From Octopus sinensis (Eukaryota): a stretch of 64,000 bases of DNA. Where the stretch lies: positions 144,398,001 to 144,462,000 of the forward strand of contig NC_042999.1 of NCBI RefSeq assembly GCF_006345805.1, in the 5' to 3' direction. A model generated the notes under the pieces. It was not told the DNA's origin, did no database searches, and worked only from the letters and a program-made list of their open reading frames with translations. Every line of letters begins with the position of its first letter. Positions within the stretch are counted from its first letter, which is position 1. Positions 1 to 64,000 of the stretch are shown here, piece by piece. Position numbers and translations under genes: made by a program.

Positions 1-3000
1 TATCAAGGCCATAATAGGGAGAGGTTATGGTTTTCAAGCAAATAAGCAGACCAGCTATCATGAATATTACACATACAATCTCTAAATGGAACAGTAATAA
101 TATGCAAGCCTTAATCAATGTTATCCAAACTCCAATGGAACTTTTGTGTTTTTGCAAGAAACCAACATCCTCATTCTGGAAAGAATGTTAGTAAATTAAA
201 AGTACACACACATGCATGTATATAGAGAGTGAATGGAGGAATAGATACACCTTATTTGGGTACCTGGTGAAAATAATAATCAAATGACAGTTGTCATTGA
301 AAGTAAAATAAAAAAAAAACCCTTCTATCAACAAAAATCCACAGATAAGTCTTAAAGACAAATTTGATAACTATTATTGTCATATACTATCATAGTTATA
401 TTACTGAGAGAAACATCCCTGTAGAGACAATATACATAGTACATGATAGCTATTTTAAAATATATTTTTAAAACCCATATACTTTATAGAAATATATTTT
501 ACCTAACAAGTAAAAATAAATGCATTTCTGTCAGTTTCAGAGCAATTATAAAAGTAATTATAGTAAATAAAGTCACTGATGTCCAAGTCAAATACATGAC
601 TATTTCACAGTTTAAACACACGCACAAGCTGTTTGCAACCTCTTGCATTCAATGCCTTCATATTCCCATTAAAAAAAAGTGAAAAGAAAATGAGAAAAAA
701 ACTTTTCCTTTATGATCATTTTACCAAGACCTAACTAAAAGAAAAGTAACCAAAGGAAAGGTAAATAAACAGTACTATGACACTAGCCCTGAACCAGCAA
801 GTTTATGATCAAAGAACACATCCCATTCTTCTTATGTGTAACTAAGACTACATTAAGCAATATGCCATTTCTTTTTTAAGACTGTGGGGTGTAACTTGAA
901 GGAAATATGATAGTTATTTCTAGCAGATTGAGAAAAGGCTCCCACATTGACCCATATTTGGAGATGCATCAGAGCAAATATACTCAACCCTAACATGTCT
1001 ATCTCGCAACAAGTTAATGTAATAGAGCTTTAATCACTGTTATAAGTTAGTAAATTGTGTCCCTACCACTCACATTGATTGAGTCATCTGGTTTGGTAAA
1101 GTTTGGTCATGTTGACAACAGTGAAGATTGACAGAGGATCAAGTGGGTCACATAAGTAGTGAGTAATGATTTATCATTAGCATGTCAGAACACACGTGCA
1201 TGCAGACACAGAATAAGCAGCTGTTCAATATTATTTATTATATCTTACATAAGATCCCCTTAGTATAATAATATCAATATGCAAATTATATTTCTATATA
1301 TATTTGGACACTGACACATATGTAAAAACATATATATATATATTTGAAACAAGGCTTGGAATATAAGAGTAAGGGCAGTGCCCATTAAGTCATTAGACTA
1401 ATGATATAACAGTAAAAGCTAATGTGAATAATATATTATATAAATACGTAATATCACATCCAACAAGCAAACAGAGGCAAAAAGTAACAAAAAATTCTCA
1501 AGAACTGGGACACAGAAATGGAGTGGGAGTATTTATTTGTTCAAACATCAAGGAAGAATAAAAGTAAGTCAAGTTCTGTGGGATTTGAACTCAGCAAAAG
1601 AGCAAAGAAGACTATAACATTTTGTCCTTTGCTATACTGATTCTGCATTACAAAAAATAATAATAATAATAATAATAATAGCAGCAGCAGCAATATTTGC
1701 TGAGCATACTTAAATATAATTTAGAAAAAATTATATAGAAATAAGTTTCAAAAAATTGCTATTAGTTATTGAGACATAGATGTGAGAGGCAACAATGATG
1801 TATATGTCCTCTTATTTCCTACATACTACAAAAAGCTAGATCTCTGTAACTAAACAGTAGTTATTTAATTTCAAAATATTTTTTCTATAGGTTTAAACGA
1901 GACAGTAATTCATACACAGTCAAGTAACAAATTTCAATTACAACATTCATAGTAAAGATTTGAATTAAACACAATTTTAAAAGTAAGTTCTTTTGTATAC
2001 AATTTATGTCAGTATTTTCTATTAACATTGAAAATGTAGAAATAAAGGAAATCAACATATGAAGTGGCCTAATGTAAACAAATTGACGTCTAATGCAACC
2101 GAAAGTTATCTCTTATTAAACCTAGCTGCACAAGAGTAGACAATAACTAATTCTACCAGCTACTGATTTGGCTAAGATCTGTGAAAGAGAGAAAGCTTTG
2201 ATTTTCAGCTACACACATGGCTTAAAAGTACTACTCCATCACTAGTCCATTAAACAATGAAAACAGTGAACAACTAAAATCTTACCTGGTTGCACAGGGT
2301 CATTATATTATTAATCCCCTTTTCCTAGATTGCTGGAAAAGTAGCAATCAATAAGTATCAAAACAAAAGAAAGAAAAATATATATTCAGAGGAGTGAATA
2401 TTACATTGCTGGGACTGAAAGAAAGACACCATTTACACACATGAAAGATGCAAATGAACTCTGCATGATGTCAGTGTAAGGTTTGCATGACCTGTGCAAG
2501 ATTAAGTGAAGTCTGCAAGGTGTACACTGTGTGCAACATGCAAGTGAAATATGCAAAATTTACTCTGTGTGCAAGATGCAAGTGAGGTTTGCATGATGTG
2601 CATGCTTTCATACAAATGGACAGGTGGATTGATTTAAGCAGTTGCAATTCAGTCCCTGAGTAAAACCTACATATGTTTTTGGCAGTTGCAAGGTGTAATA
2701 ATGTTGACTAGGTAAGAGTAATAATATGTGCATTAAAAAGCTTGTGAATTTTGTGTGTGCTTGTGAAGTGTTACCTATATAGACATAGGTTGAATAGAGG
2801 ATTGAACCAGGTTATTTTCTTTTCCTAATTCTCTTTGAGATTGAGTGGGAGGATCCACCATGTATGTTAACTTCTCTCTAAAATCATTCTTTACTAATAT
2901 TTTGTTATAATGGAGTACAGCTGATGAAGATATTTCTATCTGAGTATAATTTACAAATGCCAGCTATGTTCTTAATTAGGTAAAAACTCAAGAGTTTCTG

Positions 3001-3240
3001 TGGAGATTTTATATATAATATATATATATATTATGTGAAATAGAAAGATGAATAATCTTGTAGTAGATTAATCAAAAGTTTAACCGATACCTTAGTAGCA
3101 AAAACAAGCAGTAAACAGCACGGTTGGAGGTACAACATCTGGCGTTGCAACCGTGCGTTGGTGCGGATAATTGAAATTAAAACGTTATTGGTGAATTGAA
3201 GAAATGGAGCTGAACGCAGATTGAACAGAAATCGTTTTAT

Positions 3241-3327
3241 TTCATTCTACACGTGTTTCGAAAGGCACAAATTACCAAAATCCGATTGAATAATGGGACC
3301 ATATTGTGTCTTTCTCTTCAGGAAGAA
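3241..3327 (-). ncRNA. Minimal type I hammerhead ribozyme (Penelope pseudo-LTR)
   Basis: Reads ttcttc-CTGAAGA-gaaagacacaa...ttgtgcctttc-GAAA-cacgtg-TA-gaatgaa; palindromic stem III; followed by AATAAA. Confidence 0.8.
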
Positions 3328-4451
3328 AAAAGGAAATCCGCTGAAAAACAAAAACAGAACAGAGGCGGAGCAAAGCAAATCGAACTATGCTCCTAAGAGC
3401 CCATGGCGAAACTGTTTATCAGTGTATGTTGAGAACCGGTGGCTGAAGAATTCAACGGGTCAGGCATCGGTCAATCATGTGGTGAGGGTGTATAGATGTT
3501 CTTTGTGACCGAGCATAAAGTTCTGACTATTTAAGGAATATTGGATGTTTTATAAGGGGCGAGAAAAATCTACTTAGAGACGTGTGTGTGTGTATACTGT
3601 TCTATATATGTGTGTGTTGGCGTAGGGGTAGAAAACATTTTTTGTGTACGTGTGTGCATTTGATCGTTCGGCTGTCAGTGGCTACTGCCGTGATAACCGT
3701 TGGGTGGCAGAAAGAAAAAAAAAAATATATATATATTATGTTTTATGTGTGTGTGTGTTCATCTAAGCCTGCCTTGTCAAGGAAACCCCCGCTGTGAAAA
3801 AACCAAGCCCCGTTTGTCTTACAGGAGTAATTCCCCTTGCAGTGGTTAATCGTAGATATCTTAAAGGCTATTTCAGAATTTGTTACCAAGGGCTATGGGT
3901 GCCGGTATTATTTATAACGCTATTTAAAAGCCAGATAAGTGTAACGCCGCCAATGGGGGCATCGAAAGCCGACTGTAGAGCCCGTTTACCATCCGGCCTC
4001 TGGCAAACAAAATATGGAAGAGTTCGGAGACCAAAGGTTGCACTGTCTTCTGCCCCTATCAAATGGGAGGGCACCGACAAAATTGACCATTCCAGCCTAT
4101 AGCTTAAGTTCGTATCCTTCAGTCGCCATATTAGCTTACTGAGTCCCGTGGTCTGGCGCTTGTTCACGTCCCGAAAAGTTGCGTAATGGTTGGAGACACG
4201 CAAAGACAATCTTGAGGATGATGCCCCTACATAAGTGAAGACATCTGAAGACATCTTTATGCTCGGTCACAAAGAACATCTATACACCCTCACCCACATG
4301 ATTGACCGATGCCTGACCCGTTGAATTCTTCAGCCACCGGTTCTCAACATACACTGATAAACAGTTTCGCCATGGGCTCTTAGGAGCATAGTTCGATTTG
4401 CTTTTGCTCCGCCTCTGTTCTGTTTTTGTTTTTTCCAGCGGATTTCCTTTT

Positions 4452-4538
4452 TTCTTCCTGAAGAGAAAGACACAATATGGTCCCATTATTCAATCGGATT
4501 TTGGTAATTTGTGCCTTTCGAAACACGTGTAGAATGAA
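4452..4538 (+). ncRNA. Minimal type I hammerhead ribozyme (inverted copy)
   Basis: CTGAAGA 4458-4464, stem II gaaagacacaa/ttgtgcctttc, GAAA 4520-4523, CACGTG, GUA cleavage triplet, stem I ttcttc/gaatgaa. Confidence 0.8.
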
Positions 4539-4639
4539 ATAAAACGATTTCTGTTCAATCTGCGTTCAGCTCCATTTCTTCAATTCACCAATACGTTATT
4601 ATATATAATATATAATATAATATATATTATATATATTAA

Positions 4640-5570
4640 TCATCATTTCATCGTCATCATTGTCTAACATCGGTTTTTTTTTTTTTTATGCTGGCATGGG
4701 TCAGATGATTTGACAGGAGCTGGCCAGACTCTCTCTGTTTTGGCATGGTTTCTACAGCTTGATGCCCTTCCTAATGACAACCACTTTACAGGATATGCTG
4801 GGTGCTTTTTAGATGCCACCAGCAAAAATGCATTTATGCAGCACCCGTATGAGTGCATTTTACATGGCACTGGCACAAATACATTTTATGTGACACTGGT
4901 ACCTGCAAAGGACATGCCTGTGTGTGTGGATGACTGCAATTTTACTGAGCTTGACACATCTTCTCAAGTAGAGTAAATTGACAATTCCCAGTCCCTTGTC
5001 ATTTCCTCAGTGAGACCCAACATCTGAATATCCTTTCTCACCACTACATCCCATGTCTTCCACAAGTTCCCTCCACAATCAGAGCTCGGCACTTCTTTAT
5101 GTGGCTGTCCTCATCCACACACATCACATGAGCAAATCAGTACAGTCATCTCTCTTAGACACATTTGATGCCTCTTATACCCAGTTTTCCTTTTAAATCA
5201 TTTATTTACACTCTGTCATGTGTGCTCCATGACATTACCCATCCAGTCAAGCATGCCAGCTTCATTTCTTTCAAGCTTTCACAAGTTCTCTGTAGTTACA
5301 GCCCATGTTTCACAGCTATGTAGCATAGCTGTATGTACACAGGCATCACACACGCACTGCCTTTCACTGAGGGAAAGGCCCTTAGTTACCAACAAAGGTA
5401 AATGCTCTCTGAACTTTGCCCAGCCCATTCTTATTCTAGCAACTACACTTTCAGAACTTTCTTCTCCACAGCTAACTTGGCCACCTAGGTAATAGAAGCT
5501 ATCTACTGCTTCTAAGGATCTCCCCAAGCATTTGATAAAGTCTATTGTCTGCACATTTTTAATGCTTATT
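4640..5570 (-). mobile_element. Decayed RTE LINE 3' fragment
   Basis: ORF 5279-5632 (VDSFYYLG...ARIRMGWAKFRE...HSCETWAVT) plus the family 3' tail. Confidence 0.85.
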
Positions 5571-5639
5571 GGCCATAGTCTAGTGACTGAAACACAAAAG
5601 AATAAAGAATATACACATATATTTCTCCCCATTAAACTT

Positions 5640-6160
5640 TCAATGGGTGTAAAACTTGATTGTCTTGAAGTCTAAATGTCAAAGAAGTTAACTGTAGTTA
5701 CTTGTAAGTTGGCTGTGATAGTTTAAACCACATTACTTCAAGGTACATATTAAGTGTTTCCTAAATCTATCCATGGTATGGCCATCAATATTGCTTGAGA
5801 TTGCAAGGGCATCATTTCTGGATGATCTCAAGATATGAGAGAATGTATGATACTTGAGGGTAGAATATTTAGGACAAATAATGATAGTGTCCAGACAAGT
5901 TACACAGGACTGATAACAAATAACTTCAAAGAATTGTTTAATTAATATATACATTCCTTCAGGTCCAAGGAGAGTAATCATACAATTTAAAGGATGGATA
6001 TTCTGGTACTTCAAGTTTCACCAGATGAATAACATAATACCCATGAATGTCAAGGAAACAAAAGGATCATTCAGGTAAATATGATCATCTCACATAGAAA
6101 TAGCAATGAGTGAATGGTCAAGTCCTTTTACACAAATCCTAATGCAATGAAAGGAAAGTA
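5640..6160 (-). mobile_element. Highly decayed Penelope-like GIY-YIG remnant
   Basis: Frameshifted LIYVL...CGLNY-like motif around 5700-5760; weak similarity only. Confidence 0.35.
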
Positions 6161-6182
6161 ACTTGTGTGTGTGTGTGTGTAT

Positions 6183-6230
<48 letters not shown>

Positions 6231-7119
6231 CCTTGATATTAACTCTCACGCGACTCTGCATCTTTCTTTCTTTCTCTCCCATTCCCTTTTTCGTCTTTTT
6301 TTTTTCCCTCACTTAACTTGTCTCTTCCTCTCTCTCTCATTCTTCATTCTCTCTCCCCTTTCACCATTCTTCATGGTCTCCTCGACCATTCCCCTTCTTC
6401 TCTCTCTTCCTCTTGCTCCTCCTCCCCCATTCCCGTCATCCATCTGCGACGATACTTCCGTCGTAACTGCTTCCTGTCCTTTCTCGCCCCGCCTTGTAAG
6501 CTTCTGGTCGACAAATTTTCCCTCTCTGTCTTCCACGATAATCCAGCGTTTGCAATACTTTTTTCGTCTGGCGTTAACAGCCCTTCTTATCTTGTTCTCC
6601 TTGTCCTGTCTCTCACTGTTATATATTTATTTTCCACTGTTTATATATATATTTTTTTTACTGTTTATATGTTTGTACTGTCGTTACCGCCTGCTTTTTT
6701 TTACCCCTCTGCGAAAAGATCTCAGAATTTTAATTGATTTGCTTTTCGCGGGAAGGAATTTTTTCTCGAAGTATACGTCTCGCTTTTATCCTTCGAAACG
6801 TTTAGTAGATGAAATCTTAGCGACTGAAGAAGGGGATTTTTCGTTGTGCTTCTTGTCCTGTATCTCTCCCTTTTTTTTGCTTGTCTTGTTCCTTGGTTTG
6901 TGTCTATGTGTTTCGTCTCTCTATGTGTTCGACGTCTTTTTGGTGTCCTGTACACATATATGCGTGTATATGTACATGTAGAGGTAGGTACGTACATATA
7001 TGTTTATATATATGCATATATTCTATTTTATTAACATATATATATATATATATATATATTAGATGTGTGTGTATATATGTAAATATATATATATATATAT
7101 ATCATCAACTAATGTCCAT

Positions 7120-8700
7120 TTTCCATGCTAAGCTGTGGCCATGCTGGGTCATTACCAATATTACCACCTTTTCAATAGCCATTTTCACATGGTTAGCTTT
7201 TGGTGAAGGCAGGCATTTGATATTGTTGCCCTCTTTTGAGCTTCTTGTCGTGAATTAGGTTCCTCTTGGACAGCACAGTCAAGCTGCATCTTGAAAACAT
7301 CTAACCCCACTCCAGGTAGATCTCTCAGATACTTTGGTAAGATATCAAATAGACGTTTGCCTTTGAATTCCAATCTATTGCAGTACCTAGTACTCTAGAG
7401 GAGAAGGGAACAGTGCAGTGATGTCCATTTTAGAGGCTGGTATACTTTTTGATGCCAAAGTCTGGTGCCAGCCCTTCTAGGATCTTCCATATTTATACCA
7501 CTGCATATCTCTCCCACCTTCCCACCTTCACTCCAAGAAAAGTCGTAATTCTTTCAGTCTCTCTCTGTAGCCCAAATGTTTCACTAATGCAATCTTCTTA
7601 GTGTAGCACCAGTCAACTGCCTTGAGCTCTGTTATTAGACAGACAATGAAGTGTAACCATACTTGAGAGCAGCTATCGAAATGGCTGAGGACAAATATCC
7701 TCCATAAAACCAGCATAGCTTCCTAATCCCTTGTTTTAAAAATTCTCAGAATCCATTAGGCAACTCACCTACACAATTCTACAATCTTGATGATATGCAT
7801 GTGAAACAAGGTGTTGTTGCTCATATCAATCCCCAAGCCATGCATTGTGTTTGAGGTTGCCACTCCCGTTAGTCCAAAGTACCTTTGTTGTAGTGTGTTA
7901 GCACAAGCTGGCTGATAGCAAAGGGCTTGAAATTTTCCTGCAATAAATTGCAGGTTGTTGTTTTCAGCCTATTTATATATCAAGAGGATCTTTGACTGCT
8001 AATGCTACTTTCATATTGTCAGCATAGCCAACAAGTATGGCTGAGGATATGAGCAAGAGAACCTCCACAAACAGCAGTGGAAAAATAAACAAAATGCTGT
8101 TAGGAAAGACCTTAAAGACTTCACTATTAATGTCTCATTGGAGAGGGCTCCATTAGCTGCCAAAGTCTGGCTTCTGTCTTCTGAGAAGTCATGTGACGAC
8201 TTACTCAGTTTTCCAACTATACTAAGTCCTTATGGCTTGTGATATATCATCATGTGATTGACTTTATCAAAGGTGTTTGCAAAATCAAGATATATCACAA
8301 CTTTTGAGCAATTCATAAGTTGACCCAACATAGTTATAATATCACAGAAGCAGTGTCAGGCAGCTTCTTCCTGAGCGGAAATCATGCTGAGTGTCAGGAA
8401 GAAGTCATTATCTGCTAGGAAACGATCAGCTTCCTCCTGACAATTTGTTCCTTGACTCTGTGGACATGTGAGGTTAGAGAGACAGGCCTATAATTTATAC
8501 TATCTGCACTGCTTCCTAACTTATGGATAGGAAACTTTGGAAAAGGATCAGCAGTGATCATGCTAGGGCCCCTCTACATGTTTTTAGGAGGATTGCTGGG
8601 AATCCAATAGGGCTAGAGGCAGAATTTGAATTCATTTCATCAATGGCCGATACTACATCAGTTTCATCCATTTTGATGTAATCACAATACATACATCAGT
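7120..8700 (-). mobile_element. Decayed CR1/L2-type LINE reverse transcriptase fragment
   Basis: Minus-strand motifs NYRPVSLTS (~8490), IYLDFANTFDKVNH (~8280), GYADNMK (~8020), HLGYRERLKELRLFLE (ORF 7528-7716); many stops. Confidence 0.8.
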
Positions 8701-9408
8701 GCCCCAGCATGGCTACAACTCTTGAGTTGAAACTAGTAAAAGAATAAAAGAATGACTGAATGAACAATCATATTTATATGAGTATAAACATATACATGGT
8801 AGGAAACAAAAAATCCTTGGCACAGAAGTATATATTTGTAAAAATGAATAAGAGAACTCTTCTGATAAAGTTTTTGTCCACTTAAATGATTGGATGTTTA
8901 ACAATTTGTGTGATCATTAAAATGGAAAAACAATTATCAAGAAAGTCATCCTTATTCATTTTTTAAAAAGTATATGACCAACCAAAGCAAGCATGGAAAA
9001 CTAGTTTTAAATGAAGATAGATTAGCTGCTTGTTTCTCTGGGATTGGTCATATTGATGTAGATACCTCTCATAAGAACCAATAAGGCTTGAAAATCAATT
9101 AACCCATTAGCATTTAAACTGGTCATATCCAGCAAAAAAAGTTTTGATTTGTTTTATGTTCAAACTGACCAAATCCAGATTCTTCCACCCTACAAGGTTA
9201 TTCTACATTAAACAATCACATCATAAAAATCTTAAGGATATGAAACAATGCAAGATTAATTCAAAATAATGTGAATCAATAAGCATTATATTTGATAGAA
9301 TAATCTGAATCCTAAAGAGTTACGGTTGTTCATCATTTTTCTCAATCTACAGAGAAATTGCTAAATTAGCTTTGTTTATATATCTTCTACATATGTTACA
9401 CATACACA

Positions 9409-9476
<68 letters not shown>

Positions 9477-9478
9477 AT

Positions 9479-12115
9479 GATCATCATCATCGCTTTCCAT
9501 GCTATCATGGGTTGGACGGTTCAACTGGGATCTGGGAAACCAGAAGGCTGCACCAGGCCCAGTCTGATCTGGCAGTGTTTCTACAGCTGGATGCCCTTCC
9601 TAACGCCAACCACTCCGTGAGTGTAGTGGCTGCTTTTTATGTGCCACCGGCACAGGCGCCAGATGAGGCTGGCAACAGCCACGATCGGATGGTGCTTTTT
9701 ACATGTCACTGGAACGGAGGCCAGTCGGGGCAGTGCTGGCAACAGCCATGTTCAGATGGTTCTCTTACGTGCCACCAGCACTGGTATCACAATTACAATT
9801 TCCATTGGTTTTGATCGATTTCGATTTCACTTGCCTCAACAGGTCTTCACATTTAGAGTTTTGTGTCCCAAGAATGAAAGGTATGCATAAGTGGACTGGA
9901 TACATCCAAGGTGTAGAGGCCACGGGTTATGGTCTCTCTTATCCTGCCAGGTCTTCTTACGCACAGCATACTTCCAAAGGTCTCGGTCACTAGTCATTTC
10001 CTCGGTGAGACATAATGTTCGAAGGTCGTGCTTCACCAACTCGTCCCAGGTTTTCCTGGGTCTACCTCTTCCACAGGTTCCTTCAACCACTAGGTGTGGC
10101 ACTTTTCACACAACTATCTTCATCCATTCTCGCCATATGACCATACCAGTGCAATCGTCTCTCTTGCACACCACCACTGATGCTTCTTAGGTCCAGCTTT
10201 TCTCTCAAGGTACTTACACACTGTCGAGTATGAACACTAACACTACACATCCATCGGAGCATACAGGCTTCATTTCTTGTGAGCTTACGCATATCCTCAG
10301 CAGTCACGGCCCATGTTTCACTGCCATGTAGCATGGCTGTTCGTACACATGCAGTCTGCCTTTTACTCTGAGTGAGAGGCCTTTTGTCACCAACAGAGGT
10401 AAGAGCTCTCTGAACTTTGCCCAGGCTATTCTTACTCTAGCAGTTACACTTTCAGCACACCCGCCCCCCGCTACTGACTTGGTCACCTAGGTAATGGAAG
10501 CTATCAACTACTTCTAGTTTTTCTCCCTGGAATGTGGCGGAAGTTGGTCTCTGCACATTTTCAGTGTTTATTGCTCCTGAGAATCTGCCACATACAAAAA
10601 CTATCTTCCTAGTTAGCCTTCCTTTGACATTGCTGCACCTCTTATGTATCCATAGCTTACACTTGGTGCATCTTATAGAGTTTCTACCTACGCCTTTTCT
10701 ACATATCAAGCAGGGCCATCTACCTGAAGGCATTTGTGATTTGTCTACCTTCCTACTTCTTAGGACTTTGCTTTTAGCTAGGTTGACTCTAAGGCCCTTT
10801 GATTCTAATCCTTGCTTCCACACCTGAAACTTCTCCAGTTCTGATAGTGACTCAGCAATTAGAGCAAGGTCATCAGCATAGAGGAGCTCCCAGGGGCATC
10901 CTGTCTTGAATTCCTCCGTTATTGCCAGGAGGACTAGATAAATAGGAGGGGTCTGAGGACTGAACCTTGGTGGACCCCTACATCTACCCGGAATTCTTCA
11001 CTGTACTTGTTGCCAACCCTCACCTTACTAACAGCGTCCCTGTACATGGCTCACACAGCTCTCATTAACCATTCATCAATCCCTAGTTTCCTCATTGACC
11101 ACCAGATAAGGGATCGGGGAACCATGTCAAAGGCTTTCTCCAGCAGCTTTCTTACCAGGAATATAGCATCAGTGGTACTTTTCCCTAGCATGAACCCAAA
11201 CTGCATCTCAGCTAAACTGACTCTCTCTCTAAGTAGTTGGGCTATGACCCTCTCCGTGACCTTCATTACTTGATCCAGTAACTTGATACCTCTGTAATTA
11301 TTTGTATCTAGAGCGTCACCTTTACTTTTGTAGCAGTTGACTATTATGCTGCTACACCAGTCATTGGACATGACTCCTTCCTGTATCACCTGGTTAACTA
11401 TAGGGGCGACTAGGCTATAGCCGATACTGCCAGATATTTTGAGCATCTCTGCAGTGATTCCTGATGGGCCGGGGGCTTTCCCTGCCTTCATATTCTTGAT
11501 TGCTTTAACTACCAAGGTACTGTCAATTCGGATAGCTGTTCCCTCTGTTGGGTCGACATTCGGCAAACTCTCTTTCTCCCATTCATTCTCTTTATTGCAC
11601 AACCTTTCATAGTGGCGTCTCCAAACCTCTTTCTTTGCAGCCTCATTTAGTGCAAGTGAACCATCATCCATAGACACATTTGTCTCCTACCACATCACGA
11701 TTCTCTCTCATGCACTGTCTTGCAACACGAAATACTTCAAGTCTTTGGTCCTCATGGCGAAGAACATGGACAAATTTTTTCTTATCTGCTAAATAAACCC
11801 GTCTCCTAGCTTCCCTTGTGGCAGTCTGATACAATTCCCTGCTACCTCCGTTCTTCCAGTCCCACCAAGCCCGTTTCTTTTGTCCAAAAGCCCTGTCAAC
11901 CACATTGTTCCACCACCACGTTACCTTGGGTTGAGATGGGACTTTGCTCCATCCACAGATCTGGTGAGTGGCTCTCAGCAGATTGTCCCGTAGAAACCTC
12001 CAGTTGTCTTCCACATTATGTAATGCTATATCCCCTTCTATTTCATCGAAGGCTTCGAGTAGTACATCTCTAAATCTCTGCCCATTTGCAGGATCTTTAA
12101 GCTTCCAGACCCTTC
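9479..12115 (-). mobile_element. 5'-truncated RTE-clade LINE, frameshifted RT to 3' end
   Basis: KAPGPSGITAEMLK, NYRGIKLL, QFGFM, ELLYADDL (~10875), MLHGSETW, RLHWYGHM, GRGRPRKTW; (GAT)n-type tail at left end. Confidence 0.95.
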
Positions 12116-12145
12116 ATATATATATATATATATATATATATACAT

Positions 12146-12177
<32 letters not shown>

Positions 12178-12249
12178 CATTATATATATGTATATACATT
12201 ATATTACATATGTATATATATACACACTATATTATATATATATATTTAT

Positions 12250-12530
12250 TGGAGACCCCCTTCGGTCACGAATGACAATGGAATTACACCTAGAAAGTTA
12301 CCCTCCAAGGCACAAGTCTGGGCAAGGTTGTTTACGGAAGACCAGTAGTAGCCCATGAATACAAGCCTCCCCTCTCCATGCTACCGATGTTATCATTTCT
12401 ACAGCTGAGTAAACTGGAGCAACATGAAATAAAGTGTCTTCCTACAGAACACAACACACAGCCTGGACTGATATTCAAACTCACAACCTCATGGTCATAA
12501 GTTCAGATGTACAGCTATTGAGCCAGAATC
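12250..12530 (-). mobile_element. Decayed tRNA-derived SINE
   Basis: Minus strand begins TGGCTCAATAG...GAGTTTGAAT (A/B-box-like) followed by a SINE-like body. Confidence 0.5.
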
Positions 12531-12560
12531 CTTCACTAATATATATGTATACATTATAAT

Positions 12561-12592
<32 letters not shown>

Positions 12593-12639
12593 CATATATA
12601 TAGACATATATATACACACATAATATATATATATATATA

Positions 12640-13020
12640 TGGCACCCATGCCAACCTCCCTTCATTGGACACTGAACTCTGCTTGCGAAGACCTGTTGGG
12701 GCAAGTGAAATCGAAATTGAATCAAATTCGATGACTGGCATCCATGCCAGAGCAGCTATCTGGCTTCCATACTGGTGGGCACGTAAAAAGCACCTTTTGA
12801 GCATGATCGTTACCAGCCTCGCCTGGCACCTGTGCTGGTGGCACATAAAAAGCACCCACTACATTCACGCAGTGGTTGGCATTGGGAAGGGCATCCAGCT
12901 GTAGAAACAATGCCAGATCAGACTGGAGCTTGGTGCAGTCTTCAGGTTTCCCAGACCCCAGTCGAACCATCCAACCATTGCTAGCATGGAAAACAGACAT
13001 TAAACAATGATGATGATGAT
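12640..13020 (+). mobile_element. RTE 3'-tail copy
   Basis: Reverse complement of the 9479-9840 tail; ends in (GAT)n. Confidence 0.85.
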
Positions 13021-13066
13021 ACGTATATATATCTACACACACACACACATACATATATAAATACCT

Positions 13067-13099
<33 letters not shown>

Positions 13100-13101
<2 letters not shown>

Positions 13102-13500
13102 ACACAAATTAGACTAAACAAGGAAACATTCTTCATTGAAAAGTACAAGCCCAGACTCACCATCATCCGAACATACTGATACAGAGAAATTCACACCAAG
13201 GAAAGGAAAAATTTTTAAGCGATTATCTCCCTACACCCGGAAGAAATCACTCACTACCTCCCCTTATTTAGAACTCTCCTGAACATAAACATAACGATAA
13301 CTCTATTCAACATAAACATAACGTCGCAAGAAATTTGAAAGCTACACGCGAAACCGGTCTTTCTTTTAAATTATGTCATTATAAGAGAAAAAAAATTTTT
13401 TTTTTAATTTTCTAATATTCTTCAGACATATTGACGCAAATATATATATATTTTTAACATTTTTAACTGTAGTTTTTTCACTCTTACTATTTTCTAATAT
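13100..13500 (+). mobile_element. Penelope-like 3' fragment between (TA)n tracts
   Basis: Translates TQIRLNKETFFIEKYKPRLTII, resembling the GIY-YIG endonuclease C-terminus (R..KE..FI.K.KP.LN). Confidence 0.55.
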
Positions 13501-13555
13501 ATATATATATATATATTATATATAATATATATATTATATATATATACTATATATA

Positions 13556-14090
13556 TTATATAAAATCCGTTGTCTGTCTATCTGTGGGTGGGTCTTCTAG
13601 GATCTCGGCATCCTCCATCCGATTGCACTCAAATTTGATATATAGATACCAACGGTATCAGGGCATGTATAAGTCTTGAAAAAATTACAAAAAACGATTC
13701 TAGCTGAGAATGTGATCGATAAAACCGTGGGAACGTGCATTTGTATGCACAAGTTCATCAGCTGTTGCGATTGATACTACACATATGCAAAAAATGCTCG
13801 TGCAGTTTGCGCAAAAAAGCCGGCTGAAATAATGTCACAAAATGAAGTATATTTAAGAGACCAAAACAGTAAGATGCAAAAGAGATATTTTCTTCAAACT
13901 TGGCATGAAGGAAGGAAAGACTATTTGGTTTCTCAAGAAGTTTCTTTTTTTTGCCTTAACTCCGTTTAACAAAACCAAAAATTTTATTGAAATAGAGGCA
14001 TGTTTAATTATTTTTTAATGAAAAGTAAACACTCATTGCTTTTTATTCAGCATATATGATTCAGCACCATCCATTGGACAGAGGGGGGGG
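13556..14090 (+). mobile_element. Probable non-autonomous Helitron 5' portion
   Basis: TATATAAAA start followed by GTCT/GTGG microsatellite and CCGATT...AAATTTG, same layout as 32290-32909; no 3' CTAG end seen. Confidence 0.45.
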
Positions 14091-14458
14091 GTTTGCTCGT
14101 ATATATATACCAAGAAAGTTAGGAGTTGTGGATCCAACCCACTAAGGGATAATACTTATCCAATATAATGTTGGTATAATACCCAATTATTAATACACAA
14201 TTGTTTTTAATTGCAATGCAATAAACTTACATATTGTATTAAATGGGCGAAGGTAAAGAAATATTTTACCATTAATTTATATTGCAAATAAGAAAATGGA
14301 GAAGCACATCAATTGGTTCAACTTTAAGATATTAAAATGTTGACTTATTTATTTATCAAAACGACAACCATAATAACATACATACATATAGTATATTATT
14401 CAATGCATATAAGATAAGAATACAAGCAGTTATTAAAAACCATGAATTTAAATTATTA

Positions 14459-14590
14459 AAATCACTTACAGCTGTTTCAGCCTATGGAGAATAGCAATAC
14501 ATTGTGCCTATATCAGAAAAGTGTATTGAGGTGGTAAGCAGTTGAAAATGAGATACTTATATATATCCCTAGGCCGCGCCAGAGATTATA
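14459..14590 (-). ncRNA. Degenerate minimal hammerhead within a Penelope pseudo-LTR-like repeat (~14100-14650)
   Basis: aatct-CTGGCGC-ggcctaggga...tccataggct-GAAA-cagctg-TA-agtgatt; core has two changes from CUGANGA. Confidence 0.5.
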
Positions 14591-14659
14591 ATGTACAATC
14601 ATAAAAATATAAATATATATAGGAAACAAATTACACGCACAATTTAATACATATATATA

Positions 14660-14940
14660 TACATCATCATCGTTTAACATCCGCTTTCCATGCTGGCATG
14701 GGTTGGACGGTTCAACAGGGGTCTGGGAAGCCAGAAGGCTGCACCAGGCCCAGTCTGATCAGGCAGTGTTTCTACAGCTGGATGCCCTTCCTAACGCCAA
14801 CCACTCCGTGAGTGTAGTGGCTGCTTTTTACGTGCCACCGGCACAGGTGCCAGAGGAGGCTGGCAAACGGCCACGATCGGATGGTGCTTTTTACGTGCCA
14901 CCGGCACAGGGAACACAAAGAGCTGTCAACGGCTACGGTC
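14660..14940 (-). mobile_element. RTE 3'-tail copy, little decayed
   Basis: Near identical to 42448-42790 and 55177-55560. Confidence 0.9.
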
Positions 14941-15102
14941 ATGTACATATATATAAAGATAGACATAATTATACATATACGTATACATATAGGTATACAC
15001 ATATATATACATATATACATACATATACATATATACACACATACATATTTACATACATATATATACATATACGTACAACATATATATACACATATACGTA
15101 CA

Positions 15103-15202
15103 NNNNNNNNNNNNNNNNNNNNNNNNNNNNNNNNNNNNNNNNNNNNNNNNNNNNNNNNNNNNNNNNNNNNNNNNNNNNNNNNNNNNNNNNNNNNNNNNNN
15201 NN
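15103..15202. other. Assembly gap (100 N)
   Basis: Run of N. Confidence 1.
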
Positions 15203-15224
15203 TAAGTGATCAGCACTTCTTTAT

Positions 15225-15760
15225 GCAACTTCCGAAAGTATAATTACTAGAATAGGCTGGGAAATATTCAAAGAACTTTTACCTATGTTGGTAACCAAAG
15301 ATATCTCTCCAAGTGAAAGAAAGATTGTATGATGCCTGTGTACAAACAACAATGCTACATAGTAGTGAGACATGGGTCCTAAATATAGAGGACACATGAA
15401 GATTAGAGAGGAATGAAGCTAGTATGCGCCATTGGATATGTAATGTCAGTGTACATGTACAACAGAACAATGTATTGAGAGAAAAGGTAGGCATAAGAGG
15501 AATTAGGCACAGTGTGCAAGGGAGATGCTGCACTGGTTCAGTTATGTGATATGTATGGATGAGGACAGTTGCATAAAGAAGTGTTGATCACTTAAAGAGA
15601 ATGGAACTTGTGGAAGAGGGAAACCCAGAAAGATATGGGATGAAATATTGAAGGCCAATTTCAAAACACTGAGCCTTGCAAAGGAGATGACAAAGACCAA
15701 GATATCTAGATATCTAGCTTGAGAATGCCCATCCTCCACTACAGAATTAATATCCTAAAA
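15225..15760 (+). mobile_element. Decayed RTE LINE C-terminal fragment
   Basis: RIGWEIFKELLPMLVTK...LHSSETW...GRGKPRKIW. Confidence 0.8.
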
Positions 15761-16649
15761 CCAACTTGGTAAATGCTTGTAATTGTGGAGCACTGCCAAA
15801 CCTCTATTCTCACTGCTCTTCTAAACTCACCCAACATCTCATTCCCTAACACTCATCATTCCTCTATCTCAGGTATTATTTGGCTATCATAATCACTTGA
15901 GAGCAAAATAGGCACAAACTACATCCCCTCCCTTTCACTTTCCTTCCCCCACTTCAGAATTACTTCCATTCTTCATTAACTTCATCCAGCCATGCTCTCT
16001 CCTCTCTGCTATGCACTATCCTTAATACCTCTTTTAGCTACAATCACTCTCAATGCCCTCACATATCTAACATGACCCCTCCTCTTGAGCCATTCCTATA
16101 TCTCTCAATTACATTCACTTCTATCCCATCTAACCATCTCTCCACACATTCTTATGACCTTTTCCCTTCTCTCCACACATTCTTATGACCTTTTCCCTTC
16201 TCTCCCCACTGTCCAATCACCCAGTCCAATCTTCTGTATCACTTCAGCTATATTCATCCCCACCACAACTGTACTTCGAGGGTGTATCCTGATACATAAC
16301 CACTGCCATTTCTTTCACTCACTCCCACAACAACAACAACAAAACACCCATCTTTATCCCTCTATTATTCTTTTAACCTCCCATGAACTGGCACAAAGCC
16401 ACATCCCTCAGTACTAATTCCCCAAGAAAAGAGGACTTTGTCTTGAAATTTATTTGGTAACCTCTGCCAATGACAGTGTCACAAAAATAGCAACCAGGGC
16501 ACTCTTTTAAGTGGTTGGCATAGAAACCATGCCAAAACAAACAACATAGCTTGACACAGCCCTCCAGCTTGCCAGCTCTGGTCAAACCCTCCAACCCATG
16601 CTAGTATGGAAAACATGACATCTCAACTTAACAGATATATTTACCAAAA

Positions 16650-17416
16650 TTACATAAAAATATATTGAAATACTAAAGAGTAAATTTATTCAATAAAATC
16701 ACCACTGGCTTCAACCAAGGCCTCCAGATGACTTCAGAATCTCCTGCAACCCTTGTTTAAGTTGGTGAATGGTGCCATAATCCTTGCCTTCAGTTCATCT
16801 TTGGTGTTAGAAGGAATTTTGTTGGTCTCTTGCTCAACTGCACCCCTCACATAATAATCAAGAGGGTTGCAGCCAGGGGAATCAAGAGGCCAGATTTAAG
16901 AATGATGTGGTTGCAGAAATTGCCTGACAGCCATGACTGGGTTCTCCTGCTTGTGTAGCATGGTGCAGTGTCCTGTTGCCAGACATAGAGTCTTCCAACA
17001 GCCACCCTCTTGACCCAGGACAGCACCTACCTCCTCCAGACACTTGATGTAGGCCTCCATGTCGAGTCTGAGGCCATATGGGAAGATGAATGGAGGCATA
17101 ACATCACCATCACTAGTGATCACTCCAAACACCATGATGTTGACTGGATGTTTGACTTTTATCACTCTTGATACGTATCCTCAGATTGACACCCAGACAC
17201 TCTGAAATTCTCATATTGGTGCTTCTAGCACGAATGCCAAGCAGTACAGCATATCATTTCTAAGTTTTTCTGGCAGAGTGAATTGTGTCATGGTGCTGTT
17301 TTTCTCAGACAGTGCTCAACTGATCCTACTATATTGTGCAGTGAACAAAATCAAAATAAACAGTGCACATGCATGAAATTAGAAATATAAAATGGCGACA
17401 ATTTACCCATCACACC

Positions 17417-17420
<4 letters not shown>
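16650..17420 (-). mobile_element. Tc1/mariner-superfamily (maT/rosa-like) transposase remnant with internal deletion
   Basis: KHPVNIMVFGVITSDGDVMPPFIF, then WQQDTAPC and SPGCNPLDYY after frameshifts. Confidence 0.85.
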
Positions 17421-17485
<65 letters not shown>

Positions 17486-17512
17486 GAGAGAGAGAGAGAG
17501 AGGGGGAGAGAG
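17419..17512. repeat. (TA)n(GA)n compound microsatellite; many other (TA)n, (TG)n and (CAT)n tracts in the window
   Basis: Direct reading. Confidence 0.95.
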
Positions 17513-18894
17513 AAACAGACAGATAGATATATAAGGAGAGTGGAATAGTCATTACCCATAAGCTAGAGTTTCACTTGTTGCTCTGATGTTTCAAGTTACT
17601 GAATTCTGAACCATTAATTAAATTTTTTTTATTAGTAGAAATAAGTAAATGGAACCCAGTCAGTTCAAACAATACAGACCCCAGTTATTTAATCAGCCAA
17701 ACTTCCTTTTTACTAAGTATTTCACAGATACCTGTACCTTTAATGCAATTCAAAGATAGAATCAACTGAAATCACACAGAAATAATAATTTGTGATTGTA
17801 TTCATGATAATGAGTCAACATTACAATGTGACAAGACTGGTCCTTTCAATTATAGGTACATTCTATCTGATGGACTTTCACTTACTCTCTTATCAATTTA
17901 GTTCATAAGATGCCACTCAATACAATAGTATTCAGGGTATCATGATTGCAGAATGATAACCACTTGAACATGCTTGCATCCAATAATTTATGGGTAAACA
18001 AGTGGGTAGATAAATAGGCAGCTATTTTTGTATCAGCTTTTCATTCAACCATTAAATACATGACTATCTCAGGATTTTCAATATTTCTTTATTAGTTCTT
18101 TATATTTGATTTGGAACAACAATGTTCTTAAAACCATGGTCTGAGACTTCAAGAGTTTCATAACCTCATTTTCAAATGAAGCTGCTGCAATAGCATGTAG
18201 TCTGCACAGTGACTAAGTTACAAAGGGTGTCAGTACATCATTTTACATTTCTCTACACTACATTAACTGAAAATGAATACCAGTTGAATGTTATTGCAGC
18301 CCTCTCTCCTCCCAGCTGCTATATCCTCGGTATTTTATTGCATCCAGGGTAGCAGAGCTGAGAGGGTGTCTATATATGATTGTGGCTACATACGTACCTA
18401 AAACAATTTAGCAAAATTTTGGTACAAGCTATCAAGTCATACTTGCTTACAAGTGACAGCCAAGTACTCTGTGTGTGTGTGTGTATAAAACCATGTCCAT
18501 TTTTTCCTCCATGTTTGCAAGGGATGATTGGAACTTATCAGGACCAGAACACTTTCTGTCACCAGCCCTCACTTGTTTCCAAGCAAAGTAATATTTCCTC
18601 ATGGCTAGGACATGTTTTCATACAATACTGGAAATACTCATTTACACTGTCATGTGATGTCAAGTCAAGGAGACACAAACATACACATACACAAACACAC
18701 AGAAGCATGTGTGATTGAGAAAATTTCTTTGCAACCATATAGCTTCAAGCATGAATCTGTAGTGCAGTGGCTTGGAAAAGTGAACTGACCAATGACTTCA
18801 AGTGAAATTGATAGGCAGAAACGGTGCAAAAACTTGTCCTATATATTATGCACACACTCATGCACACATACATAAATGTGTGTTTGCATGTTTC

Positions 18895-18926
<32 letters not shown>

Positions 18927-18929
<3 letters not shown>

Positions 18930-19770
18930 TAAGTAATTAAGGGTTTAGCAACGAATTGCCTCACCAACACACCGAATTTAGAAATAGCAGTCAAAGAGAT
19001 ATAGCTATTCCTTCTACTAAAAGGGGGATCTCAGTAAAAACACAGCACTTGAAAAGCAAACACAGACAGGTAAGAAAGAAAGAATGAAATGACGGCAATC
19101 TATCATACAATTTTAAGTTACCTACGGACGTACGTTTCGAAATCAAGTTTTAGGAAAGCATAAGAATTAGAAAGCCGATGAGAAAAGAAGTTTGGGTAAG
19201 GTAGAATTTTCTAATTCTTATGCTTTCCTAAAACTTGATTTCGAAACGTACGTCCGTAGGTAACTTAAAATTGTATGATAAATTGCCGTCATTTCATTCT
19301 TTCTTTCTTACCTGTCTGTGTTTGCTTTTCAAGTGCTGTGTTTTTACTGAGATCCCCCTTTTAGTAGAAGGAATAGCTATATCTCTTTGACTGCTATTTC
19401 TAAATTCGGTGTGTTGGTGAGGCAATTCGTTGCTAAACCCTTAATTACTTAGTATTACTTAAATTTTCCTCGAATGGGGCTTTTACATGCCGAAATCTAC
19501 TTGGTGTAATTGATAATTATTCCAAATTAATTAATTTCACCCTTTATTGTTACTGATAACCATATTTTATCCCAGTAAATGACCACAGCATTTTGTCTTG
19601 GCTACACGCGGGTGGAAGGGGGCTGGTGACACAAACTTTCATTCACACTTTGAATTTCATGGTACTGGTCATGCTTTGGCTCGCTCTGACACTGAGTTGA
19701 GATAATGCCTTCTAATATACAATTATTCATAATTGTAGTATCCTGCGCCGATGAGAAAAGAAGTTTGGGT

Positions 19771-19776
<6 letters not shown>
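18927..19776 (+). mobile_element. Non-coding fold-back hammerhead element, copy 1 (retrozyme- or Penelope pseudo-LTR-like)
   Basis: Inverted arms 18927-19173 and 19208-19454; 30-bp direct repeat at 19174-19203 and 19747-19776; (TA)n flanks. Confidence 0.8.
19175..19260 (+). ncRNA. Hammerhead core with CCGAUGA variant; stem I partner at 19742-19747
   Basis: CCGATGA-long stem II-GAAA(19243)-cgtacg-TC-cgtagg; cctgcg precedes the second CCGATGA and pairs with cgtagg. Confidence 0.7.
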
Positions 19777-19818
<42 letters not shown>

Positions 19819-19823
19819 ATATA

Positions 19824-20668
19824 TACTAAGTAATTAAGGGTTTAGCAACGAATTGCCTCACCAACACACCGAATTTAGAAATAGCAGTCAAAGAGATATA
19901 GCTATTCCTTCTACTAAAAGGGGGATCTCAGTAAAAACACAGCACTTGAAAAGCAAACACAGACAGGTAAGAAAGAAAGAATGAAATGACGGCAATCTAT
20001 CATACAATTTTAAGTTACCTACGGACGTACGTTTCGAAATCAAGTTTTAGGAAAGCATAAGAATTAGAAGCCGATGAGAAAAGAAGTTTGGGTAAGGTAG
20101 AATTTTCTAATTCTTATGCTTTCCTAAAACTTGATTTCGAAACGTACGTCCGTAGGTAACTTAAAATTGTATGATAATTGCCGTCATTTCATTCTTTCTT
20201 TCTTACCTGTCTGTGTTTGCTTTTCAAGTGCTGTGTTTTTACTGAGATCCCCTTTTAGTAGAAGGAATAGCTATATCTCTTTGACTGCTATTCTAAATTC
20301 GGTGTGTTGGTGAGGCAATTCGTTGCTAAACCCTTAATTACTTAGTATTACTTAAATTTTCCTCGAATGGGGCTTTTACATGCCGAAATCTACTTGGTGT
20401 AATTGATAATTATTCCAAATTAATTAATTTCACCCTTTATTGTTACTGATAACCATATTTTATCCCAGTAAATGACCACAGCATTTTGTCTTGGCTACAC
20501 GCGGGTGGAAGGGGGCTGGTGACACAAACTTTCATTCACACTTTGAATTTCATGGTACGGTCATGCTTTGGCTCGCTCTGACACTGAGTTGAGATAATGC
20601 CTTCTAATATACAATTATTCATAATTGTAGTACCCTGCGCCGATGAGAAAAGAAGTTTGGGTAAGGTA
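19824..20668 (+). mobile_element. Fold-back hammerhead element, copy 2
   Basis: Near-identical tandem copy of 18927-19776, separated by (TA)n. Confidence 0.8.
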
Positions 20669-20671
20669 TAT

Positions 20672-20713
<42 letters not shown>

Positions 20714-20759
20714 GTGTTTGTCTGTTTCTTAATATATATATGTGTGTGTGTGTGTGTGT

Positions 20760-21064
20760 GGAGGCGCAATGGCCCAGTGGTTAGGGCACCAGACTCGCGG
20801 TCGTAGGATCGCAGTTTCGATTCCCAGACCAGGCGTTGTGAGTGTTTATTGAGCAAAAACACCTAAAAGCTCCACGAGGCTCTGGCAGGGGGTGGTGGCG
20901 ATCCCTGCTGTACTCTTTCGCCGCAATTTTCACTCACTCTTTCTTCTGTTGGCCTGCTCACTTAGCCAGCGGGGTGGCGTCATTTGAAGGCTAAAACAAT
21001 GCGAAGCGCATTGTGACCAGCGATGTGTAGCAACATCTGATAGCCTGGTCGGTCATGTGACATG

Positions 21065-21065
<1 letters not shown>
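20760..21065 (+). mobile_element. Full-length tRNA-derived SINE
   Basis: GGAGGCGCAATGGCCCAGTGGTTAG (A box) and GTTTCGATTCC (B box), about 300 bp, CpG-rich, flanked by microsatellites. Confidence 0.85.
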
Positions 21066-21104
<39 letters not shown>

Positions 21105-21105
<1 letters not shown>

Positions 21106-22962
21106 TTTTCTTATCCCGCATATTTGTGTTCGATGCCAAAGTAAAGATTCAGTTTCATTACCAGTGGTAATATATATATATATATATATAGATATAGATA
21201 TAAAAGGCTAAGATCCAGGGGTCTAAGTTTAGGAAGTTTGTAAGCTTCAAGCAGTCCATGGTAGGTGTAGAGAACAAAAAGTGAACAATGCACGATAAGG
21301 AACAATAATTTACTGGCACTGAAAGTTACACATTTTTTCCCATACTGAAATTACGAGGAAATTTGATAAGCTGATAGTTTCTTTATAAATCACAGTTAGC
21401 CACTAGAGTTATTACAAATGCAAATAAAAATCCAAATTGAGGGAATAGACAGAGTAAAATGCACGCTATATATGTTATGATCTTAGCTAGCTGATCTTCT
21501 GTTATAACAGTTACTAAACGATAGGTGCTCAACTTGGTTAATCATCAGGCCCTTCATTTAATTATGGTAACTTCAACCTGATAATTGGTTAAACACCCCT
21601 TGTTGAGTAATTATTACATCAGAGGATCAGTTGGCTAAGATACATATGTAGCCTGCATTTTACCCGTTCCACTCCCTCATTTTGGATGTACATACACACA
21701 CACATTTACATATATGGCTATGTTGTATTTTAACAGTGGGAATAAAAAATTGTCAATGACTGAATATGTACTGGGAAGCCTCGGCACCATCGTTCTAATT
21801 ACCAAAAATAGCAACTAAATGTCACTTAAATCACACTCTTCTGTCTCTAAAGTGGAAAAAAAGTAAGGACGTATACGACAACCTCCACCGTGTCCTTACT
21901 TTTTTTATAAGGCAGAATGTTATTCGGCGAAGATTTTGCTGTTATTTCTGGCAAATAGCGGTTGCGAAGAAGCTACATCATTTAATCGGAAGCTGTTAAT
22001 TTTTGTCATACATTGAAAATAATTGAAAATGACAGAATAGTCACGCTTGGAACGCCTTTAATTATAGGTCTGGTGACCCAACAAGCATTGCTCTGTATAT
22101 CTTTTCTGTCATTAGCTCGAAATAGAAAAAAGGTTAGGTTTGACATTAGTATGGATGTGCATTGGGATTTATAAACAAATTTACGTACGTACAATATAAA
22201 AGGATACCTGACAGGCATCGATATGTACAGGGTTACAAAATCTTTCTATGTAAATACATAAAAAAATCAAGCTCTATATAAACCGGAACAGCGAACCGGT
22301 TTTTATTGCTATCAGAAATTCGTTTATATCGGTTTAGTATCACTTTAGAAAGCAATGGACATCACAATTCTTCAGAAGCATATTTCCAAGTGTTTATGCC
22401 TTCGTTAGAAGCAACTAGTGTGCGTACGTGTAGGTGTCTATAACCTCGTTTAAGGTCGAAATAAAATCAAGTGTCGATATATTTATTTCAAATATCGATT
22501 ATACGTGATACAACAATAACAGCAGCACCAGCGGTGAATAATTAATTCTTTTCACTATGCACAAACACTACCAAAGACTAGTTTCTCTTGAAAGACGATA
22601 GATTTTCTACTCATTTCTTTCCAAAGTATAACAGAATTGGAATTCGGTCCCTGTAGTTAGTGTAACTCAATAATCACAATACAGATTTCACAGAATAAAC
22701 ACAAGGTCTCGAGTATACAAGACACAAGAAACGAGTCTGTGGGGCGCTCATGCCTTTTGTCAAGGACATTAACAGCAAAAAAAAGTGAAGTGAAAGAGTT
22801 ACCAGCAAGAATCGAAACTAGGTCGCAGATTTTCTCGCCGCGAGCTTGACACTAGCAGTTGTAGGCGAGTTTCCTAAGACGGTTTGGCAGAGTGTTTCGA
22901 CCGCTGGTAATGAAACTGAATTTTTTGTTGGCATCGAACACAAATATGCAGGATAAGAAAAT
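21105..22962. repeat. Pair of ~63-bp inverted repeats (21105-21167 and 22901-22962)
   Basis: attttcttatccYgcatatttgtgttcgatgccaa...attcagtttcattaccagYgg occurs on both strands. Confidence 0.8.
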
Positions 22963-23979
22963 AGTCAATACTGAATCAACCTCCACACAAGCCTGGTACT
23001 AATTTTATCGATCCCGAGGAATGAAAGAAAGAGTTGACTCCACCACTAGGGCGATAAAAAGGAGAGATACAGTATTGACTGAAGAAAGAAATACTGTCAG
23101 CGAACATAAATAAGATTTTAAGCGTTAATCACAACATATAGAATAGAATTATTAATGATTTGCACAGAGAGGGTGGGGTCGAAGTTAGTCATTCGAAGAG
23201 GACCAGGGTACACTAAAACATGGATCGCTTCAGCTCTTGGTAAAACCGTCACCTCCTACCAGCGATCAGGCTGAAACCATTCAGCTAGACCACATTATTC
23301 CTACCATTGTTACGGCCTCTTGTGTTTATGAAATTACTGTAACATCATGACTTCTTCTTAGAGTTGATATTGAAGTTAGATTTTTAAGATTCGTTGGCGA
23401 CAAAATTACAAGCCCTTCGAACCCTTTTAGTTTTGGCCACCATAACCTCTTTCGCTGTAGCCGTCATGCAGAAAAAGAAAAAAAAACTTAAGTGCCAACA
23501 CATCCTTGCCATAATAATAATAATATAGATGAGTATCTGGGCACAAGGCTAGAAGAGACAAATAGAGTTGATTGAATCGTTTCTAATATATTACAGGTGA
23601 GTATTTTATCGACCCTAAGAGATAAGTCGTTCCTGTTGTGATTTAACCACCCAGCACAGAAGGACAAGACTAAAAACTGCAAAGTATCAGATCCAATAGT
23701 TTTTTTATAGCCTAAGATATCCTCCCAGATATTATTTTTGGACACAAGGCTACAGTAGACAGAAATGAGACTATGTGACATTGATACCTTCCTTGGTTGT
23801 ATTAACGATGTAAGTGAAATTGACTACAAGCTGGAGTGGAAACTGGGTCGCGAACTTAACTCACAGGAGTTTACCTTTTAAGTTAGTCTACGGCTCTTAC
23901 CAGAACTACAAAATAATAACAAGTGTCAATGAGGGGCTATGGTAGTGAAGAAGGAAAAAAGAATATAAATTGGTCTTAC

Positions 23980-24076
23980 CTTCTGCAATGACGTCTTCCA
24001 CAGTGACAACATATCTACCCAAGGAGAAGACTTTGCCGACATGACCGGCTGGTTGGGTGGAAAAAAACTTTTTCAT
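23980..24076 (-). CDS. AAK1: AAK1/BMP2K (Numb-associated kinase family), first coding exon; downstream exons not found in window
   Basis: Hand translation gives MKKFFSTQPAGHVGKVFSLGRYVVTVEDVIAE-G, matching the NAK kinase N-terminus (MKKFF...GRVF.IGR..VTV.EVLAEGGF). Ends at a G|GTAAG donor (phase 1); in-frame stop upstream of the ATG. Confidence 0.93.
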
Positions 24077-24225
24077 TCTAGAATTAGATCTGTGGCGTTG
24101 TTGGCTGAGAGAAGAGACAGTTTCGTCGGTAGAGTTGGTGTAATAGTGATGGTAATGTTGATGATGCTGTTACACAGTCCATCAGACATGGGAAGTTGTG
24201 GTAGTAATGTTGATGTTACGTCCAT
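24073..24225 (-). other. 50-codon upstream ORF whose TGA overlaps the AAK1 ATG (ATGA)
   Basis: Hand translation MDVTSTLLPQLPMSDGLCNSIINITITITPTLPTKLSLLSANNATDLILE*; assumes this segment is in the 5' UTR. Confidence 0.5.
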
Positions 24226-24899
24226 CAGAAAAAGGAGGATATGATGATAATTGTGATTGAATGTGTGAAATGTAGAAAGAAATCCGATACATCTATTTCA
24301 AGACACGGTCAACAAAACAGAAAAAACGAAAACGAGATGGGGAAAGAGGAAGAGAAGATTAACACGTAAAATCGTGGTGGTGATATTGTTGTCGTTGTTC
24401 TTGAGGTTGTGAGGAGGAAGAGAGAGAAAAATACACACAAACCGGGGGGAGAGAGATAACATGTACTGGTTGTGATATCTATTCAAATGGTTGTCAGTGC
24501 TATAAAGAGAGAGGGACAAGTAGAGAGCAAAGATAGAGTAACACGCAGAGAGATGGTTGCTATTGCGGTAGAGAGAGATGGAAAGAGGTTAGATCTTCGG
24601 GGAAATGTTCTTTACAAAAAGAAGTTATCCTAAAGTCTCTCCCCACTAAAATAAAGGGGGTGACGAAAAAGTGAAAACAAATTAATATGTACGTTAGGGG
24701 CCGTGTTGTTGTGATGGTGGAGAGTATTAGTGATAATAGTTCTGGTGTTGTGGTTGCAGTTAGTACGATTGACGTGGTGTTGGTGTGGACAGCAGTGACA
24801 ACAAAGTAAAATAGGCGGAGGTGGTAGAGGATTAGAAAGAGAAGCATTGATTCTTGTCTCTCCAGACATCACTTCTAAACAGGTCTTTTAGGTCATCAA

Positions 24900-25979
24900 A
24901 CCAACACCCACCCCCACGAAAAGAACCATTATGATCCTAGTCTTGTCTGTTTATATATGTCTATGGGTCTGAGTGTGTGCCTACGTTTTGCAAGTGAGTG
25001 TATCTGTTACTGAGTCTGCGTGCGCCAGTATCTATGTACTAAGTATAGGTAAAAGTAGTAGGTGTATTATACCGAGTATTAACTGGAGATCGTTCCCTCC
25101 CTCTTACTCTCTTTTTCGCCAACACTCACACATACACACTTCCTCCCACTAATGCTCGTTATATATATATATATTCTTTACAATCCGTAAAACCTCGCGT
25201 CAATGTCGAAGTCAAACCATAAATTCCAGCAACTAGAACCACTGCTACTGTCTTTCCAAAGACATTTCCTGTTGCTTCGCCTATAGTCACTTCCGTTTGG
25301 CGCAATATTACAGATTCTGTTGATACTTACAACACTAACGCACTCACATTTCATAATTTTTTTTTTTTTTTTTTTTATAGATTGCTTTCTCTTCGGTTTT
25401 CGTAATATAAATGTTACTTTGGTTTCTTTTGCTTGTTGTGTTTTTTTTCTTTAAAATAATGTGTTGTTGTCTCTCTCTTGTTTGTTTTTCTCTTGTCACG
25501 CTGTTATTTCAAGACGATGTTGCCAATCATGATTATCACCCAATGACTGCTGGCTGCTTGGTTTTAAAGCATTGTAGCCATGTTTGTAGGCAAGCTAGCA
25601 ACGTTAAAAGCGAACGACAACTATATAAGACGACAGTAGGAGAAAATTATAAGGACTCGTATGATAAAATAACCCGACCTACTATAAAACGTCGATGTTT
25701 TCCCAACTCTTTCCTCGTGTATCCGTCCCCTAATAGCTCGGCCGGATGGTAAATGGGTGGGTGGTCAGCTCTAGCTCAAAGCCTCACTTCAAATCTCACT
25801 AGGTTGAGATTTTAGAAAATAGAAAAAAAATATTTATTACATACATATTTTTTACCAATATATTCTATACTCTTTCTACTTGTTAAATAAAATATGGAGA
25901 GAAAATAGCACCATTTTTCTCTCTCTACTTCCTGTATCTCCTCGCCGAGCCGTAACTGACCGAGTTAGTGTCAGACGAG
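24900..25979. promoter_or_regulatory. Putative bidirectional promoter between AAK1 (-) and ASH2L (+)
   Basis: Start codons about 1.9 kb apart, head to head. CpGs visibly more frequent at about 22-27 kb and few transposons there. ETS-like CACTTCCG (~25288) and ACTTCCTG (~25927), E2F-like TTTGGCGC (~25296), two CCAAT boxes (25523, 25540). Confidence 0.65.
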
Positions 25980-26071
25980 ATGTCAACACCGGGAGTTGAA
26001 GCATCAAGCATGGCCGAGAATAACGAAGAAAAAACTATTCCTTTAGAACAAAATAATTCCGAAAATCAAAG
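25980..26071 (+). CDS. ASH2L: ASH2L coding exon 1 (MSTPGVEASSMAENNEEKTIPLEQNNSENQ); alternative in-frame ATG at 26010
   Basis: ATG in CpG-richer region; AAG|GTATCC donor, phase 2, compatible with the exon at 31794. Confidence 0.8.
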
Positions 26072-28129
26072 GTATCCTCATATTTTCTTCTGTTTTTTTC
26101 ATAACCAACAATGTTTGATTGATTTATTGAACATTGCATCGAAAAAAGTATTCAAAACTAAAACAACTGTTATATGTATATATACATTGATTAGTTTGTT
26201 TGGGTTGCCGCCACTTGCTTGGCTGGTCAGTTTTTGAAATTGTAGAGCGGATCCATCAGTAAAATCTTCCTATATATTTAGTCGATTGTTTCTTCTTTAG
26301 CTCTATCATTTTCATTTATACTCACTCATTTTAGTTTTTCGATTCAATGTTTATAACATATTTTGTGTTTGAATTTCAGTTCAGTTTTTTTTTTCTTTTG
26401 GTTTGTTTACGAAACATACAGTTTATTACTACTATTATTTCGAACTCTTCATGTTTTAGAAGCTGAATTAATACCTTTGATTAATTTGTTATAAAGGGAA
26501 AGAAAGTTGTGGCATTCATGCGTTTCTGAATAATCAGTGCATCGTCGATGAAACAGTTCTAAATATTATTTAAAACAAGGATTGTACGCTTTCTTGGAGA
26601 AACTTAACCGCACAACGGAGCCGGTCACATTACTAATACATATTCTACTTGAAGCTAAGTTGGATTAGTTAATGTTAAGGAATGACTAATTTGACTCGGG
26701 GATACCAACTAAACAAAATATAATTTGGAGAACAAATAATTACAATTGTTAACTTTTTTCTCGTGAATTTGGATGATCGTGAAGTTTTCCTTTCAAAGTT
26801 GCGAGAGTGTTCAAAGGCTCGAAATACGAAATTTGCAAATGTTTAATGATCAAACGTTTGCTAACACATATAAACAACTTGTTTTCCGGAACGAACATAG
26901 TGGTTAGGTCTGCTAGAAATAACAGCAGAATGTTGGATCCAGACACACTGAACAAAGGACTTATGCGTGAGAAAGCTGAATTAAAGAAACTATAATGTTA
27001 GTAAACTGTCAAAATAAGTGCCGGGATAATATTTACTTGTCACCTTTTAAAGTATTGGCGGCATAATTTAAAGAGAAACTGAAACCGGTTCTCGTACTTG
27101 ACTCGCAGTAACTTTATCTCGGTATCGAATTGCTCGACAAAATCTTAGATATGCCATCTCCAAAATTACCAATATACTTCGACTGTTAGACCAGAAATAC
27201 TCTCCTGCCACCCGATAAATTGAATGCCGTTAGCGATGACCTACAGAAGTTCAGGCTGGACATCAACCACATTGATCACACCAATTCGGAAGGGCTTTGC
27301 TAAGGTTATTATGGATTGTCGTTGTTATCTTTCTCTTGTTGCCAATCATGATTATCATCCAATGACTGCTGGCTGTCATGGAATCAGTGTCTACAATTAA
27401 AAGGTTGTAAAAGAAAATGTATCTACCAAACTTAGTCGAAGAAAGAATACAGCTCCATTACTATCTCAGATGGGTCCAGAAAAATAGTAGGGAATTCTAT
27501 ACAATGTACCTAATGTAAACTATGTATGCATGAGAGATGCAATGGGATCACAGGTTTAATGACATAGAATGTTGCAGTTGAACGAGTGATAGCAGTATTA
27601 GTACTATGAGTTCAAAGCTTTTGTTACCAAGGTAACCTAATCAACAGTGGAAGTGTATGTTCCAAAAGCATAGTAACCAAGAGTTAGACCCGGGTGTAAA
27701 ACGTTAAGAGAGTTATCACTGTAAGAAAGTGATTCTCTTGTAAAAAGCAGATCGTCAGGTGTTTGTGCACAAAGTATGATGTTTCCTGGTAGTGAAATGT
27801 GCATTGAATGCAAAAGATGTATAAAAGCTAGAAAGTAATGAACCAAACATATTTTAGGGTACATAAATATTGGGATAAAAACAGAGAAAACCTAGAATAA
27901 GAAGAATCAAATGCACTGTACAAAAGAAATACTGCAGGACATGATGTTTTTGGTGGATGATAGTGAGTGAATAAATACCAAGCAGTTCACTAGAAGAAAC
28001 ACATTTAAGAGGAAGACATGGAAAGAAGTGAAGGCTGATATCATGATGATGAACCTCACTTAGACAATGACAAGTAGCAAGACATGGTGCTAGAAAAGAC
28101 CTCTCAAACTCAAACAAGCATGCTAAAAA

Positions 28130-29075
28130 ATCATCATTTAGCATCCATTGTCCATACTGACATGAGTTGGACAGTTTGACCAGGGCTGGTAAGCTAAGGG
28201 ACTCCAGTTTGATTTGGCATGGTTTCTATAATTAGATGCCCTTCCTAACGCCAACCACTCCAAGAGTCATGGGTGCTTTTATGCACCACCGGTATGGGTA
28301 CCAGTTGCATGGCACCAGTATCTGCCACGACTATGATTTCACTTGGATTGATGGGTCTTCTCAAGCACAGCATAATGCCAAAGGTCTAAGTCATCTATCA
28401 TTGCTTCCATGAGGCCCAACACTTGAAAGGTGTTTTTACATGCCACTAGCACTGGTGCCAGTTATGCAACACCAGCATTGGCCACGATGCAGGTCTTCTC
28501 AAGCACAGCATATCGCCAAAGGTCTCCATCACTAGTCAGTATCTCCATGAAGCCCAGAGTTTGAAGATCATGCTTCACCACCTCATCCCATGTCTTCCTG
28601 AGTCTACCTCTTTCACAGGTTCCCTCCACAGTTAGAGGTCAGCACTTCTTTACACATCTGTCCTCATCCTTATGCATCACATGATCATACCAGTGCAGTC
28701 ATCTCTCTTGCACATCACATCTGATGTCTCTTACGCCCAACTTTTCTCATAAAATGCTTGTACTCTGTCATACATGCACACTGACATTGTATATCCAGCG
28801 AAGCATGCTGGTTCCATTTCTTTCAAGCCTACACATAACCTCAGCTGTCAGAGCCCATGTTTGCTGTGTAGCATAGCTGTTTGCACACAGGCATCATACA
28901 GACTACCTTTAACTCTGAGGGAGAGGCCCTTTGTTGCCAACAGAAGTAGGAGTTTACTGAACTTTTACCAGCCTATTCTTATTCTCACAGCTTTGCTCTT
29001 GGAGCACCCACCTCCGCTACTAACTTGGTCACCTAAATAATGGAAGCTATCTAATACCTCGCTTACCCCCCTGGT
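28130..29075 (-). mobile_element. Decayed RTE LINE 3' fragment
   Basis: Homologous to 9479-10530. Confidence 0.85.
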
Positions 29076-29359
29076 AAAAACAAGATGTAAAATAATGATA
29101 AGTAAATTAGTTTTTCATACCCATCTTTATATGTGTGTGTGTGTGTGTCGTTTTTTGGACCAATGGGTATATGTCCGGTAGTGTGTGGAGTAAAGCACAT
29201 TCAGTTTGGGCTACCTGGTGTCATCCACAATTGAGGTGTATATCTGCTGGATCTACATCAAGAATTCCACAGTGTTAGTTGAGGTAATGATAACTGAAGG
29301 AGACGGAAGATAGATTTACTGCTAAATCTGTCCGCCATCTCCTTCATCAATTATTATTA

Positions 29360-30160
29360 TTATCATCATCATCATCATCATTCATTTAGCGTCCGTTTTC
29401 CATGCTAGCATGGGTTGGACGGTTCAACTGGGGTCTGGGGAGCCCGAAGGCTGCACCAGGCCAGTCATATATTCATATAGTTATCATCATCATCAATTAT
29501 TGTCCATGCTGGCATGGATTGGACTGTTTGACCAGAGCTGGGAAGCTGCACCAGACTCCAGTCTGATTTGGCATGGTTTCTACTGTTGGATGCTCTTCCT
29601 AACACCAACCACTTTACAGAGTGTGCTAGGTACTTTTACATGGCACCACCAGAAGGATCAATCTTAACACTTCTGCTGCAGGGTACAGGTCATCATGAGT
29701 ACAGCCAGGTACTAGGTATCTTGGTCATCTCATTTGAAAGGCTCAGCTTCCTGAGGTCACTATTCTTCATCCTATGTCTTCTGGGTCTCCCACTTCCAAG
29801 TGTTCCATCAACTTTGAGAGATCATAACTTCTTTATGGAGCTGTCAGCAACCAATTCCTCTTGTGCCTAACTTCTCTCTTAGAACACTGGTACTCTGTCA
29901 AACATGTACACTTACATTACACATCCAGCAAGCATACTAGCCTCAGTTCTTTCTAATCTTCACATGTCCTCTGGCCTGTGCTGGTGGCACGTAAAAAGCA
30001 CCCACTACACTCATGGAGTGGTTGGCGTTAGGAAGGGCATCCAGCTGTAGAAACATTGCCAGATCAGATTGGAGCCTAGTGCAGCCACTAGCTTTCCGGA
30101 CCTCAGTTAAACCGTCCAATCCATGCCAGCATGGAAAACAGATGTTAAACGTTGATAATG
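29360..30160. mobile_element. Cluster of RTE tails: minus 29360-29465 and 29485-29970, plus 29972-30160
   Basis: Family tail sequence in both orientations. Confidence 0.8.
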
Positions 30161-30360
30161 AGCATTACAGGTGCTGAAATGAGAGATTATAAGTATGAAT
30201 GATAGGGAGAAGAGAATGGGGAAGGTAAGGACAGGTAAAGTGATAAGGATATTGCAATAAGGCCTAGTGAATAGTGGAGGTAGCAAAGTGATGGGGATGG
30301 TGGTATCTGTGGTGTGTGTACATGCATGCATGCATGCACTTTCACATACACACATACATC

Positions 30361-30841
30361 TCTTTGAAGAACATCTCTCTTTAGACACGTGTTCACAACA
30401 CACTCAATTCGTTGATGTGTGGAGATTTTGAGACACCTCACTGTTTCAACCTGGCTGTGTCTCTTCAGTCAAACCTACCCCTCAGGTCAATGAACCGAAA
30501 CAAGAGTGATGGCTCTTGTTTATAGAAATCAGTGAACATTTTTCTGGTACATGCTGCTGTCTTCCAAACTGATATCTTATCACATGCATACAGAACAGTG
30601 GTAGGCACATGAGGATTTGTCATCAGTTTGGCAGGTATATATCAACAAATGATTAATTTGCTGATTTCTATAAACAAGAGCCACCACTCTTGTTTAGATT
30701 CATTGATCTGTGGATAGCTTAGATAGAAGAGAGACTCAGCCAGGTCAAAACACCACGGTGTCACAAAGTTCCCTTACATCAGTGGATCAATAGTCTTTGG
30801 AGAACATCTCTTCCGGAGGGGAAAAGATGTTCTCCAAAGAC
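30361..30841. repeat. ~480-bp degenerate palindrome (MITE- or foldback-like)
   Basis: Ends tctttgaagaacatct and agatgttctccaaaga; internal arms such as ggctcttgtttatagaaatcag / ctgatttctataaacaagagcc. Confidence 0.7.
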
Positions 30842-31793
30842 AAAATACAACAGCAATTAGTAGTCATATTCAGGTCTGTGAGAACATATTAAGAATGAAT
30901 AAGTTTGTCAATATCACTCTTATGTGTACACATAATTTATTGATTTCAAACTTTTGTCTTGTTATCAAAATGATAGACATCAACATGGCTTGGGCTAGTG
31001 CTTGTTGTTTTCATGTATCAGTAATTCACATCACCAGTCAGCAGATGTAAACCAACCAACACAGGTGCTATGTTATAGATTGCCAGAATAGAACTGAAGA
31101 ATGACTACTCACACAAAAAAATATATTGCATTCTCTGAAACTATTAGAGTCACTGTTGTGGTTGGGGGTTTTATATTATTTCCCCTCACACATTGTCATC
31201 TTGTTGTCATAGTTATTATATTTACTATTTACCCTTTATGTCATTTTTATATAACCAACCACCACAAACTGAAGAAGCTACTCAGCATGCTCCATGGAGC
31301 AGCCAGTATTCCCCAACAAACTTCTCTTCATCTTTAAGAAATAGAGCATATGTTTTAAAGCCTAAGTTTTGACAATAAGCGCCACAATAAATTTGAGCTG
31401 GTCACTGCTAAAATATGAATAGAATGATCATTTCAAAGTAAACCACTAGATATTTTACAGCTGCATACCCGTAGTGTTTCATCTGTGAGTTTACCACTAG
31501 GTATTTGATCAATTAACTCTATTATACATGTACTCAGAGTTAAACCAGTCTACTAAATAACACTAAACCATTTTATTCAAGTTGCATTCATTTGGTTTAC
31601 ACTAAAGCAACAATCTAACTTTTAATTACTTAATATGTATATCTGCATCTCTATCTAGCAGTGGAGTGAACCACAGAGGTTGAAGAACTAGTGTTTTAGT
31701 ATGGTGCCATAATTTATTTTATTTATTTATTTACTTATTACAGCTTGCAAATTTCTTTTCACTTTTTATAACCCTGCCTTGCATCCATTACAG

Positions 31794-32218
31794 TTCCAAA
31801 ACTGGTGATTCTTCGGAAGAAACTGTTGCTGAAGTTGCATCCAGTAAGAAAGAAGAGAGTGAAAAGAAAGAGGAAACACCCAAAGAATCTGAAAATCAGG
31901 AAGATATGGAGGTCGAGAGTAAATCATTAGACAAAAACAGTGAGAACAACAACAATAAGAAAGACACTGAATCATCAGAACAGCCACAGCTACCAACCAC
32001 ACCACCACCTCCACCTCCAAATGAAACTGAAACACCACCTCCACCACCACCTGATGACTCCCCATCCATGGAAACTGAAGTAGATAATGCGCCCGACACA
32101 CCAGCTACCATCCCTGCCACACCAGTGGCTGCAGATATGGTTGACCTTTCAGAAATGGAGACTGACATGAACACAGCCTCAAAATCAAACGATACTGATG
32201 AAACAACATCCCAAACAG
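31794..32218 (+). CDS. ASH2L: ASH2L coding exon 2, acidic and Pro-rich low-complexity region
   Basis: ttacag acceptor, 425-nt open frame (includes ORF 31906-32262, PTTPPPPPPNETETPPPPPPDD), CAG|GTAATG donor; phases 2 to 1. Confidence 0.88.
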
Positions 32219-32289
32219 GTAATGGTCTTCAAGGGAAAAATGAGGTTGTTGATGTTTGGTAGTTTTGTTTTTTTAGAGCATTTTGTTCA

Positions 32290-32909
32290 TCTATATATAT
32301 AAAACTCAACTTGTGTGTCTGTGTGTTTAACTTCCCGGCACATCTCCTCCTAGTCAACAAATCATAGAACCACCAAAAATGGGTCACTTAAAGTTTAGGC
32401 GAATGAAAATTGAACTGTGCTATTTCTGTTCCGAAATTCATCTCGCAAGTGCAAAAATCGATAATGTGTTTGTTTAGGCCTTATCCCATGCATTGAATAG
32501 TGAACTTTACTCAGTCAACTGTTTGGCGTGAACTGTGTTCACCACGCATGCAAGCATGCGTAAATTGCATGAAAAATAAAAAATCAAGATATAAAAACCA
32601 ATTCGGCAAAGAAATGAATATTCGGAGGGTATATTCGTATTAATCATTTGGACTTTGTGAACACATACCAATTGTTTTCATAACATTTTTAACGCTTTGA
32701 ATTAAATGTGACCATTTTGCATTGAGTCTGCAGTTTGAATCACTTTAACCAAATTTTAGCAGGCCAGATTTTTGATCATCATGATACATCGCCAGCGACT
32801 CCCTGAAATCCCCGTTGAGAAATCTATTTTATATATAATAATACTTTGAATGTGACTCCTGAGAAAGAGTAAAAGTAATTATCCGATGAACGACGGGTAT
32901 TACTGCTAG
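32290..32909 (+). mobile_element. Complete non-autonomous Helitron (620 bp)
   Basis: A|TCTATATATATAAAA 5' end, subterminal hairpin atccg..cgggt (32881-32898), CTAG|T 3' end, inserted at an AT dinucleotide. Confidence 0.8.
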
Positions 32910-33452
32910 TATACAATAATATGCAGCACCTGTGATAATGAGCAACATAAATCTGGAAAAAGTATCTTTCAAGTATGATACACTATTACTTTTGTTTAGT
33001 ATTCTGATGTATGAAAAAAAGAGTAGTTATCCAGATTATTATAATTCTAAAATACTTAGAAAAATTTCACATATCCTAAACAAAATAAAATGCTAATTGA
33101 AAAGTGACCTTTGAACAGTGTATGTTAAAAAAGTGCACCTGCTGCAAAATCAACACTGTGCAAATGACACAATTATTTCTTTTTCCATTATTTTTTCTCC
33201 CATGTAGCACACAAATATATACAATATATTAGATTGTATTAGTTAATGATCACAGGTCAACTTTCAGTACATCATCATTTATTGTCAATATCAGAAATGA
33301 TAGCTCTCTTTACCCTATGATTAATTACGTTTGCCAGTTTGCATTCTATTACTAACCAGTACCCCAGGTTCATAACTAATCACCTTAATTCTCAACACTG
33401 ATCTCTCTCTCTCTCTCTCTCTCATAATAATTAAAGTTTTCATACCTGTCAG

Positions 33453-33684
33453 GTGCTGAAGATGTTGAATCATCCCAAACCAATGCAGATAGCTTTGATG
33501 AAGAGAACACAGACTACACTGCTGGGAAAGCTGCACAGTTTGGTGAAAGGAGAATAAGCGATCAGACTAAAGACACTAAAATGGACTCATCAGAATCAAA
33601 AAGTTCAGAATTTGATGCGGACCCTGATAAAAGATCTGTAAAAGAGTCAGACGCAGAACCAGTTAAAAATCCACAATGTTACTG
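33453..33684 (+). CDS. ASH2L: ASH2L coding exon 3, ending ...PVKNPQCY(C)
   Basis: tgtcag acceptor, 232-nt open frame, TG|GTGAGT donor; phases 1 to 2; begins the PHD finger. Confidence 0.9.
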
Positions 33685-34469
33685 GTGAGTTTAAAGTTGA
33701 AATTTTTTATTGGCTTTGTCAGAGGGAAAAGGATGGTTTTATAACCTTTCTCAATGTCTCTGAGACTGATGGAGATAAAGTTATCCTTAGACTGGAAGCC
33801 AGGTGCAAATGCTTGCAGCAGAATAGGTTCTGTTAAAGGCTCACATGTATTAGGTGATGATCTTTAACCAGGAAAACTTCTTAGCCACACAGCCATAGCT
33901 CCTCCCTTGAATATAATTGTGAACAGTTCATTGATTGGATTCATCAAAGATGAATAGACCATCATCTGGTTTACATGAATAATTACATTCACTGGATTGG
34001 CTTATAATTCTCAAAAGAATCCATTGTGATAATGTATGCTTTACAGCCACTTAGAATTATTTTCAAGTTCAAGATTTATGAATACTTGCACTTTAATAAT
34101 GTTATAAGTGCTATATGTAATCTGATCTGAAAGAAATAGGAAATTTCATAACAGGTAGGTGCAGATACGACTGTGTGGCTAAGAAGTTTGCTTTGAAACC
34201 AAGTAGTTTGGAGACTAGTCCCATTATGTGGATGCTGCCATCTGGTGTCCTGTACTTTAGATGTGAATTGACTAATACTTCATGATGAAATTGGTAGTTG
34301 GAAACTGAAAAAGCTTATAATGTTATCATCATCATTACCTTCCTTTAACACCCACCTTCCATGAAAGAATGGGTTGGACATATGTATATATATATGTGTG
34401 TGTGTCTATGTATAGATGCTTATATGAGTGATCTTGTATTTCCCCTCATCTTGTGTGTTTGCTAGTTAT

Positions 34470-34830
34470 AAACAAGAAATGCAGATAGTATGGTGTTTGT
34501 GTAAGGGCATCCATACTACATGATAGCAAGATATAGACCATGAATGCAGAGAATATGCAAAGATTAGAAAGAAATGAAACGTGCATGTTCTGTTGAATGT
34601 GTAAAGTCAGTATGCATAAACAACAAAGTACACATGTTGAAAACTTGAGCATAAGAAGTATCAGAAGGGATGTACAAGAGAGAAGACTGCACTAATATAA
34701 TCATGTGATGCATATTGATGAAAATAACTGCCAATTGCTAAATGTAGATGGAGCTTATGGAAGAAGGAAACTCAGGAAGACAAGTAACACAATAATGAAT
34801 ACTAATCTCAGGAGAGAATGACAAAGGACC
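34470..34830 (+). mobile_element. Old RTE C-terminal fragment
   Basis: Degenerate RLERNE...VQERRLH...GRRKLRKT. Confidence 0.65.
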
Positions 34831-37165
34831 AAAATTGTTGGCCAGTCACACATTGTCTATGTCTCTATCAAGCCCTCTCTATGACTCATCTTCCTTATAC
34901 TTTAATTATATGAGAACAAAAATACACATATCTCATCCCTTTTTGCATTACCAGTTATCCCTCTCTTTGGAACCACTTCCTTTTCTCACCTGTCCTACAT
35001 TCTCAATATCATCCTTTCCTACTTTATTTTCCATTCAACACCCCTTCCTATGAGCTACATTTTATGGCTGCCACATTTCATGCGTAACACCCTTTCATAA
35101 CTACTATCATTCTCAATACCCTTAATATCAGACCTTTGTTTGTCACTCACTATGTCCACCCCCACATACCTCTAAACCTCCATCTCTGTCACTGGTATTC
35201 ACCATCAACCATACTTCCACACCAGTCCACCATTCACTGCATCCACCTTTGACCCCATAACAAGCCATCTTTCACACTCTTATAAACTTGCCCACCACTC
35301 CTTCCAGTCCTCTGTCCCTTTTCTATCTTATATTTAGTTTTTCTACCTTTAGCATATACCCTGACACCTCATCACCACCATTTTTTTCTCACTTTCTAAC
35401 TCAGTTAGCTATGTATCTCCTCAATATCAAGACACCTGTTCCTCCTTCTCACTCTTACTTTAATCTCTCAGCACTCACTCAGTTGAGGGATTTTGTCTTG
35501 TGAGCTATTTAAGGACCTCACTAGTGCTGATGCCACAAAAAACAACAACACAAAATACACTCTGTAAAGAGGTTGCCATTAAGAACGGCATCAAGCAGAG
35601 ATTGGGGCTTGATGCAGCCTTCTGATTTGTCAGATCCTATCAAACCATCCAAGCATGGAATATAAATGTTGAATTATGATGGCAGTGGCAGCAACTATTC
35701 TTTTGGCTGTTTTCTATTGCCTTTATCCCATCACATACTCTTACCTTTGCTATTATCAATCACAATCTCTAGATTCCACACAAAAATTCTGCCTTTTCTA
35801 TTATACTCTTGCTCCTTCCACTTAGTCATTTTTGTCTTTCTACTATCATCATTCTCTTTCCTGTTTCTTTCCTTGGCCTACACATCTTAGGTTACTGACT
35901 TCTCAACATTTATTTAGTACAAGATATACCCCTTCCTTTGCTGATGCGACAGTGGAAAGCACCTCTTCTGCTGCATTGTCTCTGAATGGTAAATGAGATA
36001 ACCTCTAGTGCTGTGCCATGAAAAATGCACCCACAATACACTGCAAAGTGATTGGCAAGTGAGCAGAGAAAGTGTGATCTCCTTTTAATACTGTCTCAAG
36101 GAGATATCAACCTCTGCAGTATTGATGCAAAAGAAAATACACCCAGTACCCTATATAAAATGGCTGACAATAGAAAGGGCATTCAGCGGCAGAAACTAAG
36201 CTAAGATGCTACATACAAGCACCAGTTTACGATAGCTGCAGTTCCTAATGAGAATTGACTTTGACTTAATTCCACAACTGCCAACAAGGAAAGCGCAAAT
36301 GTTAAATGTTGATGATGATGACATTAGTTAGAAAGGTGGAGCAAAGTACTAAAAGACTAAAAGATAAGAAAGAAAGGTTTTAGAAAACAACTATGTTGAG
36401 ATGAATATTTAACCTTCATTTTCTGCAAGTATAATTCTTAATTCATCAATTACAGCTATAATTTTTTTATATGGAAATAATCGTTTTGAACTGTTATTTA
36501 TTTACCTGTTGAGTAAAATCCTGTACACACACTTTTTTTTTAACATATCTGCTTGGTTCAATCTCAGCTCAAAGTTGGTCACATAATTCTGAAAGAGTCA
36601 CAAGACAAAAGTTTTCTGTATTTGAAATATGTGATAGAGGGTAAAAATATTCATGAATGTTATACAATATATCGTAATTATTACCGTCCAACCCATGCCA
36701 GCATGGAAAGCGAACATTAAACAATGATGATGATGATTAGAGAGGTCACATCACAGCATTTACTACAAACAATATCTGGGGAATGTTACCCAACTATCAA
36801 ATGTTAATTTTATTTATTTATTATTTAAAAATTCAAAATGTAGCACAGATGATTTATGATTTGATAAAAATTTATTGCAATGGTATAAGTTTGGGAACCA
36901 CTGGTTTTGATATTTTATGTATTAGTATATACTGGTATAAATAAATGAAACTATACCTATTGCTTACCTCTAAACTTGTCTCAATTTCTTGGATTAGTTT
37001 CTTTTATTATTAATGAATTTTAATTTATCATAGGCAAAGGTATGGATGTGTGGTTGGGAATTTCACTTGATAACAATGTGGTTTCATGTTCAGTCTTGTC
37101 ACACAGCTCCTACTGTGATTCAGGCCAAACTGAATTTGGTGCGTGGCAATTGCAGTAAATATATA

Positions 37166-37226
<61 letters not shown>

Positions 37227-37619
37227 TTACTGCAATGCCATACACACACACACACACATACACAACAGTAGAGAGAAGGATTAGCTTGACAATAGAAAAA
37301 GCATCTGACTCTAGAAAACTCGCCTAAATGAAGTCCATCTGGCTCATGCAAGTGTGGAGAAGTGTGATGATGATGTGTGTGTCTACATGCAAACTTACAT
37401 AAATGTTATTTCTTGTTTGTCACCACTTGGGAAAAACTGATGATGTTGACATTCTCTGTTGCCATAATGACTGGTTTGCTCTACATTTTCAAAACATCTG
37501 AAGTTAAATTTAAGAAAATACCTTGTTTGACAGGCCAAAAAGGCTTGGTGACAGGAAGGGCATCTGGCCATAAAATCCTACCTCAAATAACTAACTCGCT
37601 TATTTAGTCCATAGCTCCC

Positions 37620-37960
37620 TCCACTCCTGCCTCTTATGGATCTTCCCCATGTTCCTGGCCCCGTTGACCACCTTTTCATACCTTACCAATATAAATTCTC
37701 TCACAGGATCCAATCTTTGCACTTTTCTAAACTTCTGATTCCTGCATCTTAACCAGCATTATCTATTGCTCAACATGCATCCTGTGCAACACTTTGTACA
37801 TTAGTCAAACTAGCTGTCATTTAGCTGACCAATTCACACATCTTTGTGACATCAGACACAGAAACCAAACCTCTGGTGCTCACAATTTTCACTCTCTGAA
37901 CCACATAACACATCAGTATTTGGCCATAGACTGTGAAAACACAAAAGAACAAAAATTGGT
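37620..37960 (+). mobile_element. Penelope-like GIY-YIG endonuclease remnant
   Basis: SIIYCSTCILCNTLYISQTSCHLADQFTHLCDIRHRNQTSGAHNFHSLNH from ~37755. Confidence 0.7.
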
Positions 37961-40900
37961 GAAGTAGCTGGGTGAGTTAAAATGCTGGGCTGTCCGTTTG
38001 AGGAGATTCTTTTGGAACAAATCATTCAAATAGCATCCATCTCACCTATGTAAAGTACATTGCAATGTTTACATATTATGCACTATAGCAGGTTGGAGAA
38101 GAGAAAGTCTAACTAATGTTACATGTTGTCTATGGATTTGTGGTTTTGCAGTAGTGTGGTTTGAACAAGTGTAAATTCAGGAGTGGAAATAAGTGGAGGT
38201 TCTGGTTGAGTTGGGATTTAGACATAAGAAAACACTTGCCCAAAAGGCCTGTAGATTTTTCTTTTTTCGTAGGAGAGAAAGAGTTTCTTTTAAGATCGAG
38301 GCAATTGCAGTATCTAATTGCAGAATGCAACGATGGCATGTTAAAACAGATGAGTTACAGTATGGAAGATTATTCAGTCCTCAGGTGAGCGTAGGCATGT
38401 GCTCAGTAGTAGGTAACGTCCGAGATAGGGTGGGAAGAGAAAAATAGCGCATTGTCTCATCTAAAATTTTGTGATACAAGGGAAACAACTCTGTTGATAT
38501 AACCATTTTTTTTTTTTGTGAATTATGTCTAGCAGAGTAATGTATCTTAGAGTGAACCACCGTATGCTTTGTAAATAGTAATTTCAAATATTTCAAGTAG
38601 CGATTCAAACTGGATCACGGATTCAATCCGCATCGTATGTGTGTGTGTGTTAACACACATATATCATCATACTTTAATGTCTCTCTTCCTATCGGTCATG
38701 GGTTGGTTTATAACAAGTCATTAGTCCAAGGGCTGCATTATGTTCAATGTCTGCTTTGATGGGTGGATGCACTAACGCCATCCACTTTTACAGAATTTAC
38801 TTTTTTTTTCTTTTCATGGCACCAAAACTAGTCGCGTCGCCATGCAGCTTGCAAGACTAAGAATCCATTGAATCCATTTGGTTGAGCAAGTCAGCTCTAT
38901 TAGTAAGAGATGATAGGTTTAAGTATAAGGAAAGATAACAACAGAACAAGTTTCTTGCTACAGTGGTGACGAGGTGTCAGGGTAGACTCTTAAAGTATGA
39001 GCTGAGTAGATGTGAGTGGAGACAGAAAAACAGGGAGTTTAGGTGGTTAAAGGTGGGAGATGGGTGAGGTGGTGAATATAATGAGTGGAGAACAAGTGTT
39101 GAGGGATGCTAATATATATTGGAGGGAAAGACTAGAAATTGGGTAGCATTGAGGAAGTGAATGTAGGAAATGGTGGACAAGGGATAGAGAGTGATTAATG
39201 ATATATAAGAGCTGGTGGAGAAGGTAGGAGAAGTAGGTGGTGTTTGATAGTACAGAAAGGGAGGGGCAGCAGAATAATATAATGGAGATAGGAAGGATAA
39301 GGAAAAGATAGAGATTACTAATAGTTAGGTAGGTTGCAAGTGTGTGAAGAGAGATGCTGGTGTAGTGCAGGAGGAAAGTCATTAAGAAGGAGAGGGAGGA
39401 GGAGACAGTTTAGTGGTACAGAAAGGTGACCAATATAAAATATAGGTGGAAAGGGTCAGTATTAAGAATGAGTGGTGGATATCAAGTGGAATGGTTCCAG
39501 GCAGTGAACAAGATAACTAGCATAAGAGAAAAAGATAATAAAACATGCAGTTATGTAAGTGATGGAGGGCCCAATGATAGAGGGATCATTCATGGTAGAG
39601 ATGGCTTGAGGGGGTGGAATTGGGAAGGGCAAAGTTTTGCATATGGTTACAAGTAATGTGTATATGTGTGGGTATGACCTCAGGATGCTGAATGCAACAA
39701 AAGAGATTGACAGGATTTTGATAAGCGAAATGATGCACTGTTCAAATTGATTCAGCATTGTCAATCTGGTAAAATGGATGTAAAAATTATAACTATGATG
39801 AAGGAAAAGAGTACTGATGAAATTAAACCAATTCACACACAAATATTTGACCAGACAGTGACACGAAATGCAACCAGCTTTGAAAGTATTTATTTTAATA
39901 CTATACAAACATTTAATATTTCAAAACAACTCTGCACTAATGCTAGCATAATAAAATTGACCTCCAGTTTAGTGCCTGATATAACTCTCTGGTTTACCAT
40001 CTCCAGTTAAGCTGTCTAACCCATGCCAACATAGAAAACAGATGTTAAATGATGATGATAAGGATATATCTAAGACTGTTTGGATTGTAGGTGAAGACAA
40101 GAGTATATTTACTGCATCTTTGACATCTATATTTCCAAGTGCATCCAAATAAACTACATATACCTGTTACATTTTCATCTTCTAAAAGAATGTGATGCAC
40201 ATGGCCTAGGTAGTTTTTTGTATCACTGGCTACATGTATTATAGTAAGAGACTTATTGGTCCAACGCCTAATAATATGAGACATTTGCCTGTTAATCAGT
40301 ATTGCCATTACCTACAGTAGTGAACTTTTACCTATATATTATAGCTAATTACAACTTAACTAAATAGACTTCTCTGAGACTCAGGTGCTTTGACTGTGAA
40401 CACAACACAAAATCATTGATAGAATATAAACTGAGAACTTTTCACTTAGTTGCTTGTATTCTTTAAACTTATATGCCAGATGCTACACATACACTTGAGA
40501 CAAAACTAAAAGAACTTCACACTCCATGGTGACCTCACTGCTGCTGATACCACAAACAAGACATCCAGTACACTCTGTAGAGTGACTGACATTAGGAAAG
40601 ACATTGTGTCATAGAAACCACACTAAAGCAGACATTGGAGCAGTCTATCAGTTGTCAAACCATCAACATCATGCCAGCATTGAAGATAGATGTTAAAAGA
40701 TGGTGCTGATTATCCATCATCATTTAACATCCATTTCCCATACTGACATAGAGCTGGCCAGACTCCAGTTGTCTGTTGTGGCATGGTTTCTATGGCTAGA
40801 TACCCTTCCAAACGCCAACCACTTTACAGAGCATGTTGGGTGCTTTTTATATGGCACCAGCACCCGAAAAGGATAAGACTGTATGTATGATTGACAGCAA

Positions 40901-42447
40901 TTTTACTTAGCTTGATGCGTTTTCTCAAGTACAGCAAATCACCATCTTTGTGGATAAGAAGCTTGATTCACAATCACATTATTCCTTGCTAAATTCCAGT
41001 ATGTATCACCTTGAGTATTTCCTACCATTGCCTCCATTTAACCAATCCCTTGTGAGTGTGAATTTATCTTTTGTCTATTTATATATATATATCTCAGCAA
41101 AAGATGGAATCGTGGGACATAAAATCAAAATCCCAGTGCTTTACAAATGAATTTTCTTGTGGTATTGTGATAGATACTCCCTTGTCCCTTTATCTATCAG
41201 AAATATAGTGAAGCAGTGATTGACCCATTAGGAACTTCTAACTAATGATGCTGTTCCTCATTTAATTCATTTTAATGACTGTACTTAAAACAACACACGT
41301 GTGTGTGTGTGTGCATGGCTATGTGCTCAAGAAGCTTGCTTCCTGACCATGTAGTCTCAGTATCAATCCTACTCCATGACACCTTGGATAAGTGTCTTCT
41401 GCTATAGCCATGGACCAACCAAAGCTTTGTAAGTGGATTTGATCGATAGAAACTGAAAGAAACTTGTTATATATGTATGTGCATGTGTGCGTTTCAGTTC
41501 TCTTGCCTTGACATCATGTGATGACTGTGTACATGCATCATCATCATACAAACAATATTGTTCATTTCCAATCTTCCATGGGAAATATTACCTTGCTTGC
41601 CAACAGATGAAGATTGATGATAGACACAGGTGAAAGTTGGTGACCCTTTCTAGGGTCACCAACTAGAAAGTCTGCCTTAACAAATTCCATCTGACCCACA
41701 CAAGCGTGGAAAAGTGGGCATTAAATGATAATGTATGTGTATATATATATATATATATCATGCTGGCATGGCTATGTGGTTAAGGTGTTTGCTTTCTAAT
41801 CATAGGATCTCAGGTTCACTCAACTGTACAGCCCTTTGAGCTAGTATGTAAGCATTTTCTGCTGTGGCCTTAGGTCAGCCCAAGCCTAATGAGTGGATTT
41901 GGTGAACAGAAACTAAAAGAAGCCAGCCGTGTTTGTGTATCCTTGTTTTGAGATCACACACTGGCTGTAAGCAAATGTTACTGTCATATAAATAGTTGTG
42001 GTGGTGTTTATTTGCAATCTTCAGTAAAGTCATGTATAGCCATTGTTCTGTTCATGTTTAAAAAACTAGGGGATTTATCATTTTACTTGAAAACAGATCA
42101 GATTGGAACAGTAAGGGCCTTAGAAAATTGGCTCATCATATTTTATCTGACTCATGCAACCACAGAAAAACAGACATTAAAACAATGATGGCGATGGCAG
42201 TGGTATGTGTGTGTGTGTGTCTAGAGAAATAATTGATTGGAAAAGATATTTGGTTACTATTAAGTGAAACTTCAGATCACTTCAGCTGTCAGTATCTCTT
42301 TTCTTTCCATTTAACATTGCCAGTCCGAGGGCTAAACATTGGTTTTATGAATGGCTCTGACTCACATAGATATTCTGTATACCCACATACACATACAAGT
42401 GTGAATCGAACATTTTAAAGTTTTCTCTAATATTTAAATAAAGTTAT

Positions 42448-42790
42448 TCATCATCATCATCATCGTTTAACGTCCGCTTTCCATGCTAGCATGGGTTGGA
42501 CGGTTCAACTGGGGTCTGGGAAGCCAGAAGGCTGCACCAGGCCCAGTCTGACCTGGCAGTGTTTCTACAGCTGGATGCCCTTCCTAACGCCAACCACTTC
42601 GTGAGTGTAGTGGGTGCTTTTTATGTGCCACCGGCACAGGTGCCAGACGAGGCTGGCAAACGGCCACGATCGGATGGTGCTTTTTACGTGCCACCGGCAC
42701 GGAAGCCAGTCAGGGCGGCGCTGGCTACGGCCACGTTCGGATGGTTCTCTTACGTGCCACCGGCACTGGTATCACAGCTACAAATTCCAC
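42448..42790 (-). mobile_element. RTE 3'-tail copy, little decayed
   Basis: (CAT)n followed by the family tail; CpG-rich. Confidence 0.9.
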
Positions 42791-45054
42791 ATTGTATATA
42801 TAAATACAATTACATTGTGCAAGGGGGATTTTAGTTATTTAAGAACACATAAAACTGTTAGATTCATTTTTCTTTAGTTCTTATAGTACAGTCTATTAAG
42901 AATTATCAAAAAGTTTTGTTGCACATTTACCATTTTGTTGCTGACCACCCTACCTCTAGTTACAATGTAATTGTATCAGTGACCAGATGGTTTCAGATCA
43001 TGTTACTGCCAATTTTACTACTCTGGATCAGATGAGACCTTGTTAAGACAGAATTTTCATGACTGAATGCCCTTCCTGACACTAGTCCTCACTTGTTTCC
43101 AAGCAAGGTAATAATGCCCTAGTGTATAGAATAACAAAAAGCTTGGACATGCTTTCACAGAGGATTACAAACACCATTTGTACAAAAGGTGAAGATTTTG
43201 CTTACAATTAGCTCTCACATGTCAAGAAATCTAAATATGCTTTCACAGCAAAGTACAAACAAGCAACACTTCAAATGAACAGTGAGGCTTTTGTTTTCAA
43301 CCAGCACACACATCATTATTTTCATTTATCTTACTCCTTCTATGCTGATGTGAGTTGGGCAGTTTGACAGGATCTGACAAGTTAGAAGACTGTGTCATGC
43401 TCTACTGTCTACTTTAGTATGGTTTCTACAGCTGGATATCCTTCCTAACTCCAAACATCAAAACAAAAGGGAATTTTCACTCAATCACACTCAGAGTTGT
43501 AGTGCAACTGAGATTCTGTACTATAAGCTCATTATTATTTTTATATTATTATTGTTGTTGCTGGAAGAGGAGGAGAGATTAAATAAAATTACATTTTTAT
43601 CACTAAGCACAGATGTGGCTGTGTAGGTAAGAAAGCTTGCTTCTCAGCCATGTGATGTCAGACTGACCAAAGCTTTGTGAGTGGCTTTGGTAAATGGAAA
43701 CTGAAAGAAGCCAATTGTAAATATGTATGTGTATGTATATGTACATAGATATACATGTGTGTGCTTGTATATACTCTTACCTTGACATCATGTGATTGTT
43801 GTTAAACAAGCATCCCCATCATACAATATCCATTTCTAGTCTTCCATGAAAAACATATCTGGGGAGATGTGAACTTGCTTGGAAATGGATAAGGGTTGGT
43901 GAAAAGAAAGGCAGCCAGCCGTAGAAAATCTGCCTCAACAAAGTCCATCTGACCCATGCACTCATGGAAAAGCAGACATTAAAATGATGGTGTTTGAAAC
44001 ATATCTTAAACAGATCTAGTATACAAAATTAGAATGAAAGTTTTTAATATAAATATGAACACTTTAAACTGAGAGACTTTTGTATCACAAATCCAGGAGA
44101 GGTGTCAAGCAGGTTGATAACAAGAAGTAATTTATTATCAGTTGTTAGTATTTGGCTAGGAACTTTCAACAATGACTTTAAAGTTTTTATCAGATAATAT
44201 TGAAGAGGTTAAGCAAAATTTGTTAACCCTGCTGCTAACATGCCTATGCACCCTTTCTACTTTATGGCTCTTTTACTATTCATGTTACTGTTTTATGCTG
44301 TGTACAATACATTTCCTTTTGGCTATCATTGCTGTCTTTCTTTACTTGACTTATTGTTGCTTTCTGTTCCCACTTTTACCCTTTTCCTTTGAATTGTAGT
44401 ATACCTTAGTATACAATAAGTTTATCTTCATCATCATCACCACATATGTCTGATGCTGATATTTTTTATGTTAACAATATTGAACGAGAACAAGGAAACT
44501 ACAAAAATAGAACTTTGATAGTTTTTGTCTTTTGTTTGTTTCAGTTATTAGGCTGTGGTGATGCTTGGGCATCGCTTTGAAGTGTTTAGTTGAACAAATC
44601 AACCCTAGTACTTACAAATTAAGTTTGGTACCCAATATATTTACTGATTTGAGGAAAAGAATTTTGTCATAACTATCTCTTATTATTTGGTTTCAAGTCT
44701 ACTTCAAAATAATAATGATGGAAAGATAATCGTGTTAACATTCTCTTAAACTTTAACTCCCCCAGAAATATTGCAAGTTTACAAAGCACTTGACAATCTT
44801 CTAGTGCAGCTGCTGTGATAAATCTGTAGTATCCTGCTATATCAGGAGAATATGGTGTGTGTTATAGAATTTCCCAACCAAGTTCTTGAATGGCATTTTT
44901 GGTCAAATCAGCAACATGGGGACAAGTGTCATGTTGAAAAAGCATGTCATGTCGCCAGTTGGTTCATTTCAGCTGAACCCCTCGTTGAGCTGGCACGTTT
45001 GCTAAAACACAAAGTTCTGCATTAATCATGTGGTTGTTTCCAAGTATTTTGTAT

Positions 45055-45370
45055 GGCTTCCGTGTCGGTGGCACATAAAAAGCACCATCCGAATCGTAGC
45101 TGAAGCCAGTGCCGCCTCGACTGGCTTCCATAAAATGCACCAATCCGACCGTGGCCAATGCCAGCCTCGCCTGGCACCAGTGCAGGTGGCACGTAAAAAG
45201 CACCCACTACACTCACGGAGTGGTTGGCGTTAGGAAGGGCATCCAGCTGTAGAAATGTTGCCAGATAAGACCGGAGCCTGGTGCAGCCTTCTAGCTTCCC
45301 AGATCCCCGGTCGAACCGTCCAACCCATGCTAGCATGGAGAACGGACGTTAAACGATGATGATGATGATT
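45055..45370 (+). mobile_element. RTE 3'-tail copy
   Basis: Reverse complement of the 42448-42790 family; ends in (GAT)n. Confidence 0.9.
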
Positions 45371-46622
45371 AGCCCTTCCTTATCCCACCAAATGCAAATC
45401 ATTGTCTTGCATGGATACAGCATTGGCTTGGCTCAGTGTGTTGCTTGCATCTTGGGACTCAGTTATTCTTTGCTTTGTTCCATATTGACATAATGCATTT
45501 TTCATTGCTAGTGACAATGCAGTAAAAAAAATTCTGTTTGTATCCACAATTTGCTAGATGATGATAGAAAAGCGCTGGAGTTTGTCTCTTTCATTCAGAG
45601 TATTTGGCCCCCATGCACTAAGTTTTTACTCATCAAGCTAAGAATGCATCACATCTGCTGGGTTAATTTCCTTGTGGATGAGTTTATTCAATCAATTCTT
45701 GTAGAACTAAACAGGTTGGCTAGAATGCATAGTCTGTAAGGTTAGATTTCCCCTCCTTGATGTGTGGAACCATTTCTGTGCAGTTCTTTCAAACAATAGT
45801 GACTTTGGCAGCTTTGGAAACTTGATTGAAAGTGAAGAAATGCAAAGTATCGAAAAGCCTCTTTTGTTTTACTTCACTTATGTTAAGATCTTGGAGACTT
45901 TAGCTTTGATTATAAATCACAAGCATCATGCAATTTCATTTTCTGTCCCCTATAAATATGATGTAATCATTAGCATGTTTTCCCAATATTCTAAGTAAGT
46001 AGGTTTGAATTATTATTAAGAGGTATACAAGTGAATAATATGGATAGTGTAGCATTGGATTAATAACTCACATATCTTGGGATTAAATCCATGACTTGTG
46101 TTTTATTGTGTATTTGGCAGTATGCTTAATTCTTAGCGTCTCACTTACCCTAGTTGTTGAGTAAAAAGGTATCAAATCTTCTAGAATTTTAGCTGCATTT
46201 AATTGATGTCCTTTCTACAGGTAACTAAACAGCAGAGCTAAGAACCAACACTTGAAATCAAAGATTATGAAGCCTTTGCATTAAATACAATTATGCGGTC
46301 CTAAGCTTCTGTAAAAAATCAGTCTGTGTGCTTTTGCTTAAAAGGGAAATAATACCATGCAGTAAGATTATGTTCCAGATATATTAATTTGCAATACTGT
46401 TTTTTTTTTTGCTTTATGCTTTAAATATTCCCTAGGGAATATGTATACCACATAACAAGTCAATAAAGATGATTATGGTTGACAAATAGAAGAGATAAAA
46501 ATACAGATTTTTTTTTAGATATTCTAAATTTAATCCTTTTTATTTTCACCAGTGTTTGAATTATTCAATTTCAGTTATATTCCTGACAAATAAGTGAATG
46601 TTTTTTTTTTATTTCATTTCAG

Positions 46623-46712
46623 TAAACAGGGACGGAAGCTTGGAACAGTTGAATTTCAGTGCAGTAGTTGCTATAAATGGTTTCATATTGATTGTATCAA
46701 AATGCCTTTAGG
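46623..46712 (+). CDS. ASH2L: ASH2L coding exon 4 (C-KQGRKLGTVEFQCSSCYKWFHIDCIKMPL-G)
   Basis: Strong pyrimidine tract plus ag; matches ASH2L GRQLGEVELQCGICTKWF; GG|GTAGGT donor; 90 nt, phase 2 to 2. Confidence 0.95.
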
Positions 46713-47524
46713 GTAGGTATTCTTCAGCACACCTTATACAGTTTTCTTTCTTTCCTTATTTTGTTCATTTTTTTCTACCATGCTACAATCATCACCATCA
46801 ACAGCATCCTCGTTTAACGTCTGCTTTCCATGCTGACATGGGTTGGATAGTTTGACTGAGGACTGGTGAGCTAGAAGGCTGCACCAGACTCCAATCTGAT
46901 CTGGCAAAGTTTCTACAACTAGATGCCCTTCCTAATGCCAACCACTCTGAGAGTGTAGTGGATGTTTAATTCTATTGTGTGTACAAATACACTGCAGACA
47001 TGCATGTGTATACATAAGTATGTAAGAATACACCTGTGCATTATTGACATTGAAATATGTACTTCCTGAGCATCTATAGTACAAGTAAAATAGATGAGTG
47101 AATAATATATTGCAGGGACAGCTAATACATTTAGATCTTCTGCTGATATTTTGTTGTTTATGTAATAGTTTCAGTTATCCTAGCTGTCAAGGATAGGTAC
47201 AAAAAGGAGATATTTATCTCACATTCATGTACCACTAATAGAATGAACTACCTGTCTGTAAGAGCCTGTTGAAAGTATTTTTGCATACTCATATTTATGT
47301 ACCTGAAGACATACTTCATAAAACAAATATTGCAAAATTGAGAGTGCTTGTGGTTATTTTGAAAACTGTAAGATTGTTGGAAGTTAATAGAGAACCATGA
47401 AAAATTATTTTCTTTTGAAATTGTACTTTCTCTGACATTTGTTCTAGAGATAAAGTAATATCCACTTGAGGTGGACTAAAGCTGCAGTCTTCAGAAAGAA
47501 CATCTTCAAAAGATTATAGATGAT

Positions 47525-49530
47525 GGGAAAAAGAGAGTCTGCAAATGTCGACCCAATTGAGGGACCAGCTATTCAAATTAGTAGATAAAGCAATTAAGGG
47601 TATGAAGACAGGGAAAGTTCCCAGCCCATCAGGAATCACTGCTGAAGTTCTTAAAATCTCTGGCAGCATATGCTATAATCTAGTCAACCAGGTGATACAT
47701 GAAGAAGTCATACCTTATGACTGGTGTAGCAGCACCATAGTCAACTGCTACAAATGTAATGGTGACGCATTAGATAGGAATAATTACAGAGGTATCAAAT
47801 TGTTGATGAAAGTTACAAAGAGGATCATAGCCCAACCAATTAGGGAGAGAGTTAGTTTAGACGAGATGCATTCTGGGTTTGTGCCAGGGAGAAGAACCAC
47901 TGATGCAGGAGAAATTTCTAGCCAAAGATAATTCTCTGTACTTGGCTTTTGTTGACATGGAGAAAACCCTTGACAGAGTCCCTTGATCCCTTATTTGGTG
48001 GTCAGTGTGGAAACTAGGGATAGATGAGTGGTTGGTGAGAACTGTAGAAGCCATGTATAGGGATGCTGTCAGTAAGGTGAGGGCTGGCAACAAGTATAGT
48101 GAAGAATTCCGGATAGAAGTAGGGGGTTCACTAAAGATCAGTCCTCCAGGTAATAACAGAGGAATTTAAGACAGGCTGCCCCTGAGAGCTCCTCTATGCT
48201 GATGACACTTCTCTAATAGCTGAGTCACGATCAGAACTAGAGAAGTTTCAGGTGTGGAAGCAAGGTCTAGAATCAAAGGGCCTTAGAGTCAATCTAGCAA
48301 AAACCAAAAACTGGGAAGGCAGGCAAATCACAAATCCCTTCAGGTAGATGGCCCTGCTCAATCTGTAGAAATGGCGTAGGTAGAAACTCCATAAGATGTA
48401 CCCAGTGTAAGCTATGGATACATACGAGGTGAAGCAATATCAAAGGAAGGTTAACTGGGAGGATAGTTTTTGTATGTGGCAGATGCACAGGAGCAATAAA
48501 CACCAAAGATGTACAGAAAACAGATTCTATCACATGCCAGGGGGAAAAACTAGAAGTAGTTGATAACTTCTGTATACTAGGTGACTAAGTCAGTAGCAGG
48601 AATGGCTGCTCTGAGAGTGTAGCTGCTAGAATAAGAATAGCCTTGGCAAAGTTCAGAGAGCTCTGACCTCTGCTCGTAACAAAGGGCCTGTCACTCAGAG
48701 TGAAAGGTACTGTATGATGCCTGTGTACAGTGAAACATGGGCTGTGACTGCTGAGGACATGTGTTGGCTTGAAAGAAATGAAGCTAGTATGCTCTGCTGG
48801 ATGTGTAATGTCAGTATGCATATACGACAGAGTGTAAGCTCCTTGAGAGAAAAGTTGGACATAAGAAGCATCAGATATGGTATACAAGAGAGACAATTGT
48901 ACTGGTATGGTCATGTGTTGTGTATGGATGAGGACAGCTGTGTGAAGAAGTTACACACTAACAGTGGAGGGAACCTGTGGAAGAGGTAGACCCAGGAAGA
49001 AATGGGATGAAGTGGTGCAGCACAACATTTGAATGCTGGGCCTCACAGAAGCAATGACAAGCAACCGAAACCTTTGGAGATATTCTGTGCTTCAGAAGAC
49101 TTTTGCAAAGTGAAATCGTAGTCATAGCCGATGCCAGTGCTGCCTGACTGGCAGCCATGCTGGTGGCACGTAAAAAAGCACCATTCTATTGTGGCCGATG
49201 CCAGTGCCTCTTGACTAGCACATAAAAAGCACCATTCAGGTGTGGTCAATGCTAGTGCCTCCTGACAGGCTCATGTATTGGTAGCATGTAAAAAGCACCA
49301 TTCGAGCATGGTCGATGCCAGTGCCTCCTGACTGTCTCCCATGCCACTGGCACATAAAAAGCACCCACTACACTCTTAGAGTGGTTGGCGTTAGGAAGGG
49401 TATCCAGCTGAAGAAACCTTGCCAGATCAAATTGAAGCCTGGTGCAGCCTCCTTGCTTGCCAGTCCTCAGTCAAACCATCTAACCCATACCAGCATGAAA
49501 AGCAGATGTTAAACAGTGATGATAATGATG
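47525..49530 (+). mobile_element. 5'-truncated decayed RTE LINE
   Basis: KVPSPSGITAEVLK, NYRGIKLL, ELLYADD (~48190), SETWAVTAED, GRGRPRKKW; 3' UTR repeats and tail. Confidence 0.93.
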
Positions 49531-49799
49531 AAAGTTAGGTATCATTATATGACTGAATCTGTACAATGCGGAAAAAATATACTGCAAAAATCTCCTCTGG
49601 ATAAAATTCAAATGTACCTTTGCAAAAGGAATTAAATTCAGTACTGTAAGCCATTACCACCACCATCACCACGATCTCCTCCTTCTTGCCTCTGCAAAAG
49701 GTCAGAAGTGTTGCCTCACTCCTCATTTGACTAAAACCCTTCAAAAACCTTTCTTTCATCTACCATCCCTCACCCTCAAAAAAGTAAATATTCCTTTTT

Positions 49800-49992
49800 A
49801 TTATAGGCACAAAGCCTGAAAATTTCAGGAGGGTGCTAGTCTCAATTACATTGACCCCAGTGTTCAACTGGTACTTATTTAATTGACCCTAGAAAGATGA
49901 GAGGCAGCATTTGAACTCAGAACATAAAGCCAGAAAAAATGACATTAAGCATTTTGTCCAGCACAATAATGATTCTGCCAGCTCACTACCTT
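49800..49992 (-). mobile_element. tRNA-derived SINE; same family at ~51375-51513, 57060-57260 and 63380-63930
   Basis: Minus strand GAGCTGGCAGAATC (A box) and GAGTTCAAAT (B box), then TTAAATAAGTACCAGTTG. Confidence 0.75.
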
Positions 49993-51559
49993 AATGTCAG
50001 TAAATATTAAAACCAGTTCTACACCATGTTTCTCTGTTAATTAATTCCATTTCTTCCTAAAAATAAATCATTATTATCATTGTTCTTATTATAATTAATA
50101 TCATTATGTATATCCTGATTTTTCATTCTTCGTTTATTTGATATACTGCCAAAGGGAACCAGATAGACATGTCACACCCTTTACCAGCATTGAATTATAG
50201 ATAGATGAGAGATGTTTAGACCTGATGATGATGATGCTTGTATAATATATTGATGTTACTTATTCATCATCATCAGAACTATTGTCACTACCTTCAGTAG
50301 GTCAGCACAACAACATATTTTCACATTCTTATATTGCAAATATATATAAGTGAAAAAATATATAGTAAATACACAGACGAAAAGTAAACAATGTATAACA
50401 TATATTGAGAGCACAAACAGACTAAAGACAAGCATAGAAAGTCCCTAATTCTTCATCAGTTATCAACAGATGATAGTACTCAGTGTTATACCATTAATAT
50501 GATGTATGTATGTACAGATGGTGTTATTGAATTATTCATCAATAAAAAATGTATCTGAAACAACTGTAGTGAACCTTTATCCCATTTGTGCTCATGTAAC
50601 TAGCCAAAAGAAATATTTGTGTATGTGCTTGTATGTATATGTATTTTTGTGTTACTTGTCTGTGTGTGTGTGTGTGTGTGTGCGAGGTAGCTTCTATATG
50701 GGCATGTGTTGGATGGGTCAGACAGTTCTTATTCAGAGTTACTACCCTCTTGGATGAGTCAAAAGACCAGCACTCATGCATACACACATTTCAATTTATG
50801 GCATGATTTCTTCAACTTGATGCCTAGGGAGTATTTGGATCAATTTATTGGACTACAAAATTGTCTTGTTTCCTACAAGACTAAAATGTCCTCTCTTCAG
50901 CGTCTCTATAGATATTGGAGCTAGAACTCTAGTTTTCCAGATAAATGTGACTGGTGGAAGGGTGAGCAGTAAAGTCATGCAATCCGCCTTTATCCTTAAA
51001 GAGAATCCCTTTGTTATCAGCTAAGGTAATAACTACCTGAACATTCCTGTGAACGTTTTTGTGCACATTTTTTGTATCTTGAATTCATACTTATAAACTG
51101 TCTAATTTAATTTAATGTTCAAAACTGAAAATCTTTTACTTTATGATCTGCTTCTAATATTAACAAGCTGTTGTTTTTTGTTTATAGCTTTTGTTTGTTT
51201 TTTTGCAACTCATAATAGCTTGAAGAATTTCGGAGTGAAAACTATGTTAAATGATAAATACAAAATAAAATATGAAATAGTGATCTTCATACAGCTTAGG
51301 ACTAAATGCTATGAGGTATCAAGGATTCTCGTGGGAAAGAAGGGGTGTGTATATGTTTGATGTTAATAATAATAATTATTTCTACTCTAGGAACAAGGTC
51401 TTGAAAATGACTAGTTGATTACATCGAGCCCAGTGAACTCAGAACTTAGTGGCAGGCGAAATACTGCTAAGCATTTCGCCCGGCATGCTAATGATTTTGC
51501 CAGCTCACTGCCTAAGCTTATTGTATAAAGTGCTCTTCAGAAATGGTTGAAGGGGCAAA

Positions 51560-52076
51560 CAAAGCAGACATATATATCAATAAAGATGGTGTTGAAAGTT
51601 AGATGTCCATGCACAATACATAGAATAAGATACAAAAAGACAAAGGGTGAACAAAGAAGAAGGGATTCATAGGTATATCTGGAGTAGTATTTGCAAATTT
51701 CAGGAAGTATGGAATTTTTTAAGGGTGCACTGTGCTAATAACTGATGCAGGTAGTTTATTACATGCTTCAACAATACTGAGCAAAAATGTTTTTGAAAGC
51801 CATGGATGCTGCATTGTTTTTGGATTTTATAAGCATGTCCATGAGATTTTTGAATTCAAAAAGGTGGCCAAAGTTGTTGAGAAAATGGTGGATAATCTTG
51901 TGGGCTTTTGCCAAGTCAGTTACATGGTATTGAAACCTAAGTATGCTAATGCCCAGAGAAGAAATACATTCAATAGAGGGTATTTGGCTGCATGTTTGAG
52001 CTTCCAGTAGCTCAATATTCTGGACAAGATGGGTGCTCCAGTCTGGAGATGCAAACTGTTAGTGTGGGCATACCAT

Positions 52077-52108
<32 letters not shown>

Positions 52109-52400
52109 CTTTAAATAGATAGGTAGTAAGCAACTGACAAAGGTCTTACAGAGTGATGTTAAGACAACTTCGGTATTTTGATAACTTTTAGAAACATGGT
52201 TCATCCAATGCAGATCATTGATACCTAGGTCACATTCACCAGTAGACTTCTTAAGGTTGATGTTATGGAGGGAGTAGGGAAATTCTAGGTTTTCCTCCCA
52301 AAATGTATAGTAGCAACACTTGTCTACAGCCAGCTTGAATTGCCAGTCAGCAATCCATTGCAACATTATATGCAGAATGTGCAGAAAGTTGCATATTACC
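51560..52400 (-). mobile_element. Decayed CR1-type LINE C-terminal fragment
   Basis: ORF 51920-52450 LQWIADWQFKLAVDKC...ECDLGI; 3' NIFAQYC. Confidence 0.7.
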
Positions 52401-53124
52401 ATGACTGCCCAGGTATTTAATAACACAAACTGAAAAACACTGAATAGCATTCAGCATTTCTTTTTTACTACCATCATGTTGTATCCCTACGCAAAATACA
52501 CAATTCTCTTTGTTTCATTGAAAAATTTCTCAGATATTCATACCTTTTGCATGATGAACATATGATTAAGTGCACACTAACATCAGTTGAAAGAACTGAA
52601 ATTCAAATACTTTGAAAATTAAATGGAAATGTACAGTAGGGAAGAAGTCTGATCTTCAATAGTTATGGTGACAACTTTGGATATGTTTCGGTCTTATCAG
52701 TCCTCCTCAACAAAGTTTAATCTAACATAGAACAACTTTATGGGGTTCTTTTGTGAAATTTTTTCTGTTTAAACAATTTAAAATAATTATATTGGAAAAT
52801 TTCCCAGCAATACTCTGCATGATAGGCTAACAATGCAATGCACTAAAAAGAAACTTCAATCAATTGAAACTGCTCTCTTTGTTTCAATTTTCTTCATTGA
52901 CAAGTACCATATCTCTTTTACAGTTAAAGTGTCGGCTATATAGGTTTAGCCTACTGGGGAAACACAGGCTGTTTTATAAGCTTATAAAACAAGCTGTTTC
53001 AAGCTTGAAAATGTCCAAATATACTAAATAGCAACCCTGCTAAAAGAAATATGAGATGGTTATTGTAAATGTATACAATATACTTCAGATTCATTTAGTG
53101 TTTTCATTTTACTTTTCATTTCAG

Positions 53125-53216
53125 GAAATGTGTTCCTTTTATGTCAAATTACCTTTTTTACTGCAAGTCTAAGAAGTGCAGTCCAAACGGTGAAAGTTTT
53201 TCCAAAAAACATGCAA
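53125..53216 (+). CDS. ASH2L: ASH2L coding exon 5 (G-KCVPFMSNYLFYCKSKKCSPNGESFSKKHA); gene continues downstream
   Basis: tttcag acceptor; matches ASH2L CLPFMTNYSFHCNVC...FLRKQA; A|GTATGT donor. Confidence 0.95.
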
Positions 53217-54039
53217 GTATGTATGATATTGTTTTGTAATTTATAAAACAGAGCTTTGAACTATTAGTTTTCTCTATTTTTGAGGATGTGTTCGTTATTA
53301 TTTAATCAGTAAATACTGAAGTGGGCTTCTACTAACATTTCACTGCTTCTACTAATCAAGCAGTTAAGAGCTTGATACTTACCTCTCTCTGACTAAAACC
53401 AAAGGTACCTTAACTGATTATTGGCAAATCATTAGAGTATTTTGTGCCTGAGGCGAGTCATTCCCGTTTTAATGCTTTATTAACACACTCACTGGTTCAA
53501 TTTCCACTCATTTGCATCTTTTTCTTTCTAAAATTCTCATTGCTTCTTGCAACCTCTTCAGTTATTGACTCTGTCCATTATCAGAGCTGCATTCTTTTTG
53601 TTTGTTTATTTTGTACGCATGTGTGTGCATGTGTATACACATATGTATGTGTTTATGTGTGTGTGTATATGCATATGTATATATGTATGCACATTTGTAT
53701 TTTGCATATCATGTGTGTGTGTGTGTACCTCTGTTTCCTTGTGTGTGTATTTGTATACCTCTGTCTCTTTGTGTATCTATGTGTATTGGTGTATGTGACT
53801 ATGTACGTGCGTCTTATGTATGGATGTGTGTGTGTGTAGAGTGCGTGTGTGTATATGGTTACATGTTTCCTTTTGTGTATGTGTGTGTGCTTGTCTGTCC
53901 ATATTATCTATGTACCTATCTATCTACTTACCTATCTGTTTACCTGCATATCCATTTACCTACCTATATATATATATATATATATTCACCTACATAACAG
54001 CCTACTAACAAATCTACCTGTATATGTATAAACTGTGGG

Positions 54040-54500
54040 TATTGAGGATTCTCCTATTTAGTACAGGGTATGTTTCATTTATGAGGACATACTCCTGTAT
54101 TTGAGTATTGGGTCTTTCAAGTACTTGGATAAAATGCGAATTTCAAGTCGACCTAGTGTGCCTCCATGTTGGTCTTTGGCATGTTGGTAGAGTATAGAGG
54201 AGTGTTTTTTGTCGTCATATTGTCTCAAATAATTATTTAATCTCTCCATAATGCTTCTAGATGTCTCACCAATGTATGTCAAGTTCCTGTCTTTACAAGC
54301 ACCCTCTATGCACCTTATGCTGTAGACTACATTTCTAGTTCTACACTTAATGCCAGGGTAAATCTTACATACCATGCAGTTCTCAAATGGGTACGTCCTA
54401 CATAACTGATCTGATGGCACTCCCTGGCTTTTCAATGAGCTTAATGTTGAGCTTGGTCTCCTTCCATATAGTTACTACTTGCATCTGTTATAGAGATTTT
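54040..54500 (-). mobile_element. Penelope-like GIY-YIG endonuclease fragment
   Basis: CRTRNVVYSIRC...LTYIGETSRSIMERL...SILYQHA (ORF 54079-54435). Confidence 0.85.
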
Positions 54501-55176
54501 AGAACTAGCTGCTTTGCTTGTCATTAGAGTATCAATATTTGCTCCAGCCATTTTCATTATGAGTTCAGATCCTACCAAGGTTGACTTTGCCTGATACTTA
54601 ATCAACTAACCCCTCCCCTTCAATTTCTGGCCTTATGACCATATAAGAAATAATTATCTTTTATTATTTGTTTTACATTTTCTCACACACACTCACACAT
54701 ACAAGCAGGACCATCATGCAGCAACATTTAACCTAGCAACAAGGTCTGTAATATCAATTATATTTGTAGCTGAGCCATTTCACTTACCATTTTTGCAATT
54801 TCTGATCTCAGTAGTTCAACCTCAAGGGAAATGGAATGAACCAAGTTGATTTGCCCTTGATTCACTGCAACCCATTAAGAGTTGTGCAACACTTTGTGGA
54901 GATTAATTCTGTTTATAGAATTGACTTTGAAACTTTACTTATTGGGGGAGGGTTTATTTTATAGTGAGAAACAAAGCATCAGGTTTATTAGAAAGTGTGT
55001 AGGGGAGGAGATTTCTGTAACCTCATATCTTCCCCAGAGAAATGAATGATTTGAAATAGTTACAACCCAATATTGACTCTGTGTTGAAAACTTTGCTGTG
55101 TTAGAACTTGCCTCTTTACAAAGCTTGCAACAGGAATCTTTATGTAATAACAATGACACCAGTCAAGCTAGCAGGA

Positions 55177-56172
55177 ACATCATCATCATCGTTTAGCATC
55201 CGCTTTCCATGCTGGCATGGGTTGGACAGTGCAACTGGGGTCTGGGAAGCCAGAAGGCTGCACCAGGCCCAGTCTGATCTAGCAATGTTTCTACGGCTGG
55301 ATGCCCTTCCTAACGCCAACCACTCCATGAGTATAGTGGGTGCTTTTTATGTGCCACCAGCACAGGTGCCAGACGAGGCTGGCAAACGGACACAATCAGA
55401 TGGTGCTTTTTATATGCCACCGGCACGGAGGCCATGCGAGGCTGGCAACAGCCACGATCGGATGGTGCTTTTTACGTGCCACCTGCACGGAAGCCAGTCA
55501 GGGCAGCGCTGACAACGGCCACGTTCAGATGATTCTCTTATGTGCCACTGGCACTGGTATCACAGCTACAATTTCCATTGATGTTGATCGATTTTGATTT
55601 TGATTTTCACTTGCCTCAACAGGTCTTCACAAGTAGAGTTTTGTGTCCCAAGAAGGAAAGGTATGCATAAGTGGACTGAAGCCATGGGTTATGGTCTCAC
55701 TTGTCCTACCGGGTCTTCTCACGCACAGCATACTTCCAAAGGTCTCGGTCTCTAGTCATTTCCTCGGTGAGACCTAATGTTCGAAGCTCGTGCTTCACCA
55801 CCTACTCCCAGGTTTTCCTGGGTCTACCTCTTCCACAGGTTCCCTCAACCGCTAGGGTGTGGAACTTTTTCACACAACTATCTTCATCCATTCTCGCCAC
55901 ATGGCCATACCAGCGCAAACGTCTCTCTTGCACACCACAACTGATGCTTCTTAGGTCCAACTTCTCTCTCAAGGTACTTACACTCTGTCGAGTATGAACA
56001 CTGACATTACACATCCATCGGAGCATACTGGCTTCATTTCTTGCGAGCTTACGCATATCCTCAGCAGTCATGTCCCATGTTTCACTGCCATGTAACATGG
56101 CTGTTCGTACACATGCGTCATACAGTCTGCCTTTTACTCTGAGCGAGAAGCTTTTTGTCCCTAGCAGAGGTA
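55177..56172 (-). mobile_element. RTE LINE 3' fragment, little decayed
   Basis: ORF 55802-56098 MLHGSETW...RLRWYGHV...GRGRPRKTWE plus full tail. Confidence 0.93.
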
Positions 56173-56190
56173 ATCACTCAACCAGTTCAC

Positions 56191-57937
56191 TGTAGCAATA
56201 AAATCTCCTTCAATAAACACACTTATCTTCAAAGTGAGGGTAAAAAGTTTCAAGACCTTAGATGTTAAGACATTATGGCTCACTGTAAAGATAGGATTTC
56301 TATGACTTCAGTGTTAACCTTTGATCCTAGCCATTGTCTTGGATATTTTATACATACTCATCCAGTTTACAAAACTTATAGGCTGCTTTTAAATGGTTTA
56401 TCAGCTACTGACTGAACATACTGAATAGCAAATTTATCATATGACAGTAAGGAAACTTCTAAATAATTACTTAACTTTATTTTTACCTCAAAATTAGCAT
56501 TATATGGTGATTTTTTTTTTTACTACCAAATACCTTTCTTATCACTAACCACTCAGTAGTGAAGTAGGCATGAAGCTTTATGTCACTTAAGTAAACTGTA
56601 CCAAGCAGTTTTAGGTTTTATCCAGGCAAACAAGAAAGTGGCTTTTAATTTGAACTCTTAACTATGTACTGTATTCAGTAATCCAGCTTAACCTCACAGC
56701 TGTTATGCCTCAACATACCAGTCAAATCCTCCTAAACATATCACTTACCATCTTTTAAAAAAGCAAGCATATGTTTTAAATTCTAAATTTTGACACACTA
56801 TACTGACTTTATCATCATCATCCTCATTTAATGTCTGTTTTCCATGCTGGCATAACTTGGACGTTTTGACTGGGGACTGGCAAGCCAGGAGGCTGCAACA
56901 GGCTCCAATCTGATCTGCCAATGTTTCTACAGCTGGACGCCCTTCCTAATGCCAACCACTCCAAGAGTGTAGCAGGAGCTTTTTACGTGCCACCGGCACA
57001 AGAGCCAGTCAGGTGGCCCTGGCATCAGACACGTTCAGATGGTGCTTTTTATGTGCCAGGCACAAGGCTAACAATTTTAGGGTAGGGGTAAGTTGATTAC
57101 ATTGACCATCAGTGTTCAACTGGTACTTATTTTATCAATCCCGAAAAGATGAAAAGAAAACTCAACCTCGACAAACTTTGAATTCAGAACATAAAGATGA
57201 GTGAAATGCCTCTATGCATTTCATCCAGTGTGTTAATGATTCTGCCAGCTTGCCACCTTATTTTACTATATAAATATTAGAAACCATTATTGTTAATATT
57301 ATCATTATATTCTGATTATGGCACTAATACAATCAGTAGAGCACTGAGTGAGATATTGTATGTTAAAGGTCAATGCAAATACAGATGAGGGAGCCAACTA
57401 AAATGATCATCATTTGATGAAGTTCAACTAACACAGTCTAACACTGACTTGCTAGACATTTTTGTTCTTATATCTAGATCTGTATGTTCCCAATCATATG
57501 ATTGACTATCTTCTTGACATTAGTTTACTCAAACAGAACTGAAGAAAAAAAACCTTCCCTTTAAATACTAGCCCACCTGAGATCTCCTCTAATTGATACT
57601 AAATCTCTCTTTATAAACTGTTCAAACCTCTCATCATAATTTTTTATAACACCATTTTTATTATGTAATATTCTGTCAGATGTAGCAATTAAATCTCCTG
57701 CAACAAACACACTTATCTTCAAAATGAGGGTAAAATATTTCAAAGTTTTAAATTTTAAGACGTTATGCATCACTGTAAAGATAGGATTTCCATGACTTCA
57801 CTGCTAACCTTTGATTCCAACCATTCTTGGATATTTTACACATATACATCTAGTGTAAAACTTATGGGGTTGCTTTTAAATGGTTTATCAGCTACTGACT
57901 GAACATACTGAGTAGCAAATTTATCATATGACAATAA
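56191..57937 (+). repeat. Local direct duplication of ~260 bp (56191-56450 and 57681-57937)
   Basis: Aligned by eye; 62 of 63 nt identical at 56384-56446 vs 57871-57933. Confidence 0.85.
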
Positions 57938-59147
57938 AAGTTTTGTAAATAGGTATCCTGAGTTCCTGTGTATCTTAAATCCAGACTAAAAGGGTTCATG
58001 TCAGGAAATGCATCTGGGCGTAAAACACTGCCTCAGTCTACTCGCTTTGTTTATGAAGTGTGGAAAAGCAACCATGAAATAGTCATGATTGTGTGGTTAA
58101 CAAGTTTACTTTCTAACCATGTGATTTTGGGTTCAATATTACTGCAGCATCTTGAGTGTCTTCTACTATAGCCCCAGACCAACAAAAGCCTTGTGAGTGG
58201 ATTTGGGAAAAAAGAAACTGAAAATATTTGGGTTGATTTGTTTAACTTCAAGGTGGTGCCCCAGCATGGCCACAGTCTAATGACTGAAACAAGTAAAAGA
58301 TAGAAGATAATGGTAATGATGGTCACAGCAGCAATGATGATGATCCAAACATCAACTTAATAATGAGAATGCTAGTTATTTTCAAAATCCATCCTACTTA
58401 ATTATCTTCAATATTAACTGAAACAAATAGGCAGTATATTTCATTAAAAATATGATCACAAAAAAGTTTTAAAAACGTTCAAGTTATTGAGACAATAGTG
58501 ACCTTTAAAATCAACATTTTTTCAAGAAGACAAAAGGAAATCTATACCTGGTCACTCGAACTCCTTGAAATAGCAGCCAAGTTTCTCTTGAATAACACTA
58601 CAATCTTAAAGATGGTCTCATTAAGAAATGTGGTCTACTGTACACAATGTCTGAAAAACCAGATGAGGACAGTTACAGCTGGAGTGCTTCTGATCATAGA
58701 GCTGCTTGATCAGGAATGGCCTAGGGCTAAACAACATTTTTTTAAAGTATTTTTTTCTCTCCTCTCTCTGTCACTCATTCAGTCACTCAGCCACTTCCAC
58801 TCATATATGCAGGACAGTGACACAGCTGGATATTTTTTGACATTGCAAGTTAAATCAGTCATACAAATATACTTACACATATCAGTAAAACAGAGTCTTT
58901 GGTTACCACTGATATAATTGTCTGAATATATTGTTAACCATAAATTACTCATAATCTCCCAAGTTTTCTTTTCTTTCATAACACACTCTCTCTCTCTCTC
59001 TCTCCTTCCCCCTCCTTCTCTCTCTCTCACACAAGCACACATAAAAAGTAAATCAATCTTCTATTGATTGCAACTTCCAGTTAGATCAACTAAACCACTA
59101 CATATTGAATTATAATATGACTGAGTATACTGATAACAGTTTGCATA

Positions 59148-60100
59148 CAGGGCGTTTGGGCTAAATTTGATGATTTTTTTTTCTGGACAGCTTAATGTAT
59201 TGGTGAACATTTAACAGTGTTGGAGGGCAAAAAGATTAAAGCTGTGGTTAGCTGATATGGAGGATTGGAAGTCATGTGAATATTGGAAAAGAGTTATATG
59301 TATCGTGGCAACTCATACTGGGTATCAAAATGTCAACATTGTGACTGTTATTCAGTGCTCTGTCATCATCATCATCATCATCGTCTAGCATCCGCTTTCC
59401 ATGCTAGCATGGGTTGGACGGTTCAACTGTGGTCTGGAAAGCCAGAAGGCTGCACCAGGCCCAGTCTGATCTGGCAATGTTTCTACAGCTGGATAGTCTG
59501 TAATGTCTGTAAAACATGACATGTACAACTGTAAGGGAGACTACAAATCTGTAGCCAGCAGGGAGGAACACAGAAGGTTTTCTAACTGCATAAGCACACC
59601 AAAATCCATCCAACAACTGCAGAACAAGGTGATGGAAGATTTGTGCAAGGGAATCCAGGCTTTGGCAACAGATAGGTGCTGGAGTTACTACCATAGAGCT
59701 GACTCTGAATACCACTCATACAAAAGGTGCAAGGGACAAATTCTGACAGTTAAGGCTAAGGAAAACTGCTTGACCTTGACCAAAGAAGCTTCTGAACAAG
59801 CTGAAGCATCCTGTTGAGCCAAGGATGATCTGGTTCTTCTCAGATGAAAAGGACTTCTGCCAGGATCAGTTTCACAATACCCAAAACAACAGTTGGCTTG
59901 CCTACAAGTCATGTGATACCCCACATATCATGAAAACTAAGTTCCCCCAAATTGTGATGGTCTTTGTATGTATTTCCAGTGAGGGTGATGTCATGCTACT
60001 CCACATTTTTGAACAAGACCTTAGGCACATTTCAGACCGCTATGTGAAGCTGCTAGGGACTGTGGTTAAATCCCAGATGGTGAGGGTTGCTGCAAGATTA
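59148..60100 (+). mobile_element. Tc1/mariner-superfamily remnant interrupted by an RTE tail (59362-59495)
   Basis: MIWFFSDEKDFCQDQFHNTQNNSWLA...KTKFPQIVMVFVCISSEGDVM; TA|CAGGG-like terminus. Confidence 0.85.
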
Positions 60101-63100
60101 GGGTCACTAATTTGAGTAATCTGTTATCTCCCAACCATAATCTAGTTGATTTTTTTTTTAAAGCACTTTTATTTTTGGATGGGATTTTGTTTTCTTTTCC
60201 TTTTATGCAAACTGTTAAATTTAGTCCAAATATCCTGGAACATTTGGGTAGAGCCATCATGACAGTGTGACACAATTTGCTCCATGAAAGGGGTTCCACA
60301 TACTTTCTGTCTATTCAGTTCCATTCATATGGCTTGAATCAACTCAAGACTTTGATAAAAGACATTTGCCCTGGTTGCCATGCAACCAGATGTTTAAGAT
60401 AAGAAGAAACTGGGAAATAAATAGTTATTCTCACCTGGAATGGATGCCACTTTGTAGATTTTACATCCGCCTGACATAAATACGTCATGTTTACTATGAA
60501 GTGGGAGGGGGGGTCTCTTTATTAATTACTGAAGTAAAATAGCTGAGATTGAGAATTGTAATTGACTTTAACTCTATTTTTCTTTCCTTTTATATTGATT
60601 TCATAAATTTCAAAGAGTAGACTACCATTAATTGAATCAGTTATAGTATATGATTGGTGCTCACTTAATAATTCCATCAAGATTTGAACTCAGAATCATC
60701 ATTATCATCAAATATCTATTTTTCATATTAGCATGGGTTGGACAGTTCGACAGGAGTTGGAGAGCTGCACCAGTATTTAGTTGTCTGTTTTGGTATGGTT
60801 TCTACAGCTAGATACCCTTCCTAATACCAATCACTTTACAGAATGTACTGGGTGCTTCTCACATGTCACTAACACAGGTGCATTTTATGTGGAACTGGCA
60901 CTGAACATGCAGAGAGATAAAAGTAAATCACTCTATGGTATTTAGTTTGGCATTCCATTATTTCTACTTTTTCTCTGCCTTCAGAGAACTTCACTCAGCT
61001 GAAGGAGATCGTAGTCGTGTGAGCTGCATGCCAACCTCACTAATGCTAGTATTATGAAAATGTGAACTCAATATATTCTGTTAAGTGGTTTGCATTGAGA
61101 AGGCCATCAAGCTGTAGAAAGCTGACTTTAATGGATCCTGTCAAATTGTCTAACTCATGCATTATGTAGTGTCTTTTTTTTTAAGATAGTATGGTGGGAT
61201 TTGAGGGAGATTTGGCTACTCTTTCTAACAAGTACAACATGTAGAGGCTCTTCTCTTTGGCTTTGGGTTAAAGCTAATAGCATCAGTGATATCCCCATGT
61301 CAATTATAGACTGCTGTCTAAATTTCCAACCACCTCAGTGTTATTCAACAAACTGAAGCAACCCTCTTAACTGTGCTATTATATATTCATTGATAATGCA
61401 GGAAACATCAACATGACGGTAAACCAAAGAAGAATGGAGCTTGACATTTAAAAAATGTGTAAGATGGCTATGTGGTTAAGAAGTTCACTTCTCAAACATT
61501 TGATTTTGGGCAAGCATTGTTCTAGTGTAGTTTCAGGCTGATTAACACCTTGTTAGGAAAATTTTGTAAATGGAAACTGTGAAAATATCATTTTAAGTTT
61601 GTTTTCCATATTGGAAAACAGACTTGGACAGGTCATCAGGATTCAATTCATTTCTTATTCAGAGTTAATGCTCTTCTACAGGAGCATTTCTTACTCATAG
61701 ATAACATTTTTGGCATGGTTTTTATAGGTGCTTGCCTTTCTAATACTGATCTCTTTCTGAGACAAACATGAATGAGTGTGTGAACAGAAAGTGATGACCA
61801 AGAGTGGGAAAAGGGGAGAGTATGAATATGAGTGTGATGTTAGAGGAGGGATAGAGTATATTTATGTGTATGTCTGTGCCTATCAGTATAAACTACTGTG
61901 TTAAGTTTCATCCCTTTTATGTTAGAAATCAATAAAATAAATTCCAAACTAAAATAAAAATTGGGGTTGATATAATTAACTAAAACCCTTCAAGGTAGTG
62001 CCCCTGCATGGGCACAGCCCAGTGAACGAACCAGTAAAAATTCGAAAGTTTTATTTAAAAAAAAGTGACCTAACTATATTTTTAAAGATATATTTATTAA
62101 TCTTATCTCAACTCTCTAGGTTTAAGTAGTGTGTGTGTGTCTTTCTCTCTGAACACAGATGTTGTCTTTCCTCAAAGAAAAACATGAAATAAATAGGACA
62201 GATAAAGACTTTCATGTGAGCTGAGTGAGCAACTATGTAAAAGCTCCCTCGTCATTGTGTTGTGTTCAAGATATCTTTCGAAGTAATATACATTTAAGAT
62301 ATAAATATGTTTAACTGACTGACTCATACTGTTCTGACTTTAATTAGCATTTCATTGTGTTGTTATTTAACTACAAATTAGCCTGATGATCGAATGTGTT
62401 CCAGCCATAAAAAACATCTACAATACCCACTGAGCCCTTTTTTAAAAATAACAGTAGAGTCTGATCTATGGGAATTAGTTGCTATTTCTATCATGTCTTG
62501 TCACCACATAGAGACAGCTTCTTACTTAAACCACAATCCTATTTCTAAAACCCATCCCATTTAAGCTATGTGAAAATTGAATGGTGAGTAATATATGAAT
62601 CAGAGATAGCGTGACTTGTTAGTTTAAGTGTTGGCAACTCATAGCCCTTCTCGTTAACTGTTTTTACTCAGTCTACCTATCTGTAAAATAAGAATCAATC
62701 ACAAGCCAAGATGCCTTTATATAGTTGCTCAGTCTGCTAGAAATAGCAATCAGACTTTTATCAAACTATATTTTTCAATCTTAAAGAAATATGGGATACA
62801 TTGGATAATGTAGTTGTACATGCAATTGACAGGATGGCTATAACTTCAACACTTTTGATCATAATGCTGCTCAATCTAAGCTGAACTAGAACTAAACAGC
62901 AAGCATTAACCATGTGCATATCAAGCAGATCTTTTCAGTTTGACACACTTCTTCCAGTTGTATTCAAAATTTCTATATGGTGTAGTTTTTCATTCCAATT
63001 ACAAAAATCACAACTTTTTTTTTTAAGAAATTAATGAAAAATGTTACAAATGGTCATGTGGTTTCAGGTTCAGTCTCACTACATTGTACCTGAAGCAAGT

Positions 63101-63379
63101 GTCTTCTGCTATAGCCCTAGGCCAATCAATGTCTTGTGAACAAATTTCATTGATAAAAACTGAAAGAAGCCTGTCATGTATATGTGTGTGTGTGTGTGTG
63201 AAGTGAAAGCGTATAGAAAATGCACAAACAAAAATTAAAAAACATAATGAATGCACAGGTGAACGGGAAATGTATAGTGAGTGCACAAACGGACAGAAAA
63301 CAAAAACATTCCCTAATTCTTCATCAGTTATCAACCAGATGGTATTTCTCAGTTTTTTACCATTTTGTCCTTGAAAAGA

Positions 63380-63930
63380 CAAAAGGCAAAAACAACTTCA
63401 ACAGAATTTGAACTGAGAATGTAAAGAACTGTAACAGATATTGCAAAAACATTTTTCTAATGCCCTTACAATTCTGCCAGCTTTCCACACTATTAATAAT
63501 AATAACAGTAGTTTCAAATTGTGGCACAAGACTAGCAGTTTTCAGGGTTGAGGTTAGTCAATTACATCAACCCCAGTTTTCAATTGGTACTTACCTTATT
63601 GACCTTGAAAAGATGAAAGGCAAAGTCAGCCTCAGCAGCATTTGAACTTGGAACATAAAGATGGACAAAATGCCACTGAGCATTTTGTCTGGTGTTCTAA
63701 CAATTCTTCCAGCTCACCACAATAATAATAATAATAGTCCTTTCTACTATAGGCGCAAGGCCTGGAATTTGGGAAGAGAGGACAGAACAAGTCAATTTCT
63801 TATCAATCCTGAAGCGACAAAAGGCAAAATCAACCTCAGCAGAATTTGAACTCAGAACATAAAGACAGATGAAATGTCACTCAGCATTTTGTCCAGTGTG
63901 CTAATGATTCTGCCAGCTCACTGCCCTAAT
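63380..63930 (-). mobile_element. Three adjacent tRNA-derived SINE copies
   Basis: GAATTTGAACT...ATTCTGCCAGCT repeated three times, separated by (AAT)n. Confidence 0.75.
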
Positions 63931-64000
63931 AATAATAACATGGTGATCTTGAACCTACTCATGATACTTGATAGAAACAGGTATAGCTATGGGATTAAGA

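What the first reader, a model, noticed from the sequence alone, without database searches (positions are those of the whole stretch)
18927..19776. Fold-back, circularly permuted hammerhead element with no ORF (retrozyme-like)
Seen: a 247-bp arm, a 34-nt loop and a 247-bp reverse-complement arm (one mismatch noticed), then ~290 bp unique sequence, then an exact repeat of the first 30 nt of the loop. This defines a 573-bp monomer (19174-19746). The core CCGATGA lies in the loop and GAAA-CGTACG-TC-CGTAGG in the right arm, but the stem I partner CCTGCG occurs only at the monomer end (19742-19747). A contiguous hammerhead therefore exists only in a circular or tandem form. Established: metazoan non-LTR retrozymes and Penelope pseudo-LTRs use type I hammerheads and are copied from circular or tandem RNAs. 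Inference: a cDNA made by slightly more than one turn round a 573-nt RNA plus an inverted second product, i.e. a non-autonomous ribozyme-processed element mobilised by Penelope enzymes. Best candidate here for an undescribed system.
Basis: partly seen in the sequence, partly recalled or inferred. Interest (0 to 1): 0.85.

Follow-up and report, generated by a model that had tools for sequence, protein, structure and literature searches.

The report
Penelope-pasted hammerhead retrozyme, two-armed insertion
This fold-back is one short, odd-ended copy of a scattered protein-free repeat family that carries a predicted self-cutting RNA motif and sits in AT microsatellites as two back-to-back arms, likely written by a borrowed Penelope-type retrotransposon enzyme, so it is a known kind of element whose copies give useful clues to how that enzyme works.

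Summary
The 573-bp monomer, the 30-nt end repeat and the split ribozyme are accidents of this one insertion. The family has a ~582-588-bp non-coding unit with a type I hammerhead (61-nt stem II), 764 exact matches to a ribozyme 20-mer in the genome, and intact ribozymes in its tandem copies. Across 110 insertions, 148 of 165 arm ends fall in two zones about 100 nt apart, and 148 of 165 abut TA-rich sequence. In head-to-head insertions with both ends in these zones, 40 of 41 use one of each. Ten of those 40 cannot be fold-back copies of one strand. Coding Penelope-like families in the same genome show the same layout, a Hydra-like one with a similarly long stem II. No coding element sharing this sequence was found. 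Best reading: a non-LTR retrozyme (PMC7229834; bioRxiv 10.64898/2026.07.22.740005) inserted by two target-primed cDNAs, probably from circular RNA. Circles, expression and cleavage are untested. The scan reported this kind several times on other DNA of this genome. It is not an undescribed system.

The parts
18899..18925 (.). (TA)n target microsatellite, left flank
18926..19173 (-). Left arm: monomer 35-282 in reverse. Its outer end is the family's commonest 3' end (position 282, zone A)
19174..19776 (+). Right arm: monomer 1-573 plus 1-30 of the next unit. Its outer end (position 30, GGTA into TA) is unique to this locus
19175..19260 (+). Type I hammerhead without its 5' stem I strand: core CCGAUGA (U-to-C variant; older subfamilies have CUGAUGA), 61-nt stem II 19182-19242, GAAA, 2-bp stem III with palindromic GUAC loop, predicted cleavage after C19254, 3' stem I strand
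19359..19570 (+). Monomer 186-397: stretch conserved at 65-84% in an older related family and holding both end zones (A at 19455, B at 19558-19565); likely the site the enzyme recognises (inferred)
19712..19713 (+). Site of a 15-bp deletion against the 588-bp family unit; private to this locus
19742..19776 (+). 5' stem I strand and start of a second, truncated hammerhead at the unit junction
19777..19822 (.). (TA)n between the two copies
19823..20668 (.). Second copy of the whole two-armed insertion; a very recent local duplication or an assembly artefact
20669..20710 (.). (TA)n right flank

Best explanation
This is one insertion of a dispersed, non-coding ~585-bp repeat family with a predicted type I hammerhead, which sits in (TA)n as one arm or as two head-to-head arms and was likely written by a borrowed Penelope-like (PLE) reverse transcriptase-endonuclease. 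Inferred steps: tandem donor copies are transcribed. The hammerheads, probably as dimers because stem III is only 2 bp with a palindromic loop, cut out unit-length RNA, which is probably ligated into a circle. A PLE protein nicks both strands of a (TA)n site. Each nick primes cDNA inside the RNA at a short TA match, one at site A (~282) and the other at site B (~385-392). Both cDNAs run a variable distance, through the unit junction and up to 7-8 units, and are then joined 5' to 5'. The window's 'fold-back' is such a junction: the left arm started at A and stopped at 35; the right arm started at an atypical GGTA (position 30) and ran 1.05 units. A Hydra-like PLE is the most likely helper, on layout alone.
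For: Family size: 764 exact matches to a ribozyme 20-mer, backwards control 0. No ORF: longest stop-free frame in the unit is 67 aa. Ribozyme: stems I and II form with probability 0.92 or more at every stem I and base-of-stem-II pair in a circular fold; 2 compensatory pairs at the base of stem II and an A-U/G-U pair in stem I in 28 variants. Ends (110 insertions, 165 arms): 148 of 165 3' ends lie in zones A or B, which span 17% of the unit; 60 lie at position 282; 148 of 165 run into TA-rich sequence; 5' ends are spread evenly (20/17/13/21/21/16 per 98-nt bin in the 76 pattern-sampled loci). 52 of 110 insertions are head-to-head; of the 41 with both ends in a zone, 40 are A+B, 1 A+A, 0 B+B (binomial p 2e-11 against 0.5; 23 of 24 in the pattern-sampled set). 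10 of the 40 have arms that are not nested in either direction, so they need separate RNA-templated priming. Single-unit template: 32 sample-private alleles are in all covering units of an insertion (15 on both arms, e.g. 8/8 in L034 and 10/10 in L037), against 16 in only some units, 6 of which come from L158, two neighbouring insertions. Coding PLEs in G000 behave alike: a Neptune-like family (RVT_1 + GIY-YIG) has two ends ~32-35 nt apart; a Hydra-like family (DKT motif; clade traits from PMC8557442 section 11) has a 55-nt stem II hammerhead, two ends ~150 nt apart, and one of each in 8 of 8 resolved two-armed copies. In vitro, a PLE protein cuts and extends both strands at AT-rich DNA and starts at two internal RNA sites (PMC11167929).
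Against: No coding PLE with a terminal repeat homologous to the unit was found in about 110 PLE loci of three or four families; the matches seen there were separate insertions beyond a (TA)n. The zones were drawn after seeing the data, and 11 of 52 head-to-head insertions, including this one, have one end outside them. Circle evidence is indirect. Within-array divergence (0.47% same arm, 0.68% opposite arms) is hardly below the nearest unit of another insertion (median 0.54%), because the long arrays are a very young subfamily. L036 has a base fixed differently in its two arms, so one shared template is not the rule. L031 has variants shared by two adjacent units, as local duplication would give. 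Stem III is not predicted in the monomer (probability 0). RNAalifold did not recover stem II. In the cited in vitro work hammerhead cleavage was not needed for insertion, only 1 of 9 frog retrozyme dimers cleaved, and hammerhead-poor Chlamys elements also give multicopy non-autonomous tandems.
Confidence: 0.75

Rival explanations
1. Same PLE-driven double priming, but on long linear read-through transcripts of tandem donor arrays; the hammerhead is slow or a passenger and no circle is involved.
For: Internal initiation needs no free end, and cleavage was dispensable in vitro (PMC11167929). Young arrays differ by only 0-4 substitutions, so a homogeneous donor would give uniform units too. Non-autonomous tandems exist in a clade that mostly lacks canonical hammerheads.
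Against: Private alleles fixed in 8-10 units across both arms need a single-unit bottleneck at some step. Ribozyme stems are kept by compensatory change. Related animal repeats are shown to give abundant circles (PMC7229834).
Confidence: 0.3
2. The inverted arm arises by self-priming (fold-back) of one cDNA, as proposed for PLE inverted repeats, with the second end set by endonuclease resolution. This is closest to the first reader's picture of this locus.
For: The window's left arm (35-282) is nested in its right arm and stops at the tip of the stem II hairpin. 30 of 40 A+B insertions are formally nested. PMC3846280 proposes self-priming; PMC8557442 ascribes the tail to endonuclease resolution.
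Against: 10 of 40 A+B insertions are not nested either way. Either arm can be the longer (A in 24, B in 16). The window's left arm ends at the family's modal site 282, not at the right arm's start. Junctions are blunt, short overlaps or short inserts.
Confidence: 0.1
3. The copies are terminal-repeat (pLTR) stubs of a coding PLE not yet found, and arrays grew in place by unequal crossover, as bioRxiv 10.64898/2026.07.22.740005 suggests for some retrozymes.
For: Retrozymes resemble pLTRs. A coding Hydra-like family here has the same kind of long-stem hammerhead in its 3' repeat. L031 and the window's own doubling look like local duplication.
Against: Upstream of the unit lies another unit, an inverted arm or unrelated flank. 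No shared sequence or PLE protein match in the 5' flanks of 56 single-arm insertions. Arrays have fractional ends at A or B and random 5' ends on both arms, and most variants are in one unit or in all.
Confidence: 0.1

Closest known systems
Metazoan non-LTR retrozymes (Cervera and de la Pena 2020, PMC7229834; Li, Clavereau and Pollet 2026, bioRxiv 10.64898/2026.07.22.740005)
   Same: Non-coding tandem units, one type I hammerhead per unit, low GC, 2-bp stem III with tetraloop, co-existence with PLEs, proposed copying of circles by PLE enzymes.
   Different: Unit ~585 bp (170-400 nt in the 2020 paper, but inside the 51-972 bp range of the 2026 preprint); 61-nt stem II; dispersed two-armed insertions in (TA)n with two fixed end zones, which the parts of these papers that I read do not describe; no expression or cleavage data; no homologous pLTR found.
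Endonuclease-bearing Penelope-like elements: partial tandems, inverted 5'-truncated copy, 30-40-bp tail, (TA)n bias (PMC8557442, PMC3846280, PMC11167929, PMC4209133)
   Same: Head-to-head layout, tail at one end only, (TA)n target, hammerhead in the repeat, two internal start sites.
   Different: No ORF; tail ~100-110 nt instead of 30-40; whole element is the repeated unit; up to 7-8 units per arm.
Hydra-clade PLEs (PMC8557442 section 11 and supplement rows)
   Same: (TA)n insertion and canonical hammerheads. A Hydra-like coding family in G000 has a 55-nt stem II and a ~150-nt tail with the same one-of-each rule.
   Different: No sequence similarity between that family's 3' region and this unit (local score 35 against shuffle mean 38). 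The published cephalopod Hydra hammerhead row that I saw has a short stem II.
Non-autonomous Chlamys elements such as MRC1 (PMC8557442 passage)
   Same: Non-coding PLE dependants with multicopy head-to-tail insertions.
   Different: They share 3' sequence with their helpers and belong to a clade that mostly lacks canonical hammerheads.

Membership tests
Metazoan non-LTR retrozyme | Tandem units each with a type I hammerhead | tested here: met
   Complete motif in tandem arrays, up to 13 or more units per insertion. The window copy itself is only 1.05 units and holds no complete motif.
Metazoan non-LTR retrozyme | No protein coding and GC below 50% | tested here: met
   Longest stop-free frame 67 aa; the 2-kb bin holding the element is 35% GC.
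Metazoan non-LTR retrozyme | Unit length within the described range | tested here: met
   582-588 bp; above 170-400 nt but within 51-972 bp.
Metazoan non-LTR retrozyme | Self-cleavage of the RNA | not testable with these tools
   Only structure and covariation.
Metazoan non-LTR retrozyme | Expression as unit-length linear and circular RNA | tested here: inconclusive
   No run on record as RNA; only contigs of runs guessed to be RNA.
Non-autonomous Penelope-like element | Partial tandem plus inverted 5'-truncated copy, tail at one end, microsatellite target | tested here: met
   52 of 110 head-to-head; 40 of 41 A+B; 148 of 165 arm ends in TA-rich sequence.
Non-autonomous Penelope-like element | Terminal sequence shared with a coding PLE | tested here: inconclusive
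   None in the three or four coding families sampled; the genome holds thousands of candidates that were not scored.
Autonomous Penelope-like element | RT plus GIY-YIG ORF | tested here: not met
   No ORF in the unit; PLE ORFs near 6 element loci were partial matches, and the two examined (L170, L173) are separate insertions.
Rfam hammerhead families | Match above gathering score | tested here: not met
   0 hits in the window, where the motif is split and stem II is 61 nt; an intact tandem copy was not searched.
Plant LTR retrozyme | Type III hammerhead in LTRs with primer-binding site, polypurine tract and 4-bp target duplication | tested here: not met
   Motif is type I in tandem units; target duplications cannot be read in (TA)n.

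The most novel reading that the evidence does not exclude
The family records a two-enzyme rolling-circle insertion: a PLE protein dimer engages ribozyme-made RNA circles at two fixed sites ~100 nt apart, primes from both nicked strands of a TA microsatellite, and rolls round the circle on both sides. This would explain at once the tandem arrays of retrozymes and the inverted copy and one-sided tail of Penelope-like elements, and it points to a class of long-stem-II hammerheads, shared with Hydra-like helpers, that standard searches miss.
Probability: 0.35. Interest if true: 0.65.

Novelty: new member of a known kind. Interest (0 to 1): 0.4.

Why it matters
How PLEs make inverted copies and one-sided tails, and whether retrozyme arrays are born in one rolling-circle step or grow later by unequal crossover, are stated as open in the papers read (PMC8557442, PMC11167929, the 2026 preprint). 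A short unit with hundreds of young insertions shows both ends and the junction of each event. The one-of-each rule and the non-nested arms favour double target priming over self-priming, and they name two exact RNA start sites that can be tested in vitro. The element class itself is known, and this locus is one of the least typical copies.

Tried and rejected
Rfam gathering search of the window: no hit. Expression: no RNA holder listed; laying four runs guessed to be RNA gave only short contigs of mixed variants, with no start, end, strand or circle information. Whether the doubling at 19823-20668 exists in raw DNA reads stays open. Helper search: 30 GIY-YIG loci, 20 + 10 longer Neptune-like loci, 2 neighbours of element copies, 30 + 20 Hydra-like loci, 20 loci of an older related family; none has the unit as a terminal repeat. 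Cleavage-site test: 0 of 165 5' ends lie at unit positions 78-86 and 133 of 165 arms cross the site, but both samples were chosen for holding that region, so I do not count this as evidence. An excess of 5' ends at 55-71 (14 of 165) may be pausing at stem II or the same sampling effect. The 22-bp similarity of the flanks (18877-18898, 20711-20732) has 2 differences and was not accepted as a target-site duplication. My hand-written upper stem II was partly out of register (one pair never formed); only the base of stem II and stem I are relied on. The strand labels were mis-entered and not used. Rows dropped before counts: second window copy, L048 (duplicate of L047), loci overlapping others; L183 and L184 look like duplicates and both were kept (neither is in the A+B count). 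The older related family also shows A and B ends, but its query was itself two-armed, so it is weak support.

Full report
Observation. The palindrome is there: 248-nt arms at 18926-19173 and 19208-19455 with 34 nt between them, one mismatch, and an exact repeat of the first 30 nt at 19747-19776. Rfam finds nothing in the window. Both ends abut (TA)n. A second copy of the whole insertion follows at 19823-20668; it differs inside the element by five single-base deletions and one substitution, so it is a very recent duplication or an assembly artefact. This could not be settled.

The family. The window lies in a 2.72-Gb animal assembly (G000). The monomer matches many loci, often as tandem arrays with a 582-588-bp period, and a 20-mer from the ribozyme has 764 exact matches against 0 for the backwards control. 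The window's unit carries a 15-bp deletion. That junction and the end at position 30 each occur only in the two window copies. So the '573-nt permuted monomer' is a property of one insertion. The unit has no ORF (longest stop-free frame 67 aa).

The ribozyme. In tandem copies the type I motif is contiguous in DNA: 6-bp stem I, CUGAUGA or CCGAUGA, a 59-65-nt stem II, GAAA, a 2-bp stem III with a GUAC loop, and GUC at the cleavage site (101 distinct versions). In 28 of these 101, picked by hand across subfamilies, stem I is fully paired and two pairs at the base of stem II change on both sides. RNAalifold recovered stem I but not stem II. A circular fold gives stems I and II high probability and stem III none. 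A short palindromic stem III is the usual metazoan form and works as a dimer (PMC4209133, passages). The cleaved unit folds better than all 100 shuffles (z -4.5). Cleavage itself is untested.

Insertion anatomy. I examined 76 insertions covering the first 100 of the 764 pattern matches, and 34 further top hits including the first window copy. Of 165 arms, 148 have their ribozyme-sense 3' end in zone A (258-295; 60 exactly at 282) or zone B (340-400; mostly 385 and 392). The zones were drawn after seeing the data and cover 17% of the unit. 148 of 165 ends run into TA-rich sequence, and the common ends sit at short TA matches in the unit. 5' ends are spread evenly. 52 of 110 insertions have two arms head to head. 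In the 41 with both ends in a zone, 40 have one A and one B end (p 2e-11; 23 of 24 in the pattern-sampled set). The other 11, among them the window copy (282 and 30), have one end elsewhere. Single arms end in A 40 times, in B 12 times and elsewhere 4 times. Ten of the 40 A+B insertions cannot be a nested copy of one strand in either direction, and either arm can be the longer (24 against 16). Junctions are blunt, overlap by a few bases or hold short inserts. This fits two separately primed cDNAs better than self-priming, which PMC3846280 proposed (passages). It matches the in vitro behaviour of a lizard PLE protein, which cuts and extends both strands at AT-rich DNA and starts at two internal RNA sites that define the genomic tail (PMC11167929, main text). 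The inverted copy, one-sided 30-40-bp tail and (TA)n bias are described PLE traits (PMC8557442, passages). Here the tail is ~100-110 nt.

Circle or linear template. Of 216 alleles private to one insertion in my sample, 168 are in a single unit, 32 in all covering units (15 on both arms) and 16 in some units, 6 of these from a locus with two separate insertions. Alleles fixed in 8 of 8 or 10 of 10 units point to repeated copying of one unit. The case is not tight: long arrays come from one young subfamily whose members differ by 0-4 substitutions, within-array and nearest between-array distances are alike, L036 differs between its arms at one fixed site, and L031 shows a local duplication pattern. 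I put a circular template at about 0.6. Public runs did not help.

The helper. All end in (TA)n and have two 3' ends. The Hydra-like family has a 55-nt stem II hammerhead and ends ~150 nt apart, one of each in 8 of 8 resolved two-armed copies, which makes it the closest in layout. No coding family examined shares sequence with the unit, and thousands of candidates were not scored. An older non-coding relative keeps only unit 186-397, which suggests that this stretch is what the enzyme recognises.

Comparison and novelty. The element meets every sequence-level feature of metazoan non-LTR retrozymes (PMC7229834, parts 1-4 of 6 read; supplement unreadable, and it may bear on unit sizes and the insertion model). 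That paper and PMC4209133 already propose more-than-unit copying of circles by PLE enzymes. A 2026 preprint (10.64898/2026.07.22.740005, parts 1-3 of 5 read; supplements not seen) links retrozymes to PLE terminal repeats and reports units of 51-972 bp. Seven paper searches listed no description of a one-of-each two-end rule, of non-nested arms or of ~60-nt stem II hammerheads in such elements; the library lacks most subscription papers, and I saw only three rows of the PMC8557442 supplement. This scan has reported the same kind of element, including the two-fixed-ends pattern, several times on other DNA of this genome (e1-8807173, e1-8665878, e1-8807141, and a ~581-bp unit in e1-9522271 that may be this family). 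I had derived the pattern before that look-up, and those notes are not independent support. One note (e1-9526727) leans to a fold-back origin, which the non-nested arms here contradict as a general rule.

Verdict. Real, and a new member of a known kind. The locus is an atypical short copy. The value lies in the family-wide end statistics, which make the PLE insertion mechanism and the rolling-circle idea directly testable. Interest 0.4.

Noticed in passing
window 3030-4600: Two-armed insertion of a coding Hydra-like PLE stub (endonuclease fragment 3883-4266, minus strand) with a 55-nt stem II hammerhead in each arm (3321 minus, 4458 plus). Arm ends lie 216 and 68 nt past the predicted cleavage site. 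The motif was found in 28 of 30 and 17 of 20 related loci; L257 holds an 876-aa frame.
   Followed up: partly
window 19823-20668: Whole insertion is doubled; 5 of 6 differences are single-base deletions, which suggests a read-error-rich duplicate or a very recent unequal crossover between TA tracts.
   Followed up: partly
L083 1674-5374 and 6352; L081-L089: Young Neptune-like family: 479-aa upstream ORF with no Pfam match, 781-aa RT + GIY-YIG ORF (copies 98-99% identical), and a hammerhead variant with core UUGAUAA near its 3' end.
   Followed up: partly
L084, L213-L222: Second young Neptune-like family (775 aa, many near-identical copies) with two 3' ends ~32-35 nt apart; my relaxed scan found no hammerhead in L213-L222.
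   Followed up: partly
L046 1820 and 2926; L084 7916; L087 7629 and 8129; L202 1281: At least four more hammerhead families with 51-55-nt stem II, several in inverted pairs; long stem II seems common in this genome.
   Followed up: no
L073 2618-2868; L042 675-960; L193-L212: Older related family at 65-84% identity over unit 186-397, mostly short two-armed stubs.
   Followed up: partly
window 54079-54471 (minus): Another GIY-YIG fragment (Pfam E 0.00026), probably a further PLE remnant.
   Followed up: partly
window 20761-21050: Dispersed repeat right of the element with a tRNA-like head (by eye; ARAGORN finds no tRNA), probably a SINE.
   Followed up: no
window 31684-32262 (plus): 192-aa acidic and proline-rich frame that looks like a host exon; no Pfam match above cut-off. 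The element may lie in an intron of that gene.
   Followed up: partly
window 10452-12113 and 47524-47931: Decayed LINE reverse transcriptase fragments (RVT_1 E 0.00023 for 11054-11686).
   Followed up: partly
L008, L042, L270 flanks: Element copies sit directly in the TA tract at the 3' end of Hydra-like PLE copies; shared target, or a hint to the helper.
   Followed up: no
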